This document shows positions 1 through 64,000 of a stretch of 64,000 nucleotides of DNA, piece by piece. A model generated the notes under the pieces. It had not been told where the DNA came from. It did no database searches and was given only the letters and a program-made list of their open reading frames with translations. The DNA is taken from positions 95,252 to 159,251 of the forward strand of contig RBZT01000657.1 in NCBI GenBank assembly GCA_003693705.1. Direction: 5' to 3'. Every line of letters starts with the position of its first letter. Positions within the stretch are counted from its first letter, which is position 1. Made by a program: the position numbers and the translations under genes. The stretch comes from Polymyxa betae A26-41. Lineage: Eukaryota; Protista; Endomyxa: Phytomyxea.

Positions 1-133
1 CAAATTTACTACAAAGTCGTAAGCACAGTCGGTAATAACAACTAAGACCATCAAAATGTATTGAAGATGAGAGAGAGAAAAATGTTTTTTGAGACAGCAG
101 ATTTCAAGCGGGGTCATAGATCGGGAGCGATTT

Positions 134-437
134 TCATATCACTGGAGAAAGAAGCCCATCATCCATCGGAATGTCATAATATTTGTGCAGATTCGTGAGC
201 CGAACCAGCTCAGATGGGTGGAAGGCGAGCTTGGACGACAGCACGACACCCAGTTTTAGGAGACATCGCAGATCCTCGTCGTCAGGTTTTCTAAAAAGTG
301 GCGAACATTTACGAACCTCGTACTCGATGAATACCATTAGAAGATCGGTGAAAAGATGCTCGTAGTATTGAAGCGAGAGTGACGCATCCGTTAACGAAGT
401 TCGCAACTACTGAATCGGTGTACTCGGGTGATCTGAA
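134..437 (-). pseudogene. Frameshifted 3' exon relic of the secreted protein gene (copy A)
   Basis: PEYTDSVVANFVNGCVTLASI / YEHLFTDLLMVFIEYE...LLKLGVVLSSKL aligns, across a frameshift, with the 61460-61725 translation. It lies downstream of the exon-1 stop. Confidence 0.65.
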
Positions 438-641
438 TACGGTCAGATCTACACTTTGTAACCACGAAAACTTTCGAGAAATGAGTGATCACGCCGTTTA
501 GAGAAAACATTAATTAAACAAAGATCGCTTTTAAATGAAAATACGTAAAATTTTCCCTCTTAGTGAAGAATACTTGAAACAAAACGATCCTGATAAAAGA
601 ATATAAAAAGCAACCTTTCCGCACGGATGAAACCTCCGCTA

Positions 642-1328
642 TTAGTAAACGTAGAACTTCAGCATTGTTCGGTAGTCAATGTCACCCGAGTCGTGCAGCG
701 ATTTCAACAGCAGCGGCCATAAACGGTAATCGCAACCATACTGACGTTCGAAGTTCTGGGTCAGTACGTCGTACCAGGCGTCGAGCGGCTCGGTTTTCGA
801 CTTGACACTCATTCGGTTCTGGACCTGTCTCTGCAACAGTTCGCGGACCAGCATGACCAGTTCGTCGGCTGCTTCCGGAGAGACATCGCTGAACCTGTGC
901 TGGGATTTTAGAGTTATAGAATGAAGGTTGTTTTGGAGTGAATACCGCCCGTTCATTATGAGCAGTACGTCTTCGTCATTGAGAGCGGCCGCCTTCTTGT
1001 ATATCTCGCTGTAGAACTCGGGCGGCAGGTTCTGGGCTTCTTCGGATTCAATACGGAATGTGGCCGCCCAGTTGTCGGCGTTTCGATCCGGCGCTGTCAG
1101 CTTGATAGATTCGACCTGGTTTGTCACGGCGCTGAACGACGATCGGCTTGCATCGATCGGCTGCGACATGATCTGTTTCGATGTGAACGCAAACAGTTGT
1201 GCATTGCTGAGAGCTGAATGAGATAACAAGGGAGCAACACCCGTAGTAGCTGGGGCCGTCAGAGTCACAGTATGAGAGCCGTTGACTACGAAGAAAACGG
1301 CTGCGAGCAGAATGATGGGATGCATCAT
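642..1328 (-). CDS. Secreted effector-like protein, 228 aa, N-terminal signal peptide, no recognisable domain
   Basis: MMHPIILLAAVFFVVNGS hydrophobic leader; intronless ORF; close paralogue at 62194-62892. Confidence 0.8.
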   Translation of the reverse strand: MMHPIILLAAVFFVVNGSHTVTLTAPATTGVAPLLSHSALSNAQLFAFTSKQIMSQPIDASRSSFSAVTNQVESIKLTAPDRNADNWAATFRIESEEAQNLPPEFYSEIYKKAAALNDEDVLLIMNGRYSLQNNLHSITLKSQHRFSDVSPEAADELVMLVRELLQRQVQNRMSVKSKTEPLDAWYDVLTQNFERQYGCDYRLWPLLLKSLHDSGDIDYRTMLKFYVY

Positions 1329-1889
1329 GGACTAATACGATATAATAGAACGATGTAAGTGAGAGGGAACCCACTCAGGGTGTTGAGTTTGAACACTGAC
1401 AACAGAATGAACAATTTATGGGTCTAAAACGAGCTCAAATACCGGTTCGGGTGTGTATAATTATGAATCTGCCGTAATAGCTGGGATGTTCGTACGTGCT
1501 ACTGAAGGATAGCACCTGGTCGGCTTTTTAAATGATGCATCACGACCCGGCTAAATTTAGGACTTCCAGTGGCCTTTTAGACTTGTAATAGACTGTCCAG
1601 TGGACATTGAGCTTTTCGCTACCGTAGAGTCCTCCTTCTCTATAACGACACAGGCGGAGTTTTCGTAAAGACATTGTCGTTATAGCAGCCAAGAGCATGT
1701 TTATCCGGGCGGACGCAGTTAGTATCGTCATCATGATCGATATTACCTACAGACGGTACTAATAACAACGATAACGATAACTAACATGCTCTAACGGGTT
1801 ATGACCTATGGCCATTTGCATGTATTCACTCGCAGCAGTTATTGCACCGCATCGTTTTTTAGATGTATTTCTCGAATAGATCCAAAAAT

Positions 1890-2400
1890 TCAAGCTTTAC
1901 AAATGTCATGAAGTTCTTCTGGCAGTTCTTGGGGGTTATCCCGAAAAGTGCTTAAATAATCTGATTCTGTACTTCCTAACAATGCCAGAAATTGTCGAGC
2001 GGCAGATTTGATAACACAATCTTTCAGAAACCAGCTCTGCGATTCTAGTTTTTTTCTCTGTAATGTTGTCATTGTATACTCGACAAAGTTGCTGTTTCTC
2101 GGCTATCCGAACGACTCTCTCTTTTTAAAAGGAGTTGGGACCATGAGATAAAAGGGGCCTAGGCGCCAGACGCAATGCCAACCCTCCCAGCTGGCTAGTC
2201 TAAGGGTGACGAGGCAGAAAATCAAGTTTGTATTGTTGAGGATCGAGATGAGAATCAAAGAGCCCCATTAGAATCTCATCTTCCTCATTACTATCGTCAG
2301 TGAAAGATGCACAAAGCCTGAGAGGAATATCTCTTCGATCGATTGGCCAATTTGTATAAAGATGGAGTTTATTGCATTCTCCGATTCGAAAGTGCAATCA
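1890..2400 (-). mobile_element. Possible decayed non-LTR retrotransposon (CRE/SLACS-like) post-RT fragment
   Basis: Broken frames ...DFLPRHP*TSQLGGLALR... and QRKKLESQ...ARQFLALLGSTESDYLSTF resemble the 'LP...GGLGLR' and 'ar.l.s......awL.alP' blocks of CRE-clade ORFs. Confidence 0.35.
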
Positions 2401-2891
2401 AAAAGCGGCGTTATCTCGAAGAGCCCAACGCCCTAATCAGTGTCATTATGCACAATCGATACCTTCATAATTAGAGCTCGTTACTTCCAGACCTGAAAGC
2501 AGACCATCTTTCACATCAAACTTGTGAGTTGTGACCAGTTTCCGCGAAAAATGCGAGTTTTTTTTGCCAGGATAGAGGGGTCCGTTCATAAAAGCATTTG
2601 TTTATCACTTATAAAACGGTACTTTCCGACATTTTGCAACAGTACGCAAGGTTACTTCTTTGAGTTTTTTCCGAACGGACAGAAAGCTCTTGAGTACAGT
2701 AGGTAGGCCCATCTGCCTGTAACATGATGGCTGTATTGGTGGGCCTCCTAGCCTTGCTCCTCTGTGTTGTGGTGTCTAGCCTTAGGCTGTGGTGTACCCC
2801 TCGTGTTTTTATTCCTTAGAAAATTTGCAGATCACTTTGTAAACCCTGTCATAATGTACATGGTTTAGCTTGATGTCGAGAGCGCCAGTGA

Positions 2892-4704
2892 ATGATTGTC
2901 ATACACGATAGTGAACAGCCCCTGATCGCCTCTGGCTCTTATCAAGTGATGCCTGATTCCCTAACTGAATCACACTGGCATCAGGACCCGACGATCAGGA
3001 GGAATTTCAGATGGGCGCTAAACTGGTTCTACTTCACTCTCGGAATCAATCTTGCTCTTCCTGTATGCCAGATTCCAGATCTAGTATCTAGTTTATACTG
3101 AGGACACCTTACAGGTGTTGCCCACCAAGATGATTTTAATGGACGAACTGAGATGTTCGCCTGCAACAATGGCTTTTGTCATGAGTTGGCTGAATATACC
3201 TTGGAGCATCAAACCGCTTTATGGATTTATTTCGGATTCAATGCCCATTCGAGGATATCGTCGTGGTCCTTACCTAAGTCTCGGATTGATTATAAACGGA
3301 TTGGCCTGGGCTATGCTTTGGTATGTTGGAGCATCGCTGGGATTCTATAACGTCTTCGCTTGGTTATTCTTATCATCACTTAGTTTGGTATAACGTCATC
3401 TTCCAATGGCTTTATTATATCTGACTACCTGCTTAGGTCATTGCAGATGCTGCAATCGATTCACTGATTGTTGATACTGTCCAGTTAGAGAGCAACAGCG
3501 AGTTGGGAGAATTGCAATCGGAGGTCTGGATATCAAGATCACTTGGCAGTTTGTTGGCTGCTCTATTCGCCGGCATCGCTATGGACCATCTGAAGATGAC
3601 GTCCGAGGTTGCTTTTTGTACACGTTTCTGTCATATATTTACCTTTGATAAAGGGTTTGTTTGGCATCGCAGCCGCCTGCGCTTTTTCGGGATTAATCGC
3701 TGTTCAATATGTTTATGAAGACAAAATTGACTTCAGGATTTATCAACGTCCTCGTGACATTATGAGGGCGCGATTTCGTGATCTACTGCAGTTTTGGTCA
3801 AAGGACACGATTTGGAAAACTTGTTTATTTGTGCTGCTGTTTTCAGCATCTCCGACCAGCGGCGATGTTATTTTCTATTTCATGAGGTCGGTGTAAAGAT
3901 TTCGATATCGGTGGTTCATTAGTTTATCTAAAGGAATTCATTGGGATTCTCGTTGTCGTTTCTCGGTGTGCTGACGATTGCGGGTTATGCATCATACATA
4001 GTCGGCTCATGGCTCTACCGTGACCACCTTCGTGACCTTCCTTTCCGTACTCTTTTCAAAGGCACGATCTGGGTCGCATTCTTTGTAGGAATGACTACGG
4101 TTGTTTTAGTTAGAAGGTAGGTCAGCTGCCCAGCTTGCTGTGTTTCGACAAACTAAGTGATCTCAGATGGAATTTGATAGTGTATGTCCCCGATCATGCT
4201 TTCGTGTTTGGAGACACCGTTTTCTTGGCCGTCTGCGCGTATGACCATGGATTATGTCTACCTTCTTGTTTGTGATTCTTGATGATAGTCAAATCGCATT
4301 CATGCCTATCATCGTGTTGGCAGCAAAGATGGCGCCAAAAGGAGCTGAAGGAACCATCTATAACTCTGTCATATCTGTGTCCAACTTGGGCAGTGTGATC
4401 AGTGAGTTCTCGGGCGGTATCTTGACCAAAATGCTGGGTGTCAGAGAGGATAATTTTGAGGTATACTGTCAGAGCTATAAATGGCGCCTGTATTCAGTTG
4501 ACACAGAATCTCTGGAAACTGGTCTTGATTTGCAATTTGACGACTCTGTTGCCGCTTCCATTTCTGCGAATGCTACCTGAAATCAGAGACTTACTAAAGC
4601 CTGAGCGGGTCGTTTCTACCGCACCCGCTTCTGAAGACGATATGGATGCAGACAACGGCAATGAGTTAGAAAAAAAGCCGACCGAGTTAACCCACCTACT
4701 GTAA
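2892..4704 (+). CDS. Folate-biopterin transporter (BT1/FBT family, MFS), multi-exon
   Basis: PWSIKPLYGFISDS.PI.GYRR.PYL and FMPIIVLAAK.AP.G.EGT signatures; short GT-AG introns. Confidence 0.9.
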
Positions 4705-4724
4705 TACTGTACAAGGAAATAAAT

Positions 4725-6588
4725 TTATCTATCTTGAGCCGACTCATGGTCTTCTTCGTGCTCGCTGTTGTCAAAAATAGGAACGGGCTGGGTTTCTGCA
4801 TAAGCCCTTCCAAAGAACATAGGATCCTTTTCAGCCGCCTCAGCCATTTTGAGAATAGCTTCGCGAGGATCCTCCTCTCTTGCTTCATCCTTAACCACAT
4901 TCGCCAAAAGATATTTCGAGTGCGTTGAGGGAAACGCTCCTTGTTTCTTACTCGGTAACTCCGGAATTCTGCCTTTCCTCGAATCCAGCGAATCTTTTTC
5001 TCGTTGCCTCTTTTTGCTTGGTCCGCTTTCACCGATAACATGTGGAACGACGATACGATGGAAGTCCATGGGGTCTTTCTTTTTAGGCTTTTTGCCTGCG
5101 CAAAGTAAAGCACCTTTAGTGCTCATAGTAGGATTATAAAGAACATGGACATTGAAATCTGAACATCCAACCGCAATTTGATTGATCGATTCGTTCCAAA
5201 CCGCTCTGATTGCAGCTCCATCAGAAATGAAAACCGTCTGAACAATCTCCAGATTGACCCTGTCAATAAAGACTAAACTTCCTTTTCCTTCCCCACGTTT
5301 TGCAGAGACACAGCCTATAATCAATTTCTCATCAGGCGACAGAATCACGTCAGTTTCGGGAAAGATATTTAGCAGATTGTCAAACGACTTCAGAACAGAT
5401 TTGGGGTTTCGAAGATCCCAAACTTTGATGGTATTGTCACCACCACGACTTATTAGCTGATTACAATCACCAGAGAAAACCAAACGAGACGTAGTAGTTC
5501 CTGCTTCATGAGCATTCGGAATGTAGATATCGGGCCTGATGAACCTCGCATTGTTGCGCCAGATCTGCAGCGATCCATCGTTACAAGATGCAGAAAGGAA
5601 CTTTCCATCTTTTGAAACCGCGCACGATGTAACAGGTAAACGGCCGCGAATCGCTTTCACTTTGATGACATCGCGACATTTGGCGGTTTTATTCACATCC
5701 CAAACCCGAACAGTGCCGTCACCTGATCCTGTTATAAACATATTCGGATCGGTCGGCAACCACTGTCCACCTAATGAAGATGTCAAGTACGACTGGAATT
5801 GATTGAAATGGTATCATACCGACACAGCCACAAACATGACCTGCAGTGTTCTTCATATCACGAAGATACATATCACCGCGGGCAAATTCAGCAACGCGTT
5901 TCCCATCACGATCGTATATTAGCGGTCGTGACGAAGCCGTTATGACCAAGACTCGATTTGGCGATGGTGAGCTATATTCCAGATTGACAACTTGGTGGCC
6001 TTCATCGGCTTCGACTTCGCGAAACGCACGTGCACGCCGATCCATTCCGTTGAAATCCCAGAGGCGCAGCATGTAATCGTAACCGCCCGAAATCAGACGG
6101 GAGCCGGCTCGGTCCAAGGTCATACTCGATACAGCTTTAGTATGTCCCCTCATGGTGATCTGATGCGAAATGGGGATTTTGTACTCGTCAATAATGGTAT
6201 TATCGATGGTTAAATCAGCCGCAATGCTGTGGTTCTGATTGACAGATGGCGGTAAGGCTGGACCGAAATCGTCATCATCTTCGTCCTTGGCAAGGTTTCG
6301 TTTAGAAGGCGGCAATGCTGGATCAAAATCATCATCATCATCAGCTGGAGTAGTTGCTAGTGAGCTATGTGATGGGACGGCAGGGATCTGGAAATCTGCA
6401 AACTTCGCTGGACCCATCGAGACTGAATGCTTGTCTACAGGAGTATGGGGCTGAGAAGATGCAAGACCGAAATTAGCCCGCGACGAGTTTTCATTTGATG
6501 GTGGAGACGGCCGGGGCATTGGCCGATCCTCAGCGTATCCTCTGGAGCGACGAAGCCGTCGCATCTCTTCAAGATCATCGTCATCCAT
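4725..6588 (-). CDS. WDR70: WD40 repeat protein WDR70/GAD-1, 2 exons
   Basis: HTKAVSS...GSRLISGGYDY..RLWDFNGMD, RGDMYLRDMKNT.GHV, C-terminal EDPREAILK; intron GTATGA...TTAG at ~5771-5819. Confidence 0.92.
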
Positions 6589-7021
6589 ATCAACAAACTT
6601 TCTGTATGACGCACAAAAATAACCTTAAGTTTTCTACGGTGATATTCTGACAATCATGGCAATTATGAACTTTAAAAAGTTGCATGACAAATACAAGGCA
6701 CTTTCAGGAAACTATATGAGCTCAGTTCGGCTGTTTTTGACTAACTTTGTCACTTTAAATTTGGATAAGGCTCTTCGACGCCCCCGCTAATCTTCTTACG
6801 ACAGCTGGATGCTTTAAAAGTCTTATTTACCATCTGGTAAAGATAACCTTACACTAGCCTGAAAGAAGATCAATTTCCGGTCTCCTGATCGCTCTATACC
6901 TAATGGATAATTGCATACTGCGCTTGCCGAGACCGAGTGTGTAACATTTCGGTGCGACATTTAACTACGCCTGAAAAAGTAGTACAGAGTGGGCCGGGGA
7001 CGGGGTCGCCATTTCTTACTC

Positions 7022-8351
7022 ATGAGGAATGCATTATTACGACGGGCTCTGGCATCAATTCAGAATGAGATCACAGCCGCCGGTCCTGTGATTGCTCTGG
7101 GTTCGGCCCCGGCCACCCACGTTCAATTGCAGGATCGATTTGCGGCAGCACGGTCGGTTTTCACTCAATCGCCGATCGCCTCCGTCCAGCGTCGCGTTGA
7201 TCATATCATCCACGATTTACTGGCGGCTGTGGATAGCAACCTTCCAATGCTCAATTCGATTTCGTCCCTGCTGTTTGAGAGTTCTGCTGCAAAACGGATT
7301 CGCCCGTCGCTGTGTCTGCTGATGTCAAATGCCTTGTATGAGATTCGGGTTCTTAAAATTATGATTGGAATTTACATTCTCGTTAAGAAATCCTCAACTA
7401 GCCCCCGAGCCGGATACGCCGATTACAAATGTTGACATAATTGCTCAAATATCTGAGATGATTCACGTAGCAAGTTTATTACATGACGATGTGTTGGATG
7501 GAGCAAAAACCCGACGACAACGCCCTACTGCAAATGCAACTTTTGGTACCAAAAGGTTTTCTCTTCGCTTGACTGCCGTACTAAGTTTTACTTTTTAAGG
7601 AAATAAGGCATCGATTCTCTGTGGAGATTTTATCCTTGCTCGTTCTTCTTCGTTGCTTGCATCTCTGGGATCCTGTGAAGCCGTTTCAATAATGACGAAG
7701 ATCATATCTGACTTGGTATTGATATTTAGTGTCGTGCTTACTGAATGCTCAATGCATCCGTAGGTATCTGGCGAGATCATGCAAATGAGACCGATGAATG
7801 TTGGCTCGATTGGAGATCGAATTAACTACTACATGTCGAAATCGTATCACAAGACTGCATCATTAATGTCGAACTCCTGCAAAACAATCGCCTGCATCCG
7901 CGGCCATTCCCCCGAAATGCAAACGGCTGCTGAGGATTATGGCAAATTTCTTGGGCTTTGCTTCCAGATTACTGACGACTTGCTGGACATCGTATCTGAT
8001 TGTGAAACGCTTGGCAAAAATGCAAGAATAGATTTGGCCTCTGGAGTTGCTACAGCGCCAGTTTTGTTTGCTGCAGAGCAATTTCCGCAATTAGACAAAA
8101 TTCTGGAAAGAAAATTCAGTAATCCAGGAGATGTTGAAGAAACTATGGAGCTCGTTTTTAAATCCAACGGTATGTTTCGCCCACCTGCATTGTATGACAT
8201 CTGAATCACGCCTTTAGGTATTGACATGACCAGAGAATTGATTAATTCTCTGGCAGGCATTGCAGTAGAATCGTTGGAGTCGTTTCCGGAATCACCACAC
8301 CGGGAAGCATTATGCATCTTAATTCAAGACGTTATAAACAGGAAGTCTTAA
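7022..8351 (+). CDS. COQ1: Long-chain trans-prenyl diphosphate synthase (solanesyl/decaprenyl, Coq1/PDSS1-like)
   Basis: KRIRP, EMIHVASLLHDDVLD (FARM), KTASL, FQITDDLLD (SARM); Arg-rich presequence-like N-terminus. Confidence 0.88.
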
Positions 8352-8578
8352 ATGTATATTCCACAACATCATGGCCAAGGATGGAAGCATAAGAGTTTCG
8401 CAAGTTATGATTTTGAGGAATGTTTTGCTTCATATTTTGTACTATAACATATCCTTAGAATAGAAATTTTCATTTCTACGTCATTCACAACGCTACGTTT
8501 GAGCTTGTAACCCTGATTATGGTTTTCGTATTCTTGTGAAGGAATGACCATGAACATCTAAGAATCTGATAATCTTTA

Positions 8579-9500
8579 TCACCATCCATATTTGGCCTTG
8601 GCCATACGCCTCCTATCTTGTCCAACTGAGGCTTGCTGCCGAATTGATTCTTCCATCAGAGCGGCAGTGGTTGCCATGCTATTGATATGATGACGCCTTG
8701 ATTGATTAAATGTTGCCTGTGCTGTTGATAACAGCTGTCCTTGCTTCGACGTCCTATAACCAGTAAATCAGACGTTTTCCTGTGACAGTTTCAAAATAAT
8801 TTTACCATAGACCGGCTGCAATTTCTGCTTGGATTAATTCACCTCGAGAGGCGTTAAGAGGATCAACAGGACGACTGAGTTCGAATCGTCGTAGATCGTC
8901 TTGGCTAAGCTCCATAATGTTGCCTTTCCGAAGGCCGGCGACCCAATCATGTGGAAGATCTTCGACCATTCCAGAATTGGAGACATCGACATCCCCATTA
9001 ACTTTTAGTCCAGGCGGTGGGACTAACCCTGGAGGGGGAGGGACAATACGACCTCGAAACATGATATGAGGTAAAGGAGGTGGTTCATAATCGGGGATGG
9101 CTGATGGACCTTGCACTTCATCAACTAATAAAAGCTGTGGTGTCTCTGCAGCATGATTTGCTGTCGACTCTGTGTTGTTCTTTTCGCGATTTTGGCCGAT
9201 TCCAGTTTCATTGGACGTTTTGGATTGATAGTCTCCATTTGTATCTGCTGGTTTTAAGGTATCGTTCCGTGTTTCTGTGTTTTCTTCTGTTTTAGAAACA
9301 ATAGGCAGCCGGCGGCGCTTGGCGTTTTTCGGAGCCGGTAAAGAAGTTAATCCGAGTGAGACCGGTTGTGAACTTGATATGGGATTCTCTATTTCTTCAT
9401 GTAGAGAGGTTGAAGAATCCCGCTCTACAGGCAGAGCTACTGGTCCTAAGGCATCACTATGTTCTTCGTCCGAGTCGTAATACTGAACCAAAGAGTTCAT
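8579..9500 (-). CDS. PRCC: Proline-rich protein PRCC homologue, 2 exons
   Basis: MNSLVQYYDSDEE N-terminus and Pro-rich core. The last exon (8579-~8755), translated by hand, gives RRHHINSM...RRRMAKAKYGW*, the PRCC C-terminal signature. Confidence 0.85.
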
Positions 9501-9931
9501 CGTGATGGCAAATATTACTATAGTGATGTAGCTAGTTTTGCTGAACTACAATAAAGCGACTGTACGCACATTTTTCAATTTTTTCCCTTTATTTTGCTAT
9601 CAGTTTGACAAATGAGATCCAATATCTGTGAGCACTCGAATGAGTAGAGTCGCTCGGTTTCCAGAAAGATTATCCTCGTTCGTGTTGTAGTGGAGTGTCC
9701 AAGAGCTTGAGATCTTTGCATGTCTTAACGAACAACCACTGATTTCAGCGATGGTTTTGGTTCGGGTTTCTGTCGGCTCGGTTGATGAAGCATGGCAAAA
9801 CAGTATTCGTAATAAACAACGAGTACTGTGACGTCATGCTCATGATTACATCAGATTGGAAAATTCATGTCGGTGACCACGATCGTAGTTTAATCTGCGA
9901 TTAACGAAAATCTCGCCGCCTTCGTTGCTGT

Positions 9932-12900
9932 ATGCCGCAACCTCAACAACAGCCTCAGGCCCAGGTTGTAGAAGTAACTGCACCGGGATGGGTCGAAGGG
10001 CGGCAGGATCACACATCAGATCACGATGAGGTTGCAGGAAGGACGGCGAGACAGCAGCGGGTTATTGGTACTCAGTATTCGTCAGCTGGGCGGATGGCTA
10101 CAGGGGTCGATTCAGGCGAGAAACTTCGACGAGTCGAAATCATGAACTCGGCAACAAATTTATCGCAGAAGTAGTGATATTTGAAATCCAGATTAGAATG
10201 TGACATGATTCGTGTTTTAGATTCTGTAATAATACTGTTATTACCTCCAAGTATACATTATTGAACTTTATCCCAAAATGTCTGTTCGAGCAGTTTCGGC
10301 GAGTGGCCAATGTATATTTCTTGATCATTTCGTTGCTGCAGGTGCGGCGCTATAGCAATGGATGTTACGACTGTTTCGTTGAACGTTCTGCAGGTTGGAA
10401 CAGATTTATCACCAACCAGCAAATATGCAACAATTGTCCCGCTGATGGGCGTCGTTAGCGTCACAATGATTAAAGAGGCTTTCGAAGATTACGTAATTCA
10501 GCGTCAAGCTGATATCCTCCATTCTTACTAAAGTGTTTCTATAGCAACGCCACATTGCTGATAAACATGTTAACTCCAATGTTGCTAAAGTTGTCGATAA
10601 AGACGGCAGCATGCTGGATGTTGCATGGCGCGATGTTCGTGTTGGCGACATTATCGAATTGAACGATGGCGATGGAATCTGCTGCGATGGAATCTTATTA
10701 TCATCTTCACAAGAACAGGGTTTGGCGTATGTTGAAACTGCCATGCTGGATGGGGAGGTACGTCTCTTAAAATCACACAAAACTCTCATTGACTCTAATC
10801 AAAGACAAATCTCAAAGTTCGCGAATCGATCTGGCAGACGTCCTCATTACGAGCACCACGAGCGTTATCGAAAGTTCGAGGAAGTCTTCAATGTGAACTT
10901 CCCAATGCCAATATGTATCGATTTCGTGGGACTCTTCAAATTCAGACATTGAACGTCGAAGATCCATCTCAGACATCTCTGGCTCCAGTCCCGATCGGGT
11001 TGCAAAACTTTCTGCTTCGAGGCAGTTTTCTTCGAAATGTCAATCTAGCCTATATGCTCGTTGCATATACTGGCGATGATACCAAACAAGTTCGAAATAC
11101 TCGAGCAACACCATCGAAGCGCAGCAATATTGATCGATTAATTAATTCGACCATCTTCCTGGTATTTCTGACCCTGTTAGCTATGTGCACTATCAGTACT
11201 GTATTGTTCTCATCCTGGGTCTCGAAACATTCTTCTGAGTACTCTGTTTGGTATCTGCCCTTTGTTGCTGCAAACGACATGAAAAGCAAACTGACCTCAT
11301 TTATCACATTCTTGATCTTGTACAACAATCTGGTTCCAATCTCGCTTTATGTCACACTAGAGCTGGTTAAGCTAGTTCAAGCCAAATTGATTGAAAGCGA
11401 CATTCGAATGTTCTACAGCGCCAAGAAGATGACTGCAAGAGCGAGGACGTCGAATTTGAATGAGGATTTGGGCCAGATCGATCATATATTTAGTGACAAA
11501 ACTGGAACATTAACCTGCAATGAGATGATATTCCGCCTCTGCTCTGTCAATGGTGCTGTTTACGAAGCAATCAGTAATCGGCAGTCCAGCTTACAAGCAG
11601 TTGAAGGTGTTAAAGTACATGGTGGAGAGGAACTTCTGGAGATTCTCACATCGGGATATGCTGACAGTATTGAGCAAAAGTTCTTGTCTTGTATGGCGAT
11701 CTGTAATACCGTTCTACCAGAGATTGTCAAGGTTGGAATTTGAGAGCCTTGAAGCAAACTGTCTCAATCGTTTGCTGTAGATTAAAGGTCGTTTAGCGAC
11801 AAGATGGCAGGCGTCGTCACCTGATGAAGAGGCTCTTGTCATTGGTGCAATCGGATTTGTATGCGAACGGATTGAGATGTTGGTTTGTGCGATTAATGCA
11901 TTTATTAGGGATATCGGCTACTTCGTAGAGAGCAGGGTCAAGTGGTTATTCAAGTTGGACAGAGAGATACTAAACCTACCGACCTCAAGTACTTTGTATT
12001 GAACGTCAATGAATTCACATCACAACGTAAATGTATGTCGGTGATTGTGAAGACACCCGATGGAGATGTCGTGCTTTATTGTAAAGGAGCTGATGATGCT
12101 ATCTTGAACAAATTGAAATCTGGGCAGGAGGCCAGTATTCACACTCTGAAGAAACATTTGCATCGATTTGCTGTCAAAGGCCTTCGAACGCTGGTATTAG
12201 CTCAAGCTGCTCTGGATCCAGCTCTGTATACAGAATGGAATGAAAAGTATCAGCAGGCACACAATTCCATATCGGACGATAAAGACGAGATTCTCGAGTC
12301 GCTGTCAGCAGAGATCGAATCGAACTTAACACTGTTAGGTGCAACAGGTATTGAAGATCGTCTACAGAATGGAGTTCCTGAAGCTATTCAATTACTGCTG
12401 GAAGCCAATATTAAAGTCTGGGTTCTGACAGGAGATAAAGTCGAGACTGCTATCAATATTGGAAAATCATCCACCATGATAACTAATGATATGAAGATTT
12501 TGAGGTTCGCAACCGATCAAGAAGCTGAGATTGACAGTGCCTTAAAAAAATGTGAAAGCGAGGCGAGGAATGCGAATAGGCATAAAGTCCCTTTAGCTAT
12601 GGTTGTTGATGGGTTGGTCTCTGATCACTGATTCATTCCCTGGCCTAACTGGATCTCAGGAAGGCGTTATCGCTGATAGTTGACAATGACGAAAGATCGA
12701 AAGCATTCGTTGAGATCTGCAATCTTTGTAAAACAGTGATTGCATGTAGAACGAGCCCTCGTCAGAAAGCTGGCATTGTAGCGATGGTCAAAAAGTTCAT
12801 TCAACCTGAACCGATGACATTGGCTATTGGTGATGGAGCGAATGATATCGGAATGTTACAAGAAGCGCATGTTGGAGTTGGAATATCTGGCAATGAAGGC

Positions 12901-14185
12901 ATGCAAGCTGTTAATGCTTCTGATTATGCAATTGCTCAATTCCGATATTTATGTCGATTAACGTTGGTTCATGGAAACTGGAGCTATCTACGAGTTAGTA
13001 AGGTGTGCGACGTCAATCTCTCATATGATGAATGTCTCATTGATGTATAACGAATAGGTGGTATTGTACAGCTTCTACAAAAATATCAGCAATGTGTTCA
13101 CACTATTCTTTTACTGCTTTTACAATGGTTATTCGGGTGCATCGCTCTATGAATCATGGTTACAAGCTGGATGGAATGTATGCTGGACATTCCTACCTGT
13201 TGTTATATATGGAATTACAGACAAAGATTTGCATTCAACAACAATTAGGACACATCCTCATGTCTATACTCGAGGCCAACGTCATGTTCTCTTCAATCTT
13301 AAGACCATGGCTGAATGGGTCGCCGTAGCCATTGTTCATGCTCTAATCGTATTCGGTTTGGCTGTGAGCTCGTTGAGCGGAGAGATCTCGAGCTCCGATG
13401 GAACTACCGAGGGAATGGTGTCTATAGGAACAATCGTCAATGGCTGCATGGTCATTTTAGTCAACTTCAAGATGCTTCTTGAATCAAAGCACTGGACATC
13501 ATATACGGTCGCTTCTGTTGCTTTCAGTATCGGATTCTGGTTTGCTTTCATAGCCGTATACTCGTATATGCTGACGATCAGTTTTGATTTTTTCGGCGTT
13601 GGTATGAATATATACAGTACCATATTGCCTTGGCTTGTAATATTCCTGGCTCCGACTGCTGCTATTATGTTCGATCTAGCTGTTATGTACATACGAGATA
13701 TGTATTTCCCCAATCCAATTGTTATTGCCAATGAGGTACAGAATATGGTTGGAATATTTGATGAAGACCAATCGTACTCGGACCACGAGCATGTTCTGCA
13801 GCCTCGACCATCGTATGTAGCAGCACCTGTCTTAACGCCAACGACGTCAGCGCTTAAGAAGCTGCCTGCCAAAGAAAAACCAGAAAAAACGCAAAAAGAA
13901 CCTGAAAAAAAAGTTGGAAAACCCAGCAGTAAACCTGTCGAATCCAACAGGTCACGATCGCAGCAGAGTGATAAATCTGCAACATCCGAGAAATCTAATA
14001 AGACATCCAACAAAAAATCCAAACCCAAGAATAACGAAAGTAAGCACTCAAACACGCCAGAGAGAAGTCGAAGTGTGGAAAAACCTTCAAAGAACCAGAA
14101 GCGGGTAAAACCAAGGGACAACAGCTCTAAAGATCCTACACAACGTTATAGGCCGTCATCACCATCCGATGACGCTGGTACATAG
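9932..14185 (+). CDS. P4-type ATPase phospholipid flippase (ATP8A/Drs2-like), multi-exon
   Basis: [12 protein letters not shown] phosphorylation site, [35 protein letters not shown]. Confidence 0.95.
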
Positions 14186-14296
14186 CATTATACCATACAG
14201 GAATAAATTAGCATACGATAGGTCAAATGTTCATCAAACTTTGGATTAATTTTAATTGAATCGACCATGGGTTAATGTGGCGTTGTGTCTGAGAAC

Positions 14297-16206
14297 TTAT
14301 TGGTTAGGATTGGCGACATTCAGGACGACACCTTTCCTAATAGTACCCCAGCCAATCAGACGCCAATGTTTGTCAACTCGCCTGCTGATAGCGAGTTTCT
14401 CGCCTTCTAATGTACAGACAGGTTGGGTTAAACCGATCTTGGCCAAGTCGTTCTTGATAGCGAGAACGGTGCCGCCTACCGATGTCGACCCGATATTGAC
14501 CATGATGATCTCACCCTTGGTCAGCTTCTTCACCTTTCCCTGCTTCTTCTTGTCTGCCGAAGCATCCGTTAACTTGATACCCAGCAGACGACGCAGCAGG
14601 AAGAAGGAAATTTCCAAGCCGGTGAAGATGTTCGGTAGCTTCCCGACCTCACCTAAACGAATAACATTAGGGCCAGTACAACCACCCCGGGCCTGTACGG
14701 CGACGAACCGAGAACTTGCCCGACCAACCGATCAGCCCGAGTCAAGGTCGGGTCAATCTTCGTGCCGACTCCGATTAAACCACCGGGAACAGCATACTGA
14801 AGTTCGTTATGCTCAGCGAATAGCGAGATGATGCGGCTGTAGATGGGCGAGCACATCACAGCGCCATCTTTATCCTTGGTTACAATACCAGGACGGACCT
14901 CGATCTCGTGTCCAACACGAAGAACGCCCTGCAATAAAGAACCACCTGCGACCCCGCCACGAAGTCCATGAACCTCTTCACCTGGCTTATTGACATCGAA
15001 CGAACGAATGACAATCAGCCGGGCAGTCGACGTAAAATCACGAACTGGAATCGGAATTTTGTTCACCTAACAGAGCTATTAAGCGATCATGGCAAAACAG
15101 GTTTAACGAAACGTACGATGTGTTCACAGATAAGATCGATATTATATCGCAGCTGAGCACTAATTGGAATGATGGGTGCTGAATCAGCACACGATCCTTG
15201 AATGAAACCGCGAATCTCATCAAATTGAGCGGCAGCTTCAGCCTCCTTCACCAGATCGATCTTGTTCTGTAAAATAATGATATTCTTTAATTTCATGATC
15301 TCAACGGCCGCAAGATGCTCTAAAGTTTGCGGCTGAGGGCACGGTTCGTTGCCTTTATCAATGTCACAAAATCGAAAGCAGAATCGGAATTAAGGACAAC
15401 CTGATATGAGCAATAATGCAGCGTCCATGACAGCTGCACCGTTTAACATGGTGGCCATGAGAATATCGTGACCAGGACAGTCAACGAATGAGACATGACG
15501 AACAAGGGTCAGACGACCACCACATCCCAGCGGGCAGATTGGGCGATCTTCCTTTGATGAACCATACGAGACATAGCGCTCAGGACGGGGCTGAATGTTT
15601 CAACATCATTCGAAGAGAAGCAAGATTGGAGATTACGACACGTACACATCCATTCTGGCATTCGTAGATCTTAGCATTAGCATAACCAAGCTTAATGGTA
15701 ATGTTACGCTCCAATTCGGTCTTAAAACGAACTGTCTGCACGCCTGCCAGAATAAGTCAAACGACCGCCAAAGAATAAGTTCAAACTAAGTTTGTTAACA
15801 GAAGAAACTGCCGAAATGAGAAACAGAAGAGATCTGAAGCGAGACCTGAGATGGCCTTGACAACAGTGGATTTTCCATGAGCGACATGACCAATGGTCCC
15901 AATATTGATCGTGGCCTGACGAGATATAACCTCTGGGCTGAGAGGTGTTAACTTCGACGGATCCAGTGTCTATAATACACTGATTAGGAATGGATGCAGA
16001 ATGGTGTTAGTAATGGGACATCATACCGCCAGATCCTGCTTAGCAAGGCCATGGGTCTGCTCACTTTGACCAGCACCAGTCAGGTCATTAGCAGAGCTAC
16101 CTTGAGCACGACCCTCGCTGAGGTCGGCCCCGGCCAGCGGAACGCGATCGCCCGATGCGCTGGTGACTTCTTCAGCGAATCGGACGCCCTTCTCTGGAGC
16201 CGACAT
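14297..16206 (-). CDS. EIF2S3: Translation initiation factor eIF2 gamma subunit, multi-exon
   Basis: [62 protein letters not shown]. Confidence 0.96.
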
Positions 16207-16485
16207 TATCGTTAGATGCTGAAGCAACAAAGACACAAAGCGGCGGACTCCGTCACGGACCACAACTTTTCAAATTTCCATTTGTCTCCATCATAATCAT
16301 CCCTGGGGCTCACAAATTTTCTTCGTACTCGTTTCAGTTAAGTCTGAATTCCGACTTGCTTTCGTGAATACGCTTTCAGCAGGTAATTAAGCAAATAATT
16401 CGGAAAATTTTCAAAATAAAGTGATTAATGTGCCTGATTGATGGAAGTTGTTATTTCTTGACCTTGAAGTCATTTGCGATTTTAG

Positions 16486-17716
16486 ATGTTGGGAGATATG
16501 GGCGCGCTAGAGACGACAAATTTAGGCTTGCAGCTCGGCGACAATGACAGATTTATGGCCTGGCTGAAGGCACAGGCCGCTGAATTGGCCATTCCTCGCG
16601 ATTACTCTTCGTCGGCTGATCATTGTCCAGATCTAAGGGTGCTCTTTATTTCTTTGATGCCATATGAGTTCGCTCGTTTTAAGGTAGAATCATTGAGTAT
16701 TGTAGTCCTGGTTGTGATATGATATCCTACAGAGAGATGTTGTCAAATTGCTTAGCGAATTTTCTGGGTTCCGAACAGATACGATCCAGGCGTTTAGAAC
16801 GCGGTTGTTATTTGCCAAATTAAAAATTGCTGAAATGAGCAATGGCGCGCTGGATGAGCTCTCTGGGTTTTTCGGCATCGATCCTGAAGATGATAAAGTC
16901 GAACAGATCGATAAGTTTGTGAATTTGATCGCGCGTCCCGAGAACACGGGATTATCAGTGGACAAACAGAGTTTGCTGCTGAAGCTATCCAGAGTGGAGA
17001 ACATGAAGATTCCTGGCACTCGTAGAAATCTCAATCTGCCTAAATCTTCTTCGGGCTATTCTGCCAACACCCCATCACGAAGCACTCAGGCACAAAAGCG
17101 ACGTCCCAATGTAAGCCTTGGTTGTTGTCTGAATCATTAACTCAAACTAGACTGGAATGTTAGAGCGATGAAGAAGAAATGTCGGATAATGCCAATGAGT
17201 CAAATCAAGATAGCGATAGCGAGAACAAACCGAAGCCGAATTCCGCCCAGAAATCAATGAAGCGGGCGAGATCTAACTCTTCTAGAAAAGCTGAAGAACA
17301 TTCAGACTACAGCCCTAATCCGCCTAAGGTTTTTCATTGATCATCTCTTGTAACTAGCCGCTGATAGTGTCTCAGAATAGAAGACCTAGAAGGGAGACTG
17401 ACGATAGCAGGCAAGATCTTTCAAGTACCAACTCCAAGGTATGTTTACAACCCTAAAGTCTTACGTTTAACCGATGTCATGTTGTTCTCAGGACGACAGC
17501 CAAGAAGCCCTAAGCAAAACGGCAGATACGAGTCAGGAAGAGAAAGAAAAGAGACAGCTAAGAAAATCCATTGAAACTTATCTGAGAAGAGCCCAGGAAG
17601 ATGTCACCATGCGCATGGTGAAAGAATACCTTAGGCAGCATTTTGACCGCGAGACTTTAGCTGCTCACAAGGCTTACATCAAAACCACAGTTATGGAGGT
17701 TATAGATAAACTTTAA
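16486..17716 (+). CDS. DEK: DEK-family chromatin protein (pseudo-SAP/SAP core plus DEK_C)
   Basis: LSEFSGF...L..LSGFFGID..DDKVEQIDKFVNLIARP core and C-terminal LRKSIETYL...VTMRMVKEYLRQHF...HKAYIKTTV; start approximate. Confidence 0.75.
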
Positions 17717-17921
17717 ACGGTAAAAAATGTAATTTATCTGCCTATTATCGATCTTTGTGCAAAGCTGTGCTCCAGCACCACCTTTGACGCGTGCCCGAAA
17801 CACGGCACGAGGTCGAAACCGGCGCGAGCCGTTTCGTAACCGATGGGTTGGACCTTGCCCAATTGCCATCTTTGAATTATCGCTCGATTGCGGTCACCTC
17901 TGAATGTCGACTGCAATCGTC

Positions 17922-20470
17922 GATGCATCCAATGTCTCGCAGCCTCGAGCCGGGTTTCGTCGCAGCAGCGCTTCCGAAGCGTTTCCGCCAATCTTGACCG
18001 TGAACTGCGTTCCGGTCGAAAAGCGATCGACAACGACCGCAAAGATTCCCCAGGTTGGATAGAGATGTGTTCAATGTCATCTCAATAGAGAATGACAAAG
18101 AGGGAATCTTCAGGCTCGTGTTGACACATGGAGACGACGTAGCTGTGTGTCTATGTTACCTCGGGTGAGTCGTGGTAAGGGCTGCTTCGCTCCATCTTCA
18201 TCGCCTTCATTGCTTGAAAGGATCGACGTCATTATGCCCAATCTGTGGTGTCAATGGCACTTTTCTACAACATGTTCGGCATCGTCGAGCGTCGGGTAAG
18301 GGTGGATCTAACCTGCAACCCAGTTTGACATTGCTTGGCACTCAGGCGAATCAATCCGTGTGTCGTTGTCGATCTGCCCACCGAACCATAGCAGAAGCAT
18401 AATGAACGACCTGATTCAAGAGTTGAGGATATTCGCAACGGATCGCTTCGGTGTCCTTATTTTTTGTTCATGGCAGGTTTCAGCATACTCTTGTTGATAT
18501 CGGGGATGATTCACCTGCCAATGCTGATTTGGTCTGGGTTAGTCAACCGACAGCGAACTCGCTTCGATCATTCTCCCCTCATCAACGGATGAACGTGTTT
18601 CCTTTCTTGAACCGCATGATGACCAAAGCTAACATTGCCAAACAGCTCAACCTACATCGCAGCCTGTGAGGACAAATAAGATGTGCATATCCACAATAAC
18701 ACTTTGGAAAGGTTTCCGAACGAATTTGATTTTTACCCTGAAACTCTTGAACTTCCTCGCGATCTTCGTGTGTTGCAACGCATCATGAAGCAAGAAAGCG
18801 AATCAGGAACCTGGATTCTAAAGCCGACCAAAGGTCTACAAGGAATTGGAATTGTTTTGGCGAGAACATTCAGTCAAGTAGAGCAAACTATCCAAATGAA
18901 CGACGACAAAGTGTATTCAGTGCAAAGGTACGAAAACCAGAATCCTTCCGTTCCCGGAAATTTACGGTTCGTAGATATATTGATCGGCCAATGCTGCTGC
19001 ACGATGCGAAATGGGATATGAGGATCTACGTGATGCTTGAGTCGCTGAATCCTTTCAGAGCGCACCTATTCAAGGTAGCATATTCCGTTTATGCTGGCAA
19101 GATCACCAACTCATCGAACTCTTAGGATGGATTAGCACGATTTGCGACTGAGAAATACGTTCCACCTCGTGCTGATAACCTAGGGCAATCAATGGTCCAT
19201 CTGACCAACTATTCTTTAAACAAAAAAAGTTATCGATTCCGTATGTTCAAGCAAGGCTCCGTCTCTGAAGAAGAATGTCATAAGAGAACCATTGGGACAA
19301 CTTTGAGGCAACTGCAAGAAGCTGGATATCCCATTGACGTCGAAGTCAGTCTGCTGCAATTTGCGATTATAATTCTGGCTGATTTTAGGCAACAGAGAGT
19401 CTGGGAAGAAGTTGGTGCTATTGTTGCTAAAACATTGGTGGCGATGTGGCCTCAGCTTCAAGATGCACACGCGACATATTTTAAAAAAGTCGGAACTACT
19501 GCCGGGGCATCGTATGACCAAAGTTGCTTTCACATTCTTGGATTTGATATAATGATGGACGCCAAAGGAAAGCTTTGGCTGCTTGAGAGTACGAAAATTT
19601 CTAATCGCTTGTCTCCTCTAACGTTCAGTCCAGTTAATTCTAATCCATCTCTAAACCGCGACTCCGTCGTGGACGCTGTCATCAACGAGCAATTGATGGA
19701 ATCCGCCTTGAAAATCGTTCGCGCCATAGATCCAAAGCAACAACCTACAGAAAAGGTAAAAAGAAATTTGATCAAACAGTGTCATTAAACTGACTCAGCC
19801 AATTCCGACGGCGAAAGCTAGAATGGATCACGATGGCGACGAGACTTCGAGCAATGATGATTCGACTGATGACGATGACAACGACAATGCGTGCTGCAAT
19901 CACAAAATGTCCTCAGGGAGAAGGGCCGTTGTCAACAACGGCGAAAAAGCTTCTCCTGACAGATCCACTTGTGCAGCTCGTCTTCCTCATGTTAAACCCA
20001 TGACCCATATGCCATTATATATCGATCTGGCATATTCTCATCTGATGATGTTCAACCGTCCTATCAAAGATTCCGTCATTAAGGTTGACGAAGGAAATAG
20101 TCGAGTGGCGACAACGCAAACCACATTATGGCGTATTTATGCATCGCACCTTTGGGAGCCAAAGAGAAGCTCGAGAGCTTCAGCTCGTTTACTACATGCT
20201 TTATCACGATTTCAGCCCCCTTCAATGTCTTTTGGTGCTGCAGATGCACATATTATATATGCACAGCTACAGTCGTACAGTACAAATCGAACGTATCCTT
20301 GGCGTCAAGCATTTGAATTCGCCTCTGATTGCCCAGCAATGACATTCTCTATGTTCTGCGAAGCAGTTGCAGTGATATCTCGTCGCTGGTATCCAAGAGA
20401 AACTCCATTAGAAAGTCTTAATGCGTTTCTTGACGTTCCGTCTGAGCGAGCAACGGAAATAAAAATGTAA
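17922..20470 (+). CDS. Tubulin-tyrosine ligase-like (TTLL) polyglutamylase, multi-exon
   Basis: FYPET..LP, WILKP..G.QG.GI, VQRY, KWDMRIYV, HLTNYSLNK, CFHILGFDIM, WLLE(V)NSNPSL; 5' end uncertain. Confidence 0.88.
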
Positions 20471-20552
20471 ATCATTACGTTGTTGACAAAACAATAAACT
20501 AAATGTTTAGATAAGACTATAAACAATGTGTATTTTTCAGCAGATATCAGGT

Positions 20553-22607
20553 TCACTCTTGAAGGAAAGAAGGCGTTTCTCGAACAAGCTGGATGTGATT
20601 TCGGTAACTGAAATAGAAAACAATTGCAAATAGAATCATAGTGATTCCCAACCCCAAAAACGCCAAGAAAAGATTTTCGGCACCCATCCATGGGGCGACG
20701 AATATGCCAAGGATCGAGCCAAATGCATTGGTCAATAAGAACAAAGACATGACCACACTCTTCATTGTTTTTGGTGCTGCAATTAAACCAGTCATTTAAC
20801 GAATATATAACACTGAATACAGCGCTACCTTGGGAATATGACAACTCTAAGGCAGTCACGCTTGCGAAGATTTCGCTGATAGCTGTGAAAAAGTCAATAA
20901 ATTTAGTTGTTAAACGCATCAGCTACCGATAAGAGCGTATGGAGGTATCTGCTGAAACAAAGACGTGCGTCGCGAGTTTGGGATGGTCGGACGAAATTCG
21001 CCATCTTGGAAATACCCTTCTTGATTAATTTGATACTGCAATGCCGCTATAAATGCCAATGAATGATAGTCAGATAAACTTGCTGTCCATCGGTACCGGA
21101 ATAAAACAGTGCAATAGCAGAAAAAACGAATCCGATAGATATCCTAGCGATGAACCCAAGATGAATACCGCGCCTCCAAAGAAAAGGGAACACCACCGAG
21201 TCGAAAAACGGGATCAACAATAAGATACAAAGAGGATCGACAATGTTCAACTGGTCAGCTGTAAGCCAACTCGGAGTTCTCATCTGAAGACCTTGCTGGA
21301 TAAAAGACGTTTGCATTTGATTGTACAGTAGCCAATAAATACTGGATACGAAATGCTGGTTCAAAAACTGCAGCAATCGAATCGAAAACATGACTTACGG
21401 GAAGACAGCGAATATTTTTGAAGCGTGAAGAACATCCTTCAGATCCATGACTAGAGCGATATCCTCTAAGGACGGGGGAGGGTCGGTGCTTGGCCGAAGC
21501 AGCGCTTTATCTAGAAAGGAGCATGGCTGCATTGTGGGCTGATTTCTATTGCGGAACTTCGTGTTGAATCAGTGATAGAGCAGATTAACGACAATGTACA
21601 AACCGCTTGCTTTACAATAGCCAACGAACGAACGAGCATAGAGGCATCTTTTCGATCTCTGTCAGCGTATGTGGGGATTCCGTGAATAAATACCCCAATC
21701 CCGATCATAAATAAAAAGGTTGGAGCCAAAAAAGACATCCAAAACGACGTTCCCTAAGATACAAGGTTAGCACTGCCTTAAAAACTCAAAAAATTGATCT
21801 ACTTGAAAAGCACCAAAACGATCTCTCATCAATGGACCATAATGATGGAGAAAAGGTACTATGAGTTGCCCAAGTAGAGCTCCCGCATTGATGGACCAGT
21901 AGAAGTATCGGAATGCCCTTTCTACATCTTCCGGATTATCGATCTGATCAGCCACGAGAACGCTAACGTTTGATTTGATTCTGATGAAAATGTATGAGTA
22001 CAAAACATAGAAAACTGGCGAATGCATACCCTCCAGTCCCCATTCCTATGAAAAAAAGAGCAGCGAAGAATCCACCAAAAGCAAGCAATGCAGTGGGTTC
22101 ATTTGGATAATTTCCATAAGCAATGGGCAGAGACGATGCTGTCAGCAGCAAAAGCCCACACAGATATGTGCAGGAGAATAGCAGAATCGTTTTCACTTTG
22201 CCGAATGAAGAATCGCCCATATAGCCACCCAAAAGAGCACAAAAGTAACTCCTACAACCAATCAGCATATTGGATTCGCTACCAGAACAAATCCAAAGCA
22301 CCAAGTGAGAAATCCGTTTTGGACGGCGTCCACAGCTTCATATGAGAGGTTCAACATTTGCAACATATCTTAACAAAATTAATGCATAATCTTAACGGCA
22401 TAAAACTGAGCTCCTACATATCGTAAAACACAGCGTCGAGCCATAGAACGCGAATCGTTCACAGAATTCTACGATGATGATTGAGATGGTCGAAGCGGGC
22501 AGACCCAGGATCTTTCCAGTCTCGATCACCTCACCACTCTTGCCGAAATCATCTTGCTCCAGATCAGGATCATGGCCAAGTAATGAAACCCTCTCTTCGT
22601 TCGTCAT
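20553..22607 (-). CDS. POT/PTR proton-dependent oligopeptide transporter
   Basis: EFCERFAFYG (ExxERFxYY-type), GTGG-IKSNVS...DQ, FYWSINAGAL, APKTMKSV. Confidence 0.92.
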
Positions 22608-22864
22608 ATGCCGAAATGGCTGCAAATTGATGTGGGGACAGCGAAATGGGCGGCGTTCCCACTTAGAGCCTTTCCAATAAGTGCGGCTTTGGCCGTTGAA
22701 CGTAAAAGTAACGTTATCGAGCAGCCTCTGACTGTCGATATGAGATCAACTCATCAAGATACAGGTTACACAATTAGGACAGATGAGAGAGGAGACTACT
22801 AAACGATCTTTAAGATTGACCATCACACAGAGGGTCACTAGATGATCCGAAGACTGGCGAGTTT

Positions 22865-23593
22865 TTATGTAATTTCTTGGAGCATGGCTTTTCTGATCAA
22901 CACTTCGACGTCCTGTTTCCGGACGAGATGGGTAGAATTCACGCCCAGCGTAATCGGGCCACTCTCGGTTTGGACAGTTCCACAGGGCTTTAGAACTCGA
23001 ATTTCAGTGTAGAGGGACGTCGGTGGCTCCATGTCAAGATGAAGATCCATGTCAATGACGCTCTGATAGGAGCGGATTACCCGTCCATAGCCTTCTAAGA
23101 ATGACTTTTCATTTTTGCTGACGTTCTCCTCAATTTCATCGGGCAAGCTAAGTCCCACTTTCCACCAATAGTCCTTAAGCTGGTTGATTCTGTAATTTCT
23201 ATTACGAAGATGTTTCTCAGTTCCAGTGATATTTCTTTAGCGAGTCCGGCACTTACAAATACGAGAGGACACAGCGCTTATTATACAGTACACATTGCCA
23301 ATGCACAATTAAACCACAAGCCATTTGCGATTCAGATACTTCGAATTGTGTAGATCTGAAAACGAAAATAAATGGGAATAGATTCTATAATGCAGCGATA
23401 CCTAAGAGTTGCTTCAATCTTGTTGCACAATGTCGTAATTTCTTTGGTAATACGATGGATTACATCTTCCTAGAGACGATTGGCAAGTCTGCAAACCATC
23501 AAGGCACGAAAATCAAATGTTTACTCTATAACCAGGCAGCCATGTCGCTCGATTAAGCTCCTTCACAAGCGCACAGGCATCATCCCCGTACAT
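22865..23593 (-). CDS. GINS1: GINS complex subunit Psf1
   Basis: Hand-read start MYGDDACALVKEL; C-terminal PPTSLYTEIRVLKPCGTVQTESG.I.L..NSTHLVRKQDVEVLI. Confidence 0.9.
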
Positions 23594-24126
23594 ATAGCTG
23601 CCCTGGTTTGTGGTTGGCAACAGACACTAGAGAAACCGTACAAAGTCCACAGATATGACCTCGAAGACGTCGGGACGGGAGGACCGATTTGTATTTAAAA
23701 ATCGCGCAATTGGTCTCTTCGATTTAGTCAGTACAACATTCTGGGTTCAATCTGCTACAGCCTGTAAATCATGTTGCAACTCTATTGTACACTATACAGT
23801 ATTTTTTATTTCGGTATTGGCAGATCCTGATCATTTTCGAAATAAGTTGCAGAACATCTGGGAGGTTTTGGAACACAAGGAATTTGGCCCTTGCCTTTTT
23901 GATAATATGGAAATAACATGGAACGCTGCATTCCTTTAACAGAAGATGTCTTAAGCTTGAAAATGGGAAATGGTCATAGCAAATCGGGCTGATCATCCGT
24001 CGACGGCTCGACCCTCGGCGATTTGTAACGTAACCTGACTGTCTGCATGGCAATAGCAGGTACAGTAGTATATCTTCGCCCTCATTCTCTTGATACTTTC
24101 ATTCACCCGCCCAGTTTATCATTTCT

Positions 24127-25743
24127 ATGACAACTGCTCTAGCTCGCGGGCAGTCGTTCTGCTTCATCTTGACCTTCGCCGCCTATGTCGCTTTGCACGC
24201 CGAGCGAAAATCCTACACCAATGTTAAAGCGGCCATGCTGACTCAATGGGGATTCAGCCAATCATTTCTTGGTGTTTTGGACACCATCTTCATGTTGACT
24301 TATGCTGTGAGTGTTATGCTAGATTACAGCTGAGTACGATATTTACATTCGATATCAGATTGGATTATATGCCAGTGGGGTGGTGGGTGATTCGACATCA
24401 CCAAAATTGGTTCTATTATCAGGTCTCTCCGCCAGTACTATCGTAGTTTTATCGCTGGGCTATGCTTATAATCTCGGTCCAAGGATTCCAACTTACTCCC
24501 TTTTGATGGCTGTCAATGGATTCGTTCAGAGCACTGTCTGGCCTAATGCTGTATCTATAATGGCGTCGTGGTTTCCTGGTACTAATCGGGGTTTTATCTT
24601 GGGACTATGGTCAGCAGGAAACTCTTCTCAAACATCACCTAAAACTAAAACATTTTCAGGTCGGTCAATGCTAACGTCGGAAATTTGACTGGGGGTATAT
24701 TTAATAGCATCTCGGAATCGATGGGCGCTGATATCAGCACCACTCTTCTGATACCTTGCGTCTTCACAGCTATCGTTGTTGTCGCAATCTATCTCTATCT
24801 AGATCCCGAACCAAGCGTAGTGGTTGCAGTCCAGTCTCAACCAGATGAGGAGCACCAATCGCTGGTCAATGATGAACCGGAATTGGACAAAAAAAGGGGG
24901 ATAGGGTTTCTTAATTCATTAATGATTCCTGGTGAGTTTTGCATATCTTGTATATGTTTGTCGTTCATCCGACATAGGTGTGATAGAGTATTCTCTGGCT
25001 TACGCTTGTATAAAGTACTCATGCGTACTATTGTCGTCTCATGATCTGATTACATTGTTCAGGAATGTAAATTACTCTGCAATGTTCTGGATGAGCTTCT
25101 ACCTTAATCAGCAGCTTAATTTCTCGGATGCCGAATCTGCACAACTCTCTGTTTGGTATGATGTTGGTTGCATTTTGGGTGGAATCTTGATCGGTATTTC
25201 ACTGGGGTCGTGCCAATTGAAGTTTCTAATGGCAAAACTGTGTAGGTTTGTTTTCTGATCGATTACAGCTTCGTTGCCTTCCTTGCGTGGTCTCGCTCAT
25301 GTGTGCCTCATGTACTTTGTATATCTTCAGCACAGTGGGAAGGTCCCCCTTTCTGATAATTACAATGCTGCTTTTGAATGGAATCTTCATCAATGGTCCA
25401 TCTGCTTTGATATCGTCCGCTATCTCTGCTGATTTGGGCGCACATCCGACGCTTTCAAAGAACGATGTTGCAATGGGTATTGTCACAACTTTTCTTCTTG
25501 CTTCAGCATCTGAACTTTTATGTAGCAACTGTTGCTGGGATAGTAGATGGGACAGGAGCTCTTGGTACTTCAATTGGACAATATGGGATAGCTGCCCTAA
25601 GCGAGAAGATGGACTGGACCTTCGTCTTCTACATGCTCGCCTGTCTCTGCATCTTTTCATGTCTTCTATTAGGCCGCTTGCTTGCAAATGATGTTTACTT
25701 TCTGAAGACGCGAAGCAATCAAGTTAGCCATAGATCACTCTAG
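24127..25743 (+). CDS. SLC37/GlpT-type sugar-phosphate exchanger (MFS)
   Basis: HAERKSY, GVLDTIFM..YA, QSTVWP....MASWF...RGFILGLWS, GPSALISSAISADLG, GIVDGTGALG. Confidence 0.9.
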
Positions 25744-25792
25744 TGTGTATATATTTGTAATGTATTTTTATAATGTATAAAATTAGAATAGA

Positions 25793-28649
25793 TTATATTT
25801 CCTTTTTCCAAATCTTCGCCTTGGATTGAGATTTGTGTTGTTGCCTTTTCATTGGCTTTGAATACGTGATCGGTTCAATAATCTGTCCCATCTTGCATTT
25901 GATTGTAGGCTGAATCAGGTCGGTATGAGCGCTCTGCGAATGCCATTCACTGCCAAGCGGTATCTGCAGCGATCTCTCATAAAGCTCGGCGTTCGCATAA
26001 GGGAACGGCACCGATTTCAGTCGATACTTCTGCAGTTTCTTATCGTGCTTCTCATTGATGATAACATGAGACATAGATCCGTCCTGGCGTCTATCGATTG
26101 CCGCCTTCTTCCTGGCCGCTTGTTCAGCAAGACGTTCACCCGCTCGCCGCTTCGCCGCCCGACTTGGCTTCAAACCGGATCCTGACCACGATCCCCATCC
26201 AGGCAGGACCGTATCGGGCTCATCTGGTAGATCTTCGCTGACGATCGCCTGCTTCTCGGCCAAGAAGTCTTCAACTTCGTCACCAGCAGTTGCGAAAGCA
26301 GCTTGGATAAGGGCGCGGTGCTCTTTGTTAGCGGCCGCTGGCACCAGGCTAAACCCGCCATCTTCGTCGTTCTCATCAACGACAGCCATCTCCAGCAGTT
26401 TCGCCGACGATTTCTTATCAGCCTTAGCAGCCGAATTTCCATGCTGCCAGGGATTGTCAGCTGAAGGTGCCTCTTTCGTCTTCGCTTTAGATTTCTTATT
26501 TCGTTTCGAAGCAGGTTCCTTCGAGGCTAATCCCTCATTAGCTACAGGTTCCGTGGCCCCCTGTTTGAAATCGAAATGATTGTTAGCGGCGGTCTCAGCT
26601 TTGGCGTCCTCATTATCGATAGCAGACTTCGTCGCTGTATCGATATTGCCAGATACTCTCGACCTGAATCCAGCCGAAGTGAACCCAACCTGCTCTATTT
26701 GTAGGGAATTGGGAAGGATATTGACCTTGGAGCCGCCTGAATCACTCAGGGAAGCCAAAGTCGACCCAGGACCGAACGATCTGCGACCGGAAACAGCAGC
26801 TGGCGAGGGTTCGTCGATGGGCGCATCAGATTCGTCAGCGTCGGATCCAGCAGCAGCACTTTCAAATTCACGCATCATTGCCTGGGCTTGAGCTTTCTGC
26901 TGTTCAGCAGCCCGGACCATGAATTTCAGGCCGTACACGCCCTTGCGCTTTTCAGGTTGTTCGTTGTCGATCTCTTTGGAGAGCAGAGACACCTCGGCCG
27001 CAGCCTTATCATCGTCTTCGTCACTACTGCTGCAGTCATCTTCGTCTTTCAACGACTGAATTCGTGAACGAAGCGCCTCGATTCCTCGTTGCTGGTCAGC
27101 GACCTTCTCTTTGACTTCGGCATCGGCCAGGCCACCTTAAATGAGTCATTAAAAATGTCGTAGTAGGAGGCAACGAAATGAACCATGTTTCAGCGCTGAT
27201 TTCATCCATTTACTGGTGTTCTTGACACGCAGACTCATTCGGGCATTAATTCGTTCCAGCTCTCGTTTCTCCCGTTCTTCTTGCAACATTTCTTCATCCT
27301 GGGAATGATCATATCAGAGATACATTCTTCGCAATAGAAAAAACGCAGCGGTATATCATCGAACAAGATCTCGACAAAACCGAATAGATTGAAATTAACG
27401 GATGTGTTTGGACCGAAAACAAAAAACAATCTGATGATGAACTCACTTGCTCTTCGTTCTCTGCAGATTTCGACTGGGCTTTCTTCAGATGTTTTCGGAA
27501 CGCTTTCGATTTGATTTTCTTGATCCGTTTAGCTCGCAGCTCGTGATAGAAAAGCAGCGATCGCATCTTGGCGATTTGATCCTGGCGTTTCTCCATCTCT
27601 TCAGCACCAATGACGTTTTCATCGAGTTTCTCGCCTTGGCTCAGCTGCTTCTCTGTCTCTTTGTACATTTTCGTCAGCTCTTTGAGATCGTTTTCAAGGC
27701 TGTTCGTGGATTTGAATTTCGCCACGAGCGATGCGCTCGATTCATTGTACTTCTCCTGCTTAAGCGGGAATGTCAAAGACTCAGCACGACGATTAGCTTG
27801 AACAAGATGAGCCCATTTATCCATCTCATCTTTGGTTCGCTGGAAACCAGCAGAACGTTCCAGGCGGCGCTTATCAACCGCCTCCAATGGCACATCAGCG
27901 ACTTTCGTCTTCTTATCGGTCACAAACTTATCGAACGTCGATTTAACTCCCGCAAACATCGAGTTAGTTTGCAGCGGATTCAGTAAGGCGTCTAATGTGA
28001 GCTTGGTCTCGGATGTTGAGCAAGCCGCCGTCGCCTGCTCGATCAGCTGATCTGCGTTACGTCGTAGGCGGGCGTCATCACGTCGAGAAAGCTGTTCGAT
28101 CACTGAAAGGACGGCGGCGTGAGCTTCAGGCTCGTCATCGTCTCCCTCTGAAGCTGAAAGCTGCTCGTCGTCGCCATCACTCTCGTCCTCACCGCTTCCA
28201 TCATCACCTTCTTCGTCGCTTTCGTCTTGACCACTTCCATCATCGTCTTCTTCGTCGCTTTCATCTTGACCACTTCCATCATCGGCAATTTCGCCTTTGT
28301 AGTCAACGAGATCCTCTTTAGAAAGATTTGTCGTGGATTTCGACGGCGGCGATTCGTCATCGCTGGAAAGAAGGTCGGAAAGATTAACTAATTTCACACC
28401 AGTTCGTTTCGATTCTTCCCGAAGTTTCAATTCGAGCTGCTTTCGATCGATTTTGTCGCCGCGTATTTTCAAGAAATCTTGATCAACGTCGTCGGATTCA
28501 TCGGATTCGCACGCCAACTCTTCGTCAACTTCTTCATCTTCGAAATCTGATGGGATATCATAACCAAAATCGCATGTTGGCACGATGTCCAGGTCTTCGT
28601 CATCAACAGTCTTCTGCTTACGTCCAGGCTTCTGGATTTTTCTCCCCAT
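25793..28649 (-). CDS. UTP14: U3 snoRNP/SSU processome protein Utp14
   Basis: KMRSLLFYHELRAKRIKKIKSKAFRK, LPGWGSWSG, VIINEK, VPFPY...YERSL..PLGSEW. Confidence 0.95.
28175..28290 (-). repeat. Three ~39-bp tandem units inside UTP14 encoding DDGSG(Q/E)DESD(EE)
   Basis: DDGSGQDESDEED / DDGSGQDESDEEG / DDGSGEDESD in the translation. Confidence 0.85.
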
Positions 28650-29139
28650 GATAGGCGGGACTGATGAGATTTCAGATTCAGGAACCCGGGTAATGATAGA
28701 CGGATCTAACGGAGTCCGTGACGCACTAAGGATCCATCTACTACTGTACAGATCTACTTAGCACACATTGGCTCGTTCTTTGAAATAATCGTCTTACTTG
28801 ATGGTACCTTTGCAATGTCTAAATTGACACACAAGTTTGTTACAGGTATTTGAGGATGCGTTTCGGCTGTACGATGCACCTGGCGGTTGCAAATGAGATC
28901 GTTTGAAAGTCATTTGCAAGTGTCTGCTCAAATATGCTGATGAGACGTTGTTGTTGCTACGATCGAATACGTAAACAGTGTTGCATTCGGGCTAGCGAGA
29001 GCGTAATTTGAATAGAGAGTCTTCAGTAGTTGAAGGCGCTACAAATGGCCATTTCGGCCGTCCAACGGTTGGAAGATGCCAATCGCATCAAAGATTGAGC
29101 TTTGAATACGGACACACACAGGCCAGGTACTTGGTGAGC

Positions 29140-29940
29140 TCATCGAGATCGAGCCGATCGCATACTACCCTGCTCGCCATATGAAGACCTGCTGAGTTTC
29201 GTCCGCGATCGGATTACTGGTTCCTGAGAGCAGGAACATTGGACCAGATGGATGGAGGTGGCCTTCGCGTCCACCAGCGGCCGTATGAAACCCTGACCGG
29301 TGGTTCTGGAGCCCGTCATCAACGAATTTCAAGTCAATCTGCACGAGGGCATCATGTCGGATCTGACCTATTACATCTACCAAGGCTGCTTATCGGAGCG
29401 AACGCGGATGTTGCTGGAGCAGCACCACCTGAATACGAATCGGGCCCGGGATCTGGCCGTGGAGGAGCGACTGCAGTTCCTTGCACACTCCGGGAGCAGC
29501 GAAGTGGGCAACGCCATGGCTGTGGCCAGTACGATCCGGGTCAGCGGCAGCGGCCTCAGCAACACGCGGCGACGACGATTCCTGTCGCTCGAGCGCGACA
29601 AACGATCACAGCTTCAGTGAAGCAGCGGCAGCGTTGCTACAAATGTGGCGAGCGAGGTCACGTTCGCCCAGCATGTTCCGAAAAGGCGGAGCCGACCTCC
29701 ATTGCCGCCGCAGCCAAATCAACCTGAAAGCGTGGGGACGCTGCAGCCGCCTTAAACACCTTCAATTTAGGGGATCTGCAAACACAGCCAGCAATCGAAG
29801 AATCGTTGCCGCGAGGAGGGACATCCTTGATCATGGTCGAGTTCGAAGGACGGGTCTTCAAGGCGCTGGTCGATACCGGTGCGGACGTTCGAGTGGCGAG
29901 ACGACGAGTCATCGAAGCGGCCAAATCTGCGACTTAATTA
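29140..29940 (+). mobile_element. Degenerate LTR retrotransposon remnant (gag CCHC knuckle plus aspartic protease; Ty3/gypsy-like)
   Basis: CYKCGERGHVRPAC knuckle (29635-29676), then in another frame LIMVEFEGRVFKALVDTGAD (retropepsin DTG at 29872-29880); frameshifts; locally GC-rich. Confidence 0.85.
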
Positions 29941-30311
29941 ACGACGTCGCTGTCATGACACGATTCACTGGCTAAGATGTTTTGCCAGGCAGTTATGCAT
30001 AGAGTTGTTGGTCGGGAAATACGAACAGACCCACATCTATTTCTGAAGAACGAGTACTTTACATAATTATCAATAATTATCAAACATCAATTAAAACCTC
30101 CCATTTATCATCAATTTTCATACTTCTCAATTCCATTACGTAATAATGCCTGGTTTGATCATGAACATAATGTGGGATTATGTCATGGTTACGTTACATG
30201 GACATCTATCATCAACTGCATTTTGAGCGCAATTTCTGTATGTACTGCTGTACCCTCTCCCATCCCATTTTGTAAATATCCAATATATAATCCCACGATC
30301 ATCCAGCGTGT

Positions 30312-33300
30312 ATGCTGGCTGCCTTCACCCGGTCGTTTCGCTTGATCAGGAATTCTAGAAGGCGGCTTCTGTCAGAAGTCGCCGATGATGGCGAAGGAAT
30401 TGTGAAGAAGTCGGCCACCAATGCCCTGTTGCCGATGGGAGCTGATGTTCCTCGTCCGGCCGAAGTGTTATCGATTCCGCTGTCTCGTCGTCCATTATTT
30501 CCTGGCCTCGCATACCCAGTCAGGTCGGCTTATAAACAGCTACGAAGCTCGCTGAAATTAAATTCCGTTTCTGTAGGCTGCAAGATAAATCAGTTATCGA
30601 TGAAGTGCAACGTCTTATGAAATCCGGCTCTCCTTATATTGCAATGTTTTATCGTCGGAAAGATGTCGCCCACACGGGATCTCTGAACGTAATTCAATCG
30701 GTTAATGAGATTTATAATGTCGGGACGCTCGGTCAAGTTTTTCGGATTGTTCCCTGTAATATACGTTGGACATTGCATACTCTAATCATATTTAACATTG
30801 TCATTTAGCTGTTAGTATCGATGGTCAGTTGAATGAGGCGCAAGCGTTCGTCATGGGTCATAGAAGACTTATAACATCAGCTCTTAATCAAGTCGAGCCA
30901 TTCTCTATTTGCCAGGTGGAGCATTTCGAAGAGAAAAAATTAGAAGCGAGATGCAGCTTGGATCCCACTACCATCAAGGTTGGAAATATGCAAAATCTGA
31001 TGCTCCTTTTAATCACAACGCAGGCATACAAAATGGAGATCGTGGCCACAATGAGGGAAATTCGTGCTCTCAATCCAATGTTTAAAGAGCAATTGGAATT
31101 GTTCTTGCAAACTGTGGAATTCAACGATCCTGAGAAGTCGGGCATACTGGCCGATATCGCAGCGCAGTTGACTTCTGCTGATGGCACCGAACTTCAAGAG
31201 GTCGGCTTTCTATTTGTATCTGATCATGTCATCAGACCATAACTTTTTTCGTAGATATTGGAAGCGTTTGACCCAGGAGAACGTTTAGCCAAGGCATTGC
31301 TGCTGTTAAAGAAAGAATTAGAGCTCAGTAAGATGCAAAGTGACATTAGTAAACAGGTCGAAGAAAAAATCAACAAGAATCAACGAAGGTCTGCATACAA
31401 AGCTCAATGCAAAATGAACTCAGTTTTGCATAGGTTCCTCTTGATGGAACAGTTGAAGTCGATTAAGAAAGAGCTCGGTTTGGAGCGAGACGAGAAGGAA
31501 GAACTCGTGACGAGATTTCGGGATAGGCTGAAGGATCGTCACCCTCCGGATGAAATCATCAGCGTCATTGACGAAGAGTCCAATAAGCTACAACATCTCG
31601 AACCTGCAGCTTCCGAATTCAATGTAAACACGTCATTTTGTGTGTGAAGTATATCTAACTGACACCGTTAGGTGACAAGAAATTATTTGGATTGGCTCAC
31701 GATCATGGTATTATATTGATTTTAGTGGTTTCTCAGTTTTGAGAATTGTACGATAGCCGTGGGGAATTTACACATCGGAGGCATTCGATGTCGCTAAGGC
31801 GAAGGCGATCCTGGATGCTGAACATTACGGAATGGATTTGGTGAAATCGCGGATTCTCGAATTCATTGCAGTTGGTCAATTACTGGGAGAGTCGCCCGCC
31901 GGCAAGATTCTCTGTCTAGTTGGTGATTCCAAAAACTCTCTCTCAGTTTCCTGGTGTCAATACTCTTTAAACAGGACCTCCCGGTGTTGGCAAAACTTCA
32001 ATAGGGAAATCGGTTGCACACAGCTTGGGAAGAAAATTCTTCAGATTTAGGTATGCTTGCTGATCCTTGAGGAAAGTTTCTGATGGTTTCTTAGTGTTGG
32101 CGGTTTAACCGATGTTGCCGAAATTAAGGGCCACCGAAGGTTAATTTTCGTTCTGTGGTGATTAATGTTGAATTTGATCTTTGTTTAGAACCTATGTTGG
32201 GGCTATGCCTGGAAAATTGATTCAATGTTTGAAACAAACACAAACCTCGAACCCAGTTGTGCTTATCGACGAGATCGACAAAATCGGACGTGGAGTTCAA
32301 GGTGATCCAAGTTCCGCCCTTCTTGAAGTATCATTCATCTATACAATATTCTGTAAATTTTGATTATCTTTCTTCAGGTTTTAGATCCGGAACAAAACGG
32401 TACTTTCGTCGACCACTATCTCGTAATGCTTTCAATTGCGCTTGGTTGCAATGTAAATGGTTTCAGGACGCTCCGGTGGACCTGTCCCGAATACTGTTTA
32501 TTTGCACTGCGAATAGCGAGGACCCGATACCGAAGCCATTAGCAGACAGAATTGAATTCATTCGACTTCCTGGTTATATCCATGATGAAAAGGTCAGCTT
32601 CAATGGCGCTTCTCGACCCTTCTTGAAACGCGTCAGATGGCGATTGCTAAAAGATATCTATCGTCAATTGCTCGCTCGAAAACCGGCATCTCAACAGAGC
32701 AAGTCGACCTCACGGATAACGCTCTCGATGCTCTGATTAGAGGGTTAGATTGTAGCTCATTTGTTAAAAACCCTAACTGTTGCAGATACTGCCGAGAAGC
32801 CGGTGTCAGAGAATTGGCGAAACGCATTGATCAAATTTACAGGTTACTTCTCCTAGGGATAGAGGACCCACTTGCTTAGTTGTCTATAGAAAGGCAGCCT
32901 TCAAAATTGTTGAGGGTGCTACGCCCCCTCTTGTTATTACTGATGCCAACTTGCACGAATATGTTGGTGGTCATGCGATTTTCAAATCGGAACTGATGTA
33001 CGATAAATTACCACCTGGAGTGTGCATGGGATTGGCCTGGACCAGTATGGGCGGCTCCCTTCTATACATTGAAGGAGCTATCGTTGACACTCAGAAGGAT
33101 AAAGGAGCGTTGCAATACACAGGAAATCTGGGACAGGTTTGACGCTTCTTTTTGAAAAGTTTACGTCTTTATATTCTATAGGTTATGAAAGAAAGTGCTG
33201 AATTGTCTTATTCTGTAGCCAAACAGTTCTTGGCTGATATCGAGCTTGGAAACCATTTCTTCAGGGACGCTATCATTCATTTGCATGCTCCAGAAGGTAT

Positions 33301-33718
33301 CTATTCGGATTACTTTACCGCCCGACGTTCTCTTTGATAAGGCAACAATACAGGAGCTGTTAGTAAGGAAGGGCCTTCCGCTGGGATCACTATGGTCAGT
33401 GGTCTAGTATCATTGGCTTTAAATAGGCCTATACGATCAGATGTGGCGATGACTGGTGAAATCTCCCTTACAGGGAAGGTATTGCGAATTGGCGGCGTCA
33501 AAGAAAAAGCAATTGCTGCCAAACGTGCTGGTATGTTTCCCGCAAATGCAAACCTGTTGCTTTGTAACCGTTGCTTTCAAGGTATCAGAACAATTTTGGT
33601 TCCTGAGCATAATCGTAGCGATGTTGAGGAGCTCCCCGATAATGTCAAAGAAGGAATCCAATTCAAGTTTTGTTCAACGTTCGACGACGTCTACCGAGAA
33701 GCGTTTACAGCTGCTTGA
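30312..33718 (+). CDS. LONP1: Mitochondrial Lon protease, many exons
   Basis: [41 protein letters not shown], (K)EGPSAG catalytic Ser, GGVKEK catalytic Lys. Confidence 0.96.
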
Positions 33719-33857
33719 ATCCAATACAAGTTTCTTTTTTATTAGTTTCTGTTGTTGGGATGTTGCTACGGTCAGACCCTAATCTTGACTGTCATCTTAT
33801 TAAGTGCACTGACTCATTTGCAAGCACATCGAGGTTTTTCGCAATTTTTTCCACATT

Positions 33858-33888
33858 GGGTCTAGGGTTTAGGGTAGGGTTAGGGTTT
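33858..33888 (+). promoter_or_regulatory. Interstitial telomere-like tract / telo-box cluster with five GGG runs (G4-capable)
   Basis: GGGTCTAGGGTTTAGGGTAGGGTTAGGGTTT, ~70 nt upstream of ATG 33958. Confidence 0.75.
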
Positions 33889-33957
33889 CTTCCGCTGATA
33901 TTCACAGATGTTGTTCATGATAGTCGATGTGGTATCCGTGATCTGATCTTGTGATTA

Positions 33958-36335
33958 ATGGCACCATCTAACGAGGCTTGGCTCAAACCAGCCATTCTAT
34001 CAGCATTATCATCAACTCCATCCAATTCACCAACCCTGTTGCCATCACAAATTTTTCTCTTACAATGCTCTCCTATTAATGGATCACCTATCACTCCTGT
34101 CCATGCTCTCCTTTCTGATAAACATACTCATATTAATGCTGTTATAAGTGTTCATGCTGGTCAACTATTCTGCAAGTAATCGCTTGACAATTCTCCGAAT
34201 AATTTCTAATTGTTTATGTAGGCGTCTTGAGCAATCCGGTTTGGGAATGTTAAGTCAGGCCCTCGTTGCATTAAAACATTATACGTTAATGCTGCAACAA
34301 TCTAATGGTAATAAGGAAGCTCTACCAAAGCTCTTAATTATGGTTGAAGAACTCAATTTTCTTTCACCGTGTCGAAATTTCCCGAAGACAACAACTCTAT
34401 TGGATGAAGATGAAGAAATCGCTTCCAGGATCCGTTATGTCTATCATGATTTTTTTAAAGAGCCCCGTCCTAAACCACCTGATCATTGTGACTATCGAAT
34501 CGATCCCGATGCCATTCAGCTGATTGTTCAGAATTCACATAAATCGGCTCTTGTTCCAGGTGATCATCTCCAGTCCTTTTAAGTATGACGTTATTGACCT
34601 AATTACAGGTTGGTCACAAATATCTCGACCTGCACATGATGATGACAAAGATGATGATACAATTGATTCGGAACCTGCTAAAGATCGCTCTATATCATCT
34701 GTAAGTTTGTATTACTTATAGATTCATATTACTGAAAGGTTTAATTGATAACAGTCTCCTAAACCTGCAGAGATGTCTTCATTGCAATTTCTGTCACCTG
34801 AAAAGATTATGAGATCATCTACAGATCTTGACTGTAAACAGCCAGAAATCGTCTCAGAGCCATTACAGGACGATGTCGTCATGAATGAGATCTCAAATGC
34901 AACACCAGAAGGCATTGTTAAAGATGACAATCTCAGAAATGTTGATGATGCCCTCCTTGGTAATATTGCTAAAGATAGGGAGATACCCCAATCAGAATCA
35001 GTTGATGTTGAACCAGCTCATGCAGATAACCCAGATTCTCGGATACAGCAGAATGGAGCCGACACGAATTATTCAATGCATCCAGAAATTGAAGTTATTG
35101 ATTGTATCGATGAGGATGTATTCCCCGGCGAGTTCACTCCTGGTCTCACTCAATTCGGATTAGACGATATCGAAGAATTAGATTTTCACACAGCGCTTGT
35201 TGAATTGCCCATCTTAATTGATCTAACGATTGCTTCTGATCAAGAGACTGATAGAACAAGTTTTAAGGTGTCAGTTAAGAAAGAGGTTATCTCTCCTAAG
35301 AGATCTCGGCCTTCTATTCATATCGAGTATCCTGACGAATCAGAACCTGCTGAGGAGATTATCAGACAACAGCCTGTTAATATTACTGTCGACAGTCGAG
35401 TTCCATCTGATAGTAACATTCCGGACCTTGATGCTAATGCAAACAAATTAGAAATCGCATCTGTGCATAACCTGCAATCAGAAACTGAGACTGCTCAGGG
35501 AATCGCTAAAAATCCAGAAAAGTCTGCCAAGGAGGCCATGCAGAAATCTGAAATTCAGCTCAAGATGCGGAAATCCGCTTCACTACAATCAGGATCAATA
35601 TCAATTCAGAACACTGGAACACGTTTGAAGAAATCAGGAGCGACGTCCTGTCGTCAGGAAAATGGCTCTCGTTCGAAGATGTCTGCAACTGCAACAACTA
35701 TTCAAAGAACTGACAATCATGCCAAGAATCTGGGATCCCAACACGCCGATATTCATTTAAAGGCTGCTATGGATAAGGACGCTGCTTCGTTGCCGACACC
35801 GGAACCTGATCTCAACAAGAACAAACAACTACAAGAAACGTGGAGAAAGCTAAAATCATCAGGCGTGCTGAAATGCCAATCTCACTCGAAAAGTCCAGGA
35901 TTACAATCGGATAGATCTAATAACGGAGACAAACGTCTACAACCTCACAATCAAACCTTCATGGAACCGATAAATACCGTCACAGCAAAATCTGACGAAG
36001 AATCGGGATCCAGAAAGCGACAGCAAAATAATGGATCTGTTAAGGCAGCGAAGCAAAACGCAGAGATCGTGCAAAAAGTGAGTAACCTTTCCGAAGCTCA
36101 GGCATATGCGAGTGAAATTTCGGAGACCCGATTCGACATGGTATCGTCGAGACCACAAAAGAAGCAGAAAATGGCATCGACGTCTGTTGATGTTCATGAG
36201 GGAGACAATAACCGTCTCGATTCACGTGAAAGCAACGAACCCGAATCTTCAAACACAAAGATGTTAACAAGTCACGATCTACTTCTGGCTACTCTGAAAT
36301 ATACAACTGCCAGGTTTAGGAGAAGAAAGCGGTGA
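33958..36335 (+). CDS. TPP1/Est3-like OB-fold protein with a long disordered C-terminus
   Basis: AWLKPAI...QIFLLQ...HALLSDKHTHINAVIS...ALVALKHYTL...PKLLIMVEELNFL parallels the TPP1 OB pattern PWIRELI...LLVSDGTHSVRCLVT...RLLLLQD...FYLQVDRFSLL. Confidence 0.7.
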
Positions 36336-36610
36336 TAATCGTAGGCTGCTATTTAAAAGCACCGTTGTAATATGTTTATATCCCCACTGAATATTTATTG
36401 CACGATATGATAATCGACAAAATATTCAAATCATTGTTGAATGAGCCCTGATCGTGGCTTCAAACATTGAAAATAACCCGCATGTCAATAAGGCAATAAT
36501 CAGGATTTCAAACTAATTGTTCTATTGATTTCACTTGTTAGCTCATAAGTTGTTTTAATACATCCACCAGATGCGTCTGTCTTTTGTGTCCCATTGTGAG
36601 GCGAACAGAT

Positions 36611-38134
36611 CTAGTCAAATACCTCGAACTCATCGAGAGATGAGTATTCGTCAGAGTCAAATCCCATTTCATCGTTATAATCGTTATCCTTGGACTGACC
36701 ATCATCTTGAGCAACTGTGTTGGATGCAGCTAACCTCTCGGCGGAATCGTGCAACATCTGATGCCAATCGCGCCTAGTATCAGCATTATTCTCGGGCTCA
36801 AATGGACCCATGGACATCCACGTCAACACGCGACGTTTCATAATTGATCGGATTTCAGCCAGGTCTTCCTCGCTTGTCCAACCCGATCTTCTATCACATG
36901 TAGACGTAGGGCGTGCATTGTTAACAACAGTTTGTAGATCGACTCCAGACAAATCGCAAAGCTGATAAAGGATGAAGCTTTGTTGAGGTGGTGCACTGAA
37001 ATCAATATCTGAAGGCAGCACAACAAGTCGAACATCGGGATGAGATGGGTTTAGCCTATAAAACATTAAAAGAAAGGACTCCAATGGAATTATCATCACG
37101 ATTACCCATTGAATACCTTCTTCGTTAAGTTCGACTTATTTTGAGCTGCCGCTTGCTGGTTACGTCTCTCAGCAACCCTGCTAATGAAGTCTTCGCGGAT
37201 CCGAATATCAATGCATTGATACTTTAAGCTGGATGGGTCTTTTCTGGGATCGTAACCATACCGACACCTAAACCATCTTTTTGAGCCAGGAACAAAACAA
37301 GACCAATGACAGACCAGAGCCCTCTCCAAGGACCGCCCTATCAATCATCAATAAACTTATCGAATGAGCACATTAAGCTAATCGTACTGAGAACCGGTAA
37401 GCGACACAATAAATATATCTGATAACACTTCGTCGATCTTGATTCGCCAAGCGCATCGTATGAAGCAGGAGACGCTTGGAGATGACTGGTCTTCTATCAA
37501 ATAGCTCTTTAATCTTCAACGTAACAGGATGATGAAGGGCTGCTTCTGATGCTGAGAATGAATTTGGTTCTGGTCCTTGAGGAACTTCAGCTGCATCGAA
37601 CGGGATCAAAGCGAATCGCGAAAACCGGTTATGATGATCGGCAAGGCGAGATTCGATTCGCTTACGCCGGGTTTCACCTGTTGCAGATTCTCGATATCTG
37701 TAGTCACGAGGTGTCGATATATTGGATAATGAAACAGGAGGTAATAGCTGGATCTCTTTGATGAATGGCGTCTTGTGTACAATTTGAAAATCAGATAAAG
37801 ACACAAAACGGGCAGTCTTGTTTACGCGACCGACAATACGAGGAATAATAGAGCCATCAGGGCGTCTTTTAACCTCCATTAAGAACGTGGTACTATCAGA
37901 AATACTGGCCTCAATCGGCGTACAGAACGGGTCGTCAGGACGAAGGTTTAACCGCAACGATGTCGTGGTGGTGGTTTCTTCCCGTTCGGCATCGACTGAC
38001 GACAAGGCCCTTGCAACGGTTTCTTCGCCACCGATAGCATCCAAAGCTTTATGTAGAAGCCGGACTCGGCCTGGAACTTCAACCGATACAAAATCACGAC
38101 AATCGATTGATAGCTGAAATGAGTCGACTGTCAT
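36611..38134 (-). CDS. GTF3C5: TFIIIC subunit tau95/Sfc1
   Basis: VEVPGRV, LRPDDPFCTPI, RF.SLSDFQ, LFDRRP, YGYDPRKDP...YQ, YQLCDL, C...SGW, acidic tail. Confidence 0.92.
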
Positions 38135-38211
38135 GACTCAAATACAAGGTATCATAAATGCGCATAATCGCGGAAATCGAATGACATTTGTTTAGGTTCA
38201 AATAACATTTA

Positions 38212-40275
38212 TCAACAACAATAACTGCATGAACAATGACAATCGAGCTTGAGTAGACGTATATTGTCGTGATGTGTATCGTCCGCAAACGCTACTCGTA
38301 CCAGAAGGCGCCTATTACATAGGAAGTGCAGCTCTTTCGGTGTCTCATCTTCATTCAAAACGAAGGTTCGTTGACATAGCCCATTCATCATTTCGTAGAT
38401 TTTAACCACATATTGGTTTGGTGACAGATCGTGAGATGAGATTTCTTCGTCAACTGTCTGGTCGGTCTGCTCGCGAAATCTGGCCCCATATCTTAGCATT
38501 TCATCAATATCCACGAAATGATCATCATGCAGACGACCGGATGTTCTAGGCAGAAGCGCTATTCGGATACCATCCCTGCTTGAAGACATTAGATAATCAC
38601 TCGCTGCTGGATGATGGGTAATCTCTAGTGTCTTACATCCTTCACCATCAAGCCGAGCACTAGTTAAGTCCCAAATCTCGGGCTCGTGCTCCCGACATCG
38701 AAGCCTCAATATCGATTCTCCAGAGAATCCAACTTCGAATGCATCATCAGCGTAGAGCTCACTTGACTCGGCAAAGAATTTGAAACAGCCATGCGAACTC
38801 ATTAGTCGGGGTTCGACCTGACAGATTTCGTTTTTACGTCTTCTTGTAATGACGAATCGAGAAGAACCGTCAAGGTCCATAGTAAGGTCTTTTGTAATAC
38901 GAATCATACGGTCCTTAATTGAACTAAAGCGGTATGTCCCATTCATGGGTTCTGCATCTTGAAGTGACAACACTGTACGAGATTGCCGAAACCCAGACTG
39001 CCGTTCTGCAATGTGCAAAGAATAATCGCAGAACATAAGCAGGTCATCTCCATCAAAACAAACGGCTCTATATTGCCCTTCATGAACATGAAAAGGCGGC
39101 GAGCCTCGTTGTTTAATGTCGAAACACGATACGCCAAAAGTCTCCGGTATAATCGGATTGCCATCGTTATCAAATGCATCCGGTAAACCATCATCATTTT
39201 GATCTCCAGGACATATTTCCATGACAGCAGCGATATAGGTCATGCATCGAGATAAGGCCACGCCTTGATCTAATATTTCTAACCTGACATTGGGCCTGTT
39301 CACAACAGGGAGGCTCCAGCTAGCAATTTCTCTTCCTGTTTCCGACTCAAAACACGAAATTGAATAGCCAACTCTTGAGAGATAAACTCGGGCACAAGAA
39401 GAGAATACAGCAGTGCTACTCATTTCGTGTGAGTTTGCTTGGTAGACACTGTCTCTCCCTAAAGCAATCCTCGCATGCACGAGATCTCTGAACCTGGCAA
39501 CACGATAAAGCGACATCAGATCATTGATGTCCAGGAATGTTAGAATAAGAGCCCATGCATCATCAGGGATCACGTTTGCGCTTAACGTAGAATTAAAATG
39601 AGTTGATGGCTGACGACGTTCTTTCAGGCGCTTCCAATCGCTAAGAGAATAATCACTAAATTTTTTCGATCCCGGACCCCAAACACGAATGAAGTTGTCG
39701 TAGAACTGTGAGCGAACAGCATCATGACCAAACCAGATATATTTCGGATACTTTCGCGAATCAAATTTGAAAACGGCGACCCCGCTTTCAGATCTTGTCG
39801 CTCCTGAAAGATCATTTTTGGGAAACGAAACTATTCATTTCGGAAAAGATAACCAACCAGCTAATGCCACAGCAAACATGGCATGAGAATTGGATATGGA
39901 TACGCCTCCCTTACGAACATGTAGGCACTTAATACGAGTGCTACTAATTGATAGGGATGCAGGCAGGCTCCATACACCAATCTTCCTCAAAACTGCACCA
40001 TTCTCGACAAGCTCGGCGGTCAGTTTGCACGTTCTTCTAGAAGCGACAAAGCCAACACGAATATTTGATTTTTGAGATGGTTGCTGAGCAGGATTGGGCA
40101 GCAGTGCCTGAGCTTGGAATCTAACAGCTTGCCTATCATGGCTTGGAAGCTCCAGACCATCATCTCCTACACAAAACGAACACCTGGAGACAGCAGGATT
40201 GCGCCTCCATTGATTATTGCTATATTGTTGACGGTTTTTAGCCTGGCCGCAAGACGAGCAGATTCGAGAACGCAT
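38212..40275 (-). CDS. Stc1-type Zn finger plus F-box plus probable beta-propeller protein
   Basis: CSSC..AK....YSNNQWRR.....RCSFC; IPDDAWALILTFLDINDLMSLYRV F-box. The two ORFs share one frame, separated by a single TGA at 39835-39837 inside a plausible GTAAGG...ATAG intron. Confidence 0.7.
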
Positions 40276-41940
40276 CTGAAACAATATGAAATGATAAGGT
40301 CAGCAGTTAGTACAGTTTATATACAGAGTAACATAGTTCATGAGCGCGACCTGCAGAATCCCTCCTACCTAATAACCAAACTTATCCGCTATCATGGCAT
40401 TATTAAATCATTAACATGAATATATGAGATGGCGGTAAGTCCCATTGTCACAAAATTGGCTTCAGTAATTAGACTAATTATCGCCCAGTTGACGTTGCTG
40501 TTATTAGACGAGCCCAAAGATGGCAAATAGCAATGTTTGAAAAACCCAGGCGTTTCATCATTGAACTACTTTTAAAGGCCACATTGGAGCAACTGGGAAA
40601 CTCGCCAATCAGATTTTCGATGTTCCAACAACAGTATTTTTGTCTACTGAGACTCCATCTAAGCCCTGAACCTTGAAGTAAGATCGAAAAATTGAACCAA
40701 GATCCTGTAAAAATATCCGTGCTCGCATTTTGTGACCAATGAAACCTCTTGAAATTTGCCCTTATTAAATACTGAAACTATTGTAGGATTGAATCTCACG
40801 AATAAATTGTGGCTCTTAATTCTGTGCATGAATAAACCCATGGTTATTATAGGGCGTATCATGAAACGTATCCAATCAATTGGCATCGTCATTAATAACC
40901 GAAACCACAGAAAACCGTTTTCCAAAATTGCGTAATACAGAACTTTGCCCCCCCCCCCCCTGTAAAAAAGCGTGAAAGACTTTATATATGGTGATGTGGC
41001 TTAATGAATAATTTCTCGGTATCCGTGAAAGTCCGCCACGGGTTTCTAGGCCGGAGCTGTGCTCCCAGGACTGAAGCCTTGATGGAAGGCCATTATGATA
41101 ATCCGTCGGCATGATTCGTAATGATTGTCTGGATTAGCCACAATGTGGGTACATTGGTGTTTCATATTGTTGAATGATGTTATTTTACCATGCACCACTC
41201 TGATAATGGATATCAATGCTTCAACTAATTTGATATCATTTGAGGATTATGGTCTCCTGATTCTTTCATCTGACAATTTTCTGCAAATTAGTCGTACAGG
41301 CTCTGAATCAATCATTTAGGTTAAGAATATGCATGACTGGTTAAAATGATGATTACAATTACCAGGTGCGAGTCACAAAGATATTTTGATTTTTGGTTTA
41401 ATATGATGACTTCTGTATATCTCGCGATGGTCTACTGAAATTCGATGTCGAAGACATAAAACATTCTGAAAGAAATTTTTTAATTATTGATCTGGCTTTT
41501 ACACAGTTCTTTCTCTAATTGTGTTGTTGTTTAGGATGTTATCACTTGATTGTCTATCTGCGAGCTTGGTCCATCTAGTGATAAACAGCTCTGCTGGACT
41601 GTTCGAAGCCTATGCAGCTTTATTCTAATAGCTGCGTTGGTCAATACATATTGTAGATGCTTGGTAGCGTTTGCATTGTCCTATAACAACGATCTCCCAG
41701 GTGGCTTCACTGCCTTCCTTATAGGTTTTGAAGCCAATCGGGATATCGACATTCCATCACATCACAAAATAAATCACCTGTTCTAAAATTTAATTTGTAT
41801 TTTCGTGTAGAATTCATAGTCGGAACTTGTTTTTATGAGTCTAGGAAATCGTAGGTTTAGATCTTGGTAATCCCGAAGTGAAACTTGCTGTCAATTGTGA
41901 GATTTCAACTTTTAGAATCAGACATTTTCCGATCAGAGTC

Positions 41941-42801
41941 ATGTCGTGGCAATGGATTCGTCAAGCGATAGACATGACGACCATCACGAAGCTCAGACCT
42001 GCCTTGCTTGCCTCGACCGTCATCCTCATGATTAGTGTCATTACCAGAAAGGTGGCCAGGCTCTGGTTCAGCGGCATGAAAAACAAGTATGAAATCCATC
42101 TGGAATGCAATTCGGGCTATCAACTGCTGATAGGGCCAAATATATTGGCGAATTTGATCGCAAAGGAAGGAGATGTTGTCATGGCAAATTGGTTCTGCCA
42201 AATGGCGATTTTTACGAAGGCGATTTCAGCAACAATCTATACAATGGAACAGGTTGTTCAATTGCAACTTTTTCGAATTCGTAAACTGAGATTATTATCA
42301 GGGATGTACGTATTCAAAGATGGAAAATCGTATTATCAAGGGCAATTCAAAGATTCAATGTACCATGGGAAAGGAGAAGAGGTATTTCGTTAACTTTTTC
42401 CCAGATTGTTCAACGAATTCATTGACTAACAGGTTTACGGGCAAAGCGGTACTCGATATTATGGGCAATTCAAAGAATCGAGACGCAATGGATATGGAAC
42501 CATGGACTACGAATCTGGTGCTTCTTATACAGGCCGATGGAAGAATGGCCTCAAACATGGTCTGGGTGCATTTCGCTATGCTAATGGTGATACATTCTCT
42601 GGAAAGTTCGTGAATGGCGTCAAATCAGGGCCCGGCGAATATACTGCCTCGACATTCAAAATCGTTGGCAATTGGGACGACAACAAGCCCTGCAGCAACG
42701 CCACCGTCTATTGCTCGGAGGGCTTCAGCGAAGACATGCTGGATGCATTTCGTGTTGAAGGTGAACACCCCCTGAAAATACAGAACGAAAACGATTTGTG
42801 A
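41941..42801 (+). CDS. MORN-repeat protein with N-terminal hydrophobic anchor
   Basis: YEGDF...YNGTG, YQGQF..SMYHGKG, YTGRWKNGLKHGLG, FSGKF.NGVKSGPG repeats. Confidence 0.88.
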
Positions 42802-42860
42802 ATATTGTATTGATAAACTGCTACCTAGGTATAGTCAACGTAGCTAGGAAAGTTGCATGG

Positions 42861-42898
42861 TAGGGTTTAGGGTTTTGGGGTTAAGCCCACGGCCCCAT
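42861..42898 (+). promoter_or_regulatory. Telo-box-like tract followed by AGCCCA (site II-like), upstream of ATG13
   Basis: TAGGGTTTAGGGTTTTGGGGTTAAGCCCACGGCCCCA, ~100 nt before ATG 42982. Confidence 0.55.
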
Positions 42899-42981
42899 TC
42901 TTCATCTCTGTGTGGAAATCCCCTTCGGCGACTTCATATGGTTATATTGTTATTGCTGAAGTAAGATCGAGGTCGACGGCC

Positions 42982-44235
42982 ATGTTCGCTGGGCCGGCGC
43001 CCACACAACGCCTCGCAATCGAACTTGTCAAAAAAGCCTTGCACAACATCATCTCGTCACGATTTCTGGCGGGCGATTGTGAGGAGCGTTCTATCTCGAA
43101 CACATTTAACCTCGAAACGATCGAGATCGAATCGGTTAGACAAGCCATCGATACCATTCTGCTCAGTTCTGATTTGGTTCGTAAATTCCTGCTTGCTGAC
43201 ATCAAATTCCAATTTTGCTATAGGCAACCCCTGTTCATGTCGATATTTGCACTTCATCGAACGAGAACCCGACTGTTGTTCTACTAGAACGATGGTCTGT
43301 CTCTGTTCAGTCGTCGTCTGTTATACGAATGAGCCCAGGAAGGAGCACTTCTAGTGATTCATTGGAAATGTTCCAGCATGCATTGGTCATGATACGTTCG
43401 CTTCATTGTTTATTGAGAGTTTTACCTGCACATAATCTATACTCTATGGGACAAGCTGCTCTTGACAGACTGGATCCGCTACCTTTTGCCATCTTTTATT
43501 TTATAACAACAGGCACGGATCCTGAACGTTCGTTTCAGGATGCAGATTGTAAGAATTTCGTATTTGCACCTGTAGATTCTGGTGAGTTTGGCTGTGTCCA
43601 TCTGTCTGTATTTTATCGAACATCATTTCGATATACGCCAGCTATATCAACACCGCGATTATCAGGCTCTAAAATCATACCGAATTATATCACGAGTCCA
43701 AGTCCTAAATCGTCTGCTGCACGAGCTCTTATAGAATCTCATAGCAGCTCTATCAGGAATTCTTTGCCATTTGCTATACTGAACTCAAATCCGAATCCGA
43801 ATTGTTCGATGAACACTCCATTACTGAAAACAGCCACTGAACTGCAAGCAACTTTTACGCCTCCATCTCATCTTCCTTGGCTGGATGACATATTTGTTGG
43901 ATCGCCTTCAGATTCAACGACCAGACTCACACTGACTAATTTCCGAACTAAGGATGACTCGCCGACATTCGGGGAAACTAATTTATCGGATATCTCGCCG
44001 GGAGGAAATGATGGTTTAGGGTTTGCTCGGCTTGAACAAGGTTGTGATCATTCTCAGGTATTCTTCACTTCAGACTCGGTGCTTTCACCCTTAACTGAAT
44101 TCGACTTAGGTTGGTGAATTACTTACTGTTATTAAGCAAGCACCAGATAGACTATACTCTTTGCCAAGCGTCTCATTGAAAACGGTCCTTGAATCTCTTG
44201 AAGAAAGTCTCTCTAAGAACCGCTCTTTTAAATGA
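42982..44235 (+). CDS. ATG13: Autophagy protein Atg13 (HORMA domain plus disordered tail)
   Basis: KKALHNIISSR, FNLET, LLERW, ALVMIRSLHCLLRVLPA..L, G.VHLSVFYR; last exon VGELLTVIKQAP resembles the plant ATG13 C-terminus. Confidence 0.82.
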
Positions 44236-44399
44236 GGCAGTCTAATGCAAATTATTGGTTTCACTTTATATTGTGAAGGGTAATGACTGGATTTTTGTCA
44301 GGCGGGGGTTGTATTTATTGTTTTAATGGCAGAAGCACGAAATGTGTGATGGGAAGTTTCAGGTGGTTATTGCGACACCCTCCCGATTCATATCTGCCT

Positions 44400-45132
44400 A
44401 TGCAATCTACGGTCCAGGACCATGTTCATGGGCCAACGATATCAGATCGTTCACTTCGTGGGGGACCTCATGGGGAATCATCCAAGACGTACTGGGCTCA
44501 CAGGGATGAGCAAGTCAAGAAAAAGGTTGGCCGAGTTCCTGTTTATTCCCAGACTATGGATAGGCTCTTATTCGTCAAATTAGCCTGTCCATAGTGAAGT
44601 GTATCAAGATATTCTTGGAGATAAAATTACCATTGTTAATGGTAAGCCCGACTGGCCTCAAGTATTCGAAGGTGTCGTTGCTTATTTCAATGGCCGGACG
44701 GGACGTTATTCCGCTATGCATTTGACGAATTTGGGTAAGTAAAGTGTACTTGTTTCTGGAGTTGGTTACAAATGATTATTTATAGTGAAGCTATGCGGAG
44801 GAAATAAGACCCATCAGCTTGCGAAGAAAAAAGTGACCCATGTTATATGTGAAAACCTTTGCTTCTCGAAAACGGAAAAAATCATCGGTCTTGGCCTAAA
44901 AGATCGAATTCATTATGTTCGACCAGGTGGGCTTATTACAGTTTTCCTGTGTACATTTGGAACTTAATCTTATAATGCAGAATGGATTATAGACTCGATA
45001 GCAAAGAGACGGAAACAAAGAGAACATGACTATATTGTGGTCAAGAAACAAACTGGAAGTGGTACAATCACTGATTATTTCCGATCATCAAAGCGGAATG
45101 AGAAATCGCCCAAAAAGCCCAGGCTTAAATAA
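44400..45132 (+). CDS. Small stand-alone REV1-type BRCT protein with PIP-like C-terminus
   Basis: IFEGVVAYFNG, GG...VTHVICENL, VRPEWIIDSI BRCT; stop at 45130-45132 with no polymerase domain. Confidence 0.8.
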
Positions 45133-45153
45133 ACTTGTTTAATATTTCATTGT

Positions 45154-45978
45154 TCATGATTTGGTTATCGAAGACGACCTGATAAGTGGCTTAATTCCAG
45201 CGATTTTTGTCAAAGTCTCACTGATTTGCAATCTCTGCCTCCAATATTCTGCTGAAGTACTATTGCATGGGGATTGAAACATTGGCAAGCGTAGTGCTAA
45301 GGGCGACTTCATCTCAATCGGAGACGGCATAACTTCGAAATTAGGAGATTTCAACTGAATCGGAGAATGCAATTCTGATGCATTGAACCTTTTGATTGGA
45401 GTTGGCAGTGCTGATAATCGCATCTCGGGCGAACTGCTTGCTTTCGTTGTCCTCTTGGTCATTGCGGCAGCAAAAGCAGAGACGACCATATTGGTATCCA
45501 AATTTACAGAACAGTCGAGCGAGATTTCAGTTTGTGTTGAAGAGTCACTGAGCGCAGATGCTTGTTGGAATAATTCTAAGAACCCGATCAACAAACTGGG
45601 CGTCCATCAGGTGTTCACCTACCGGACATACAAGCCTCGGGCCTTAAATTCACTAGCTCTGGGCCAAATTGATCTGTTTGAGAATTGTACAGGATAATGG
45701 GCTTCTTTTCGTTTAGACTTTCACCCGAACTCGGAATCGTTTCTTCTTTCAGCTGTCAATGGATCACAATTTAACATACAGCAAGCAGCCACTATAGTGA
45801 TTACCTCCTCTGTTGCATCAGACGAGAATATTTGGGAGGGGTCGGGAAAATTGATCTGCGACGGCAGTTCATCAAACGGTGCTAAAGGCTGTTGAAAAGA
45901 TTCGTCCATAGGATAGTCCATGAAGGACTCATCCTGCTGCAACTCGTGCGTTGGGTCTAGATCCAATGACCTCAACAT
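45154..45978 (-). CDS. Hypothetical low-complexity S/P-rich protein, multi-exon
   Basis: Same-strand ORFs 45721-46044 and 45154-45594; many SP/TP sites; no family recognised; start approximate. Confidence 0.5.
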
Positions 45979-46195
45979 CGGTGTCCGCTCTGTATAGATT
46001 AGTTCGAATTCAATTGCAGTCCCAGAAAGATCCAGATTTGTCACACAATCACCATGTTATAACCCGCTCATGCTCCACATACAGTATAATATGACGGATT
46101 TATACATTGACTATCGACTACCGGCTTCCAAACTTTAGTTTGGTTGAAAATCTGCATTTCATGACGATCTATATTTGCATTTACAAACATTAGAT

Positions 46196-47819
46196 TTATT
46201 CACTTTCTTGAGATAATGATTCACGATTATCATAGGCCTACAATGATGACTTATCAGTTTGAAACAACATCGGTATTGTATACTCACCCAGAATCCATTG
46301 GCGTCGATTAGCAGAGATACAATAGTGGCTCCAATATTAGATCGTATTAAATCATCTAACATCATTCGATCATATGTTCGTGTTCTGACCATATCGAATA
46401 TTTCGTTAATAACATCTTCAGCACGGATCGGATCCATGCCGAATTCCAACATTTTTGTTTGCACAGACTAACCGCTTTCAGATCGAATTAAAAAAATTGT
46501 CGAATAATAACCTTAAAAAACATATTAATCTCTGATCCCGAAATATAACCTCGTTTGTCAACGTCAAGAATTTTCCAGAAATATCGTAGCGCTTGCGGTG
46601 TTCCCCTGTGTTCCAGAGCTATTTCCAGATCCAGAAACGATTTGAAATCCTGTGAACCGTTACCGCGAGAAAACGAGAATCTTGACTGAATGAATACCAT
46701 TTCCCCTTGATAAGTTCTATATTCCTGAAAAACTCGATCAATGAACAGGTCTGAGAGGACGCCATTATTATAGCCAGACAGTTCCCGCTTGCTTAGCATT
46801 CCATTCTGATCCCGATCAAGTTTCAAATAGATGCCTGTTAATGATCTTCAATTAGCTGGTAATTTTGCACAGACAAGTACTAAACTGTAAACCCGCAATG
46901 CAGATTCAGCTGAAAACCAGGACTTCGACATTGTCGCTTCTGAAGCCTGCTGTCGAAGTTCACTGAATTCTTTTATAACTGGGCTTGTGACCAGGTCGGT
47001 TATTTTAATTTTTCCTGAGGCAGGTTATTATCGTTCCTTAGCGTTCTTTCCCAAATACCTCTCCGTAATGGATCCAGCATGAAAAATATATAACGACATG
47101 CAGTGAATACATAGAATGGATAAAATTGCTCTTCGAGCGATTGCAATTGAGCCATATCTGGGATTTCATCGTAGATGTAGCGTTCCAAATCTGATTCGGT
47201 TAGATAGCCAGTTCCGTCAGCGTCCAAGGACATCAGCGACAATCGAATCGAGTCGGCGCTAACTTTGCTTTCAATGTCATTAAATCCAAAAGCAGATCGC
47301 TAAGAATGCAAACCTTTACGAACAATATAATGGTATAACGCTCCACTATTGATTCGACCCAAGCTATCCCGGCGAAATAGCGAATATACTCTGGGATCAA
47401 AATAGGGCTTCACTCGATCATGGCACAAATCACATATCTGACGAAAATGCTTGTAATCAACCTGTCGAATGTAAATGAACAATTTTGTAGGAGAATTATG
47501 GCAAACCCAATCACATGGATCTGGACCTGAATATGATCGTTCTGAAAATTCCATCAGATAATTAAAGATGACGTCAAGATCATTGTCATCGGGAAGGCTG
47601 CTATCTATCGAAATTCTCAAATATAGGAACACAGCCAGGCAACTTCGGGCGACCTTTAGAATCGATAAATCTTTGCCTGCCTTCATCGATGACACTACAC
47701 AAATATGGATTCTCGCCAGGCTTGGCATTGTAAAATGTGGGAATTGGTTGGGAACTGGCTCGACTTTCTTCATACAAACGCCTGAACATGGCTAATTCAT
47801 CTGTATTGGATGGCGACAT
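46196..47819 (-). CDS. PPP2R3C: PP2A regulatory subunit B'' gamma (EF-hand)
   Basis: IPTFY, D.DGTGYL.ESDLE.YI, FYPFYVFTA.R..FF.LDP.RRG, LDRDQNGMLSK.EL, YFWKILD, DANGFWAYDNRE. Confidence 0.9.
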
Positions 47820-47865
47820 GATGACAATGAATGTGACGGGAAGTAGAGATGGGGCTGCTTCTATT

Positions 47866-49926
47866 CACAGTGATAATGACGGAGACTGGTGACGGTGGTG
47901 CCCTGTAGTAGTAGATGGGACCCCCATGACCCCATTATATCTCTTAGTGATATGTTGGGTTATATAATCGCCAACCATCTCTAATGATATATCCACACGA
48001 GTATCTTCATGTTCTACTTCCTAGATCTCTCTTTCAGCATATCATCTCGTAATATGGATATATGATCACATACCACCTGGCCAAGAGAACTTTTCCGGCC
48101 AACGATAATCTTGTATGGAAATCCGATCAGGTCGGCTTGGCGAAATTTGACACCGAGGTTGACATCGAGGCGGTCGTCCAGGACAATTTCACCTTGCAGG
48201 GATTGGAACCGTTGAAGCCCGTCATATAACGATTTGGCTATTGCTTCTGTTCCAGGCGAACCATTGGGGATAATACAAGCCCGAAATGGTGCGATCGAAA
48301 TTGGCCATCGTATTCCTTTCTGAGATGTATTCATGGTACAGGTTGACTCTATTACTGCTTGCATAATTCGAGATATACCAATACCATAACATCCCATATT
48401 AAAAGGAACTGACTCCCCATTCGCATCTGTGAATGTTGCATTCATAATCTTGGAATATTTGGTACCCAAATGAAATATATGCCCAACTTCAATGCCTTTA
48501 GCCATGCTCAAGCCTTTTGACCCACATGATTGGCACGAATCGGAAGCGATCGCCACCTATCGGTAAATCAATTCTAAATTGTATAAGATGCGAATGCACT
48601 CACTTTACAAGGATTATGATGTATCTCACATTCATGATCTAGATGAAGAGATTGTTTAACCGAATCAATATCGATATCAGAATCAACCAAGACCATATTA
48701 TATTGATATTGATCAGATTGAATTTGATGACATGGTTGATTAATATGACGTGATATTAGAAATGGATTTGGTTGTCTGTCCTTTGGAACGATAACTGTGA
48801 AAGACCGGTTCGATATTTGATCGCTGATAATATTTTCTGCAGTAGCAACCTTTAGCTATCAATTGTGTAGATCGGTGATCTATTTACCTGTAATGAAGTT
48901 ATATGAAGTGGTATGTGAATATGGGATCGGTGTTTCAGAACATCGAGATACAGCTCGCTCTGAATTTGATGCATATCCACATGATTCACAACGAATCAAT
49001 ATATCATCAGCTCCATGTTCAGATTCAATATGAAATTCATGTGAGAGACTTCCACCAATATTCCCTGTATCAGCTAATACACGATGTACCTAACCAGAGA
49101 GAGTGTCTTAATCGCTCTAAGAAATCCATCATGCAGATCTCATACATGAACACCGATCCGTTGAAAGATCCGAAAATACGCATCTGATACGAGATTATAG
49201 GTCTCGATAGCTTTATCTTCCGATTCATCAAAAGAATACATATCCTGTATACAAAATATGTCAAGATTAACATTCAATACAAGAAAGATGTTCACCTTCA
49301 TGACGAACTCTCTACATCTTAACATTCCAAATCTGGGTCGAATTTCATCACGAAATTTCAAGTTGATTTGGTACAATCGTAGGGGCAATGACCTGTAGGA
49401 TGATACTTCTGAACCTACTAAGCTTGTGATTGCCTATACATAAGCTGGTGAATATTGAGAATAGAAGAGCTGGATATGATAGACCTCTTCACATGTTGGT
49501 GCTAGACAGAAATCAGCGCCTTTTCTATCTGATACTTTGAATATCTGATCAATAGATTACAACATGATTTTCAATCATTGTGAATATCATTATACTTCTG
49601 ATCCACATTGATTCCAACGTCCTGATCTCTTCCATAGGTCAGATCCGTTTAAACACGGAAGCTGTAATCGTTGCCCGGAGATCCCATCCATTTCCGATTC
49701 CACGATTTGCTCAATCTTCTTCAATGAGCGTAGAGCTAATGGCAACAATGTATATATTCCAGATTCCATCTGAATGAATGTTGAAATGTGGTTTCGATAT
49801 TGCTATATGTTGTACCTGACGAATTAATCCAGCTCGTATGATGAGATTATGTCCAGGTAGCTGTATATCAGATGATGTATGCTTCATCATTGGTATAAAG
49901 AGACCAGACATTCTATTATACGACAT
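47866..49926 (-). CDS. PARS2: Bacterial-type (mitochondrial) prolyl-tRNA synthetase
   Basis: H.L.IRAGLIRQ, LAPTCEE, LPLRLYQI..KFRDEIRPRFG.LR.REF.MKD.YSF, GIEVGHIF.LGTKYS, MGCYGIGISR; both ends approximate. Confidence 0.92.
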
Positions 49927-50036
49927 TGGTCCTGACTGCTGATAGTTAAGAGAATCTGCAATCAATTGTAACACAAATGCAAAGAGAGTAACGCAATACT
50001 GGGAGTGTAGCGTAGAAATGTCAGTCTATGTACTGA

Positions 50037-52279
50037 ATGAGAGAGATGCAGGAGACCTGGTCAGTAGTAGTTCATCATATACAAGAACGTATTAGATCAT
50101 TATTAACTATAGATATATCTCATATAGATGATACATTTATTGATAAGTTTATATCTGCTATAGCTAAGGTAAGCAGCATGATATTGACTCATATGGCATT
50201 ATATCAATTGATGTATTTAGTTTCATGAGATCAGGCCAGGTCGATATATTCTACTCAATGATCTTCAACCTGGAATTCTACATGCAGATCCATTGATAGT
50301 ATCAGGTTCTATAACACTGCTTCTAACTAGTACATATCTAATATTGTATTCTATAGCATATTTAAAGATATTATCTATACTTTTATACTGGCCATCATTA
50401 TATCTGAATGAATTCCAAATATTATTTCCTGAATTATTACATATATGTAATCAATGCAATAATATACATCCTCTTATGTATTCTGCTTCACTTCAAGCTC
50501 TCAATGCTGCTATTCAATCGGATTCAAGATGGTTCAATAATCATATTCATGATATTCGTCAGATTGCATTAACTGCATGCTCTCATGAAAATCTCTACAT
50601 ACGACGTAATCTAGCAGGTCAATTATTGATGAGATGTATCTCTATGAATCCAGATTCTATCGAACTTGTTCCATTATTGAAATCTAATTCTGATATGGTC
50701 GAATCTATCCTAAGTGCTATTCAATTACTCTGTAAAGAGTCAGTATATATTCCATATAGACATGAATTGGTATATCTAATCTTCATCATATCATGTCATT
50801 GTTCATTTTGTATTAACAGATAGTATATATGATGGATATGTTATGTATTGGGAGAGATCCCCATATTATAATGGATACAATCAAGCTATTTCTACCATTA
50901 TGTGATAATGAAGTTAGATATGCTCATGATTTAATTCTTGATACATTCCATAATGATCCTGATCAGGTATTTCTAATGTTATATCCCATAGATTGGTATG
51001 ATTAATGAAATTATTTCAGGGAGATTGTATTCGTGGTAGACTATATTTATCAGGTTTAGTACCAGATCGTATTCTATATCCAGATATTCGCGATATTATT
51101 CCTAATTATGTCAATACTATTGCTATTGTATTACCATCATTCATGTCTATTCCAATATTAATCAATGATATCATTACTGGTTAGTTCGTTATGATATACA
51201 GTATTGTCTTTCAGGATCTGATATTTATTGATACCCAGATATATTACTTACCAGATATGAATATATTCCATGCCAAATATCACGATGTTTATTATCAGTT
51301 CCATGTTCTGTTCTATTATCAGCTAATAGATCTCTTCTAAATAATCTCATTGATATATCAATGAATCTCTTTCTAAAAACACCTGCACAGTTAGTCTCTA
51401 TTGTCTTTACAGTTCTCACCTCACTCATTCATTCTGTTTAGTACTCAAATGATACTCGTACAACTCTATCTGCATTGGTTTGATAATGAAGAAATGGCAG
51501 AATTATTGCTACAATCTACATCTGTAGCAAATATCCTGTCAAAATTCAAGAATAGAAACTGGATTGCACCTCGATCATTATTAATCTTATTAGGTACATG
51601 TAATAGGAATATATGTGAATATATACCAGATATACCTCAATACGTACTGTTTCAGACACAGAATGAAACAGATACAGACATATTATTGATATTATTAGAT
51701 ATTTGTAGGAAATTACATACCAGACAATTATCTAGGTATTTGTATTATTATAACACAATATATCATTGTTATTAACTATTTCATTATAGAGATCACTATG
51801 AACATATTCTACATCAACTATTCTCTATTTTATTACACAATCCTGAATGTTCTGTTCGCTCCAAGGCATTATCTGTAATTATTGAATATTTCAGATCGGA
51901 TATGACCCAATATGTTATGAAGAAATTCGAGCCTGAACTTCGACTTTGGATATCTGCATTGGAAAATGAATCAGAACTGGAACTTGTTCAGATTTCATTC
52001 AAGTTGTTAGAAATTCTGGGGACGGAATCGCCCGAATTCTTCAATGAACTCAATGGCATCCAAATTCTGCATGATTTCTCAGAAAGGGGATGTTTTTCTA
52101 TACGAGTATATGCCTGGAGATCATTATCGTATCTGAAATGCAGTAATATACCCTATAATATCAATATCGATATAGATATGATGAGATATATACAGGAATA
52201 TTCAATTACTAATGAGATATTAGACACAGATATATTCACAGCATCCCCCGAATCACAGACAATTACTTGCTGCTATTAA
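50037..52279 (+). CDS. BRAT1: BRAT1-like HEAT/ARM protein
   Basis: N-terminal IDDTFIDKFI resembles BRAT1 ADDTCLEKLL; helical repeats (LYIRR, CSVRSKAL, FSIRVYA); ends ...TITCCY*, like BRAT1 ...ADCY*. Confidence 0.72.
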
Positions 52280-52464
52280 TACACATATCACAATGTCATT
52301 CTCCACTCATGCTTTGTAATCTGAATTATGCAACTTTCTGATGTCACATCCTGTAGTCATATTACTTCCTCGATTACAATTCGCTCGGTCATTAATCCTG
52401 TGTCTTTTATCCCGTGAAGTGATAGTTTGTCAAGCACACAGAGATATTAAGAACAGGCATTAGC

Positions 52465-53617
52465 ATGGGAGACGATGTCGGGCTCGAGCTCGATCTCGTC
52501 AATGAACGTCTTGGATCATTCCCTGATTTATCGGGCCTGAATCCGATCCCAAAGGTCGTGATCCATAATATACTCTTCAGTTCATCTAATTAGACGATGT
52601 CTTTTTAGAAGCTACTCCTGCGCCAGAATTCCATTGTTGACATTCCTGTATTACCTGATCAGATTGCTGAACATATTGAGCATCTTGATCTATATATCAA
52701 TGATATCAAACAGATCCAGCACTTGGATAATTTCAGGAACCTTCGCGTCCTTGATTTATCGTTCAACCAGATTCGGACAATGACAGGTCTTGATAACCTT
52801 CCAAATCTTCAGGAGATCTATCTGATCAATAACAAGGTCTTAAACATGTTTTGATTCAAGTTGACATATGATAATATTGCTGTACAGGTTACATGTATTG
52901 AGCAGATAGAACAGCTACCATCTTTAAAGTTATTGGAGCTTGGTAGCAATCGTATTAGAACAATTGAGAATCTCTCTGGTCTTGCAGATACATTAGAAAG
53001 TTTATGGTCTCAGGATTTGATTCTTCTTTGTACTGCTTTGCTAACAACACATATAGGCTTGGAAAGAATAAAATTGAAATCATTCAGCGCGTCGATAAGC
53101 TTATCCATCTGAAAATATTGGATATTCAGGTGACTTCAGTTTTTCAAAGTGGTTATATTTGTGATTCTGATTCGTGTCATTTAGAGCAATCGTTTGACAG
53201 AAATTGGCGATGGCCTTCGCAATCTATCCAATTTACAGGAGCTGTATTTGGGACACAATGCGATCACTTCGTGTTTTGGGTTGGAGACCCTCGCCAATTT
53301 ACGAACATTGGATCTAAGTGCTAATCGTCTGACACAAATTACTGGATTAAGACACCTTGTATCAATTGAAGAACTATGGATTAGTCATAACTGTACGTTA
53401 TTGTATGCAAATATCCAGCAATCTTTCTATTTATCATATCTCTGTAGTGCTGGAAGATCTTGATCATGTCTTAGAAGAACTACGACCATTGATCCATTTA
53501 ACCACCGTCTATTTGGAATGGAATCCATTATGTCAAACAACCGATTACAAGTCAATTGTACCCGAGCAGCTACCTCATTTGAAACAGCTCGATGCAGTTT
53601 CACTTCCTTATTTCTGA
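52465..53617 (+). CDS. PPP1R7: PP1 regulatory subunit Sds22 (LRR)
   Basis: LELGSNRIR.IENL, LWLGKNKI, LQELYLGHNAI, TVYLEWNP...Y...LPHLKQLDA LRR-cap. Confidence 0.88.
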
Positions 53618-53850
53618 TTGTATCAACTACAATGTTATTTCTGCAATGATTGCAGTCAAGGTATCACGATCCAAAGTCTTATCTAAAAAAGTTTACTGTT
53701 ACAGAATGGTGTTAATCATATAAGACATGGCTGATTCTGGTTCTTTTAACGGACAGCCTTATTAGATATAGATTTATGCAATTAAATAATCCTAAGACAA
53801 ATTATGTTTAATGAAAATTGAATGATACCGAATATTGAATTTCGACAACA

Positions 53851-56638
<2,788 letters not shown>

Positions 56639-57249
56639 CAATGAAGAGCCAAAAAATGTGTCTAGTTGAAGACAGCAATCAGCAATACGAAGCCCGCATA
56701 TTGTGCAGATTTTGCAACAGCATCAAGGGTTGCGCATTTCTCATCCGTTGAAAAGTTCTCACAAATTTGTTGAAAAACACGTCATTTGTTCACAATCCAG
56801 AAAGCCAATAAATGACGTCTGAGGAATAAGTTAGCCGGATTCCTTGTGGTTCAAAAGAAACACACTGAAAAAAGTACTGCAGTTTGGGCAGAAGCAGTTA
56901 CAGATATCGCAGAATATATGTGTACGGGACTGATACGATATGAACTGTGAGCTAAATAGCAAAAGCAAGCCAGTTTCTAGGAATCAAAGTGATACATTTC
57001 ATAATCACAGCTAACAGTTTCATTGTATTATTGGTACCAGCGCATTATTGACTTCAGTCACGACGCACACGGTCAAGCAACCATAAATGGAGAATTTGTA
57101 TAACGTCAATCAACCGAAGAAACCAAATAAGCAGCAGTATCCCAGCGGCCACCGTAACAACCGTTTTGGAGGTCGCGATTCCAACCAGCTGCAATCGAAA
57201 AGGTGAAATGTTTTCAGTGCGTTGACGTTCATATATGAAGGAGATGAGG

Positions 57250-57415
57250 AACGGCGCCCCGGGCTTCCCGATCGGATCGACTGCGGCCCCGCCGCGGCGC
57301 CCGCTCGTGGCCAGCGGCCGGCGAATGTCACTGGATCTGGTAGGTGACCGAGCCTCCTCACATCCCTCTTGCCTATTCTGAGGCCTGTGTCGTGAGTCAC
57401 ATCGGCCGTCATCTA
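57250..57415. promoter_or_regulatory. GC/CpG-rich island between divergent DDX3 and YY1-like genes
   Basis: Abrupt run such as CGGCCCCGCCGCGGCGCCCGCTCGTGGCCAGCGGCCGGCG in an otherwise moderate-GC intergenic region. Confidence 0.45.
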
Positions 57416-57659
57416 GACCCGCTCAAGCTACCGCTCTCTCTTCTCACATTCGGTCGCTTCTAGGCTCAGCCAGTCGCCGATCTACACTCTATATCGCTGT
57501 CGTTGAACATCTCGCATCGAGTCTCTCCCGTTTACTACAAACTAGACTCTCGTCTCTGTCGTTCTATCGACTGTGACAGCGCCGTCTATCTGTACGCTGT
57601 AGCTTAGTCGTCGTTAATATCCACACCTACAGCTCTTCCTAAATACGACCTCATTCTCT

Positions 57660-58107
57660 ATGGCGGTCGACGAGGCAATCCTTGGGAATTCCAGTGATGA
57701 AAGCCTGACCGGCGGTAAGCACAGCCTCGAGGAGAACATCAATGACGGCCAAGCGGATCCGATTCGAAAAAAGGCTAGAAGCTGGACGAAACAGTGGGTG
57801 GTGGTTAAGACTGCTGCTGGCCATATGAGAGTGATGGCCTGGACTTCGGGTAATTCTTCATTGCAGAGCTGTTGATTGGTGTTTGATCTTCTCTGCTTTA
57901 GATGAACCACTAATCACCGGCCCGAAGCAATCCTGTCCTGAGTGCAATAAGAAATTCGACGACCCGAACAGCTTGAAGCGCCACGTCAGGACACATCTGG
58001 GCAAATCCAAGAATATCTGCAGTGTTTGTAGGAAAGGATTTCCAGACGCATCGAAGCTGAGACGTCACCAAGTGTCACTGAAGCATCTTTCTCCAGCGGC
58101 CAATTAA
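57660..58107 (+). CDS. YY1: Minimal YY1/Pho-like C2H2 factor (REPO-like motif plus 2 fingers), 2 exons
   Basis: WTKQWVVVKTAAGHMRVMAWTS|DE resembles YY1 [24 protein letters not shown]; fingers CPEC..KF.D..SLKRH..TH and C.VC.KGF.DASKLRRHQ match YY1 fingers 1 and 2. Confidence 0.72.
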
Positions 58108-58250
58108 TTTAACCAAGAAACTATCTATTATTATGATTCTGATATGTACCTACCACCATCACATCCATCACCATACATTCATCAGTCCAGTTGTTTGAAA
58201 GACAAACGGCTTCACATAGACTGCTGCAAGGTGTTAAGAATATATCTGTA

Positions 58251-59162
58251 TTATTTAGTATTTACCACTAGTGGAGGTGTTTGAAACTCCAAAAGCCGAT
58301 ACAATAAATCTTGTTTTGTATGCAACCAGACCGTCATCGTGGCTTGTTGTTTCCTAGTCAGGGTTTTGTCCAAGACGTCACCAAATACTTTAGTGGCATT
58401 GTGAAAAGGTAAGATAGTAGCGTTATATTGCTCGAGGCTTTCTAGGAAAGCCACGAAATGCTGCCTCGCTCTAATAATATTGTCAAAATGTTCCTTGTGC
58501 CCAACCTTCAGATTGGCAATAATATCAATTTGCTCTGGACTCAATCCTAACTCTTTGATGATGGTACTCCAGGACACATGTGTATTCTCAGCATCAATAT
58601 CTTCTTCGCTAGCCAACAACATTAATAATACGGCTGTGGCTAGATTACTTCGATCAAGGCTGGGTGAAATGGCCTTCATAGCGCGGATGTGGGTCTTCGA
58701 AATTCTCTCAGTTATCGAGTGATACTTTTCGACCAACGACGTCAATACTGACTCGTCTTGCGAGAACTCGACACTTTCAAGCGCTGCCTGAAGCCTTTGA
58801 GAAACTTCATAGCGTTCTCGAATCAAATCGGAAACGTTCGTGGAACGCAGCTGTTCCCGCAAATGTTGATTATCGTGCTCCAGGATGGCGTTTCGTCCTT
58901 CAAGTCCTTCGACCCGAATCTGCTTCCTCGCTCGACTTCGACGTGCAGATTCTCGCTCTCGTTTCCTTCGTCGCTCGATTTTATCCAGATAATCAGATGA
59001 CTTTAGTTGCCTGCAGCCTGGCTGCATTGGTTGCGATATCCCTGCTGATCCCGGAGATAGGATGGAAGCCGAATTGTCGCGAACGTCCACATCGGACATG
59101 TAGCCCTGAGGGCCACGAACACCACCGAGGTCAGGAGAGATCAAGTCAAATCGATTCGCCAT
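58251..59162 (-). CDS. bZIP transcription factor, intronless
   Basis: RRKRERESARRSRARKQ basic region plus heptad leucines (LEGRNAILEHDNQHL). Confidence 0.88.
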   Translation of the reverse strand: MANRFDLISPDLGGVRGPQGYMSDVDVRDNSASILSPGSAGISQPMQPGCRQLKSSDYLDKIERRRKRERESARRSRARKQIRVEGLEGRNAILEHDNQHLREQLRSTNVSDLIRERYEVSQRLQAALESVEFSQDESVLTSLVEKYHSITERISKTHIRAMKAISPSLDRSNLATAVLLMLLASEEDIDAENTHVSWSTIIKELGLSPEQIDIIANLKVGHKEHFDNIIRARQHFVAFLESLEQYNATILPFHNATKVFGDVLDKTLTRKQQATMTVWLHTKQDLLYRLLEFQTPPLVVNTK

Positions 59163-59591
59163 GGCCTACCTATCACAAAATTGCCGATCGCAGGGAGAGT
59201 ACCCTAGATGCCATAACAACGCTGTCTGATTGTCTCACAGAATTTGAAGCTAATTATGGGTCTGTTAATAATTCAAGAAATCAACTATGAAGTCTATTTT
59301 CTTACAATCTGGATCGCAACGACTTTAATGTTGAATGGTTCCCCTGTTATGAAAGAATGGGTAATAAAGACAATAGAAAAAGGAATTAGTTTACAGAGTG
59401 GGATGAAGATAATAAGTAATGTGAACGAATTTGCTATAAAAATGAAAACGGAGAATGAAATTATAAGAGAAAAATAGATAAAAAAACAATACTTTTGGAT
59501 TAAGGAGCGCAAATTGTGTAATACCGGTACTAGAAAATAAAAGTTTATATTAAATAAAAAGATTTTCTCATATAAGCCCTGAACCCATGCT

Positions 59592-60040
59592 TAAGACCCA
59601 GGACGCTGGAATTCCGGCTTCCCAGGGTCTTAATAGGAACACTCCCTGAACTAATGCTATTTGAGTATACTCGATAGCGTAAACATGCCCTGGCCATCGA
59701 CTTGAAAGTTCAATTTTCAATTGGAGCAATTTCAATGCATACTGAACTGAATCGAATTTGCGAAGGCTGTGCTTTTACAACGTAAAAGTGCGTTTCATTG
59801 CCAAATTCGACAAAAGTTGTCCAATCTACAAATACAAACTTTTTCGGCAATCAACACGTATCTCTCTTGAGGAAACGACGAATTTGCTAGAGATTTCGAT
59901 TTACAAGTAATAACATCCGCCAATCTTTATTGAGGCCCCGAAATGACGTTGACACCTTGATAAGACCGTCAACACTCATTTTGGCTAAGATCCTGGACCC
60001 TGGCAATATTCCCCAGGGCCTTATTAGGAACTTTACTGTA
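59592..60040. mobile_element. Non-autonomous DNA transposon remnant (Tc1/pogo-like right end) with duplicated hairpin motif
   Basis: TAAGACCCAGG...CCAGGGTCTTAATAGGAAC (59592-59640) recurs degenerately at 59986-60031; ends TTTACTGTA (reverse complement TACAGTAAA); no left TIR found. Confidence 0.45.
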
Positions 60041-60110
60041 CTGCTTACGTAGGCCTTGGACTAACAGCTGTGGAGCTGTTATTCTAAATTCCTTTTTTAG
60101 TCCAGGAGCA

Positions 60111-61118
60111 GTTTCTATACGGTGGTGTTTTTTCGTCCCGGACGCGGGGCGAGAATTGCGTCTATCCCCGCAGAAATAGTGCTACAGTTGATGTTAGTGA
60201 GCAGTAATTGGGCTGCGCCCTCTATAGAGTATAGAGCGACTACAGCTCTGGCTGGCTCACGGAGTTTCGTCGGGACTTGGAAATTTTTGGAAGTCAGGAA
60301 TTCTAGGTATCATTCAAAAAAAGCAATCACCCGCATTAAACTCGAACTCAGAACTTGACACAGGCAAACACTATAGTCTACCATTAAACCACGTTGCCGC
60401 TAATTGGTATTGTTAGACGGGAGAGGGTTTTGAACTGGAATGTGTTTGAAGAAGTGTTTTTATTTGATAGCATGCAAGCGGAAGGCAATGCTTCCGGTTG
60501 AATTAGCGTGAGTCAACGCTATTGATATCTCGAGATTGATCTAACAGCGCTCATATGCTAACAGGTATTTTGTTGTCGGTACGTGGTATACACCCTAAAG
60601 ACACCTAGAGTAAGCCCCTACAAACTTCCAAGAAAAAGTCCCTAAAAAAGCCCTAAACAAAACAATACCAGCCACTCAGACAGGAAGCCACTATAGACGC
60701 CGTCTCGCCGATGTGACAGATGTGTCTCTATCGAGGGCGCAGCCCATTTTCCAGTCAAGCAAGTTTCTCTATAACTGTAGGAGCGACGGATATGGGTCGA
60801 CGGATAATGTGACTCACTTTTCACTAATAACAACTGTAGCGCGGGGCGAGAACTGAGTCTATCGTATATCCCGGGCAAATAACCACCATTTACGCACTTT
60901 TTGTAATCCATTTTTCTCAATAACCAAAATGCTGTATAAAAATGTTTTCATATCAGCATGTGTACAATCCAACGATCTTTCTTTTTATGTAAAATTTTTT
61001 GGTGAAGCCTATTTGCCGTTCTCCAGAAATTGAATTCGAAAAAAGGTGCGTAGTGGTGGTTATTTCCCCGGGATATACGGTATCCCCGCGGGGCGAAAAA
61101 ACACCACCGGTTTCTATA
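60111..61118. mobile_element. Foldback/MITE-like element with nested inverted repeats
   Basis: CGGTGGTGTTTTTTCG (60120) vs CGAAAAAACACCACCG (61094); GCTACAGTTG.T.TTAGTGA (60181) vs inverse at ~60821; TGGGCTGCGCCCTCTATAGAG (60209) vs inverse at ~60726. Confidence 0.7.
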
Positions 61119-61459
61119 GATCGAGTTATGCGAAATAACAACTCGGACCAAATTAAGGATCAATTTTATCCGCCGTGCAACATTTGTATTAATACTGCAT
61201 AATACACTCCTGTTTAACACCTTTAACTCACAAGGGTACTCTACCACCATTGAAACACTGTCCTCAGTTATCATCTGAACAATCATATTATGGTTAGCAA
61301 CAAATTTGCTACAAAGCCGTAAGCAGAGTCAGTAATAACAACATAGACCATCAAAATATATTGAAGATAAGTGAGAGAGAGAAATGTTCATTGAGACTGC
61401 AGATTTCAAGCAGGGTCATAGATCGAGAAGGGTTTCCAAATCACTGAAGAAGGAGGTCA

Positions 61460-62019
61460 TCATCCATTGAATTTGTTCAGGTACGTGAGCCGAGATGGGT
61501 CGATGGTGAGCTTGGACGACAGCAGGTCACCCAGTTTCAGGAGAGGTCGCAGCTCCTCGTTGTCAGGTTTTTGACAATCTGGCGAAAATTTATCAGCCTC
61601 GTGCTCGATCCCAACCATTAGATAGAGAGGTGAAAAGATACTCGTAGTTGGTCTTGATTGAAGCCATAATGACGCATCCGTCAACGAAATTGGCAACTTC
61701 TGAATCGGTGTAGTCGGGTAATCTGAAAACGATCAGAGCTACATTTTTGTAAAAGTTCAGGAGTTATCACGCTGTTTAAAGAAAACTTTGAACAAAGATC
61801 GCTTTAACTGAAAATACGTAAAAATGTTCTCTCTTCGTGAAGAATTCAAAGAATTATAAAAAAGCACCTTTCCGCACTGATGAAATCTGAGCTATAGGCA
61901 ACGTAGAGATTCATTATTGTTCGGTTGTTAACGTCACCGGAGTCGTGCAGCGATTTCAACAGCAGCCCCCATAGACGGTAATCGCGACGATACTGATCTT
62001 TGAAGTTCTGGGTCAGTGC
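61460..62019 (-). pseudogene. 5'-truncated third copy of the effector gene plus frameshifted 3' exon relic
   Basis: LTQNFKDQYRRDYRLWGLLLKSLHDSGD...LYVAYSSDFISAER then GT donor; downstream PDYTDSEVANFVDGC...LLKLGDLLSSKL with a frameshift. Confidence 0.75.
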
Positions 62020-62193
62020 GCGAAAACTTTCGAAAAAGTGAGTTATCACGCCGTTAAGAGAAAACATTGAACAAAAGTCTTTTTAACTGAAAATACGTAA
62101 AATCTTCCCTCTTAGTGAAGAATACTTGAAAAAAAAACGCTTCTGCTAAAAGAATATAAAAAAGCACCTTTTCGCGACGAAATCTCGGGTATA

Positions 62194-62892
62194 CTAAATG
62201 AAGTACTTCAAGCAGTCAAGGTCACCGGAGTCGAGAAGCGATTTCAACAGCAGCGTCCATAAACGGTAATCGCGATCATACTGAATTTTGAAGTTCTGAG
62301 TCAGTACCGCTTCCCAGGCCTTGAGCGGATCAATGTACGCCTTGAGACTCATTTGATACTGGACCTGTCTCTGCAACAGTTCGCGGACCAGCATGACCAG
62401 TTCATCGGCTGCGTCCGGAGAGACATCGCTGAACCTGTGCCGGTATTTTAGAGTTGTAAAATGAATGTTGTTTTGGAGTGAATACCGCCCGTCCATGATC
62501 AGCTGTACGTCTGCATCACTGAAAGCGGTCGCCTTCTTGTGTATCTCGCTGTAGAAATCGGTCGGCTGCTCCCGGGCTTCCGTCGTTTTAGTACGGAAGC
62601 TGGCCGCCCATTTGCGGGCGTCTCGGTCCAGCGCTGTCTGCTCGATATGTTCGATTTGATTCGTGGAGGTTGCCTTGACGGCGCGGAACGACAAGCGGCG
62701 TGCATAGATCGATGTGGGCGCAAACAGTGCATTGATCGGCTGCGACATGATATGTTTCGATGTGGGAGCAAACAGTCGTGAATGAGAGAACAAGGGAGCA
62801 ACACCCGTAGTAACTGGGGCTGTCAGAGTCACACCATGAGCACAGTTGACTACGAAGAAAACGGCTGCGAGCAGAATGATGGGATGCATCAT
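62194..62892 (-). CDS. Secreted effector-like protein, 232 aa, paralogue of 642-1328
   Basis: Identical first 16 aa signal peptide; shared HRFSDVSP.AADELVMLVRELLQRQVQ block. Confidence 0.8.
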   Translation of the reverse strand: MMHPIILLAAVFFVVNCAHGVTLTAPVTTGVAPLFSHSRLFAPTSKHIMSQPINALFAPTSIYARRLSFRAVKATSTNQIEHIEQTALDRDARKWAASFRTKTTEAREQPTDFYSEIHKKATAFSDADVQLIMDGRYSLQNNIHFTTLKYRHRFSDVSPDAADELVMLVRELLQRQVQYQMSLKAYIDPLKAWEAVLTQNFKIQYDRDYRLWTLLLKSLLDSGDLDCLKYFI

Positions 62893-63584
62893 GGACTAGT
62901 ACGATATAATAGAACGATGTAAGTGAGAGGGAACCCACCCAGGGATAGTTGTTGAGTTTTAACACTGACAACAGAATGAACAATTTATGGGTTTAAAACG
63001 AGCTCAAATACAGGTTCGGGTTTATATGATTATCTGCCCTAACAGCCAAGATGTTCGTTGTTTAGACGAAAGCCGTACTAGACTGGGTGATTGACTCTTC
63101 CCACTACGGCTAAATTTAGAACTTCCAGAGGGTTACGTGCTGACATTTAAGTCGGTCAAGTGGATTCGGAACAAAATGTCACCTAAAAATAGCTGAAATG
63201 TTCAATCCCGAAATTGTTTGGTTTTCGTTGTCCCAATGATATCGCCTCTGAATATCTGCAACAAGGTCTGATTACTTTAACAGGTGTTTCGTATAAGAAA
63301 TCTTCCACTGGTTTAGAAAATGTTGATCAATTCGTCATTGGCATCTCTACATAATACTTTCCTTTCACTTCAATCAATCAACCAAAAGTTTAATGCTATT
63401 TTCTAGGATCAGATCAAATTTCACCTACCTCACAACCGATCAATATTGAATATATTTATCAAATGCATTCAGCAGCTCGACGTGTTTTACATTTAGTTGT
63501 AGAATTGGAGATCAACTGATATTGAGATCAACTGATATTGGCGCGTGCCAAGTATTCGTGAATCTTAAAACCTGCTACAACTTG

Positions 63585-63616
63585 NNNNNNNNNNNNNNNN
63601 NNNNNNNNNNNNNNNN
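63585..63616. other. Assembly gap (run of N)
   Basis: N bases in the sequence. Confidence 0.99.
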
Positions 63617-63619
63617 GTT

Positions 63620-64000
63620 ATGAATGATGACTCTCATCTGGTTATGGGCCCATAACAGCTCTACAATGCAATTGCTCTCGCCAACGATCCTCAGGAAAGA
63701 GAGCGTCTTTTACGTGAGCTTCTTCAAGTCAATGCTCAGTCCCAGAGAGAACAACAGGATTCATTCAACGTGCAACGCTCGCAAGCCAAAGCTTTAACAT
63801 CGCAGAAACAGCAAGAACTCTTGAAAGCCCAGGCTTTAGCAGCACAGAAACATCAGGAACTGGAGGCATCAAATTAGAGTCATATCGCCAAGCAAAACCT
63901 CAACAGATCAAACCTTAACAACACCGAGCAAGATCTTGAACCCAAAATACGATTACCTGACACTTTCAATGGCGACAGGGGAAGCCTTCGAGGCTTTCTT
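63620..64000 (+). mobile_element. Ty3/gypsy gag 5' end, pseudogenised, runs off the window
   Basis: Hand translation MNDDSHLVMGP*QLYNA...EASN*SHI...EPKIRLPDTFNGDRGSLRGFL; P..F.G.R..LRGFL is the gypsy gag capsid N-terminal motif. Confidence 0.85.

What the first reader, a model, noticed from the sequence alone, without database searches (positions are those of the whole stretch)
33858..36335. Candidate shelterin TPP1/Est3 homologue with a telomere-repeat G-quadruplex tract directly upstream
Seen: five GGG runs of TTTAGGG/TTAGGG type on the sense strand ~70 nt before the ATG. The gene's first ~130 aa follow the TPP1/Est3 OB-fold pattern (W-[IL], LLSD..H.I.A, alternating beta strands, L.V..L.F), followed by a long disordered linker and a short conserved-looking C-terminal helix, which is TPP1-like architecture. 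Known: TPP1/Est3/TEBP-beta recruit telomerase and are hard to detect outside opisthokonts and ciliates. Inference: a divergent protist shelterin subunit whose promoter or 5' UTR carries its own complex's binding site, suggesting a possible telomere-sensing autoregulatory loop.
Basis: partly seen in the sequence, partly recalled or inferred. Interest (0 to 1): 0.8.

Follow-up and report, generated by a model that had tools for sequence, protein, structure and literature searches.

The report
Probable TPP1 gene with telo-box promoter
A sugar-beet root parasite (Polymyxa betae) has a gene that probably encodes the telomere protein TPP1, and the telomere-like repeats in front of it are an unusually long example of a promoter motif found hundreds of times in this genome, so a feedback loop special to this gene is possible but not shown.

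Summary
The genome matches Polymyxa betae (Rhizaria). A 28-nt tract of five GGG runs (33858-33885) lies 72 nt before an ATG, and contig ends carry the same mixed TTAGGG/TTTAGGG repeat. Spliced public contigs confirm a 4-exon, 742-aa gene and start about 30 nt after the tract, so the tract is probably promoter, not 5' UTR.

The protein is probably TPP1/Est3-like (about 0.75, not proven). Exon 1's only Pfam hit is TPP1 (E=0.17, below cut-off). Language-model neighbours are RPA70N, TEBP-beta and TPP1 OB folds. RPA1 and RMI1 have their own genes; POT1-like and TERT genes exist. No orthologue was found, and fold searches were uninformative.

The tract is not special in kind: 562 repeat dimers genome-wide against 9 controls. 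Similar sense-strand tracts lie about 100 nt before RIO1, ATG13, WD40 and RGS genes and inside an intron, with none at POT1 or TERT. This resembles plant telo-boxes; this scan noted the system before on other DNA of this genome. The tract is among the longest (2 of 43 have five runs), so autoregulation stays possible (about 0.12).

The parts
33858..33885 (+). Five-GGG-run telomere-like tract (long telo-box, G4-capable), probably in the promoter
   Evidence: lies between the end of the Lon transcript contig (33744) and the start of this gene's contig (33916/33918)
33916..33957 (+). Transcribed leader (minimum 5' UTR, about 40 nt)
   Evidence: contigs from two runs of one study start at 33916 and 33918; not a mapped start site
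33958..34175 (+). Exon 1 (aa 1-73): N-terminal helix and first strands of an OB fold, TPP1/Est3-like
   Evidence: sole Pfam hit PF10341, E=0.17, aa 8-67 on profile 4-77/158; ESM features: RPA70N 0.94, TEBP-beta 0.94, TEBP-beta/TPP1 0.88
34176..34221 (+). Intron 1 (46 nt, GT-AG)
34222..34559 (+). Exon 2 (aa 74-186): inferred second half of the OB fold, C-terminal helix, and a short hydrophobic segment where TPP1 has its POT1-binding motif
   Evidence: sequence pattern and own knowledge only; no Pfam TPP1 hit, no homologue found
34560..34608 (+). Intron 2 (49 nt)
34609..34700 (+). Exon 3 (acidic start of the linker)
34701..34754 (+). Intron 3 (54 nt)
34755..36335 (+). Exon 4 (aa 217-742): long low-hydrophobicity linker, acidic then basic, ending in a hydrophobic/basic segment
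   Evidence: no Pfam hit, no homologue
35214..35228 (+). LIDLT motif (aa 370-374) in the linker's most hydrophobic patch; resembles a SUMO-interacting motif
   Evidence: motif class from own knowledge, untested
36270..36332 (+). C-terminal 21 aa: leucine-rich putative helix plus RRRKR (possible TIN2/Poz1-type docking helix and nuclear signal)
   Evidence: function inferred by position only

Best explanation
The gene is probably the Polymyxa betae TPP1/Tpz1-type shelterin bridge: an N-terminal OB fold that would contact telomerase, an adjacent segment that would bind the POT1-like protein, a long flexible linker, and a C-terminal helix docking on the duplex-binding side of the telomere complex. 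Shown: gene structure, transcription and an OB-clan signal. Inferred: family and all interactions. The upstream tract is a long member of a genome-wide telo-box system. Short telomere-repeat clusters sit G-strand-sense about 80-120 nt before many start codons and in short introns, and most likely act as ordinary promoter elements bound as duplex DNA by a telobox-Myb (TRF/TRB-like) factor. Shown: abundance, and position and strand for five genes. Inferred: binding and regulatory role. The pairing of TPP1 with a long tract needs no gene-specific loop.
For: Protein: PF10341 is exon 1's only Pfam hit, collinear from the start of the profile. ESM features point to the RPA70N/TEBP-beta/TPP1/RMI1 OB group. 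Real RPA1 (E 5.6e-9, followed by DBD-A) and an RMI1-family gene (E 3.9e-10) lie elsewhere, and exon 1 does not align to the genome's own RPA70N. POT1-like (E 3.6e-4) and TERT (E 8.5e-13) genes exist. The layout matches TPP1 as described in PMC8653790: OB, adjacent POT1-binding domain, 50-700 aa linker, C-terminal helix. Tract: 562 TAGGGTTWAGGG against 9 reversed controls; 139 three-repeat matches against 1; about 16 tight four-run interstitial tracts. Same strand and distance before RIO1, ATG13, a WD40 gene and an RGS-domain gene; one fills a carbamoyl-phosphate synthase intron. Plant telo-boxes are the precedent (PMC3022908).
Against: The Pfam hit (12.2 bits, cut-off 26.5) is at the level of chance hits seen for other ORFs here (RGS, STAS, DUF488 at E 0.09-0.17). 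ESM recognition for exon 1 (1976) is below the tool's reliability mark and its top cluster is RPA70N-like. Exon 2 gave nothing in any search. Single-exon AlphaFold models had pLDDT about 46 and the exon 2 model was all-helical. No orthologue was found in about 52 kb of syntenic P. brassicae DNA. The tract is in the extreme tail of length (2 of 43 interstitial tracts have five runs); the rough post-hoc chance that some telomere gene has a four-run promoter tract is only 1-4%. I did not myself identify a telobox-Myb reader.
Confidence: 0.6

Rival explanations
1. TPP1-like gene under real telomere feedback. The five-run tract is a high-affinity site for a TRF-like Myb protein (or a G4 it binds) that partitions between telomeres and this promoter, so TPP1 output, and thus telomerase recruitment, tracks telomere length.
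For: One of only 2 five-run tracts among 43 interstitial ones examined; post-hoc chance about 1-4% for four runs; G4-capable (1.57). Human precedent: telomere-length-dependent TRF2 binding at the TERT promoter through G4 (PMC12483519; PMC6264879). An unchecked scan note reports telomere-like repeats before a TRF-like Myb gene (s1-665460).
Against: Four-run tracts occur before unrelated genes at the same position. None near POT1 or TERT. The scan covers very many windows, so such coincidences get selected. No conservation or binding data.
Confidence: 0.12
2. The protein is another OB-fold protein of the RPA70N/RMI1 group with a long disordered tail (for example a DNA-repair scaffold), not a shelterin subunit; the tract is a generic telo-box.
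For: Top ESM clusters carry Rep-A_N (0.94, 0.93), RMI1 0.81; the Pfam TPP1 hit is below threshold; there is no structural confirmation.
Against: Pfam gives no Rep-A_N or RMI1 hit for exon 1, while the true RPA70N scores 1e-9. RPA1 and an RMI1-family gene exist separately. No following DNA-binding OB domains. The N-terminal W-L..aI helix and the helix after the last strand fit TPP1/Est3 (own knowledge).
Confidence: 0.18
3. The tract (and the other short tracts) are neutral scars of telomerase healing or slippage that pile up in non-coding DNA and have no regulatory role.
For: Tracts also occur in an intron, in a repeat family and as long internal arrays; the degenerate units look eroded; about 52 kb of syntenic P. 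brassicae DNA has no TAGGGTT/AACCCTA.
Against: The same strand and a narrow distance (-77 to -122 from ATG) at five genes argue for positional selection, though five hand-picked genes is a small sample.
Confidence: 0.1

Closest known systems
TPP1/ACD (human), Tpz1 (S. pombe), Est3 (budding yeast), TEBP-beta (Oxytricha); Pfam PF10341 / PF07404
   Same: N-terminal OB-type pattern, weak PF10341 hit over the first half of the profile; OB, then short hydrophobic segment, then long linker, then C-terminal helix, as in TPP1 (PMC8653790); POT1-like and TERT genes in the genome.
   Different: Below the Pfam cut-off; TEL patch and POT1/TIN2 contacts untested; no homologue found among 1.8 billion representatives with exon 2; from Rhizaria, where my searches of the paper library found no TPP1 report. 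Est3 lacks the long tail, so it is TPP1/Tpz1-like rather than Est3-like.
Plant telo-box (AAACCCTA) promoter elements read by TRB1-3
   Same: Short interstitial copies of the organism's own telomere repeat, strongly over-represented, near gene 5' ends and in introns (PMC3022908).
   Different: Here often 2-5 tandem degenerate units with the G-strand as sense strand; the one placed by RNA contigs lies upstream of the transcript, whereas plant telo-boxes are densest in 5' UTRs. The reader protein is not identified and the link to ribosome-biogenesis genes is untested (RIO1 fits, others do not).
Telomere-length-dependent TRF2 occupancy of G4 promoters, including human TERT
   Same: G4-capable element in the promoter of a probable telomerase-pathway gene.
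   Different: No binding or expression data here; the element is a literal telomere-repeat tract; P. betae TERT itself has no such tract.
RPA70 N-terminal OB (PF04057) and RMI1 OB (PF08585)
   Same: Same OB group by language-model features; shared L.SD-type strand motif.
   Different: No Pfam hit to either; both families have their own genes in this genome; no DBD-A/B/C follows.

Membership tests
TPP1/Est3 (PF10341) | Profile match above the curated cut-off | tested here: inconclusive
   exon 1 alone 12.2 bits against 26.5, E=0.17, sole hit; exon 2 no hit; the domain is split by an intron and the joined search was left out
TPP1/Est3 (PF10341) | OB fold superposable on TPP1 2I46 / Est3 2M9V | tested here: inconclusive
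   single-exon models pLDDT 46; Foldseek, VIA and Atlas gave nothing meaningful; ESM features give the OB group
TPP1/Tpz1 | Architecture OB, POT1-binding segment, long variable linker, C-terminal helix | tested here: met
   composition profile against PMC8653790; met as layout only, not as sequence homology
TPP1/Tpz1 | Binds POT1 OB3; binds the TERT TEN domain through a TEL patch | not testable with these tools
   partner genes present; interaction untested
TPP1/Tpz1 | Orthologues in related genomes | tested here: inconclusive
   none found; not in the syntenic P. brassicae block; whole relative genomes could not be searched
RPA1 | Rep-A_N followed by DBD-A/B/C | tested here: not met
   no Rep-A_N or DBD hits; true RPA1 on contig C447
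RMI1/TDRD3 | PF08585 match | tested here: not met
   no hit; separate gene on C718
Telo-box promoter element | Identical to the organism's telomere repeat and over-represented outside telomeres | tested here: met
   mixed TTAGGG/TTTAGGG arrays at contig ends; 562 against 9 controls
Telo-box promoter element | Preferential location near gene 5' ends | tested here: inconclusive
   five genes at -77 to -122 on the sense strand, RPA1 at -207; no genome annotation available for a full count
Telo-box promoter element | Bound by a TRB/TRF-type Myb protein and needed for expression | not testable with these tools
   59 Myb matches in the genome could not be cut out; the strict KD[KR]WRN pattern found none
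G-quadruplex | Four or more G3 runs with short loops; folds in K+ | tested here: inconclusive
   sequence criteria met, score 1.57; folding untested; the tract appears not to be transcribed

The most novel reading that the evidence does not exclude
A rhizarian TPP1 whose promoter carries one of the genome's longest telomere-repeat tracts, read by a TRF-like Myb protein that is titrated by telomeres, giving telomere-length feedback on the telomerase recruiter on top of a telo-box promoter system evolved in parallel with that of plants.
Probability: 0.12. Interest if true: 0.7.

Novelty: new member of a known kind. Interest (0 to 1): 0.38.

Why it matters
If the protein is TPP1, a full-length OB-linker-helix TPP1 with POT1 in Rhizaria would extend the shelterin bridge beyond animals, fungi and ciliates and support an ancient origin with loss or divergence in plants (Arabidopsis lacks TPP1, PMC4199523). 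I could not check InterPro, so automatic annotations in other protists may already exist. The genome-wide telo-box system in a non-plant lineage is the broader result, and this scan had already noted it many times.

Tried and rejected
Blank or uninformative: word searches with exon 2 and exon 4; full HMMER search of 1.8 billion representatives with exon 2; PDB sequence searches (the RGS hit at E 0.5 is chance-level); ESM Atlas with exon 2; PF10341 six-frame search of the genome (nothing passed the first look); metagenome scans; AlphaFold of single exons and four fold searches; NCBIfam; 2026 raw-read runs X5 and X9 had no reads. Synteny: the P. brassicae gene directly after Lon is an unrelated membrane protein, and no exon matched in about 52 kb. 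Rejected: tract in the 5' UTR (contigs start after it); RPA1 or RMI1 identity; a special hairpin in the intergenic region (z +0.78). The excess of GT just before tracts (15 of 42) was not counted as proof of intron location, because GT also continues the repeat.

Full report
Source. The window is G000:C482:95252-159251 of a 27,085,814-bp, 1001-contig assembly. The published Polymyxa betae draft has 1,001 contigs and 27,085,946 bp (PMC6328671), and the neighbouring TFIIIC5 gene's best named relative is from Plasmodiophora brassicae at 48% identity. I take the organism to be P. betae (Phytomyxea, Rhizaria).

Observation. Five GGG runs lie at 33858-33885 on the + strand, 72 nt before the ATG at 33958. 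It is the only four-run G4 pattern in the window. A Markov model fitted to the window gave 0.095 four-run tracts per 64 kb and no five-run tract in 200 simulations. Arrays at contig ends (C97, C125, C355, C371) are mixed TTAGGG/TTTAGGG, so the tract resembles the organism's own telomere repeat. P. brassicae uses T4AG3 (PMC11191646).

Gene. Splice-site arithmetic gave four exons and 742 aa. Contigs of two public runs from one study skip exactly these three GT-AG introns, so they are transcript-derived. The upstream Lon protease contig ends at 33744 and this gene's contig starts at 33916/33918, so the tract sits in the 171-nt gap, about 30 nt before the assembled 5' end. That favours promoter DNA over 5' UTR, but contigs cannot prove a start site.

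Protein family. By the operators' rule I searched exon by exon and left out any search or fold of the joined protein; the OB domain is cut in half by intron 1, which weakens every test. Exon 1's only Pfam hit is PF10341 TPP1 (12.2 bits, E=0.17, cut-off 26.5), aa 8-67 on profile positions 4-77. Hits of that strength arose by chance for other ORFs, so this alone is weak. ESM features put exon 1 next to clusters carrying Rep-A_N (0.94), TEBP-beta (0.94), TEBP-beta/TPP1 (0.88) and RMI1 (0.81), with recognition below the reliability mark: an OB fold of this group, family unresolved. Exclusion helps. RPA1 is on C447 with its own RPA70N (E 5.6e-9) and DBD-A, an RMI1-family gene is on C718, and exon 1 does not align with the genome's RPA70N. 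A POT1-like gene (C990; PF02765 E 3.6e-4, C-terminal cysteine pairs) and TERT (C940) are present. The layout fits TPP1 as described in PMC8653790: N-terminal OB, adjacent POT1-binding domain, a 50-700 aa linker, a C-terminal helix. From my own knowledge, untested: the strand-by-strand pattern and the helix after the last strand resemble TPP1 more than RPA70N, and the segment at aa 164-174 resembles the end of the human POT1-binding motif, whose Tyr306, Val308 and Leu313 insert into POT1 OB3 (PMC5394241). Exon 2 and exon 4 found no relatives, single-exon models were low-confidence and fold searches were meaningless. I put TPP1/Tpz1-type at about 0.75.

Orthologue. The window is partly syntenic with P. 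brassicae CP145420.1 (WDR70, BT1, Lon, TFIIIC5), but no exon matched in about 52 kb around Lon and TFIIIC5. Promoter conservation, the key test of the autoregulation idea, is therefore open. That stretch has no TAGGGTT or AACCCTA at all.

The tract in its genome. TAGGGTTWAGGG occurs 562 times against 9 for the reversed control; a three-repeat pattern 139 times against 1. Most listed sites are isolated and interstitial. About 16 tight four-run tracts lie outside telomeric arrays. Tracts sit G-strand-sense at -77 to -122 from the ATG of this gene, ATG13 (same window, 42861), RIO1, a WD40 gene and an RGS-domain membrane-protein gene; RPA1 has a single box at -207. One fills most of a 51-nt intron of carbamoyl-phosphate synthase, placed by the reading frame on both sides. 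Others belong to a repeat family. No multi-repeat tract was found in 7-8 kb around TERT or POT1. This is the picture of plant telo-boxes, short telomere-repeat copies enriched near gene 5' ends (PMC3022908) and read by TRB Myb proteins. Many first readers of this scan noted the same in other pieces of this genome; my own counts were made independently of those notes.

What remains for autoregulation. Of 43 interstitial three-repeat tracts examined, 29 have three G runs, 12 four and 2 five, one of the two being this one. Assuming about 10,000 genes, 8-30 long promoter tracts and 10-15 telomere genes, the chance that some telomere gene has one is 1-4%, before allowing for the number of windows scanned. 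There is a human precedent: TRF2 partitions between telomeres and the G4-bearing TERT promoter according to telomere length (PMC12483519). An unchecked note reports repeats before a TRF-like Myb gene in this genome; I could not fetch it. Against: unrelated genes carry four-run tracts at the same position, and POT1 and TERT carry none. By established knowledge TPP1 reaches DNA through POT1, which needs a single strand, so any loop would run through a duplex-binding Myb factor. I give feedback about 0.12.

Mechanism. Shown: an expressed 742-aa gene; a G4-capable telomere-repeat tract upstream of the assembled transcript; a genome-wide excess of such tracts. Inferred: the protein bridges POT1 to the duplex-binding complex and recruits telomerase; the tract binds a telobox-Myb factor as a general promoter element.

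Verdict. Observation confirmed, interpretation partly supported. A probable new member of the TPP1 family from a supergroup where my paper searches found no report (InterPro not checkable), with a long but not unique telo-box. Interest 0.38.

Noticed in passing
window 42860-42883: Second telomere-like tract about 100-120 nt before the ATG (42983) of an ATG13-like gene (PF10033, E 3.9e-4), same strand as the gene.
   Followed up: yes
L095:1491-1541 (G000:C567): A 51-nt intron of carbamoyl-phosphate synthase made largely of a four-run telomere-like tract; the frame reads ADK|VYFDPVT across it. L003, L035, L050 and L054 look like introns that begin GTTAGGG.
   Followed up: partly
L096, L098, L099 (C668, C895, C786): A repeat family carries the same 4-6-run tract followed by a shared sequence; possibly the end of a mobile or subtelomeric element.
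   Followed up: no
G000:C649:100-320, C665:134-175, C871:198-256: Long telomere-repeat arrays near but not at contig ends, with unique DNA on both sides (interstitial arrays or assembly joins).
   Followed up: no
window 35214-35228: LIDLT followed by acidic residues in the linker, like a SUMO-interacting motif (own knowledge); of note because fission-yeast Tpz1 is regulated through SUMO.
   Followed up: no
window 36335-36800: The transcript contig runs on into the convergent TFIIIC5 gene (3933-nt contig), suggesting overlapping 3' ends in an unstranded assembly.
   Followed up: no
L073 / G000:C990:1091-4264 (-): POT1-like gene (PF02765 weak hit, C-terminal OB with two cysteine pairs), many short exons; likely partner.
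   Followed up: partly
L069, L084, L085, L101, L102 (P. brassicae CP145420.1:503-554 kb): Partial synteny with the window (WDR70, BT1, Lon, TFIIIC5) but different intervening genes; no TAGGGTT/AACCCTA in about 52 kb, so the telo-box excess may be Polymyxa-specific.
   Followed up: partly
window 60593-60657: Several degenerate CCCTA(AA) motifs on the opposite strand in a non-coding stretch.
   Followed up: no
L087:61-1395 (-), G000:C714: Membrane protein with a C-terminal RGS domain (E 1.7e-14), 7TM-RGS-like, with a four-run tract before its start.
   Followed up: partly
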